Shown here: piece by piece, positions 1 to 64,000 of the stretch
Position numbering within the stretch: position 1 is the first letter of the stretch
Layout: every line of letters starts with the position of its first letter
DNA from: Magallana gigas
Taxonomy: Eukaryota
DNA: 64,000 nucleotides
Direction of reading: 5' to 3'
Assembly (NCBI RefSeq): GCF_963853765.1
Contig: NC_088859.1
Coordinates: 43,648,001-43,712,000 of the forward strand
Notes under the pieces: model-generated
Seen by the model: the letters and a program-made list of their open reading frames with translations, nothing else
The model's database searches: none
Told to the model about the DNA's origin: nothing
Translations under genes and position numbers: made by a program

Positions 1-11
1 CATCTTTACAG

Positions 12-2946
12 AGTCGAAACCGAGCACAAAATGTTCTTCCTTGCACAACTGCTGAGATACTTAGTGCTACTCAAAATGACGACAAGTTTTACTCAGGAGA
101 AATTGAATTGTCACAGGTATAAAGATAATTATTAAAATAAATTTATCCTAACACCCTTTGAAGCTGAAAAATGAATTGCATAGTGCCTACTTAATGAAGT
201 TCTTGGATATTATGTAAGAATGATTTTTCTTCCTTGTTGCAGATAACAATTGTTGGACTCATCATTGCTGTAAAGGAATCTCCAACAAGGATAGACTATG
301 AAGTAGACGATATGACAGGACCACCTCTAGAAGTAAAACAATTTGTTGACAATGATGTAAGCAATTGATATTTATTATTTTTCATCATTTAACAGGGTTG
401 TCTCTAAGACCCGGGGGGCGGGGAATTCCCCCGCCTATAATGCCTTATTTACCAGACTATAATTGCATTTCAAACACAATGTAGCTATAAGAAAGACCCC
501 CAGACCCCCTTCTACTTTTTTATTTCTTCCTTCTACTTCAATTTTTAGAGACAACCCTGATTTAAGTAACATAGCTCTACTTTGATACATGTATTGTGTA
601 TATTGTTGTAATAAGATGGTATTCTAAAATTGATAATACTCATGTAACATGCATAAGAATTAGATACATTAAAGCATGGTCAGGTTTATTTCCTATTGTA
701 TAAGTAATTTATCATAGTTTATATATATAATGTCAACTTGGGGTAGAGAACTAGGCAGCAATATTGGTGGAAAAAAATATGTGAATTTTCAATTTCATAA
801 AATGAGTGTCATTTTGGGGTTGCGAAGAAAGCCCTTGTCAGAGCAAATAGATTGGTGGACTGAACAACCCCACCCCTCGTCTAGGGTGGAACAGCACAAC
901 AAATACACATGTTAATGTCTTTTAGAACCAGTTGCTAGAATGGCATATTATGGCATATTATAAAAAAAAAAATTGAAATTTTGAATCATTTTAGCCATTG
1001 TGAAAGTCTTAAAGATAAAAATACTAGTTAACACATGAATTTACTGGGAATCATTTTTGTTTACGCCATCTACATTTGACTTCAGGAGAGTGTACCAGAA
1101 CCAGAGAGAATAGCAGCATTGAGAGAGAATACCTATGTCAGAGTGTACGGGACAGTGCGGTCATTTGGAGGGAAGAGGAACGTGACTGCATTTAAGATGG
1201 TGCCAGTCATGGATATGAATGAAGTTACTTACCACATGCTGGAAGTCACTCACAGCCATTTAGCTCTATCCAAACATGCAGCCAGTGTATGTCTTTTTTT
1301 GTTTTCTTCATTTTTGGGGGGCTAATCAAGTTAAATTCTCTATTCTGACAACTGCCAATTTTATTACATATGTACTAAAATTGTTCTTTAAAAATTATGA
1401 CTGAACTCTTAGTTTTTCTCAAACTACTTGCATTCTTAGCTTACCTTTACTACTGTAAATGCAATATTGACCAAGTGTAAGTTTTTATTCAAATGTTGAG
1501 TATAAAAATCTACTGTCCTATACAGCTAAACTTAATATGTAAAGTTGTTTCAAAATTATTGGAAATTTAATGGGTTTTTTTTTCAAGAAATACAACATGC
1601 ATTTAAACTCAGTTCAAATTTACTTTAATTTTTGTATGGAATAACATTAGAATCATTAATGTAACCCTTTATTACTGACACTTTAAGACTTCTGAATTCT
1701 TTTTCAAAACCACTAAGTCTGATTACATGTTCTAGGAAAAGGACATTCTTTCCAATCAACTAGTTAATGCCTATCACCCATACTGAAGATTAAATAGATT
1801 AGATATGATGTTCCAGTTTTAAGGCATGCATGTACACGTACAATTGCTTGTTATATGAAATGTACAATAAATGACATTGTTTCACATTGTACCAGAATTA
1901 ATGAACAGATCATTGTAGCCAAGTTTTGTAAAACTCTATGAATATAATGCATATATTATTATCCACATGTATTTTTTTTTTTAATAAAATATCTCCATGA
2001 AGTTTAATAATATTTGTTTATGGTTGTACATAGGGCATGTCTTCTGGAGCTCCCATGAATAGTTCCACGATGGGTGACAACATTTATAATAACCAGGACA
2101 GTGGGATGATTAGTGGACTCAACCAGGTCCAAAACCAGGTCAGTGCTCAACTCAACGTTCAGTACATTGAACCTCTCAATTCTAGGTAATGTGTAAATTA
2201 TTGTAAGTGTTAATGTCAGGGAAAAGTTCAAGATGTGATTCGTTTATGTTTAAGGTCCACTCAATCATCCAAAGCAATGTAACCGAGGAAGGTGCTAGCA
2301 TAGAAAATGTCTGTAAGCAGTTACGAGGAGTCCCAGAGAGATCAGTCAGGTTAGTAAGGCTCATTTATCATGAATTTGCTGTATAACGAGGATATGTGAA
2401 GCCATTTCTTCTTCATTTTAAGTTAGAATAACACAAAGTAGGGAATGCATGAAATGGTTTGTAACATTTTATTTTTACCAACTACCCCACTTTTAATATG
2501 AAAGTATTATAAAACAGCCTATACATGACAAGTTAGGTTTGTTTATATAAAAAGGTAAAACAAAATATCACATGTTTTTTTTACATAGATTACAGGAAAT
2601 TAATTCATTTTCAGTTCCTTTCTGTATTAAATAGTCACGTGTGATAAAATTTTCTTCTATCTAAAATGCAATGTCATAGTCTGAAATTTGGCACCCCTTG
2701 TATAATTTAAAAAAAGAGAGAAAGAAGGAAAAGCAAAGAGCAAAGGGATTCAGCAATTCACATGATAGTGTATAATGAAAGTTTTTTTCAGTAATCTGAG
2801 GACTGCTGAAAAGTCCTTTGTGGCAATGTTGTTTTGTGGTGACATTTGTTTTATCATATTTCAGAGAGGCAATAGAGTTCTTGAGCAGTGAGGGGCATAT
2901 TTACTCCACAATAGACGAGGATCATTACAAGGCGACCGACAGTTGA
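12..2946 (+). CDS. RPA2: Replication protein A 32 kDa subunit; 5'-partial, six exons: 12-116, 243-356, 1086-1286, 2034-2138, 2255-2349, 2865-2946
   Basis: All introns are GT-AG and phases join cleanly (~234 aa). The translation has OB-fold segments ITIVGLI...[10 protein letters not shown] and [20 protein letters not shown]...[10 protein letters not shown], and the winged-helix C-terminus [26 protein letters not shown], matching the RPA2 family. Confidence 0.96.
393..559. mobile_element. 167-bp MITE in an RPA2 intron
   Basis: Perfect 15-bp TIRs CAGGGTTGTCTCTAA (393-407) and TTAGAGACAACCCTG (545-559), flanked by the direct repeat ATTTAA (387-392, 560-565). Confidence 0.85.
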
Positions 2947-4019
2947 GGCCCAATGTTATACAATGTAACAGACTGAAGACATTTACTTTGAGGATTATAA
3001 AAACCTAGGTTTAGTCCTATTTCTCAAGAACTATGTGCGATATAACCTCAAATCACGAAAAGTTTATTCTGACAGGAATAGCATTTTGAACACATACTAG
3101 TACCGGTACATGTGCTAAGAAAAGTAATACATGTCTTGTTTAGTGTGTGCATGTATTTAATATTATTTTTGTTTTTTTATAACTCTGGTAGTGGAAGTTC
3201 TTGTTGAGAGATAAAACCATTGTTTTCATTTAGAAAAAAAAGAAAATAAAACTAAATTTTGACAATGCACATCTTATTGCTTTTTCTGTGTTGCTTGTTC
3301 ATATTTTTTCTTAGGTATGGGGGTTGTTAAAATGAAACAGTTGGAATAAGAAACTGCTGCTACTAATCTGTGTCATCTTTCATGGGCTACAATTGTCATG
3401 TAGTGACCTTACATATTATTAAAAAGGGGAACAGAACATTGAGTAACAACATTTTTTGGCAAATGATCTTGTTTTGATAACTTGGAGAACTTTCTACTTT
3501 CAGCAGAAATGAATTAGATTTTTTTATTACTTGAAAGGATTTGTTTCCATTTGTATATTCACCACCGTACCGTATACACATGTATTGTGGAGTTTTTGAA
3601 GAGAAGAAAGTCTTAATAAAAATAACTATAATGCATTATAAAGTGTGGTACAAAAAGTAGTCATGCTTTTAAAAGCCATTGGTCTTTAAGATTTTTAAAA
3701 TGAAAAATATACATGTATTGTAAAGAAATTTTAAGATTTAAATACCACATGCACATGTTCTTATCAAAGTAAATTTTGTTTGAATCTTGATAAAAGTATT
3801 TTAACAGTCGTTATTGATACAAAGCCTCTTAATGATATGAATATCATTAAGAGTTGCAATTGCAATGCCTACCGGTATATAATGCATTAAATTATTGCAG
3901 TAACATATGATTTTGCCAACTGTTGATTAGCTGCAGGTTTGTAGCTTCCGGTCTGAAAAAGTTCGGATGGACAACCTGGGAGATACAGTGCCTCACAGTA
4001 AAAATAAAAATGGAATGTA

Positions 4020-4355
4020 CGGTGCACAAAAATTGTGCTAGTTTTGAACTAATTAACCTTATTTACGAACATATAACATTTAGATATCATCACTTTACTT
4101 GCCTCTGATATTCTTATAAACACCATCTACAGCCCTGTAAAGTGAAGTGCAGTTTGTTTACATGTAATAATGACATTAACATACTTCAATTTCTGAGGTT
4201 AGTAGCGTGTTTAAGAAAATGTGTAAGGCAAGTTAAGTACCAATATCAGTAGTAAATTGAATGAAAAATTTGATGGTACAATTTTTTTTCTCCACAAAAT
4301 GATTTCGGATAAAAGGTTAATCAGTCCAAAACTAGCACAATTTTTTTGTGCGCCG
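4020..4355. mobile_element. Tc1/mariner-like MITE with TA target duplication
   Basis: ~45-bp imperfect TIRs CGGTGCACAAAAATTGTGCTAGTTTTGAACTAATTAACC / GGTTAATCAGTCCAAAACTAGCACAATTTTTTTGTGCGCCG, with TA at 4018-4019 and 4356-4357. Confidence 0.75.
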
Positions 4356-4365
4356 TAAATTTCAG

Positions 4366-5265
4366 TTTTTAGCTCACTGAAACGAGGTCGGGGGAGCTTA
4401 TGCTATACCGTTGGCGTCCGGACCTGGTTTAAGTTTTTGTTGCAGGTCCTGTATCCAAGTTATCACTTGTCCTATCTTCACCAAACTTGCATAGATGATG
4501 CATCTGAACCTACTTATTGACTTAAAAGACTTGGATGATTATATTTTAGTTATTACTGGTCCTAACTTCACCAAACTTGCATGGATGGTGGGTCTTATGA
4601 TACTGATGCACATGACAGGCATGAATGCTGAATCTGAGCCTTAGGTTTCGGACGCTAGAGGAGGTTAAGGTTTTAAGAGCTGGTCACATGTTTAATAGAT
4701 AATAGGACTATTTCAAACTTTCATTGTGTATTTAACTATAAGATATATGAATTGGAGAAGTAGCTTCAGAAGCAGAGCATGATCTTCATTATCAAGGATG
4801 CTAAATAGTCTCCTACCTCACTCAGACCTGTTTGACAGATGTTTTTGTTGTTAAACGATATAACATGATTCATGATAACATGACCCATATGTTTCGGATG
4901 CTGCAAGAGGTTAAGGTTTTTAGACCTCAGGTTTAAGTTTTTAGAGCAGGTGCCCTCTGTTAGTTATATCTTGGTTATTACTGGTCCTAACTTCACCAAA
5001 CATGCATGGATGGTGTGTCTTATGATACTGATGCACCTGACAGGCTTGAATGCTGATTCTGAGCCATAGATTTCGGATGCTGGATGATGTTTAGTTTTTT
5101 TAAGAACAAGTAACATGTTTATAGAGAATAGCTTGATTTAACTATAATATATATGCTTCAGATGCAAAACCTGATCTACATTATCAAGGATGCTTAAACG
5201 TCTCCTACCTCACTCAGACCTGTTTGACAGATGTTTTTGTTGTTAAACGATATAACGTGATTCCT
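4366..5265 (+). mobile_element. Helentron/HINE-like non-autonomous element with an internal ~420-bp duplication
   Basis: Starts TTTTTAGCTCACTG followed by CTTCACCAAACTTGCA motifs. Block ~4550-4870 is repeated at ~4975-5260. The family call comes from recalled bivalve HINE structure, not a database search. Confidence 0.55.
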
Positions 5266-6100
5266 ATGATATTGTATGATATGATACACTATTGGTTTAT
5301 ATGATACAATATAACATCATATTACAAGTGTAAATTGTAAACAGTTATATGATACAGTATGATATTGTATCAAATTCTTTATATATTATGATATGATATT
5401 GTATCATGATATGGTATGGTATAGTATTGTATATAATAATACATTACTGTATAATATAATTTTGCATTATATATTATTTTATCACATGATATTGTTTTAT
5501 ATAATATTGCAATATACATATCATATACAATATTGTATAATATGATATTGGTTTATATATTATTATATTTCTTTAAATTTTATTATAAGATATTGCAATA
5601 TATATAATATTGTATAATATGATATGATATTGTATGCTATATTATATTATAAATTTTATAAGTATATCACATGGTTTTGTATCATATGATATAATGTATC
5701 AAATTATATTGTATCATATGATACAATATCACATTATATATCAAATATGATACAAAATCATACAATATAATATCATACAATATTGTACAATATTATATCA
5801 TATGTTACAATATTGTGATATTGTATCATATAATACTTTGTTGTATTATATGTAAATTATGTATAATGATATTTTATGATGTGATCACATTCAGTAATGT
5901 ATAACATAATACAATGTCATACCATATGTTACAATATCATATTGCATCAGTATTTATTACAGTATTACATGTTATATATTGTAAGTATCATAGGATGCAA
6001 TATCGTATAATTTATATTTTTGATAACACGGTATACATTATCATACAATTTTTGAACATATGATATACGATATTGTGTCAAAACAGTATCCATAACTATC
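5265..6100. repeat. Degenerate AT-rich pentanucleotide low-complexity tract (ATATG/ATATT/ATACA-like)
   Basis: About 830 bp of ATGAT/ATTGT/ATATC/ATACA units. Confidence 0.85.
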
Positions 6101-6520
6101 CAAGATCATTAACTATGATTTTCATATAATGTAATAAAGGTGGTCTCAAAAAGGTGATGCCTCGTCTCATTGAGCTTTGTAATCTGTGATTACCTATGTT
6201 TTACTATGGGAGGCCTTGTAGCTCCCAGGTCGTCCATCCAAATTTTTTCAGACCGGGAGCTACATACCTGCAGCTAACGGCTAATGATATATCGCCGCTT
6301 AATGATAAGTTTGTATCATTAAGTGTCACAAATGCACAGCAGCCGTAACGCTTAATGAAAGAAGCAAGTATCTTCTCTTTCAACTGCTAATGTTAAAAAG
6401 TTTTTATCATTAAATGGTGCAGTTGCACCTTTTAATGATGCAAAATTGTAAATTTAAAGCAGTTTTTTATGAAGTAATACCATTTCATTTTCCTAAATAT
6501 GCTCACCATAAGTAATGTGT

Positions 6521-7445
6521 TAATTAAGTCTCCCAAACGAAGTTTGGAGACTTATTGTTTTTGTACAGTTCTTTTTGTTCTTCGTCTTTTTCTTCTTTTC
6601 CACTCTGAACTTGTCCGTCGCGTTTCTCAGAGATGGCTGAACAGAATTAGAAGTGGAAATGACCATATATCTCAGAAACTGTTAGAATCCTGACCCCTAA
6701 ACCATACATATTCTTCTTCCATGTGTTAAGGGGCATCAAATGGTATGTAGGTCATGGGCCCTGGGGGTGGTCTTGACCCCCCTCAAACAGGAAGTGCCCA
6801 AATAACTTGAAAATGGTTAAGATCCCCACCCCTAAACCATAAGTATTCTTGTTCCTTGTGTCAAGGGGCATCAAATGGTATGTAGGTCATGGGCCCTTGG
6901 GATGGTCCTGACCCCCCTCAAACAGGAAGTGCCCAAATATCTTGAAAACGGTTAAGAACCCCACTTCTATTCCAGATATATTATTGTTCCATGTGTTAAG
7001 GGGCATCAAATGGTATGTAGGTCATGGGCCCTTGGGGTGGACCTGACCCCCCTAAAACAGGAAGTGCCCGAATATCTTGAAAATGGTGAAGATTCCCACC
7101 CCTTAACCATATATATTCTTGTTCCCTGTGCTAAGGGGAATCACATGGTATGTAGGTCATGGGTCCCAGGGGTAGTCCTGACCCCCCTCAAACAGGAAGT
7201 GTTCGAATATCTTGAAAACGGTTAAGATTCCCACTCCTTAACCAAATATATCCTTGTTCCTTGGGTCATGTTGGTTTACCTGATATATAGTAAAGGTCCC
7301 CTGGGGAACATCATGAAACTTCAGAAATAAAAATAATCAACTTCTTAATCTTTTTGTCTGTAAAGTTTGACCCATTTGGGTCATCCCTACTCCCAATGAT
7401 GGCCTCGTTCGTTTGGGAGACTTTATCATCGCCCTGATTATAATT
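6521..7445 (+). mobile_element. Helentron/HINE-like element carrying a 135-bp tandem array
   Basis: Subterminal inverted repeat AAGTCTCCCAAACGA (6526-6540) / TCGTTTGGGAGACTT (7409-7423), 5' hairpin AGTCTCCCAAACGAAGTTTGGAGACT, TTC-rich microsatellite, then a central tandem array. Confidence 0.7.
6690..7270 (+). repeat. Tandem repeat, 135-bp unit, ~4.3 copies
   Basis: The CA(A/C)ATGGTATGTAGGTCATGGG anchor recurs at 6737, 6872, 7007 and 7142. Confidence 0.92.
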
Positions 7446-9043
7446 ACATCTTGTTTACAATTACATATGTACATGTACCTGTACTATTTTTGTACAAGTT
7501 CTACATTAATTTGTAATTGTACGAGCATTGACAACTTCGGAGGCTGTAAAGCTCATCAGGATAAGATAAATGCTACTGTGTTTAATAGAACTCAAATCAA
7601 TAATTCTCGTACAAGTTATTGATGCATTAATCATTTTGATATTAATTAAAGTATACCAATAATAAAGTAATATGTAGTTTTTCTGTTCGAATACTCTCAG
7701 TACTTTGATGATTTTCCTTATTGGCTGCTAGCCTCTTCGGGCTTAGTGGCGGCTGCTAGCTTCAGCCTGGTTGAAAAACCGTATGTTAGATGTTTTTCTG
7801 TTCCTCTTTTAAAAATTTACCTTTTAAAGTTTGGTGCATATAGTTTCCAGAGCAAGTAAAAATGGCACGGTTTAATTTCAGGAACATAACTTTTGTAAAC
7901 CATGCAACAAGTCCAAAAACAATTTGGCAGAGTTTATTTACTGGGAGAAGTAGGTCGTATGAATGACCCTATAATGACTCTCTCGAAGAGCGCCGTAGAT
8001 TGTTTTTCATATTGTACAATGCATAATACTAATTTACATATGTGACTAACAAGTTATACAATAAATTACGGCACAATCCTGGAAATTCGTTAAATACATT
8101 GGAATTCAAACGTAAACTTTGATAAGCTCAAGTCAACGTCCGGGTTTTGTGCTCTAGTTATCATAACGTTGATGTAATTTCTTTGCAACGTTCTCAACTG
8201 TTCCTGTATCGACTTCCGAGATAGATAAACATCCTGGTAGCTTACATTGTCGTTAATGACCTGGATTGTTAATCACTAATTCGAACAGTGCTTACTATCT
8301 ATTCAAGATATATTACTATAGTCAGATACTCTTTACACAATTGCGCCGAAAAATATAGTTCCATTCATGATCAGCAAATGCAACATTACAACAAATGTTT
8401 AGAATTATAGAATATCGATGTATATGTAATACGTGGAAGAAAACTAAACTAACGTAAAATTATCTAAGAAAAACACCTTTCCCCAAGAAATGTAAATGTG
8501 AGGTATTCATATTCCTGCTAGCTGCTTTCTCAGTCTTTTTCACGAAAATATAGGTTATTCTTCGATTGACTATTTTTTTCATTAATGCAAGCTTATATTA
8601 ATATTAAATTTAATATATTAATTTCATGATTATTGTTCGTTAGTTAGCACACAATCTCTTTTATTTATTTGTTGGGTATGAATTTGTGTTTTCTTTCTTC
8701 CCTTTTTTTTACGACTAAACGGTTACGCAAAACCTCCACTCGTGTAGGCTGTGTTTATACACAGATGCGTGTACTGTTTGCTAGTGAAGGGTGAGAGTAT
8801 TTGCTACGGATATGAAAAACTCAATACGCCAGTTTCTAAACAAGTTCAATGATTTTAACTTAAGAGATTGGCTGAGCACAGTGAAAATTCAAGTAATTGA
8901 AAAGTCAAATATCTTGGATATGGGGAAACCCATATCTATTCCTGTTATTTCGAAAAAGTCTTACATTTTTATATCCCAATCAAATTATAGGTCAATGTAC
9001 ATTATCATAAGTAAATAGTTTAATATGTTTACTCTTCTAATTA

Positions 9044-9258
9044 CTATGAAATTATCATTGTTCGTTGGGGACCAATGTTCGTGGCTTTCGTGGGTAACCG
9101 TTGCCCAGGATTTTACATTCCCACGAACCTATATACATGTTCAATATTCATCAAAATTATCCCAATTACACTACCATCGAAATAACGCTTCCTCGAACCA
9201 GGAACATTTTGGCTACCTCCGAACATTGACCTCCACGAAAAAAAAATGATTCCACAGT
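9044..9258. mobile_element. Degenerate TA-flanked MITE
   Basis: Imperfect TIRs TACTATGAAATTATC...CAATGTTCGTGG versus CGAACATTGACCTCCACGAAAAAAAAATGATTCCACAGTA. Confidence 0.5.
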
Positions 9259-10049
9259 AAGCTTAAAGAACTCGCGCCCAAGTCACATTGTAAAGGCTAA
9301 AATGAAACTAAATATACCATCTAGAAACTATTTTATTTTAAACATGATATGAATTGTGAACTTCAGCATGTAAAGAATACATCTTTAAGTTACTTGTTTT
9401 AGAAGGTCATCTAAGTGTAATTGCAATAGCTTATACCCTTATTAATTGTGTGAGAGGTGATTTGCTCATAGAGTTACATCTCTTTGACTTACTTGCGTAA
9501 TTCCAAATCTATTTTTAGTAACAATCTTAGCTCTCAAATTACAGAAAACTTTTCCTCTATATTTATATAATCAATTTTTTCATCATTTGAATAAGAGTTT
9601 TAAGGTCATTTTTATTATGTTGCAATGTTTAAATAACGTTTTAAAGTTATTTAACCCTTAATTATTACTTTCGGTGAAGAATCACTTGGGTTTTACATTG
9701 CACAGATTTTGATTGCTGTCAGCTGGGGGTTGCAACTGAAGAATACTGTAAGCTTATATTTTTTGTGAATGATATTCAGCATTGTAGCTGTTGCGTGTAT
9801 CGTCGAGGATGAAATTAGCTCTCGTTTGATGTATCGAATTACATCAAAAGCATATTATTAATTTCATACTTTGGAAATAATTATCATATACATGCCATAG
9901 AAAACTTCGTGCTTACAGTATTTCCACAAAGTTATTATTTTTCAATTTTTATACATTTTATCCCAATTTTGAAAGATAATAAAAAAGAATGCGAACATAT
10001 TTGAATTGAATTATTCCATTAGATAGGGTATTGTATGTATTTTGATCAT

Positions 10050-10435
10050 TATAGAAAGAAAGATACTGTAATCGATGTAATGTCAAATCAGTGGATGATG
10101 AAAAACATTTTTTATTCTCATGTGATCATAATAAGGCATTAAGAGATACTCTGTACAATTTTGCTAATGACTCTTGTAAAAATTTGCAATACATGGACAA
10201 TGACCAAAAATTATACTGGCTTATGACAAATGAAGATTTACAAGTACTTGAACAACTCGGTGAAATTATTCTTAAAGATGGAATATAATGGTTATAGTTA
10301 TATTTGCATATATAATATGCAATGTATTTTCTTTTAGAGGGGGGTTGTTATGTTATGATATTATTTTATTTTTTTATGTATATACCCCCGAGGGCCCTTG
10401 ATTGGTGAATATAGAAATATATGATTAATATTATT
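10050..10435 (+). mobile_element. 5'-truncated non-LTR retrotransposon (LINE, L2/CR1-like) ORF2 C-terminus and 3' UTR
   Basis: In-frame ERYCNRCNVKSVDDEKHFLFSC...ALRDTL fits the C-x2-C...ED-E-x-H-F-L-x-x-C zinc-knuckle end of LINE ORF2. An AT-rich tail follows. Confidence 0.7.
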
Positions 10436-10982
10436 GTTCAGGGCAACCTTATTAAAACTAGACGTTATAAATTCGCCACTGCTTCTCAAAGAAGAGACTT
10501 GAGAAGCGGCAGTGGGTTCAGAACTTCTAATTTTAATTAGACTGAGTTCAGGGAATCGTCTTATTACAAAGAGAAATATTTTAACGTCAAGCGCCTGTGT
10601 TAAAGAGATATAACATCAAAAACCATTAGATTTACCAATCCCCTATCCCAATTAAAAAAAAACAAAAAAAAAATTAAAAAAAAAAACGAAAAACACACAC
10701 ACAAACCATGTCATCAAAAGTCCTTGGCTTCGTGTAGGCGTGTAGTAACTCCACAATTCATGCAGAAATATTTGAATATGTAGGCCATCAAATCTCATTA
10801 TTTGACTGCTGATAAGGTCAATTTACATTTTTTTAGAAAGCTCACCAAATTCGTTTTAGAGAGTGACTTCATTAACAAATAAGAGCAGTATGTAATGCAA
10901 TTAAGCTTACTTTGGGAAAAATGTTCATCGACGATGGTGGTGATTTTTTTGTCTAATATTTTAGTTGTAACTTTTGTTGTTG

Positions 10983-11434
10983 TTTAAGGGTCATGGTCAT
11001 AATTTTGGTGAGATTTCATTTTTCTATTTTTAGTGTTTATAATGCTTTAGAAATGCATTTCTAATGGTCAACCAAAATTTGAGTGTCAGTCGTCAAGTTA
11101 TAAGCAAGATACAGAACTCACAATTCTTTGTCATGTAAACAAGGCTCGTGCCCTGTTTTTGTTTACATTGGTTCAACATTCCGGTAAACGTTCATTTTCA
11201 AGCTGATTTCTTTCTTTTCCAATTCGTTTTAAGCATAAATAAATAATACCTAGTGTATATCACATTCATTTTGGGTCTAAAACTGGAATTTTCGCTTTTA
11301 CATTCAAAACATAAACAAAGCTTTGTTTACATGAGAAAGAGTTGTAAGCTCTGTATCTCGTTTATAAGTCTACAACTTACACTCAAATTATGGTTGACCA
11401 TTACAAACGCCTTTCTGAAGCATTGTAAACATTA
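10983..11434. mobile_element. Truncated long-palindromic TTAA-type MITE
   Basis: Starts TTTAAGGGTCATGGTCA. Bases ~11030-11130 are an inverted copy of ~11330-11432. The right end is cut off by the next repeat. Confidence 0.55.
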
Positions 11435-12039
11435 ATCAAAGTACTGAAGAACTGACGGGAGTTGATTTTGTCGATGTTTATTTATTTTAAAATCAATGAT
11501 ATGCTATTTTGCATGACAAGTACATGTAGTTTCTAATTTGAATTACTCACATTTTTTGTGTGTGGACTTTTTCGACAAGAATGTCGAGAAACCCCCATAT
11601 GAATCATGTTAAATAATATTTAGAGATAAAATTAATTCAATCAAACTATGTATCAGTAATAGAAATATTTCTTGAAAATTGTATGGATCCAAGCAATATT
11701 AAACTCTAGTCTAGTCAACCAAACGCTCGGCTGACACCGTAAATCTCCGACAAGGATTTACGGAGACAGGCGAGCGTCGAGTTGAACGAGACTATATTGA
11801 ACTCTGGCGTAGGAATACATACGACTACAAAAAATATTTAAATTGTTCGTACCATTTAAAATCTGACTATTTTCGAGGTATTGATACATAAGTTTCCTTG
11901 AAAAATAATGCTTTAGCATACATTACATCGAATTTATCAATTATTTCCAAGAACTATGTCTTGTCAGCAGCAATGATTTGTGCTGAGGTCCAAACACTGT
12001 TTCACTTTCGGTTTGTCTGATTAACTGCATAGGAGAGCA
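11435..12039 (+). repeat. Dispersed repeat, second copy at 51594-52200
   Basis: Collinear similarity from ATCAAAGTACTGAAG to ACTGCATAGGAGAG in both copies. Confidence 0.85.
11707..11794. mobile_element. Mini palindromic insertion (TAGTCT...AGACTA) with ~10-bp target duplication
   Basis: Flanked by TATTAAACTC and TATTGAACTC. A longer version sits at the same host site at 51843-51956. Confidence 0.65.
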
Positions 12040-13288
12040 GAAAAATAATTTTTTGACCAAAATCGTATTATGCCCCTTTATTAACTGCTAGCCACATTAA
12101 ATGGTAAGCATAGATGACAATTGAGCAATACCGCTGCACCTAGGATTGTTTAGTGTTGACATTTTAAAAAAATTCTTAAATGATGTCCCAGACCCGCCGA
12201 ATTAGATTTGAATAGGCTGGAGTAAAACTGACCACTGTATAGCTACGGATGGTAAGGTCCTGTGATCTCTGGACCTTGCCTGACCCCATGATGTTCTTAT
12301 AGTCAAAACAGACAGGGTACAAATTAGGTTATCAAATCAATAGAATAATACACGGAGAACACGAAGGCTGGTTCAGATATATTGTTGTATTCACGAAAGT
12401 GCAATTCACTAAGAAAGGGATTGAAAGTATGAATAATGTCATTATTTGAGACCCCTGTCCAGCTCGTGGGCGTTAGTTCTTACTGATCCTATCTTCAATT
12501 ATTTGCTTCCAGACATTCTCGGTCGAACTCTCTGTCAACCCTAATCATTAGATCTACAACGACTGGGCTAATATTCTAAGCCCGTAGTAAGTTGAAATCC
12601 CATTCAGTTTATTTTCTGTTCGCATATAATGGGATAAAAAATAGATGAGTTTTCTAGGGCGATTTAATAAATTTTTAAGATATGAGGCACTTTACAAAAG
12701 TGAAATTAATTTAGTATTAAGATTTGAAAAATGTACCGGTATCCGAAGTAGTGGCAAGAAAATAGACCATGGACAGGTATTTTTAGATTCTATGGTTTTA
12801 ATGAAGAAAAACAACTGTCAAACTTGATAATGTACATTTTCATGCAATGCAAGAGCATGTGCTTGTATGCAATTTAAAAAATTGGATCCGAAATTAATTA
12901 AGTATGGTTTCAAAATTAAATAAGCAAACGTATGAATTGGCCATGTATTAATTATTAATTAATGCTTTGCTATATAAGAGTTAAAGAACTCTAAATGTAA
13001 AAGTAATCATAGAAATGACTCTTTTGAGTGCAGTGTTCTAACGTTTCTTAATTCCGGTTTTGATTTCATCAATAAATCATAATTTCTAATTGAATCTTTG
13101 ATCGGGGCGTGTTGACTTGTTTCTTCTGTGAACACTATCATTTAAGTCAAAATTAACATCACCTGAATGGAAGCAATACGGTTCCTCAATAGTACACGAT
13201 TCCTATTTTAAGACTTTATTCGTTGCACTGAAAACCCGTGGTAATTATCTACAAGTAAATCTGAATTTTAACCTACGAGTTACTGGCC

Positions 13289-13404
13289 TACTGTCCTTTC
13301 CGATATATTACATTTTATCAAATAAATTATACAACGTGACTACTTTAAAATGGTCATGTTGTATATTTTATTTGATAAAATGAAATATATCGTAAAGGAC
13401 ACTA
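13289..13404. repeat. Near-perfect ~52-bp-arm hairpin
   Basis: 13289-13340 matches the reverse complement of 13353-13404 with few mismatches. Confidence 0.8.
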
Positions 13405-15580
13405 CCGCTTACGACCAATGAGATATGAGTTCACTCCTTTTGCATAAGTTACGGCGTCATAAGCGGAATTTTGTTTTAAGCTTCCTGAGTTAATCACTTT
13501 CGTCATCTGATTGAACGTACAAAGTAAGTGGAGGACTTAGTATCATATCTTATATAATTCCTTTGCACAATTGATATCGTTATCATTTCGGGGAACCCTG
13601 GTTTGCTTCCGGGATCCTGATAAGTGTTTGCTTGTGAAATGAATTGATAACAGGCCAGACACAGCTGATGTTAATAATTAAACTTTGTTTGGTCAGGACC
13701 ACACCTATTTGTCCGAGGTTTAAGTGAAGGCAATCGATGCCATGGATTTTTCGTGATAAATGATTATTCTGATCGATTCAGAAGAGCTGTAATAAATTTG
13801 TAGTCATATGCTACAACAGCTGCACAGAAGTGACGACCAAGAGGCTTCACAAGTACTGATTATACTTGTTCCTTCCTGACGTTTAGTATATTTTATTTTA
13901 TTTAAGTAGTTTTATTTTCTCATTCTTAATATCCTCTGAACAAAACTAAAAGTTAGCCAAGTGGACCAAAAAAACCAACAATCAAACATACATACATTGT
14001 ATCAGATGATAAAAAACCAAATGCCTTCCATTGCATATAATTTCATCAAACTTTAAGAATTGAGGCATACAGAAAAGCTGATTATTCAATGAAGTTCAAA
14101 TTACAGTAGACAGTGTAAAGTGTGTAATAAATCTAGAGGTGCTCGAATGAAAGACTTAGTTTTGACTTCCCCGAGATTTGTTCAGTTCCTGTAAAATTTC
14201 GAGCGGAAGTATAAGAATTCTCAAAACATGTAAATACTGGTCGATTTTCATATCATATCCTACTTTGATTTATGTTAAGACATGAAAATCTTTTAAGATA
14301 TATGTCCTATTTCATTATCTAGCAATTATTCAAACTAAACGATGCTATTCAAAACAGAGTTTTTGTTCGTGTTGGGTTGCTTAGTAAAATCATAGCCATG
14401 TTTGATGCTTTTTGTGTGCAATACCATGCTTTAAAAAATAGTGCATGTCTATTTTGTATAAAAACTTAGTTTATCGATTGAGTATACTAAGTTTTTTTAA
14501 GCAGCCAGAACATAATTCATTCACTTTTTTATTGTAGTATTATTTGATATACGGCTATTAGTACAGAAATTCAAATTAATGTTATCTATATAAAAGAAAA
14601 TGTCAGCTCGACGCCTTTGTGGCCGTTCCGGCCTTTGATTTATAACTATGGTAAGTAAGTACAATTAAAAAGAGTAAATGTTATGTATCTTATGTATAAA
14701 ATACAAATAAACTAGGTTTTGAACAATTGGGGTACGCAAAAAACAGGACGTATTGTGTCGAAAATTAGAAAATGCGAGCCACGATTAGGTTACATTTGAA
14801 CGAACAAAGGCAAATACATGTATAAGTTCTATGGACTGAAAGAGATATGGGGAATAGAGAGAAAAAATGTGTTATTTAAGACAAAATTTGACAAAGCATA
14901 ATTAGGACAATATCTGTATGTAAATGTTTTTTTTGAACGAAACTGAAACGTTATACTGGCGAATATATCTCTCAGTAAGGAGTAGAAAAAATATATGAGA
15001 CGGTAAATTATCAAATCATGTTAATACTGTTGTGGTACAATAATTATATAGTTAACAATAAATTACTGAGCATTTTTTTTGTTTTTGTTTTTTGTTTGTT
15101 TGTTTGATTGTTTTTTTGCTAATCAGCATAGATAATCGTTTTCACCTTTACACTTAACTGGAAATTTAAAAGATACCACGTTATTTCTTTGTAAGGAACA
15201 GTTCGAATTTAATATCAAATAACGTCCACCGTTTATTAGAATAACAGCTTGAACTCTACTTGCAGAACTTTAATCAGAATAGAAGTGTTTCTGCTTAGTA
15301 ACGTCAACTGATTGATCAGGCCGATCTCGGTAACGACGGTTCAAAATGTTATATTTATACATCTACCGGGTAGGATTTTTTTATTACGCTACCGGATGTC
15401 AGACCTTAAATTGCAGGCGCTGTAAGAACGGAAAAAATGGAAGACGAGCAGTTATTGATTTGTTTATATATTTATTTTATTTGATATGCTCAGTCATAGT
15501 TGTAGTAGTTATTTTAACAAGACAGTCAGCATTCAAGATGTTCTCAAGATGTTCTCCATTCGAACACGTTCAACGCGTTT

Positions 15581-15750
15581 ATTTAAACAACAAAATGCTT
15601 TCTTTGTTGATTCATGCCAGATATGAAGGTGGCGACATTGCAGAAAAAATTCATAACCTGAGTTAGCGGGTTTATGTAAATTGTTTCTGCAATGATCGCT
15701 ACCTTCATAACTCCCATGAATCACCGAAGAAAGCATTTCATTGTTTATAT
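15581..15750. repeat. 170-bp imperfect palindrome (~78-bp arms)
   Basis: AAATGCTTTCTTTGTTGATTCATG...GAAGGTGGCGACATTGCAGAAA pairs with TTTCTGCAATGATCGCTACCTTC...CATGAATCACCGAAGAAAGCATTT. Confidence 0.8.
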
Positions 15751-18700
15751 TTACATCTTTCTAATAACAATTTTTCAATAAATCGATTGTAGAAAGTAAG
15801 TAAAATTCACTAAATTACTGTTTATGTTCATAAGTACGTTAGCTAAAAGAAATAGCCAACTCGTCTCTATGGGAATTGGAGTTTGACATCATCATGATTA
15901 TTTCGTGCAGTCCGTGATTTTTTTTTAGGTCGCTGTAGATTTTGATCAATCAATAAATGGGGCATGTATACTTCAGTGCTGTCAGTTTCTACAGCTGTTT
16001 CTATAGAGCTATGAATTAAGTATAAGTTTCCGTAAGACCAGCTGTTAAATTATCAATGACGCAAGTAGACACAAAAAGAACGCATTTAATTCTCACACGC
16101 TCGTATTAGAGTAGTTGATGTTTAAAAAGTATTAGGGGTGTTTTCGCCCCTGAAAAAAATTAATGGGGTGTGAGGGGTGATCCTTTTTGGAAAAACAATT
16201 ATGGATCCATGCAATATCATGGATATAATATATATAGATATCAATATCTGTTGTTTTTTTCCTATTAATCGAATGTTCTGTTTCCTTTGCATATATTATA
16301 AATAAGGTGTATTCAAAGAAATCTGAATCAGATGAAGACTAACAAGTTTAAAAGTCATGATAAATTAAAAGTGTATCTGAGACAGGGATAAGCATATCAT
16401 ACCGAACACATAAAATAACATAGATAAACAAAGAATATTCAAGATACGATAGACACAGAAATATACCAAATGAAACAAAATTACATTTATATCTACCGGT
16501 TATTGGGTGAATTTTCAGAAGGACAAGGATAAATGTTATCCAAAAGTGGCGTGCATGCCAGTTGTTTGCGAATAACTGATTAAATCAGTCTTGATTGTGT
16601 TCAGTTTTGCTTTCGACACAAAGGAATTGTAAGAGGATGTATTAGCGAATAGAATGAGAAGATGAGCTGGAAGAATCATGTTAGAAAATATGAAATCCAA
16701 ATTTAAATGAAAAGCTTTGAAGTTGAATGAATGATGCATTTCATTTTATTCTAAATTTGATAATAAATCCTTTTAAAACTATTTATAACCTGACAGTATT
16801 CAACATATAAACTTAGTTTGATTACACAGGGATTTTTATATATGAGTTCGGTTCTTTGAAAAAGCGAAAGAGAAATTGAAATCGCTGACCAAGAGGATTG
16901 TTTTGCGTTTGTTTAGCGATGATTTAAGTTTACTTTCATCTATTTGATAATTTATTCCAGATATTTCAATATTGGGATTAGTTTATGTATACGTTGATAC
17001 CAGCTCCATTTAATCCGAATGTATAATTATCTGTTTAACATCGCAGCTTCGAGCTAACAATAAGAGCACACACTGTGACAGTTTCAAATCTATGAAAATT
17101 TAAAGCAGCATAAATTTTGTCCCTCAACAGTTTATCTCAGTAATGAAAAAAAAAAAGAATTGTTAAATGTATTTCATTAAAAAAAAAATTTCAGCTGTAC
17201 AGAGACTACCCTATCCTTTGCTAAACGTTCTGCATTTTCTGCTTAATAATCACAGGTATAACGAAACTCCAAACCGTCTTCTTACAAGACTGTGAAAATG
17301 TCTATCACGAGGAAAATCAATAACACAATAGTAATTTGTTTGGGGAAAAACCCGGATACTTTACATAACTTCCTTTTTTACTACATGCGCAACCGAAGAG
17401 AGTGTATTTCCGCCAACACCAAGAAAAGATTTTATACATAAATGTAGAAAGTACGATGTATGTCGATGAAATATAGCACATACTGTGTACCCATTTATCA
17501 GACGCATGCGCACTAGGAGAGACTCGACCTGGATTGATTCAGAACACCCTGTATCGGGTATTTTAATTCATAGATGACTGTGGTATGTAGCGCTCGTTGA
17601 TCTACACTATATTTTGGACTTCGGATGTAGAATTCAAGTTCATGTAAGTGAAACATCTCTTCATAGCTTTTTAAATTTTTATAAGTATTTAATTGTTTGA
17701 AATGAAAATTTCCGCAATTTATACATGATTATAATATTATTACACTTTCCCGGTGTGGTAGTCATATTAAGTGGATATTGCGTCCGTTTCGAGATCATCC
17801 TTATAAGTGTCATTGTTGTTTTTGTTAATGCTATTTTTATTTATGTATTCATGTACGCATTTCGGTTTAATGAACAGCGGAAAAAATATTCCGAACCGAC
17901 TTTAATGCGCTGTTTTTTCAATGGGTTCCATGAGGTGCCTTTTGGTGCCATTAAATTGTGAGTTGGTCATTTTATAACGCAGATTGTAATTTGTACACTT
18001 GTTTTATGAATTCTGTCTGTTGTTGGTCGGATTTTAATTAAACAAATGATTAAATTAGGTCTGAAAATAACGGCATGGATGTTATAAAGAAAAACTAAAC
18101 CGGCAGTATATCTGCTCATTGCTTAGCCTGACACGTTGACAAAGATATCATTGATTAAGGATAGATAGAATACAAAATTGTAGTGATGAAGAACATTTTT
18201 AAAAAGACATTTTCAGTCTAGCGGTTTGAATTAACCTTGTGTCATTTTGACATATTTGAACAAGAGTTTACTGCATTTCTTCTCCTTATTTTACCGACTG
18301 TCATCGTATGTACTGCAGGGCGGCGTCAGGTTCACTGTAGACTGTTAATTGTCGGTAGTGGAAATGGGATTGTATGTAATACTTGCAGTGAACCACTTAA
18401 ACTTACCATGTTAAAATTGTTCGTGTATTTAATTTAGTTGTTAGTTCAACAACGCGTTGATCAAATCTTTGTACCTCGTTTGTCCTGTTTAAATGAAGGT
18501 GTGGCATGAGACCTTTAAGTTTTAAATGTACCCTTAACACTAATTAAAGGGATGGGCAAATACATCTTTGCACCAACGTGTTTAACATACGTATTCCCTC
18601 TCTTTTCTAAGGTAATTAATGACGACGCATTGTAAGTCGCGTGTTCTTATCTGTTAAAGAAATGGACCTTTCTCCCTGAAATACTGTGTAAACTAATCAA

Positions 18701-19384
18701 CCCAGATATCCAAGTATTTGGGTACGGTAGTAGGGTGAGCCGAGTCCACAGAACTTTATCAGTCCCCAGTAGTTCTACTACACACTGGTCTTTCATTCGT
18801 AATCAAAAACCTTTTGATAGTGGCTTTTTCTGTTTGTTTTTTAGGGAAGGTATTTTCATATATATGTGTGTAAAGAAAGATATGATTGATAATAAACTTA
18901 GACCAATACACACACAAAAAATCCAAAATGAACTCTTTTTTCCCTGAGTATATTAGGTAAAAAAACAATGAGTTCTGATTTTGAATCAACGTCCGAGTCC
19001 GAGCTGCCACGTCGTGCAGGGCCCACCTTGTGATGTATTGATTTGATATAAACATAAATATAAACGGATCATTTGAAAAAAGGCAAGGTTCTGATGACAA
19101 AAGCATTCTTAATATATTAACCTAAATTGCACAATTCTTTTACATTTTGTGATGACAATAGTTAATTAATTTAAATAAGAGGGTTTGGTATAGTAAAACT
19201 TCTTAAGGCTTTTTTTTTCTCTTAAATTGCAATAAAAGGGACATTTCAATATAAAATAATATTCATCATCCATCTCTGAATTACGTAAAGGACAATATCC
19301 TATTAAGATGTCATAAATAAGTATCTTATATTATCAACTCAGTTATGTCAAATATATAGGGAATCGGACACGGATTCAGGATAA

Positions 19385-20300
19385 TCGAACTGTCAACCAC
19401 ACGTAGTCTCGGGATGATCATTTAACGGGCGTGGGATTTCAAATTCAGAAAGTGCAACAAAAGGTAAGCCTTTCTTCGGGACAAATTTTGTGCATCCATT
19501 TAAATCTTTCGCCGCGGAGTAGTAGAGGGCCAGTTTCCATTGAATTGTATGAGATGCCAATCTTTTGGATAACTTCTTGAATACCCTTTTCAATTGGAGA
19601 TCGTGTTATTGTAAGATTCGGTTTTCTAAATTATCTTGCTTTCATTTGAAATACTTATTACTAATTCCTACGGAATGCGAAGGATTGGGTAAAATTGAGA
19701 GCGCTATACAACAGTTCAGTTGAACTCCATTGTTGTCGTACAAGTGACAAAAGCTTTCCAGTGGGATAAGGTCGAGAGTCCTTGTGTATTGTACTGGAAC
19801 CATTACATGATATATGTCCTTAGTTCATTCTAACTGATATTTCATTCAAGAAATTTGGAATGCAAGTTACTAAAATAATCTAGCAGATGGTAATCAGAAT
19901 AAAATATAGCATCGTTTTTTTTTACGTAAATAATTAACAAAGAAGCCCTTTGATAGACTAGTTGTTGGATAATTATTCTGTTACAGTGCCTGTAGCAATA
20001 AACTACTAGGAATCACACTTGTAATTAGAGCTTCACAAATGGCTGTTCCATATATAATTACCACGAATTGTTAGATGTGTGATGGGATAGAATAGCTATA
20101 ACGCGTCGCTCTGCAAATATTGTTCCCACACATATGATTGGTTCAATAATTAGTCTGTGTATATAGTATAACACATAGTATTACACTGAAAATCATTAGT
20201 TGCCAAGGAAACCCAACTCTGGTTTGATTTGTTGCCATGGCCACGCTTTTCAGTCTTAATGCTGAGGATCAGCTGATTGCTGGGAGTTTGCACAAAGTGT
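19385..20300 (+). mobile_element. Possible highly decayed DIRS-like retrotransposon RT/RNaseH relic
   Basis: Broken fragments (SRDD..GVG...KV, NYL, DKVESP, LFHI) occur in the order expected for DIRS RT-RH, with many stops and frameshifts. Judged by eye only. Confidence 0.25.
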
Positions 20301-22153
20301 CTTATCTTTAAATATCGCATATTTAATTTTTTCCGACAGGTGCTATATTTGCTTTTTTTTCCTAGGTATCATCGGGTGAAGAAAAAATTGTGTAAGATAA
20401 AATATTTCCCGTATTTAGAATTTGGGTCACCATGTGCATGAATAGTTTGATAAAAATCAGTGTACCAATTTTAGATTCAAAAGACAAAAAATTGCACATG
20501 CTTGAACAAAAAGGTCCGATTGATTACGTAAAATGAAAATGAACAGATCTGTTGTCTTTTCCATTACCAATGCCAAGTGACAAAAAAATTCTTGTTTCGG
20601 GGGGAAAAATCTATGTTTTGCACTTGGCGTTATAACTCAAAATCGCATAATATTCTCTCCTTAATGAAAGAATTGTTAAGTATGAACCACTGACCAGATG
20701 TTGACCTAACAAAGGCTCTATCGATCACGTCATTGTCTGCTAAAGAAGCTTCATGGTGAGGACAATGGTCTAATCTCCTGGATCAAAAACCACAATTTGG
20801 GGTCCAAGCGCTGCGACAACTAGGTTATCAGTAATAAAAATTTCAATTATTGACTGAAGTGTTTTCCTAATATGTAGTCTGGAGACCAGATTGCATAAGG
20901 GTGTTTGGTACCACGATTTTATTTTTGCCTTTTGAAAGTTGAAATCCATAGCGTTTTTGGGATATGAATTGCTGTAGTAGGTTGTGTTATGGGACCAATT
21001 CGAAGAAAAAAGACAAGGGATGTTTGAAATCGCAGACCTATTCAATAAAACGTCAAAACGTCATTTTACCTGTAGAAATTGATACAATTTTGGTAGAGCA
21101 TTAAGGGTAACGTAATGAACATGTATACAGTGTGCCCATTAACTACCACCTTCAGAATTTAGTTCAGTACATAGCATAACTTGACCTGAAGTGTGATACT
21201 TTATCGTAACTGGTCACTTAACAACATAAGTGCCCTAAAAGGTATGTGTTTATTGATGCAAGGTATGTAATAACACCCAGATTGTATCTCCGTGCAAAGC
21301 CCAGCCGTCCCTAATAAAGGCTTTCTGACATGTATATGAGTATGTTACCATGGCACCAATTAAACACAGCTATAGCATGCCTCTTTATGCATCTTGATTT
21401 TGAAGCCCGTTATATCGAAGACAGGGATCAAACTGAGTGTGTGTGGGGTTTTTTTCTTCAAAATTTAAATGTACATCATCCTCTTCTAGATGGAGGAAGT
21501 TCGTATTTTATGGAACATAAGATCGACATCTTGTGCAGAAAAATGTTCACCGGAAACTCATTCGAAACTTACATACAGGACACATGCTCCAAGTTCCTAT
21601 TCCATATTAATAATAATGTTGTGCATACAGCATACAAGTTGCAAGGTTTAATCATCATAGCTAGTGAGAGAAATGCAATCGACCAAAAAAAAAATAAAAA
21701 AGAAGAAGAGAAAATAGAGAACTAGGCAGAAACATGTACTTGTACGTGTATGCAAGTTTAAATTATTATTTGTGATTGTTAACAAAAGCTTTAAGCTGTA
21801 ATTATTTTATCAAAATCCACAATATCTTGCATTCAAGACTGCATAAATGATATTCAGTTAGAATTCAAAAAGTGCAAAACCTTTTCGTTTTTCTATTTCC
21901 TTCCCTGAGTATCAAAGTACGGGAAATAATGAAAAGAAGCATTGTTTGGCTTTATAAAGTCTCGTTCAATGAGTCACAATCTGCCCTGATGAAAAATAGG
22001 GATTCCTCAATGAAAAGATAATTGTGTACTAGTGTTAAAATTTGGGGGCTTAATCCGTTTGACAACAGGGTGCTACTTGGGCTCTAGCTATGACTACTCT
22101 CATTGTTGACCGGTTCGGTTTTAGGTCACGCCCCCTCGGTGTCTGCAGCCAGA

Positions 22154-23505
22154 ATGATTTACAAGAAGGTCAAGTACAACTCAAGGTATGGAAATGTTAA
22201 TTACAGTGAATTAATTTTTAAAATATGAAGGCAAGAAAAAAAAACCGCTAAAAGTTCCAAGATTGATTAATCTTAAAGTTACTTGTGAATTATTGATGGA
22301 AGAGAAGATTGCTTTTTGACTGTTGTTTTATAACACCAATTGTACTTTTCAGGAATCACACATCATGTCTTACAAGAAGATTGCAGATACCAATATGGAA
22401 GCTATTCGTGTACTTTGTATTGACTACAGTAATTATTTTTGTTCTACAAATGCAACGGCCACAATTCTCGTTTGAATGGACATTGACAACCGTCACAACA
22501 TCAGTGGCTACCACCACGGTAAAACCAACTACCACCGTGGTACCCACGACTGAGGAAGAAGTAATCCGATACGTCAACATTTCATCCTATAATAACACTA
22601 GAACTCTAACCCATGAATATGATATTGACTTTGTGCGCTTTGTGTCAGGTGTCAACAATGGTAAACGATTTGATCTGAAGCCTATTAATGTGAACCCATA
22701 TGTGTATATTACAAACCCGACCACCAAATGTTCAAACCCACCCCTCAAAAATAATGCCAACATAAGTATTTTAATTCTGATCAAGAGTGAACCAGACAAT
22801 TTCCATCTACGACAGACAATCCGTTGGACCTGGGAATCTTTTACTGCGTATCACGACTACGTCAGAATCGTATTTCTCCTAGGAATTTCTCCGGACCCGG
22901 AAGATAAAAATACGGATGTTTTGGTGGAGCATGCGCGCTATAATGACATCGTGCAACAGAACTTTATAGACAAATATAGAAACTTGACACTGAAAACGGT
23001 GATGGGCTACAAATGGACTGAGCAATATTGTTCTGAGGCCACGCACGTACTAATGCAAGATGATGATTACCACTTCAATGTGAAGAATTTGGCTGCTTAT
23101 ATAAAAAGATATAAATCCCCGGATTCGATTTTTGCAGGAGTTCTCCGGCTAAAGTCGCCCACGGTGCGAAGACCAACTAGTAAATATTACGTATCCAACC
23201 AGGAGTACGCTCACGATATTTATCCTCCTTTTCTAGTCGGAAACAGTTACATTTTGAGCATGCGCTATGCGAAACAAATTGCAATGATTATCCCCTATGT
23301 AAAAAGCATCCCAATGGCAGATACATATATCGGCATGTTGGCGATGAAACTCAATATATCTCTAAAAAATGAGAAAGACTTCACCATAAAGAACTGTAAT
23401 GATTTTCAGAAAGTGATATCTTGTCGAGGTTATACATCAACAAAAGAAATTCTAAAAGACTGGAAGAATTTTGTCAATAGAGCAATCTTAAAGGTCAACA
23501 TTTAG
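22154..23505 (+). CDS. Beta-1,3-galactosyltransferase 1-like (GT31), type II membrane protein; exons 22154-22185 and 22353-23505
   Basis: GT31 motifs ILIKS...RQTIRWTW, RIVFLLG, YNDIVQQNFIDKYRNLTLKT, QDDD (DxD) and YPPF. N-terminal TM helix and Thr-rich stem. The phase-2 intron 22186-22352 (AAG|GTATGG ... TTTTCAG|G) supplies an ATG. Confidence 0.9.
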
Positions 23506-24516
23506 TGTACATCATGTGTCATTTTTACAATTTTTAAATGATTTATGTTATCTTTCATAATCAATATTGTTATAATTAAATCTTAAAATCTCAGTTACTT
23601 TTTTGTTTATCGTGTCTCGGGGGCTAGCTAGGGGTGTGATAAACAATCCATGAATTCAACTCCAAATATTCTGTATTTTTTTATCAGCCCGTTAAATCTC
23701 TCTAATTCATTGATTTGATTCAGCATTTGATGGATGGAGTTTACTTCAACTAGCTGTAATTGGCATTTGATCTAGAACCTATCCTAGATTATGACCAAGC
23801 CATGTTTCAGAAACACGTAGTATCGTTCATTTTATAATTGACAAATTGATCGGCTGACATCCACTTCATTATATAAATGTGAATTATATGTTATGTAATT
23901 GTCTGAATTCCGTTTTCAACAATATTGTAAAAATATGATAGTTATTTACTTGCGCTGTGCGTGGTAATTAGAGCCTCAAGCTGCAAAAGCAATAATTATG
24001 TCAATGCATCACCACTAGACTCGCATTTCGAGGTTTTGAACCTCGCACATGCAGTTCATTTTAGACAAAATTCATGTAACAAAACAATTACTGATACACG
24101 TACTTACTTTTTAAGACGATTGTAATACTTACACCCACCTCGTCAATTCAAAATTTTCAATATGACATTCAAATAATTATCTGTGCTGCAATTTTAATTC
24201 TAAAATTTAATGATTTGAAATTGGGTTGTACATAGTTTTCTTCGAGGGAATCGAAGCTAAATTACGGTATGATATTCACATCACAACGTAATAAAAGTTT
24301 TTGCATGGACAGAACATTTACATAAACAGCTTCGCCAATTTGTTGTTCATCCAATGGGCTCTCAATTCATATTTCATTTAAAAAGTACATTTTAGATCAA
24401 AAGCGAGGGTAGTTAAATGAAAGGAGCCATTTTCAAAATATGTTAAAATTTTTTGAAAGCTTCATGTTTATGAAATGCCAAAAATGAAACCGAGTATATT
24501 AACAACAGAATACATA

Positions 24517-24646
24517 CAGACCCTAAAACGTGCTACTACACCGGTTGCACAGTTCGGTTCGGTACACTTTGTGTACGGTACGGTTCGTTTCTTGCACGGA
24601 ACGGCACTGTTCGTTTTAGAGGTGTAGTAGCACGTTTCAGGGTTTG
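24517..24646. mobile_element. 130-bp MITE with TA flanks
   Basis: TIR plus TA matches at 26/28 bases (TACAGACCCTAAAACGTGCTACTACACC versus TACAAACCCTGAAACGTGCTACTACACC). The interior has CGGTT/CGGTA/CGGAA pentamers. Confidence 0.75.
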
Positions 24647-26174
24647 TATACATTTTCTTTTATTTATCTGTTCGCATTTTGATTCATATGCTTTGCCTTG
24701 CGTCTATGCAGTAATGATTTAACGATTCAAGATATTATATAATTACACCACTTGCATTCAACCGGAAGTGTACCTTTCAACATGTATACATATGTTCCTC
24801 TACATATGCAAAACTAGATCATTTTTTCGAAATATAACAAGATTATATTATTAAACTAGTAAACATTTATTCTAAAATTTAACGCCTCAATTTCAATAAA
24901 TCTACAGCTTGCCTACCGGAATTGAAAACTTTTTCCTAATGTATTCTTCTACAGATTTTATAGCAATAAAAGTTCACAAAGTGATAGACAGAGCATTTGT
25001 TATCAGTAACAAAATGAATTGTATATAAAGCAATCACTGGCACAACGAATTTCTTTACTTATGATCATGTTACTCAGTGACAAGAATCGCCTTATTACCT
25101 AATGCAAATAAATGTTTGCAAGCTTAAACACATACAGCCGAACATGAATTTCAAAGAATGAGAGTTGAAAGATCACAACGGATGATAGAGTTGTCGTAAT
25201 AATACAGGGATCATTTGTTATAAAAAAAATTAAATGTGTTATTTGATTTAAATAAGATTTTGATATTTAAAACGTCACGAACACATGTGGAATATCTAAT
25301 AAGATTCCCGTTTTTACTTTGAACCATTTTAACAAGAGCTTGGTGTCAAAGAGCAATCTGACGTGGGCCTGTCTATTTCAATGGTGGCCGCTCGACCATG
25401 GCTCTTTGAAATCAACAAGATTTGTCTGGCTTTTGGGCTAAGACTACGCAACCGGTGTATACATGTATTTCACTTGAAACCAGCGTCACTTCAGCTTGTT
25501 TTGACAAGAAATAGATAGTAACCTTCTACTGAAAGTCCAAGGTCTTGTGAAAATGGATCTAAATCCTATCCAAATTGAAATTTCAAAAAATCCAAAATCT
25601 CTTTTCTTCCATTTTCTTTTCATTTTTTAAAAATATACATGGATTCTAATGGGAGTTCATCTCAAAGATATAAGGTTTTATATTTATTTTGTGTAATTGC
25701 TTTCTGAACAACCATATTTTCTTCATTGCCAATGAAGTTTTATTTTCTAGCATTAACTCAAAGTGATGTCATCCAGTAACTATGCTTAATTGAAAGGGTT
25801 GATCTCAAATTCTTGAGGTCTAATAGCGATCATGAAAAAAAATGCTATAAAAGTATTGGAACAAAGAACTTGTTGAAATTTTATCAGCTTGCATATCATT
25901 AGTGCTTTTGCGTGACAATGCTAATTACGTGATTGGCTGACCCGACCGACCGCGATGTCTGTAGTGCAACGGAAGTGAAAGGCACGCGATTGCACGAATT
26001 CTTGCTATTGTCGTTTTGCACGACCACTTTATCAAAAACACTAAGTGTGAACCATTACTCGTAGTTAATACAATTTCTTTGATATGATGGGGATGCTGTA
26101 AACCGTGTATTCTGTGTTAATTCAAGATCTTCTCGCGTATTGTTATCGTCAATGACCGATGGATGAATAAAGTG

Positions 26175-26478
26175 TTAAGGTAGTATGGGGCACCTGTCGA
26201 TGTTAATGTGGATAAATGCTTCCACCGTTTAAATTTATTAAAATTTTACATTATTTGACCAAAAAATTGTTTTAAAATTTTTTGGAAAGGTAAAAATTAT
26301 AAGAGTCCCAGCGGTATTCGAACTCGACTTACAGATTCTTAGTTACGCTTTAACTCGTTGTGCTACGCTGTTAGGTAACAATTATATAGGACAGAAAAGA
26401 ATGTAAAATTATGCTTAATTTCATTGTTTATTTCGATAGGAAGTACATCACAACAGGGATTGTCCTATACCATCTCAA
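26175..26478. mobile_element. Degenerate TTAA-ended MITE containing a tRNA-like segment on the minus strand
   Basis: Ends are TTAAGGTAGTATGGGGCACC and GTCCTATACCATCTCAA. The minus strand of 26305-26372 reads TAGCGTAGCACAACGAGTTAAAGCG...GAGTTCGAATACC (A-box/B-box-like). Confidence 0.45.
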
Positions 26479-26623
26479 AGTTATTACAGTAACTTATTGG
26501 AAGTAATGAATTGTAGAGGACAATTAATAGAACGTTTTCTATCGTGGAGGTCATACGATTCTGAATTAATGAACGAATTACAGATCTATATTAATATAAC
26601 AATATTAACAATTTTATCTAGGG

Positions 26624-26783
26624 AATAAGGAACCATTCTTTGAGTATCATGAGGTGATCAAATACGGTCGGGGGGATCAAATCCAAAAAAACCCGAAGGG
26701 CGATGACAGCCTATATGTAAAAGATTTGATCACGCCTGGTCGTAGTATATCACCTCATAATATTTCAAAAATGATTCCTCATT
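26624..26783. repeat. Imperfect 160-bp palindrome
   Basis: AAGGAACCATTCTTTGAGTATCATGAGGTGAT...GATCAAATC pairs with GATTTGATC...ATCACCTCATAATATTTCAAAAATGATTCCTC. Confidence 0.7.
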
Positions 26784-28030
26784 ACTTATATTTACGTGAT
26801 TTTCAGCAATTATATGTATAAACATTGATGAAATTATTGGACTATTCGTTCCAAAATCGATTCTTAGTGTTATCACAGATAAAGGCACTAGAAAATGTAA
26901 ATAAAATCGTATAAAAAGTTGCGTTATATTGCTTTAAAATGTCCTAGTCCATTGAAACGACTTTTAGGCAAACAAAAAACTAGCTGCAGGTCACAAAACA
27001 GTGGCTGTTTTGTCATTTTCGATGAATATAAAAAAACTGGGTTACTGTAAAACGGTTTATCTTTTAAGCGAACATACAATTACCCATTGTATATCAGACA
27101 TACAGTGTATTTATCGGTGTGCGTGGCACCACAAGTGCTCTAGCAAAGCCATCACTTGGAGTATTATACAATGTATCCGTTAGGATGACATTTTTACATT
27201 TTTAACACGTTCGAGGATTGTTTTTGGTATTTGTCATTATTCATGCCAGAGCAGAATTTGGTAGATATACACGTATGTATAATTTTTTCATATTACTCGC
27301 TTAATTAAATCATTCATCGAAATATGCACCGTTTCTATTGTGTGAAGATCACCTCACGCTTAATACGTGCAGTCAGCTAGAGTTGCAATAGCGTGATAGA
27401 TTTGAAAAACAGCTGCTCAAATGTGATGATATGCTACAAGAACCAAAATAACACAGACCACCATTGTGTTGAGATGGTACGCGACACTGAAGGGCCAAAA
27501 TAACCTCCGCTGTGTTCGGATGGTATAACATAGTTGTCTCGGCACACTCATCTCTCATGTTTGATATTGTTAAAATTAATCTTTGGAATGTTTCTCTATT
27601 TTGTTTTCATAGAACCTTCATATTTTTGCTGATTTGTTATGCTCGTATCGGGTATTTTAGTTTTACACAGAGTAGTAGCATCGTTTGCTGCGATACGTCA
27701 ATGCATACATAGAATTGAATAAACATTGAAGGTTATGTATTTAGAATGAAGAATACTCGGTAGTCAATATTGCATGATGTTCTGGAGCAAAGGGAGTAAA
27801 TTGATAAGCTCGTATGACACGCTATGCTGCAAACATTTATAGTCGAAAACAAGAAAAAAATGGTCAATACAGCAAGCACATGTAATCCAATCGGCTCTGT
27901 TCAATAATCAATTGAATTCAGACAAATATTCACAAAATTCCAACTTGAGTAGAATTACATGTAGCTGTAGACAATATTGACTATACTTACTAAAAGAAAC
28001 ACATACTAGTACGGTCACTAATTATATCGC

Positions 28031-28032
28031 AC

Positions 28033-28065
<33 letters not shown>

Positions 28066-28076
28066 TGTGTGTGTGA
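28031..28076. repeat. (GA)n(GT)n microsatellite
   Basis: Seen directly, ~125 bp upstream of the second GT31 start codon. Confidence 0.9.
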
Positions 28077-28199
28077 GTTGAAGAGTATTTGAAGTATTTT
28101 ACCGAAAAGTCTACCAAATTCCACTTGCAACTTATTTAGACTTCCTTATAAAATACTAAGTATTAAAGTAGATGTTCTTCTTTCGTTGTAGATTAGATC

Positions 28200-29285
28200 A
28201 TGCGATACCGGTGGAAATCCGCTCTGTGTCGGTGGAAATTGGTGGCTACATGCCTATCCCCGATATTTGTAGTGTTCTTCTTTACTTTACTTTTACACCA
28301 ACCGTCAGACGGCCAGATATCTGTTCAACAGAGAAGAACCCCCGAAAAACCTACACTACTCACAAACTACACAAAAAATCCTTACAACATATCCCATCCG
28401 TATGATGTCAACTTTGAGGAGTTACTTGTGATGAAAGACAGCGGACAGGAGATTCCATTAGTACCTCTAAATTCGCACCCGTATAAATATATTTTGAATC
28501 CATCCAATGTTTGTAACGACCCCCCTCCCCAAAATGGGTCAATATTTGTACTAATACTCATCAAAAGTGCGCCGGATAACTTCCATTTAAGACAGACTCT
28601 TCGAATGTCAATGGAGAAGAACCCAATTGAGCAGGGCTATGTTCGAATCGTTTTCTTGATGGGAACGTCAAAGAAAGAACATAATAAGAACATTTTGATA
28701 GAAAATGCATTATATGGAGACATTGTACAGCAAAACTTTGTGGATTCTTATAAAAATCTGACCATTAAAACCGTCATGGGATATAACTGGGCAGTGGAGT
28801 ATTGCTCGAATGCTACTCACATACTTTACAAAGATGATGATTTCCATTTTAACGTGAAAAATCTACTGAAATTTCTGTCAAATCACGAACATCCGCAGTC
28901 GTTACTGGTGGGGTACAGAGTAGAAAAGGCCCCCGTGATGCGTCATCAGGCTAGTCCACATTTTGTGAAGAAAGAAGATTATTCAAATAATAAATATCCG
29001 CCATATTTAGCTGGAGGTGCCTACGTGGTTAGTATGGACGTCGCCAAGAGGTTTGTAGTGGCATTCCCTTATGTCAAGTACATTGCAGTGGACGATTCTT
29101 ACCTTGGAATCGTCGCAATGAAGCTAAATGTTCTTCCGCAGATGAACGATAGTTTGTTTTCTTTCAAGGACTGCAAAGATTTAGACTCCAAAGTGATTGC
29201 CTGTAGGGGATATACGTCGCATAAAGAGGTGTTTTCGGCGTGGAAAATGTACGTGAAGCGAGTTTTATCCAAATTTTACATCTGA
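28200..29285 (+). CDS. Beta-1,3-galactosyltransferase 1-like (GT31), single coding exon, 361 aa
   Basis: TM helix near the N-terminus. Motifs LILIKSAPDNFHLRQTLR, RIVFLMG, YGDIVQQNFVDSYKNLTIKT, KDDD, YPPYLAGGAYVVS and VDDSYLG. An acceptor TTCGTTGTAG just upstream suggests a 5' UTR intron. Confidence 0.93.
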   Translation: MRYRWKSALCRWKLVATCLSPIFVVFFFTLLLHQPSDGQISVQQRRTPEKPTLLTNYTKNPYNISHPYDVNFEELLVMKDSGQEIPLVPLNSHPYKYILNPSNVCNDPPPQNGSIFVLILIKSAPDNFHLRQTLRMSMEKNPIEQGYVRIVFLMGTSKKEHNKNILIENALYGDIVQQNFVDSYKNLTIKTVMGYNWAVEYCSNATHILYKDDDFHFNVKNLLKFLSNHEHPQSLLVGYRVEKAPVMRHQASPHFVKKEDYSNNKYPPYLAGGAYVVSMDVAKRFVVAFPYVKYIAVDDSYLGIVAMKLNVLPQMNDSLFSFKDCKDLDSKVIACRGYTSHKEVFSAWKMYVKRVLSKFYI

Positions 29286-30763
29286 TTCCTTAGGAAGGAC
29301 GTATTGTTTTGTGTTCAATATTTGGTAGCTTTCCGTGAAAATCAAAATGTTTACATCATTGTGTTACTTTCAAACCTCTCATGCCAAGGTCTGACTGTTT
29401 CTCTTCTTGAGAATTGTCACAGGATGTGTTCTTAAATGGTATACATGTACATGTACATTCATTTTGAATCAAATGCCGAAACTGATCTATTTTGAAAAAA
29501 AAATTCAAATAAATGGTCAATAAAACTTTAGCACTGTATACATATTTTTGAGTTTGATTTGTATTTTCAAAGAAGTGTTTAGTTTTCTACGGATTTTGGA
29601 CATGTTTGGTACAAATGATTCACCCGACAGAAGCTGGCTGTTGAGGATCGTTAGCTAGTCGTTCAATCTATGATATTGTGTAGCGTGCTGCAACAGATGA
29701 TGATTATGATAATACATATATATGTGTGGATGTGAAGTCGACTGTTTCATATTCAGTCCCTTGGAGACGCATCCTTTCGAGAACATGCGATTGGATAAAG
29801 TAATGAATTATTATGGCTTATATACTAAAATACATTGTATGAGGCGACATGAAACGAAAGTTCACAAATAAACGAAATCGATAAATGTGTTAATTATATA
29901 CATGTATGTACATAATGTTTTCAACATAGACAACGTCATTATAGTTTACATATATATGTACATGTAAAATGAAGTCAACATTTTCTAAGTAATGACTAAA
30001 CTATAACTGCCCACTTAATGAAAGCTTATTTATTTCTTTGTCGTATATAATGCTAATTTTGCGATATTAGAAACTAGACCCGTTGTTGGCAATGTGATGA
30101 GCTGTATAAAAGGAAGCGACAGATAATATTAAGGGATATTTTTTGAAACATATTTATAAGCGATTCACGTTTTTGTGAAATTGCGCGTGCGCAGTAAAAT
30201 TAATCAGATAAATGGCATGGAGAAAGAGGCATGAAAACAAGTTTGCTTACCGAATTTATTCGCATAAGAATACTTTCATGACGTTGACAAAATAATTTAT
30301 TCCTTCAGTACTTCCCTTACGAATAATAAAATTTAGCAATATCAATAATTAACATATACACCACTAGTTTCACACCATCAGAAAATATAAGATAAAAAAG
30401 TCAATATAATTATATATTTATCCCATGATGTTGAGGGAAAAAGGAGGATTTCCCGAGGTCAACGCCCATGAGAAATGTGATTTTTCTCGGGGAATAAATC
30501 TTCATATATTTATCTATAAATTATTTATTATGCCGAACCACAGGTGATAATATAGAATACACCAGATCCTTTTTAAGCAAAAACGTCGTTTTCTTACAAA
30601 AAAAAAACAACCCAGGTTTTTCTATGTCAATTTATCGTTTTTCAATAATTCGAATAATTAGTTTTCTGATAAAAAAGGATAAAAAATGTTGAGATAATCG
30701 ATAAAATCCTAAAACATCGCATGCTTATCCTTGGGATTTTTCATACGGGCTAGATGTCCTCTG

Positions 30764-31030
30764 TCAAAGGTGTACGTGGCATATTTAGGTGAAACACGAT
30801 TTTAGCGTAATTGTCACGGTAAATGGAATAAATACCCCCATTTAAGGCGGGTTTATTCAAATCTTTGTATTTTTTTACGGCACGTAAAAAAATAAAATAA
30901 AAAATAAAATATATATTATATTTTTCATTTCTCGTATCTTTTTTATGCGATGAACTTAGACAGCGTAATTTATGTAAAAGTCCTATCTGACTAATATTAT
31001 TAACTAAAAATACGCCACATACACCTTTAA
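30764..31030. mobile_element. TTAA-ended (Kolobok-like) MITE
   Basis: TCAAAGGTGTACGTGGCATATTT matches the reverse complement of the right end, TTAAAGGTGTATGTGGCGTATTT. Confidence 0.6.
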
Positions 31031-31549
31031 CTGTGAGTAATGAGGTTTAAAACTAAAATAAAAAGGAACTACATGTTTTTAGGTGTGCCAAATTATTACA
31101 TTTCTCACGCTCTTCTTTTGTCAATGATAAGTCAAGGTTACTATAAGGACACACACTGTAATTCCCGTCCTTGATATCGTCTTGGTATTTGGTACAGGTA
31201 AAATTACCTGTTAACGTTAATGAATATTAGAGTATTGATTTTTTATACAGTTAATCAAAAAAGGCCATTCATACCTCGGTGGGTTATGGTACAAATTGAA
31301 TCTACTGAAAATGCGTCGATAAATTCTACCAAGTCCACATTACATAATAACTCATATTACATAATATATAAGAATTAAATATTAATTAGACAAATTTCTG
31401 CTATCCTTTTTCACGATTTAGATCATATTATGAAGAATTTTTGTAAATCAAAATCGATTTGACCGTGAAAAATTCTAGTTGTCCGTTTTACACACTGAAA
31501 TACGTATTATGACATTATATGCCTTAGAGTCATCGCAAAAACAAATACA

Positions 31550-31935
31550 TTTAGTTCACCTGAGACAAACATTCAAGCTGATTTTTCACCAACTTTGTCT
31601 GTGGCCGTCGTTGTCGTCGTAAACTCTTCACATTTTCATCTTCAGCAGAAGAACTGAGTCAATTTCAACCAAACTTGGCAAATGGTATGCTTAATAGGTA
31701 AAGCGTTTTTAAGTTTGCTCAAATTAAAGGCAAGACGCCCTTTAGAGGAGGAGATAATGGGGAAAAAATGAAAATAGGAGAGGATGTTAGAGACATTTCC
31801 CCAATGACCAAATAGTTTATAACATCCAAACTTAAACATTAGCTTTCTATCATGTTTATATTGTAAAACTGATTGAATCAGCGATATATCAGTTGGCCAT
31901 TGTTCCTTGTGTGAGCGATGTGGCTCCTTGATTAA
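31550..31935 (+). mobile_element. Helentron/HINE-like element
   Basis: TTTAGTTCACCTGAG start, (GTC)n microsatellite, TTCAACCAAACTTGGCA motif and GTGAGCGATGTGGCTC end. Confidence 0.6.
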
Positions 31936-32864
31936 CATATTTCAAGGGTCATCATTTCATAAGAACAAAATATGCTGATAAACATTCACATTTGGTTTCT
32001 TTTGAATTCGGGATGGGACGAGGGGTTATGGATTTAATTAATAGACAAAAAGATGGACGTACTAATAACTTCGTGAACAGCCAGTGTGCTGATTAACAGA
32101 TTTAGATTTATTAATTCAGACTTTTCTAAAACAGTTAAACTGTTATAGATGGGTTTGATCATGGATGTATTTTAAACGTTTACTGTAACAAATGTATAAT
32201 TGATATGGGAGATAATGCTCCCGGTAACCCATAAAATATCCAGCTGTTTACAGAGAGGATGGGAAAACTACGTCGCTAAATTCCAAAATTTACCTGGACT
32301 TGTTGGATGTCACCTTGTAATTAAGTTGGTCGACGTGGTTTTTTCCTTCAAATTTAATCTTATCTATTTCCAAATTTAGAAAAGGGTACAGTAGTGCTAT
32401 TTTTGTGTGTTTTGAGGTTAATAAGTCTAGCGATACAAGACAACATATCAATTGTCTAGCTTTGCGATGTATCCAACTGCAAATTCATATTTCTTTCTAA
32501 CAATTGATTTTTCACAGTATCCATGATTCTTAGATTTTTTTCTTGATAATTGGCAAGTTTTGAACAATTAAGATCGTAAAGAAACTAACAAACATTATTT
32601 GATAATATCACCAGTACGAACATTGCATAATTATTTGATTTTCCAGCCAAGACAACAAGACCTTGGTTGGTCTATCTAGTTACACAGATCCCCCGAATCT
32701 TTCACGTACGCAGCTCTTTTTTTACCCAGTGCCTTTTGTGCAACCAATTCTTTGAGGCCTGGTAGAGACACACACTGTGTTCCTGATGCGACCGGTTATA
32801 TAATTTCTCGAGTTTTCCGAGTTCAAGAATAGGAACGGCTACGTCAAGTTGCTGAACATGTGGT

Positions 32865-33729
32865 TTAAAGGGACTTGGACACGATTTAAGCTCAAAACTT
32901 AAAGCAATATGAGCTGCAATTTTCACGTTGAATTTTTTTTTTCACAAAAATGTTATTTTCTACTAAAACTGACAAAAAAATCATGGTTTATTAATTTCTG
33001 TTAGCCTTATTTTTGTGGGAAAAGCTCTTTAAAAGCCTTAATTGAAGCAAAATTGAATTATTGTCGTCCAGTACAAAAATTGAACTGTTTTATATTCCTT
33101 AGAAGAGAAATCTTTCTTCTGACCAAAATAAAAGATTTTTTCAAATCTTATTTATCATAAAAGTTTAAGTTACATGCAGATTTATCATACTAGCAGGTTT
33201 TTGCAGCAAAATAAAATTCTAAGAAATACAGCTCATATTGCTTTAAAATCTTATTTTTCCAATTTTAATGTTTACAATGGTTAATATGGGTACTTTTAAT
33301 GCTTTACCAAAATTTGAAAGTCAAATATTGAGTTATCAGCAAGATACAGAGTTTGAAAATCTTTGTTTTGTTAAGCTCGAGCTTTGTTATGGTTTACATA
33401 TGTGTTACATTGGTATAAGTCTCTATCAAATGTTTTTTTTTCTGTTTATCATATTATCTATGAACAGTTTGAATCAGTTTACCTGGTTTCCCACGAGTCA
33501 TTTGGTCAAAGAAATGGTAATTCCATACTTTACATTATTTGTAAACAAATATAAGACTTGAGCTTTGTTTACATAACAATGACTTTTTACCTCTGTATCT
33601 CTCTTAAAACTTGACTTCTCACATTCAGATTTTGATCAATCATTCAAAATGAGCAAGTAAAGCATATGCATTTTATACATTCAATAGGAAAAAGAAAATT
33701 TTGATCTAAAATCGTTCAGGTCGTTTTAA
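32865..33729. mobile_element. TTAA-ended MITE, ~865 bp
   Basis: TTAAAGGGACTTGGACACGATTTAAGCTCAAAA is similar to the reverse complement of the right end, TTAAAACGACCTGAACGATTTTAGATCAAAA. A related left end lies near 46768. Confidence 0.55.
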
Positions 33730-33994
33730 ATAAATTAACTTACGGGTAATATATGTTGGATTTTCCCAGAATGATTAGATACAGTGGAACAAACAAGTTG
33801 CTCTTCAGATTGTTCATTGTTAAAACACTTAAATACACTCGTTCTAATCTGCACAGAATTAGATTATCTGTACTGCAGCGTTGGTCCTGAATTATGGATG
33901 TGTGTAAAAAGCATCAATAGTGGGGGTTTTTTTTGCTATAGGACCCTAGTACATAGTCCTGATTAATTTCAATCACGCGAAACACACCGCTAGT

Positions 33995-34759
33995 GTCAAC
34001 TTCCTGTTAAATGACGACTTTGTTTATTTTTAGCCTAGATTTTTTATAAATTTTCGTCAAAGATTTCTTATCAACTATTTATCGCAGTTGCTTGAAATTT
34101 TAACACACTCTTTGTTTAGACATGCCATATGGTGGGATCTATTTTTTGTACCAATCGGACGTCAACTTCTGGTTAAATGACGACTTTGTTTTTTTTTAGC
34201 CTAAATTTTCAAACATATTTTTATCAAAGATTTTTCAGCAAACATTTATTGCAGATGCTTGAAATTGTTACACACCATTTGTTTTGCAAGTCAGATGGTG
34301 GAATGTACCTTTGAACCAATCGAAAGTCAACTTCCTGTTCAATGACGACTTTGTACATTTTTTGCCTAAATTTTTATATATATATTGGTCAAAGATTTCT
34401 CAGCGACTATTCATCGCAAGTGCCAAATTTTTTTACACACTCTTTGTTTTGGCATGCAATATGGTGGGATATATTTTTTGTACCAATTGGGCGTCAACCC
34501 TCGGTTAAATGACGACTTTGTTTATTTTTAGCCTAAATTTCTATACAAATTTATACAAATCGTCAAAGATTTCTCAGCAACTATTTATCTCAGATGCTTG
34601 AGACTTTAACACACTCTCTGTTCAGGCATGCCATATGGTGGGATCTATTTTTGTACCAATCGGGCGTTAACTTTCTGTTAAATGTCGACTTTGCTTATTT
34701 TGCATATTCACATAATAGCGGGGGTATTACTAGTGAGCATTGGCTCACATATGTCTTGT
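33995..34759 (+). repeat. ~166-bp tandem array (~4 copies) with a HINE-like 3' end
   Basis: The GTCAAC anchor recurs at 33995, 34161, 34326, 34493 and ~34666. The array ends GCGGGGGTATTACTAGTGAGCATTGGCTCAC...TCTTGTT with a small hairpin. Confidence 0.85.
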
Positions 34760-37445
34760 TCTCACACTTCTGGTAATCAATTCTTTTCTTTGAAATGACT
34801 ACATTGTATTGCTTAAGGTATTATACTTTTAATCAGAATGAAAATGAAAAAATGAATGAAAAAAATTCCACTGATGATAATGACAAACTTTCTATAGTGT
34901 GTTATAGACCTTTTAATGGTAGTGTTATTTTTCACTTTCAAAAAAGTATGTCAATGACCTACTTTTTGAGTTAATGGCCATTGGATATTTTTTGATTTAA
35001 GAAAAATCCCAAAAACTTTTACACCATGATTGAGATTTTATTAATTGTAAAAAATAATACAACTTGCTAAGCTCTTATAAAAATGAAATACAATTTCTGA
35101 ATGGCAGTGACGATACAAAGCATTAAGTTTTCATTCACAATTTATATATATATATATATATAAGTCCGAATTTCCTCTGTCAGTTTTCAAATCCTTACCT
35201 ATTTTTTATTCCATTTAACAAAATTTTTAACAATATTTTTGTAGTGTGTGCCATATGATTATCTAAATGTAAAAAGAGATAAAACAAACCGAACGTATGC
35301 AAAATTATGTTGACCAACACATAAAAATTTTAACATTCAATATTACAGTACTACCAAAAATATTCCAGTGAAAAACGAAATCTGAAAAATGTAGTCCGAA
35401 TTTCTTCTGTTTTGCTAAAATTCCACTTTGTTCAAGCCTAATTCCATCATATAGTAGAAATATCGAATGTTATATCAATAATAATTCATTTCATTAATAC
35501 TTTTTGTGTTTATAACACATTTTACTCATGACATTGAACTTAATAACAATCCAAATCTGAGAACTCAAACCCTGAGTAAACAACTTCCTTAAGTTTATGT
35601 ATAATTCAACATTTATTTTCAAAAATGATTTTATGAAAAGAAAGGTTGGGGGGGGGGGTTAAAAAAAATAAGAATATGAAATATATTTAGTTATGTTTGT
35701 AAAGGACATATATAAAGATAAGGGTCATTATTTTAAAAAGTGACAGAATAAAGAAACCCTGGGCACACAACCTCTCACATTTCCTAAGTGCGTTATTTCT
35801 ATTCTACTTGTCTCTACTGTCTTGCGTGTATCTTACGCAATGTTTATGGTATAGAAGATACAAAATAGATCGGTTTTCTAAAGTTGATCGGTAACAATGA
35901 TATTAAAGGTAGGATCATCAAACACAATCCACAAAACTTGATATATCTTTCAGAAACTTGAAAACGAGACGGCTGGAATTTTGGCATATAACTTAAAACC
36001 TAACACAACCTCTAAATTGGCCTAACATCAGTTTTGGTATGTACCTAAATTCTGACTTGTCTATTTTATTTGTTGATTAAAGTTCTCTTTTTTAAGAAAA
36101 CAAAAAAATAAACAAAAAAAAAACCTTGTTGAGACAAACTTTAAGACGATGCCCAATTAATGGTCAGGCCAAATTTATGCCAATTCTATGCCATGGATGT
36201 AAGGCGAAGTTAGGTTTTTGTGAATATCGTCGTAGCGCTCTGGTCCGGGGATCCTTGGGATGAAGGATATCAATTACCCTTTAAAGTGCTTTCTGAAATC
36301 TAGGAAATCTGGCATAAATTTGTTGGTTTTGGCATCAAATTTCAGTCTTGATCCTTTAGCTTTTAAAGGTTAGTGTACATTCTTTATGAAAATAATCAAA
36401 ATTTATTGATCTGATTGCAGAGCATGCATGGTAAGCGTAAAACAATTGTTTGATTTGGGCTACATAGTTAATAAAAAAAATAATAATGGAGAATTGTCTC
36501 TTCAACTAACTCTATTTCTCAATTCTTTATTCACTGAAAACTAGATCACAGGTAGATTAGAAGCATGGATCAAGTACATACAAACACAATGATAAAAATG
36601 CAAGTACAATATTAATGTATTAACTTGAAAATGTGAATTGTTCAGGAAGAACAGAGGTCTTTAAAATTTATCGATCTTAATGTATCTTATTCTGTTTTAA
36701 GGTTATAGCGCACATGATCATTATTTTCTTATTTAGTAATTACATGTATGTATTTTCTAATCATCGCATAAATACTATTATTTCATAACTGCACAACTGT
36801 TATAAAAATATCGGCGGCATATTTCAATTGGGTAGATATTTTTTTTAATGAAATAGTCAAATAAAATGCGTCAAATTTATAATTTTGCTGGATGGTTGCA
36901 AGTTCAAAATTAACAATATGACATCTTTTAATTTTGTCGTTACATCCACCCAGTAAAGTCCAAGTTTAAAATATGACACATAGTTAAAGGGAATTAAATC
37001 TATCTACAGATTTCAATGAAATACTTTTCAAGAAATTCTTGATACAGCCACATTAAGGAGTGAGAGGCCCAAGAAAATCCGTCAATAAACTCATAAACAA
37101 TATAAACAACTATACCAAAATTAATTAATTTCTTGCCATTCCAAGGCATGTGTAATTAATGATGTAATTCAAAAGATCCTTGTAATTTGATCTAAACAGA
37201 AACGCAATTAAGTTAAAGACAAAGCTTTGAGTTTTCAACCTGTAAAGCTCTGTTTTTTTACGATGATCAACGATATCAGGGCGACTCTGTATGGTTGATC
37301 TTCATACATCAAAAGTAAACCTAATACTGTGAAATATAAAGTTACTTAATCTGTTGAAGCAGCTTATGTAAAATGATCTAATATTGATTGAAGTGAAATG
37401 ACCCTGGAATCAAGAAAGTATCTCTTTCGCATTATTAGAATGTCT

Positions 37446-38733
37446 TCAGAAATAAGCACCGATGGAATCTCTCTGCTCGTTGCTCGAGTCTGACTTGGTT
37501 TCATCGTGATTTAGGCCAGAATTCTCTTTTTCTGGGGTAATATTACCCCTCTCGACTCCCCCGTTTAACCTTAAAGAAAGAGCAGAATTGTCTAGCTGAT
37601 CTCCCTGACCCGATTCCACTGAAGTAAATATATCAGTTATCTCGTGATCAGCGTTCACTGGGGCGCGATCCTCCGAATCAGTCTCCTTTGACTCCGTCTT
37701 AAACTCGTCCACCTCAAACCCGCCGCTGTTCCTCGGGACGTCGTAGATGGAAGATTCACAGATGGATGATGCAGACAAGACTTCTCTTGCCAAAGTGGTA
37801 CCCTCTTCATCGCTACTGATCGCTAGCGTGTAACTCTGTCTTCGCGGTGCGCCGCGAAGGCTTCCCGCACCAGATACGGAACTTGTAGATGATGCAGGGC
37901 TATTCTGAATTAAAGAAGGGCTATCGTCATTTTTCGTTAGAAATTGTAAGCTATATCTAGAAACAAATGTTTTCTTTATGGCCTCCATGTCTTCTATGGT
38001 AGATTCATTTTCATTTACTGTGTTTTTGAGGTTCCGATCAGGATAGGACAAATTTATATAATCATTTATACTTTTTACAGAACTCGGTGTGACCTCGTTA
38101 AGTACGTGCGAAGATCTCGACATTTGCCTAGTTTCTGACAGTTGCGTGTTCAGCTCTGTTTCTATTGCTTTATTACCGGGGTGTATTGTGTCTAACCGAG
38201 TTTCGCTGTATGAGAAGTCACGACGCGGGCTACCGGAAGTTAATACTAAGCCAGGACTTCTAGGATTAGATAACTCATCAAGATCAGTAACTTGCTCATC
38301 AAGAAAATCTAAATCAACTATTTTCTCGGATTCATGGGAAGAGTGTTCTTTTGACAAAGCTAAAAGGGTCAGAGCTGTCAGTTTAGAAATCCTGATAGAG
38401 TCTCCTTCCTCTAGTTTGCGAAGCTTTTCGTTGCCATGGTTATGTATCGATTTTTGTTTATTTTCTGCATTCTCTGGTTTATTGCTCTCGGCGTTGACAA
38501 TGTCTTCTTCAAAAGCCTCATTGTGAGCTCCAGGAATAACACTAATACCCGTGGACGTCCCATTTCTGTGTTTCAACCCTACAAATAAAAATGTATCAAC
38601 AAACCAACAAAGGATAAGGCCTAATCATTTAATTCAATTAGTGGGACTGTATTTAAGGATGAAACCAAAGTAACTACTCACAATCATTTGTTCTCCAAGG
38701 TATTTGGTTGGAGCGCATCACATTTCCGCCCCT
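37446..38733 (-). CDS. Candidate long cytoplasmic tail exons (38733-38682 and 38578-37446), Ser/Glu-rich, ending DSIGAYF*
   Basis: A 376-codon open exon with acceptor TTTTATTTGTAG. A 52-nt exon upstream (acceptor ...AAAACAG, donor GTGAGT) joins it in phase 1. Confidence 0.7.
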
Positions 38734-41700
38734 CTGTTTTTATAAAAATAAAAAAGAAACATCTTATTGTGTATAAATGTCATGGCATGCCCACTTGATC
38801 ACGTTTATCCTTTAACACAAAGACATGTACTCTTCTCTGATACATATGTTCATGCTTCAGATGTTTCATAGATGTTAAGGAAGGGCCGGTCATTATCCAA
38901 GTCTAAGTCTCAATTATCATATCGAATAACCTGAACCAATATTTTATCATGACAAGGCGATTCACAATTTAAAATGCGATTTAATAATCAGAACTCGAAA
39001 AGGTGTATCAGAATTTGTTTATATTTCTTCAAATAACAGTATAGAATAAAGACATGAACCAAATGAATACCCTGAAATGTTTTTTTTAAATCAACACATA
39101 AAAAGTTTTCATTGAAAATTTTGAGTCGTCTCTGCCTTTTGTAGCAACAACTGGGAGAGGCCAACAGAGGCGTGCAACAATATGTGGTGTAGGGAAATAT
39201 TTTTTTTTTTTAGTTCTTGCAAGAGCTCGCTCTGTTAAACTGGTCTCGAGTGTGTTTCATTACTGGAGTAGCCCAAGCACAAAAATTGTTTGCACACAAG
39301 GTTGACTTTTCGCCTCACCGTTTTTTACCTTAATTAAAATTTGTATAAATATAGTTTCATTTTCGAAATGCGTGTACGTATACTGATCATATTATTGAGA
39401 GGGAAAATTCATCCAATTTTTATCTTCAAATGACGAAAACGCCAAATCATTGTTAATTACTGGTAAATTTGTCTCTTGTTCCAGTGAATTCATGCCTATC
39501 TTTTAAGATTAACTGATATCTGAAGAACATGCAACACAGAATAAAAAAATCACAAATTAGTAGTGCACTTACCAGAAACGTGCTGAGCTCACGTGCAATG
39601 CATTCACATTCGTGCATAAAACGAGATAAAAGTCAAAAGTAGGATTTTATTCTTCAATTATAAAATTTAAATATTCAACACAAAACAACAATAAACAATC
39701 AATAATGACATCGTAGAATAAACAGTTCATAAAAATACATAAATATACGAATGATGACCGTAGGTGATAGCTCAATTTGGGCGGTACAACTTCAGCAACT
39801 TGATTGAAACTCCTAAAGAATTGAACAACTTTTTACGTGACTTCTGTGAACTATGAATAGAACATTATGTTTTTAAAAAAAGAACACAAAGAACAAAAAA
39901 AAGTGACGTGAAGTAAATGTTCATAGTCATGCAATGCGTAATTCATATCTGAGAGACGTGCAGTGATTGTCGTGCTGATAGCCGATTGTGTACAGGGAAA
40001 TCCAAAGTTAGGTTTTCTTTATAGTTCTGATTGTTCTTTTCACTCTGCCCTGCCGTGGGTAAAGAGCTATCTAGAAACAGAAAAAGACTTGTCTGATCGC
40101 TCAAGATCTAAATGATAGCGACAATGAATGCAAGCTGAGATTGGTTAATTTCTTCCGTTTTCTTAACGGCCTCCGTCCTGTATCAGCTTTTGTTAGAAAT
40201 AACAGCCCACTATCTGAAATTCATTGCTATTCCGAGTCTGCGCTGGGTCTGGATGTCCAAGGTTTATCTTAGCTACTCGAATAAGGGAGGGTTCGTCTGT
40301 ATCACTGCAATGAAAAGCACGTCCTGTCCCAGAAGACATTTGTAAGGGCCTGGGGGTTATATTATAGGCCAAACAAAAAAATTACTAGTAGCTAGAACTA
40401 GTATTGACCCAGACCGGCAATTGAGTGATTTTTTTTCTTGATTTTCAACGATTTACGAACTTTTTGTTGTGGATCATAGCCATACATGACGACATTGTAG
40501 TTAAATCTTACTGACCTTTGGCGTTGAAATGGACTATTGTTCTTTGGAAAATTGACGACACTTTGGAATTGAGCATGCGTGAAACAGTCGGTGATAGAGG
40601 GCATAGAAGGCATGCTTAGTTGATTTTGAGGCTGAGATTTGTGAGGATCATTTTCATCTTTACGAACCTTTCGCTTCTTGTGAAGACAATAAGCTAAGAC
40701 AGATATCAGTATCAACAGCACAAGAAATCCAACGACGCCCCCGATAATGTAGGGCGTAGTACTGGTCTCGGACGGCGACGAAACTCGTTTTTTGTTGACT
40801 GCCCCTACAACGTAATTGAAGAAGTGTTCGTCAAATCTCAAAAGATCGATTTACAACGTGTGTTTTCAGACAAATAATACAAGTGCAACCCTTAGGACAC
40901 GAAACGCACCGTGTAGTCCTGTGAAATCTAAAATAATCTGTGTCAAATTACCATTTTCCTGGTTTAAAAAGTTTTTTCTCAAAGTACATAATTAAACTTG
41001 ATACAAATTTACACTACTCGTATGCGATAATTGGGTTTCCCTGCGTTTCGTACATGTAGATTAGCAGGAAAAGGTATAATTGGGAGGTATTCGATTGGTA
41101 TGCCTGTCTTAAATGGGCGTGGCCATAGGAACCGATGAGAATAAAAGATTAAATTGGGGTTTTAAAATCATTCTAAGGCAGCGCTCTATAGAGTACACAT
41201 TTTAAAAAATCTAATAATAATGAATATGTATTTATATAAGTATTTATAAACACATGTATTCACTTGATGTCGTGCTTTTTCATGGTCAAATACTGCATTT
41301 AATGAACGTCCGGCGCTCCTTAGTTAAATACACAGCATCGGGCACAGATTTCCAGTTTGTCGTATATGGTTTTTTTTATAGCCGGTTTTAAACGTCGTCA
41401 ATGATAGGTACACTTTTATATAACAGTTGGCTGTTGTATGCGTTTAGTTGCATTGCCAATCAACCCCAGCATCGCTTACGGCATATACCGGTATGTGTTG
41501 TATTTATTGAAGACAAAATAGTGTATACTATACTGAATGTAGAACTAATCAAATTAGAAATAGACCCTATCATAAGTATATACATGTAAGATGCGCGTGT
41601 CATATCACTACTAGTGTATCATCCTACGAACTACATGTATACAGTGTACACGTTCGACACACAAGAGAATAAGTACCATATACCCAGACCCCATACTACT

Positions 41701-42744
41701 TAGACCAGACCCCATACTACTTGACAAATGATCGGTGTATTCAGAAATTACAATTTGGTCTCATGACATTCCTCAGTTTGTCTGTAAAATAATGAGAAGA
41801 TATCGTCCCAAAGGTTTTAGAAATGACAGTTAATGACGTAACCTGTGTCGGGGACACATGAAACTCGAAGATTATATCCGTGAGACGTGTCTTACAGCCA
41901 ATGAATGTATCACGGTTAATCTTCGAAGAACATTGACATTATTAAAGTTCCCAAAATTCTATTCAGTTTGGTGGATCGAGGTCGCTTTAAGTTACCAGGT
42001 ACCAAGCACGTATTTATTATAGATCTATCAGATCTGTCAGACACTAATTTTTGGGGATAAATACAAAAATCCTGGGGTACAGGGCCGGAGACAATATTAA
42101 TGTTGTGACGCTAAACCTTTGAATGTTATAGCAGTACATATGTATAATTAAATTACGAAAATTAATGTTTACCTAAAATTAAGAGAAGCACCCCTCTCAG
42201 ATTTAGAATACTATAGAATACTATTTTTGACAATCGTGGCTTATTTGATGAAATTATAACAAAAGTTCAGTGATTGCAATTTTATATATTATATAAAACG
42301 GCGGAATAGCGGAAATAAATACATGCGTAATATTAATTCAAATGAGAGAAATGGATATTAAAAAATTTAAAAATTAAAACAAAATTTTAACACTGTTATC
42401 AGAAATGGGTGACTTATCGGTTACTTACCTGCTGCTGATGTAATAACTTTCAATGGTCTACCGCAACTGATAGTGCGCGCAAAAGCACTGGATCCAGAAC
42501 ACATTCTGAACGTGTAGTTGAAGCCGGGTGTTAACCCAGAGACTGTGAATAACGGCGAGGACCGGTTAGAGATGGTGTTGAAGCTCTGTCTCTCCGTGGA
42601 GATGTCCAGCATCTGTAACAGGAAGTGCTGCGGAGAGCCGCCATTGAACCCCGGATTACACTCTACCTGCACGGATGTGTCGCTCACTGCTTTGGTGGAA
42701 CAATTGAAAGGAATTTCGGGTGGACCTACAATGAAACTCGATCA

Positions 42745-42780
<36 letters not shown>

Positions 42781-45700
42781 GGGGGAGAGAGAGAGAGAGA
42801 GAGACTCATAAAGATCAGGGGCGATCTAGATTTTTTGCCACCTGATGGCTAATTTTGAGGATATGACATGTAAACTTACTGGGTTCGACAATACGATACA
42901 TGCATGGAAACATCATATCACCAACAATATTCGTAGCAATGCAAACAATGTCCGAATATTGGTTGTTCGATCTACAGAAATAAAATGAATATGAAATATT
43001 TTTTTGTGATTTCCAACAAATAAAACTGCTAGCCAAAGCTATATATGAACACAAAATGAACTCACGCAACATCTATGCGGATGGTAGTTGAGGACACGGC
43101 CTGGGATTCCACGTCTCCTAAAAGCCCAGTTTTTATTGGCGCATTACTTTGAATATACCGCCATCGCATGGTAACGTTGTTTGGACTGGCTGTAACTCGA
43201 CACGTGAGTGCAACGTCATCACCAATGCGAACGGCATGTTTCTGAACACCAGAGAACGAGCAGATGGGACTATCTGGAGAGAGAGAAAAGTTTATTTGAA
43301 TGTTCCTCAGTTAATTAGCAGGGGCCAGACTCATCCAAAAAATCTTGATAAGCAATAAAAAAAAAAAGAAGGGAAAAGTCAATTTCCCAAAATCTTCAAA
43401 ATCGTAGGGGGTACGCGGGTCGCTGGCATAGTATATATTTATAACTTCGATTTTTCTCACTTTCCATATATTTATAACTTCGATTTCTCTCACTTTCCAT
43501 TCCAATTTTTTACATACTCCCAAAAAGTGGGGAAGGGGGGGGGGGGGAACTCCATGATAATTCAATTTTTACTATGTAAATTTCAGAAATTTTTTGCTGT
43601 GAGAAAAAGTGTGTGGGGGGGGGGGGGCAGGCCGATACTACGTGCCTGATAAGTGCAGTTTAATGGTAAAGAGTGTAAAACTTACATAGAGCCTGAACAT
43701 TCAAAGGAGGACTTTTAGCTGCTCCCAGATGATTGTAACCCTGGCAACTATACTGCCCACTTTGGTCACTGTAAACAAAATACACATGTAAATGTCTGTC
43801 AAAACACAACGTTCAAAACTTTCAGAATAATAAGTAAAAAAGTGCAAACCGATGAAAATGCTGCACATGCAGACTTGTAGAAAGTCTAGACACAGATTTG
43901 TCCACACGTGTGATGTTGAAGCTGGAGTCCGATATAGGAGATCCATTGAAGAACCACAGAGTTTGGCTTGGATTTGGTAATGGACGCGCCTCTATATCAC
44001 AATGAAGAACCAGGAGTGACCCCTCTGTAACAGTTTTAGTTCCATTATCTGCCGATATTGAGGGGGAGTCTGGGAAGAAAATGAAGGTTCGCTTTAACAA
44101 GGAAATTGTCTTCCAAAATTTCTAAATAGGATATTGAGGGGGAGTCTGGGAAGAAAATGAAGGTTTGCTTTAACAAAGAAATTGTTTTGCAAAATTTCTA
44201 AATAGGATATTATGTGATAAACGTTGAAGCGTTGAAAGGCCTAATATTCTATAATATTACTAGCATAGGGGATAATATTAATTTAAATCACGGTAGATGA
44301 AAAGTGGTTTCGGTCGTCAGAGGGAATATTTAATGACTTACAATTAGGTAGAAGGACAACTGAGCGGTTGAGACTATGTATAAACGTCTTCTGTAAAACT
44401 GGGTTTGTAACTACACAGGAGAGAGCCTGGTTCTCCATGTTTCTGGTAAGGTGTCGAATCAACGTTCCTCTGACCAAGTAAGTATCGTCCGAGTTTCTGA
44501 TTACTTGTACAGAGGTGCTGTTAACTCGTACGCCATTCAGCATCCAGAAGATTTTTGCTGCAGGTCTACTTCCGTTACTATGACACGTGATGGATCGTAA
44601 CTCCCCATCATCAAACAATCCGGTGAAGCTATCAAAGACCGGAGCCAGGGGAGCAACTGTAACAGAGGAAAACAAAGAAAGAAGAAACCATAAGCCTGAA
44701 ACGTCAGAACAACTTCTTTTGGTTTTCGGGCTGTCTTTTAATTACGATCACTTACGGTTAACGTTCAGAACCACTGTTTGTTGAACTTGGTAGAAATACT
44801 GTATGCTGGCGTCACATATCACAGACCCCTTATACATCGTCCTGTCGAGCGTCAACCTAAGGGTGTTCACCCGAGAAATGGTGCCGTTGGCGTGAACCGT
44901 GTCCACGTCGTGTCCGACGTAAGTGGTTCCGTTCGTGTTCGGACCTACAGTATACTAATTACAGTCAGTACAGCAAGAACACGGGATCCAGTGATACTAG
45001 TTTTATGATCGATCTGCCGTTTGGCTTACCCAGTAGATGCCACTGTACTAGGGGTGGAGGTTTTCCGCCGTCCGCTGTACATGTTAGGGTCTGTACAGAT
45101 CCCTCATCTATAACAGTGTCTGGTCCGTTCACAGTAAACAGGGTGGGTNNNNNNNNNNNNNNNNNNNNNNNNNNNNNNNNNNNNNNNNNNNNNNNNNNNN
45201 NNNNNNNNNNNNNNNNNNNNNNNNNNNNNNNNNNNNNNNNNNNNNNNNNNNNNNNNNNNNNNNNNNNNNNNNNNNNNNNNNNNNNNNNNNNNNNNNNNNN
45301 NNNNNNNNNNNNNNNNNNNNNNNNNNNNNNNNNNNNNNNNNNNNNNNNNNNNNNNNNNNNNNNNNNNNNNNNNNNNNNNNNNNNNNNNNNNNNNNNNNNN
45401 NNNNNNNNNNNNNNNNNNNNNNNNNNNNNNNNNNNNNNNNNNNNNNNNNNNNNNNNNNNNNNNNNNNNNNAACTGTAAATAACCTTTTTTCCAAATCGGA
45501 GCCATATTCTTACATTCATATATGGATAAAGGTATATAAAGGTATATCTTTAAAGATTAATTCTTTTGCGACGCAGAAAACATTGATTTTCTTCGCGGTA
45601 TAGCTAGATAATTTTGCAAATAGAGAAAAAGACACACATTTATTGTTTTGACACTGTTGCTATAATAACAGCGGAAAAACAAAGGAAAATTCAGAGCTAA

Positions 45701-48700
45701 TTTAAGTTACAACTTGCTAGTAAATTAAGGATAAAATATGTTTTAAAAAAGCCATCACTATGGCTTTAAACTATATACATGTATGTAGTTAAGAATTATG
45801 ATTCTTATACATAACACGTTGTTTGAATTTCGCAAGATTTTGCAATAATGTCAGAAAAGGTGGGCTATGATATTTACACAGATAAAAAAAAAAAAAGACT
45901 TTCTGATTTCCTTATATTTTAGTAATGTGAACTATTTTTATTATTTGTTGAATTACGTGTATATTCATTTATTCATTGTACATGTATATAAAGAAGGTTT
46001 CCTCATAAGTCTATTCAGATTTTTTTGATCCTAGGATGACCCGGGCGATACTTTGGGAAGGATAAATCTATTCTTATATTGCCTGTGGCCTTTCAACGAT
46101 ATACAATTGAAACTATTAAATTCGGTTTTTAGAATAAACGTTTTGTAATTCAACACTTTTATTTATAAGAATTCGGAAATTATTTTAAAGACACCTAGGT
46201 CAATACATTAGTTATGATCATTAAAACCCATTCTCATTTTAAAACCAGGAAACATTCTCATAATAAGGCGGAAGTTTATAGGATGGCAAAGTACTTCTTT
46301 ATTTCCGTTGTTTTGTCAAATGCATATCATTGGTGTCTACATACATTAAAGATAAATTGGGCGATAAAATTCGGATGTTATTTTTTAATTCATACAGATT
46401 TTTTATGATTTATGGTTTCACGTACATGTATACCAGTATTCCAGACGAACTGTACATGTACAGCTTTACATTGTTATCTCTTTTGAGAAGTGGACAGGCA
46501 CAGCGTACATCCATTTCTCTTCGCAAACCCTTATATTTTATTCTGGAAAACGAGTAAATGTCGGAACCGAAGACGGTCTACGCTTTGACCAATGTGACGA
46601 CTCCAGTTTCCTTGAATTTTCGTAACAAACCTATTATTTCTACATTTTAAACTTTATTGCATCCATATATCACAAAAAATCAACATTAACCCGCTGTCAA
46701 ATCATTTTCGCAACAACATTATTTTAAAACCACTAATGCATAAATATGGAGGAATATATACATGTATAAATTTGATAAATAATAATATAGAGCCCTTACT
46801 TATATTTGTATCGATTGAATATTGTAAAGACCTGGACATGATTTGAGTTCAAAATTTTCGACTTTATTTTCATAAATGAGTTCTAAATAGTTGATAAATT
46901 TGCCTTTTTTGTAATAAGTACGCTGCTTTAAGTATTAGTAATTTCTATGTTATTCGACCTTAAACCTTTGAGACTTTCAAAGTTCAATTCTAGGGACATT
47001 TTAGCGATGAAAAGAAAAACTATTCATATAGATAACTTATAATTATCCAAAAAAAAAAACACACAAAAACGCTCTGTCGATTTTTTGAGATACTAATAAT
47101 TAAGTTCTCCAGATTATATTGCAATCAAAACTATTATGTCGATCAATTTTTTTTTTATCGATTTCATCTATATTGATGGCTTAATTGCCGACTAATTAAT
47201 TAAACTGCTCAGGCGAAGTCTGTGCATTTGTATATAACACAATTATTGTCTAATTAATTAATGTACGTGATTATGTACAGTATATATTATAAAAACAAAA
47301 GCAACAAATGATACAAATGTTTATTGTATATAATTTATTTGATTGCATCCCAGAATATTTATTAAAACTGTTATTTATAATTTTTACAGGGTACGTTTTC
47401 TCCAAGAAAAAATGTACATGGGTAAGTTCTCTCTTGGAGAAAACGTACCCTAGGAAATGGGTAAGTTTTCTCCTGGGTACGTTTTCTCCTGGGTACGTTT
47501 TCTCCAGCATTAATACATAGCTATACGCGGCGCAGCCAATACCGTTTTTCGGTTATGTTAAAAGACACGCCCGTTTTGTGTCACTCATGTGTTATGAAGT
47601 TATTGGTTTTTAGGGTTTAAAATTGATTCGATTTGTTATAATGGACGAAGACAGTTGATAATGTAATTGTAAACCCCTGAAGTGTCAAAATAGGTAGTTA
47701 CAGTTAATCTTAAGATAAGCCTGGCTAAATTAGACAGAAAACGGACATACGGAAGGACAAAGCAAAACCAGGACACGTGTTTACTCCTGTCTTCGATATC
47801 GGGGGCATAAAACCTGCCATGTTAAAGCGAAAAAGCATGTAATACGTGTGGATTACTTTAATGAGTTTGGAGACAAACTACTGCGTATATATGGAACTTT
47901 TCACCAAGTAGTGTAAGGTATGAGTTGGGGTTCCCTACGGCTTTCCATAGTAAGCTTGCCTGATCCCCAACCAGTGTTGCCACTGTCAAACACAATGCGC
48001 ATGTATCTGTTCTTCGTACTGTGTACATTATATAAATAGTGCCTGTTTGGGAGGGTAACAGTTGAAATTGACACCCCGAGAAAACCATTGTCAGCCGACG
48101 CGAAGCGGAGGTTGACAATGGTTTTCGAGGGGTGTCAATTTCAACTGTTATCCTCCCAAACAGGCACTATTTATTTTGTTATACTGAATGTCTAAATTTC
48201 TAAGAAAATTTTACTGCTTTTATATAGGAATAACGTGAATTCTACAGCGAACCGTACGCGCATAATTTTCGCGCATGAAACAATTTGTAATGTTACCCGT
48301 TGCTAAGTGCGTTGCTAACGCTGAGGGTAATAGAACGGATTATGAACTGCGTCTTAACCAATCAGATTTCAGTATTTAACGTGAAAGTATAACAAAATTA
48401 ATGATAAAGGAAATTTAGCAGTAATTTTTAATGCTTTGCAATAAGAAAAAATATAATAGTAAAGTTTGATTCAAAATATATCAAGTTTGATAAAGTAAAT
48501 CTCAATGAAAGCCCATCACAAAATGGAGGTGTCCCATACTTCCTTTGATTGGTAATGTCTTGTGAAAGAAGTCCGTGTATGATAATATATTGATCTGATA
48601 TTCTCTGCTTTTCTACTAAATAATATTAATGTCGCCTCCAAGAGACCTTATAAGACTACACATCATAAAAAGAGGATCATTAATTGACTTTGTATTCTTA

Positions 48701-51700
48701 GTGAATTCTTCACTAAAATCGAGTTTAAAAACAATAACAAGTCGACACAAATATTGTATTGTTCATCAAATCATCAGTTTTTGACGCAAATGCTCATCTC
48801 TTATCGATTGTTTTTTCCTGATAACAGGTATTTGGAGTAGCTCTATCCGGGGAGGTAATTCTACACCTCACGGAACGGCTTGATTAGCCGCACTCAATAT
48901 CTGGTTCAACCATTGTATTCACTAGTAAAAATGATAATCATATTAATTAATTCAAAGATATTTAAACAGATTTTTTTTAAATGAAATTCAAATTCTGAAC
49001 TTCCATATAATGCCAATGGGACACAATATCCTATTCGGTGAAAGACTTTGCAAATTTCAGGACGGGTCGCTGGCGACTTTTGTTATATTTGAATACAAGG
49101 AACTACTAGTATTGAATTACCTATATAAGTGTTGCATAACGTTACCATTCTATGGTTTGAGTAATAATAAATTGAAATCCTTGAATTCTTTTTTTAGTAT
49201 GGCGCCATCATATTTACTTTTTTCTGTCATTAATTCAGCAAGTTTTAACCGAAATTGGGCAGTTCCAGACGCTACGCTTTTACATGTAACCAAATCTGTT
49301 AACTCTCTTGCACTTTTAAACGACACTGATATCATTTAAGTTAACAGTTTTTAAAAGTTGCTTTTGTTGTTCAAATCAATAGCAAATATTCCTTGTTCTT
49401 TGAGGGAAAGATGTAAAGAACTTATGTGGTACAATAACATTGCACTCTGAGTTGAAAAAGTCGCCAAAGAAACACCGCTACTGCTAATTAGTGAAAAGGG
49501 TTTCCTTTGAAAAAAGATTTGATATCTCGTTAATGACAACGGGGGTATAGATGCGCAGGTGCAGAGCATTTTCATCTAGGAAACTCTGTAACGATCGATA
49601 CGGTTTACCGTGTAATTAGGGAACACTAGTCGATAATTGGCAATCTTAGTCAAAATAAATCTTTAAAGACGCATAAAATCAATGCACCTCGCAATAGATG
49701 CTAAGACATTAAACCTGCCTTCGATATTGAGGTTTGGTCATTAATGATCAAAATAGGGATAATGATGGTGACAAACACCACACGTGACCTCATGATCTAA
49801 AGATAAGGACATCAAATCAATGGATTACCACAATCTCGTAAAACCCAACTTCGGAAAAGTTGACAATGTATATTGAATTCGTGTTTTTTGAAATTCCAAA
49901 AAGTGATAAAGACTTGTTATAAAAGCTAGCTACGTGCTGACAATGACAATGACAATTTCTTTATTCTCTGAACTGCATAAATTACAGTGTTGAGAAAAAT
50001 CTCAAAAAATTGGACGGCGAATATTAAATTACCAAAGCCTAGGCCCCAGGTGGATCATGAAGCAATCTTAGACTTGCGTCAGAAATTGTACACTGTATTA
50101 ATGTTTCTTGTTTAAAACCACTGTCAAAATTGAAATGCTATCAAAAGTATCTTGATATAACATGTACATATCATTCCTTCAGTAGAAGAATCACTCTTAC
50201 AAGTATCAACATATCTATCATTCAAAGCAAACATAAAAAAATCACGGCTATTATATAGGCTAAAACTGTTATCTTTTTTTGGTGCTAGAATCATTATAAA
50301 ATCATAACTGATTTGAGGAATCTTTTTCTCGTATTTTACAGCTTTAAAGGAATTATGTAGAAAATGAAACAATTTTTTGACATTCTGTAAGCAATTATGA
50401 GAAAAATAATCATGTAATCTATATTTTGATTTGACATCACTTTAAAAAGGAGCTCAAAGCTTGTTTAATGCCTTTTTTATTTTAGAGAATGCAGGCGTTT
50501 TAGATATATACATCATTGGTAAAAACAAAGAACAAAATTTGGGGATTTGTTACTTATTTCCTTCATATCTTACGGAAAATGTCAGTTTAAAACATGATTT
50601 TTAAGCCTTGGTACACCCAATCAAACTAAACTATTGTTATGAAGCAGAATTTAAGAATTTACGTCCTGAATTTCGTAAACCTGTAGACACCTTCCATTAA
50701 CTAGATCTTGACCTGTTAAACCCTGGAGCCAGGGCAGACTAGTCTCTAGTCGTTGTACAATCTAGTTAGATGATAAATCGTCCTGTCGGAGTTCTTCGGT
50801 AACTCCAGTACGCTGTATACCGATGTTGTTATACTTGTGCTCTAAGAACCATAACCAGGGATATCTTACCACCCGTATGTGCACTGATTATCAAATTGTT
50901 CCTAACATACATATCAAATTTTATGACAATTGATATACCCAAAACCATCGTTAATTTATATTTTAAAAAACAAACAAACAAAAAAAAACCCCACCGCATA
51001 ATGCACATGCGTTTGAGTTTGCGTTGCGAGAGTGTTCTTGAACCAATTCATTTAGCAATACAATTTTCGTTGTGGTTAGGTACAATAAAACACTTTCAAG
51101 AAAGCATTGGCTGAGTGAACATGCAACGTAAGTTTGTATGGAACGCCTCAGTTGCCTTATGTAGGTAATCTTCATAATATGATGATACTTCAACATTACA
51201 TGCTGATACTTTAACATTACGTGATGGTACTTTAACATTACATGATGGTACTTCAACATTACGTGCTGATACTTCAACATTACATGATGGTACTTTAACA
51301 TTACATGCTGATACTTCAACATTACGTGATGGTACTTTAACATTACGTGATGGTACTTTAACATTACGTGCTGATACTTTAACATTACATGCTGATACTT
51401 TAACATTATATGATGGTACTTTAACATTACATGCTGATACTTCAACATTACATGCTGATACTTCATTATATGATGGTACTTCACTATGCGGTGGTTCTAA
51501 AAATAGGGAAGTTTTAACATTGGGCTGTTTCTCTGTTTCAGAGATTGATCACATAGGACTGAGGTCCACTGAGACTAGTTTGGATCATGTAAATCAAAGT
51601 ACTGAAGTACTGTCGGGAGTGGATTTTATTGATTATTATCAATTTTAAAATCAACGATATGTTATAAAACATTTTATAATATGAATTCTCGAACTTTTCC

Positions 51701-63807: not shown

Positions 63808-64000
63808 CTATGGAAAATAAATACATTACAAATTGTAATACATGTTCAATCTTTTGTGAATATCATACCAAATTTCCATTTCATTTTTCAGTAGAGTTTT
63901 TTAATCTAAATTTTCAACAACAAAAAAATACAGGTACTTTGGGTTAGTACTCCCCTTCCCCTTTTATAATGACTTCCTGGGTTTTTTAAGAAGGACGACT

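What the first reader, a model, noticed from the sequence alone, without database searches (positions are those of the whole stretch)
37446..40804. One receptor, two alternative cytoplasmic tails that both end in G-x-Y-F
Seen: after the TM exon there is a 112-nt terminal exon ending ...QIVGCYF* and, further downstream, a 1133-nt terminal exon ending ...DSIGAYF*. The tails otherwise look unrelated. Only the long tail carries YDVP and YIN tyrosine motifs. Known: hydrophobic C-termini bind PDZ domains, and YDxV/P and YxN motifs are Nck/Crk- and Grb2-type SH2 sites, as in nephrin signalling. Inference: alternative last-exon choice may switch SH2 signalling on or off while keeping the same C-terminal scaffold anchor. 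I do not recall this being described for a molluscan Side/nephrin-like protein.
Basis: partly seen in the sequence, partly recalled or inferred. Interest (0 to 1): 0.7.

Follow-up and report, generated by a model that had tools for sequence, protein, structure and literature searches.

The report
Oyster adhesion receptor with alternative tails
This is the 3' end of a Pacific oyster immunoglobulin-type adhesion receptor gene that makes a short or a long cytoplasmic tail, both ending in Tyr-Phe; both forms are already in public protein databases, but the shared ending, conserved as far as pearl oysters, has not been described.

Summary
The window is Magallana (Crassostrea) gigas and the gene is LOC105340249, on the minus strand. 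It encodes a single-copy receptor with five Ig domains, one FN3 domain and one transmembrane (TM) segment.

**Confirmed**
- Both match public models: the 757-aa UniProt A0A8W8LVR5 and the 1061-aa XP_034314644.1.
- Both are under coding selection in seven oysters and are present in Pinctada.

**Corrected**
- The long tail is not reached from donor 40516 through a micro-exon.
- It is in frame only from an internal donor just after HKKRK (exon end 40668), through a 52-nt exon (38733-38682).
- A spliced cDNA contig from a congener joins 40516 directly to 38733. That shifts the frame and stops after five codons.
- The short form therefore also carries a highly conserved 50-aa extension that the long form lacks.
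- Read-through past 40516 is coding too, which gives a third tail without Tyr-Phe.

**Motifs**
- The deeply conserved unit is Tyr-Phe at the C-terminus, not G-x-Y-F.
- IYDxP is invariant. YIN is lost in two oysters.

**Function (inferred)**
- A PDZ-type anchor, as in nectin-2 alpha/delta, is most likely.
- A COPII ER-export signal is the main rival.

No read-level evidence was obtained, because the single read-laying run was lost.

The parts
53745..54095 (-). First coding exon: signal peptide plus Ig1 (V-type). Further Ig exons map at about 45147-45019, 44954-44343, 44097-43678, 43271-43065 and 42970-42848.
   Evidence: Local tblastn of P0063 and P0064; Pfam Ig_3, V-set and C2-set_2. The N gap at 45129-45478 was left untouched.
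42427..42723 (-). FN3 exon, spliced to the TM exon (exon end about 42428).
   Evidence: Pfam fn3; tblastn; cDNA contig L012 joins 42428 to 40804.
40668..40804 (-). Common part of the TM exon: stalk, TM helix and stop-transfer HKKRK. It ends at the proximal 5' splice site (AAG|GTTCGT, GT at 40667-40666, phase 0).
   Evidence: P0063 and four other RefSeq long models continue HKKRK|RGGN. The donor position is conserved in seven oysters and in Pinctada (CAG|GTTTGT).
40517..40667 (-). 50-codon extension, coding only when the distal donor is used (VRKDEND..SMPSMPSITDCFTHAQFQSVVNFPK..SPFQRQ). It ends at the distal 5' splice site (AAG|GTCAGT, GT at 40515-40514, phase 2).
   Evidence: Present in P0064. 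Indels are multiples of three, and 66-94% of positions match the four distant species per 30-nt window. pS is 0.31-0.37 against 0.56-0.78 in the TM core. Conserved in Pinctada.
40398..40516 (-). Read-through ORF past the distal donor (RSVRFNYNVVMYGYDPQQKVRKSLKIKKK..), a third, intron-retaining tail. Its end is variable and lacks YF.
   Evidence: Open in all seven oysters and in Pinctada. By eye, the differences from Pinctada are mostly at third codon positions. Many unspliced database ORFs carry it.
40193..40304 (-). Short terminal exon (acceptor CATTGCAG|T). With donor 40516 it reads S DTDEPSLIRVAKINLGH..EFQIVGCYF, then stop at 40195-40193. GCYF is at 40207-40196.
   Evidence: 100% match to P0064 aa 721-757. 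Frame +1 is the only frame open in seven species, with pN/pS 0.34 against 0.90 and 1.82 in the other two frames. The Pinctada counterpart ends HLGYF.
40008..40070 (-). Conserved block behind a conserved polypyrimidine tract and TAG acceptor. It is a candidate further alternative terminal exon, or a 3'UTR element of the short form.
   Evidence: 65-77% of positions match the four distant species, against 21-34% in the stretch just upstream. Frame 0 (from donor 40668) is open for 15-22 codons in all species. Frame +2 is also largely open. Unresolved.
39646..39651 (-). AATAAA, the likely poly(A) signal of the short-tail mRNA.
   Evidence: position only, no 3'-end data.
39573..39587 (-). It has AG and GT flanks but no support.
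   Evidence: Skipped in cDNA contig L012. Absent from all public protein models. No match in the four more distant oysters.
38682..38733 (-). 52-nt exon (RGGNVMRSNQIPWRTND plus one base), used only on the way to the long tail.
   Evidence: P0063. By eye, changes across seven species are at third codon positions of frame 0. The junction 38682>38578 is seen in cDNA contigs L011, L012 and L013.
37446..38578 (-). Long terminal exon, 376 codons plus stop. Conserved blocks are TDLDELSNPRSPG, DYINLSY (YIN 38060-38052), KKTFVSRYSL, GAPRRQSYTLAISSDEEG, IYDVPRNSGGF (YDVP 37745-37734) and the terminal GAYF (37460-37449).
   Evidence: Uninterrupted ORFs of 369-403 codons in four other oysters, with pN/pS 0.39-0.49. 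The 3'UTR reaches about 36660 in congener cDNA contig L011.

Best explanation
**Shown**
- The interval is the tail-switch region of M. gigas LOC105340249. This is a single-copy gene for a type I cell-surface protein with five Ig domains and one FN3 domain.
- The TM exon holds two competing 5' splice sites.
- The proximal site (exon end 40668, right after HKKRK, phase 0) leads through a 52-nt exon into the 1133-nt terminal exon. The product is a 1061-aa protein with a tail of about 390 aa.
- The distal site (exon end 40516, phase 2) keeps a highly conserved 50-aa juxtamembrane block and leads into the 112-nt terminal exon. The product is a 757-aa protein.
- Leaving the distal site unspliced gives a third coding tail.
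- Joining the distal site to the 52-nt exon, which is seen in a congener cDNA contig, is unproductive.

**Inferred**
- The Tyr-Phe-COOH kept at the end of both spliced tails since the oyster/pearl-oyster ancestor is a docking signal that depends on the free C-terminus.
- Most likely it is a PDZ ligand of the nectin/afadin x-Y-hydrophobic type (about 0.45). It would keep both forms on the same cortical scaffold.
- Only the long tail adds a phospho-regulated adaptor platform: the invariant IYDxP (Crk/Nck-type), RRQSY, and in most species DYINL.
For: **Isoform structure**
- Public proteins for both isoforms map exactly to the window.
- Long models with the same HKKRK|RGGN junction exist in C. virginica, S. 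echinata, S. cucullata and O. edulis.
- The 52-nt exon is read in frame 0 in all long models, and by eye its differences fall at third codon positions of that frame. Donor 40668 supplies that phase; donor 40516 does not.
- The short exon has only one open frame in seven species, with pN/pS 0.34, and that frame needs the phase-2 donor 40516.
- cDNA contig L012 puts the FN3, TM, 52-nt and long exons on one transcript.

**Depth of conservation**
- Pinctada keeps both donors, a short exon ending LGYF and a long ORF ending VVYF.
- 8 of 8 short tails and 9 of 10 long tails end in YF.
- The locus is single copy in this genome.

**Functional reading**
- Precedent: nectin-2 alpha and delta are splice variants with different tails that both end in A-x-Y-V. 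The afadin PDZ domain binds that motif and needs it (PMC2185068).
- The coding read-through tail lacks YF. That fits an isoform-specific anchor better than a signal every isoform needs.
Against: - No read-level evidence was obtained for the two productive junctions in M. gigas (40668>38733 and 40516>40304). The single read-laying run was lost to a filter, so both junctions rest on annotation and conservation.
- The only spliced upstream junction I saw directly is the out-of-frame 40516>38733, and it comes from another species.
- For a PDZ ligand, position -2 is unusually free: A, C, G, V or M.
- One Crassostrea has GAHF.
- No PDZ partner, kinase or SH2 interaction was tested.
- YIN is not conserved in C. 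virginica or S. cucullata.
Confidence: 0.6

Rival explanations
1. The terminal Tyr-Phe is a PhiC-type ER-export signal. The last two hydrophobic residues plus the free carboxylate bind the B site of COPII Sec24. Both spliced tails keep it because each needs it to reach the cell surface, not to bind a scaffold.
For: - The constraint falls on the last two residues, while positions -2 and -3 vary.
[quoted passage not shown] The Phe-Phe end of ERGIC-53 was seen bound to Sec24a (PMC5464768).
- Two read-through tails end in valine.
Against: - The conserved read-through tail ends variously (..GQY, ..YPA, ..VQM, ..MKT), so not every isoform keeps such a signal.
- The GAHF variant breaks the hydrophobic pair.
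- The best-studied PhiC cargo has very short tails, not tails of about 390 aa (my own knowledge).
- The two roles are not mutually exclusive.
Confidence: 0.25
2. One reading: both isoforms use the whole TM exon up to 40516 or 40512, and a 10-15-nt micro-exon (39582/39587-39573) restores the frame into 38733 and the long tail.
For: - The micro-exon has AG and GTAAGT flanks, and the arithmetic restores the frame.
- The junction 40516>38733 does exist in a congener cDNA contig.
Against: - That cDNA contig has no micro-exon, and its ORF stops after ..QRQRGAGM.
- All five long RefSeq models lack both the extension and the micro-exon.
- The micro-exon region has no match outside close congeners.
Confidence: 0.04
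3. The long exon is mainly expressed from its own promoter in the intron upstream of the 52-nt exon. The product would be a soluble cytoplasmic protein rather than a receptor tail.
For: - Two congener RNA-type contigs from different runs (L011, L013) begin in that intron and are spliced only at 38682>38578.
- An ATG lies in the 52-nt exon in the gigas clade.
Against: - L012 links the TM exon to the long exon.
- The first codons of the 52-nt exon (R-G-G-N), upstream of that ATG, are conserved as coding.
- The ATG is absent in C. virginica, Saccostrea and Ostrea.
- Contig ends in a graph assembly are not transcription starts.
Confidence: 0.08
4. The spliced short tail is an annotation artefact. 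The true short form is the read-through tail, and the exon ending in GCYF is untranslated 3'UTR.
For: - The read-through ORF is coding and common in database ORFs.
- I saw no spliced contig with the junction 40516>40304.
- In C. virginica, model X2 uses the exon with an immediate stop.
Against: - The exon has one frame open in seven oysters, with pN/pS 0.34 and 3-nt indels. That is the frame set by donor 40516.
- Pinctada has the same arrangement, ending LGYF.
- By eye, the bases around the distal donor do not vary at any codon position in the species compared.
Confidence: 0.05

Closest known systems
Nectin-2 (PVRL2) alpha and delta splice variants
   Same: One IgSF adhesion receptor has alternative 3' exons that give different cytoplasmic tails. 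Both tails end in the same x-Tyr-hydrophobic C-terminus (AVYV and AMYV). Position -2 is free and Tyr at -1 is fixed. The motif binds the afadin PDZ domain (PMC2185068).
   Different: Nectins have three Ig domains and no FN3, and their variants also differ in the TM segment. The terminal residue here is Phe, not Val. No afadin binding was tested, and no sequence orthology was shown.
Drosophila Sidestep family (for example Side-IV)
   Same: The architecture is five Ig domains, one FN3 domain, a TM segment and a cytoplasmic domain. [quoted passage not shown]
   Different: No specific sequence relationship to Side was found; the PDB hits are generic IgSF proteins. Beat-type ligands were not examined. 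I know of no report of alternative tails with a shared ending in Side.
Nephrin / SYG-2
   Same: RefSeq names the orthologs nephrin-like and syg-2-like. The protein has CD80-like C2-set Ig domains. The tail carries a YDxP tyrosine motif that recalls the nephrin YDxV Nck sites (my own knowledge).
   Different: There are five Ig domains, not eight or nine. The SYG-2 match (E 5e-13) is no better than the matches to titin, OBCAM or DSCAM. The tails are not alignable.
CEACAM1-L / CEACAM1-S (my own knowledge, not checked here)
   Same: Alternative splicing gives a long tail with phosphotyrosine docking motifs or a short tail without them, on the same ectodomain.
   Different: The mechanism is inclusion of an internal exon. 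There is no shared C-terminal motif, and the family is unrelated.
PhiC ER-export motif of ERGIC-53 and p24 proteins
   Same: An aromatic or hydrophobic pair sits at the extreme C-terminus and is read together with the free carboxylate (PMC5464768).
   Different: That cargo has tails of about 10-15 residues. Here the tails are 92 and about 390 residues, and one coding isoform lacks the pair.

Membership tests
Sidestep family | Ectodomain of five Ig domains plus one FN3 domain, one TM segment and a cytoplasmic tail | tested here: met
   Pfam on P0063 and P0064 finds V-set, two C2-set_2 stretches, four Ig_3 stretches, I-set and fn3. My count of five Ig domains combines this with the exon map.
Sidestep family | Specific sequence relationship to Side proteins, and Beat binding | tested here: inconclusive
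   The PDB sequence search gives only generic IgSF hits and no Side chain among the 60 shown. Beat binding cannot be tested here.
Nephrin / SYG-2 | Eight to nine Ig domains followed by one FN3 domain | tested here: not met
   Only five Ig domains.
Nectin | V-C2-C2 ectodomain of three Ig domains | tested here: not met
   Five Ig domains plus FN3. The Nectin-3 and Nectin-1 hits cover only Ig1-2 at E 1e-10 to 1e-8.
Nectin-type afadin ligand (E/A-x-Y-V-COOH) | Tyr at -1 and an aliphatic or hydrophobic residue at 0, at the free C-terminus | tested here: inconclusive
   Tyr at -1 is present in 17 of 18 tails and Phe at 0 in 18 of 18. Phe replaces Val, and binding was not tested.
Class II PDZ ligand (hydrophobic-x-hydrophobic-COOH) | Hydrophobic residue at position -2 | tested here: inconclusive
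   Position -2 is A, C, G, V or M, depending on tail and species.
PhiC ER-export signal | A pair of hydrophobic residues, or a single Val, at the extreme C-terminus | tested here: met
   Met at sequence level only. Tyr-Phe is present on both spliced tails, but not on the read-through tail. Function was not tested.
Grb2-type SH2 site (pY-x-N) | A Y-x-N motif conserved in orthologs | tested here: not met
   DYIN is present in M. gigas, two congeners, S. echinata, O. edulis, P0003, P0008 and Pinctada. It is deleted in C. virginica and reads YIK in S. cucullata.
Crk/Nck-type SH2 site (pY-D-x-P) | A Y-D-x-P motif conserved in orthologs | tested here: met
   IYD[V/I/T]P is invariant in all ten long tails, including the pteriids. 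Phosphorylation cannot be tested here.

The most novel reading that the evidence does not exclude
Bivalves of the order Ostreida have kept, for a long evolutionary time, a tail switch with several outputs. It is built on two competing 5' splice sites inside a coding exon. The roughly 250 nt around them serve both as codons and as splicing signals, which shows as a halved synonymous rate. The two spliced outputs are both tagged with Tyr-Phe-COOH for a dedicated reader whose specificity (aromatic at -1, Phe at 0, position -2 free) is not one of the standard PDZ classes.
Probability: 0.25. Interest if true: 0.55.

Novelty: new member of a known kind. Interest (0 to 1): 0.35.

Why it matters
- It gives a corrected and testable gene model for an uncharacterised, deeply conserved bivalve adhesion receptor.
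- It identifies the conserved short linear motifs in the tails: Tyr-Phe-COOH, IYDxP, RRQSY, TDLDELSNPRSPG and the ITDCFTHAQFQSVV block.
- It shows that the principle known from vertebrate nectin-2, different tails with the same C-terminal tag, also occurs in molluscs.
- It is a clean natural case for separating PDZ anchoring from COPII export as the reason a terminal aromatic pair is kept.
- It is not a new kind of system, and both isoforms are already in public databases as predictions.

Tried and rejected
1. **Reads.** No junction reads were seen. Those places were not sent to any search afterwards and were masked in local scripts.
2. **Sequencing runs.** Fourteen runs that the tool guessed to be RNA (unconfirmed) hold 55-74% of the words of 37300-40900. 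That is compatible with both UTRs being expressed, but it is not evidence.
Rejected.
4. **RNA structure.** RNAalifold paired the proximal donor with the ITDCF codons in an 11-bp helix. There is no covariation, and single-sequence folds have z-scores from -0.03 to +1.1. Not supported.
5. **Paralogs.** None found for either tail in this genome.
6. **Pfam.** The tails give nothing except a sub-threshold FAM163 hit over the TM and juxtamembrane part (23.2 bits against a cut-off of 28.3). I treat it as a TM artefact.
7. **ESM Atlas.** Only generic single-pass tails scored, all below 0.9, for the short tail. Nothing was found for the long tail.
8. **Literature.** No paper mentions LOC105340249.
9. 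**Complex prediction.** I located DIL-domain loci as a route to the oyster afadin PDZ domain.
10. **Spliced contigs.** Cluster listings turned up no spliced contig for 40668>38733 or 40516>40304.
Full report
**What is there**

The finding lies on the minus strand. The exon with the transmembrane (TM) helix starts at 40804. It runs as an open frame of 147 codons to 40398. Upstream exons encode a signal peptide, V-type and C2-type Ig domains and one FN3 domain.

Searching the long ORF against protein representatives, and then listing cluster members, identified the gene. It is Magallana (Crassostrea) gigas LOC105340249. Two public proteins share one ectodomain:
- XP_034314644.1 / UniProt A0A8W8LUP9 (P0063, 1061 aa)
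- UniProt A0A8W8LVR5 (P0064, 757 aa)

Both map back to the window exon by exon. Identity is 100% over the TM exon and the short exon and 98.9% over the long exon. The difference in the long exon is a 3-aa indel allele. Neither tail has a second copy in this genome.

**Checking the observation**

YDVP and YIN occur only in the long exon.

The shared ending is not chance. Of 1112 ORFs of at least 30 aa in the window, three end in YF and two end in G.YF, and those two are these tails.

The long-tail chain is wrong. All five long oyster models read HKKRK|RGGN.. (M. gigas, C. virginica, S. echinata, S. cucullata, O. edulis). They therefore leave the TM exon at an internal donor: AAG|GTTCGT, exon end 40668, phase 0. 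From there the path is:
1. the 52-nt exon 38733-38682, then
2. the long exon starting at 38578.

By eye, the 52-nt exon differs between the seven oysters at third codon positions of frame 0 (AGG/CGT/CGA, TCC/TCA, CCT/CCC). That is the frame the public long models use, and donor 40668 supplies it.

**Transcript evidence**

I have no read-level data. I kept those places out of all later searches.

Indirect evidence came from Logan contigs of two unnamed congeners.
- L012 is a spliced cDNA contig. It joins the FN3 exon (..42428) to 40804-40516, then 38733-38682, then 38578 onwards.
- L012 also shows that distal donor to 52-nt exon is out of frame. Its ORF ends ..QRQRGAGM-stop.
- L011 and L013, from two other runs, have 38682>38578 spliced but start in the intron upstream.

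I did not see either productive junction (40668>38733 or 40516>40304) in a contig. Both rest on the public models and on conservation.

**Conservation**

I fetched the orthologous loci of C. virginica, S. echinata, S. cucullata and O. edulis, and of the two congeners, and aligned them.

| Segment | Result |
|---|---|
| Short exon | Only frame +1, the frame set by the phase-2 donor 40516, is open in all seven. pS 0.61, pN 0.21, ratio 0.34. The other frames give 0.90 and 1.82. Indels are multiples of three. |
| Long exon | Uninterrupted ORF of 369-403 codons in four other oysters, pN/pS 0.39-0.49 |
| 50-codon extension between the donors | Strongly conserved, pS 0.31-0.37 against 0.56-0.78 in the TM core |
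| About 100 nt after the distal donor | Stays open in frame in all species (RSVRFNY.V..YGYDP....RK..K.K.K), pS 0.27-0.29 |

The pearl oyster Pinctada imbricata has the same layout:
- the proximal donor (CAG|GTTTGT)
- the extension and the read-through ORF, which by eye differ from the oyster sequence mostly at third codon positions
- the distal donor (AG|GTCAGTAAG)
- a short exon, in the right phase, ending HLGYF-stop
- a long ORF ending VVYF-stop

So the read-through tail is also protein-coding. By eye, the bases around the distal donor do not vary at any codon position in the species compared. That fits use both as codons and as a splice site.

**What is actually conserved at the ends**

| Tail | Species | Ending |
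|---|---|---|
| Short | four Crassostrea/Magallana | GCYF |
| Short | Saccostrea (2), Ostrea | VGYF |
| Short | Pinctada | LGYF |
| Long | seven oyster sequences (M. gigas, one unnamed congener, C. virginica, two Saccostrea, O. edulis, and P0003 from an unnamed source) | GAYF |
| Long | one Crassostrea, in many contigs | GAHF |
| Long | a pteriid-like ENA contig | VMYF |
| Long | Pinctada | VVYF |

The conserved unit is Tyr-Phe-COOH: Phe in 18 of 18 tails and Tyr in 17 of 18. G-x-Y-F is not the unit.

The read-through tail has no such ending. It ends ..GQY..SSY(K)..YPA..VQM..VPV..IQV or ..MKT.

In the long tail, several blocks are conserved out to the pteriids:
- IYD[V/I/T]P
- RRQSY
- TDLDE(L/F)S.PRSP
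- (K/R).F(V/I)S.Y(S/T)(L/I)

DYIN is deleted in C. virginica and reads YIK in S. cucullata.

**Other outputs**

C. virginica isoform X2 (666 aa) ends at HKKRK. That is what proximal donor to short exon gives, because the exon then starts with TGA. The same holds in the window.

A further conserved block sits at 40070-40008, behind a conserved pyrimidine tract and TAG acceptor. It could be another terminal exon; from donor 40668 it would add about 20 basic residues. It could instead be a 3'UTR element. Two frames stay open and I could not decide between them.

**How it most likely works**

Shown:
- Two competing 5' splice sites in the TM exon are coupled to different terminal exons.
- There are at least three coding tails.
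- Two unrelated tails keep Tyr-Phe-COOH.

Inferred: the ending is a docking signal that depends on the free C-terminus.

I favour a PDZ ligand of the nectin/afadin kind (about 0.45).
- Nectin-2 alpha and delta are splice variants with different tails. Both end in A-x-Y-V, with a free -2 position and a fixed Tyr. The afadin PDZ domain binds that motif and needs it (PMC2185068).
- The coding read-through tail lacks YF, which fits an isoform-specific anchor.

The main rival (about 0.25) is the PhiC ER-export signal. That is a terminal hydrophobic pair read with the carboxylate by the Sec24 B site (PMC5464768). It matches a constraint limited to the last two residues.

The SH2 reading of IYDxP is reasonable. 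YDxP is the Crk/Nck-type motif of p130Cas, from my own knowledge. It is untested.

**Family**

The ectodomain is a generic five-Ig plus FN3 adhesion type. PDB matches to SYG-2, nectins, DSCAM, titin and IgLONs are all of similar weak strength. The architecture matches Sidestep. It does not match nephrin (too few Ig domains) or nectin (too many, plus an FN3 domain). I do not file it under any of these families.

**Novelty**

- Both isoforms are already present as database predictions.
- No paper mentions the gene.
- The principle is known from nectin-2.
- New here are the corrected exon chain, the third coding tail, the depth of conservation and the Tyr-Phe tag.
- Interest is modest.

Noticed in passing
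window 40008-40070 (-): A conserved block begins exactly at a conserved pyrimidine tract and TAG acceptor, about 120 nt after the short-tail stop. It is present in all seven oysters. It could be a further alternative terminal exon (about 20 basic residues from donor 40668) or a 3'UTR element.
   Followed up: partly
window 40429-40436 (-): An A8 run in the read-through ORF. Other M. gigas contigs and the congeners have A7, which changes the tail end from ..KKKNHSIAGLGQY to ..KKKITQLPVWVSTGSSY(K). This is either a polymorphism or a homopolymer error (P0090 against P0039, P0095 and P0097).
   Followed up: partly
window 40410-40690 (-): Synonymous divergence is about half that of the neighbouring TM-core codons (pS 0.27-0.37 against 0.56-0.78). 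By eye, the bases around the distal donor do not vary at any codon position out to Pinctada. This suggests overlapping coding and splicing constraints. An RNA-structure explanation was tested and not supported.
   Followed up: yes
window 38226-38234 (-): A 9-nt (Gly-Ser-Pro) indel allele. The window and most contigs read LVLTSGSPRRDF, while XP_034314644.1 reads LVLTSRRDF. Another database variant (P0045) has further in-frame deletions.
   Followed up: no
L011:1-170 and L013:1-130 (equivalent to window about 38889-38734): Two RNA-type contigs from different runs of a congener start in the intron upstream of the 52-nt exon, yet are spliced downstream. This is either retained intron or graph branching. 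An internal start cannot be excluded.
   Followed up: partly
window 50963-51484 (-) and 53379-53612 (+): Long ORFs made of a tandem KYHHVMLKYQHVML-type repeat sit in inverted orientation on the two strands, inside the first large intron of the gene. This is probably a satellite or a transposon-borne tandem repeat.
   Followed up: no
window 45129-45478: A run of N interrupts the second Ig exon region. The public protein covers the missing residues.
   Followed up: no
L014:11474-12691 (Pinctada) and the P0008 contig: An amino-acid transporter gene (Aa_trans) lies tail-to-tail just downstream of the long exon in both pteriid sequences. Synteny with the oyster window was not checked.
   Followed up: no
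proteins P0005 and P0007 (database): Copies of the long tail show systematic T>I, S>F/L and P>L changes. They look like ORFs called on bisulfite-converted reads and are not biological variants.
   Followed up: no
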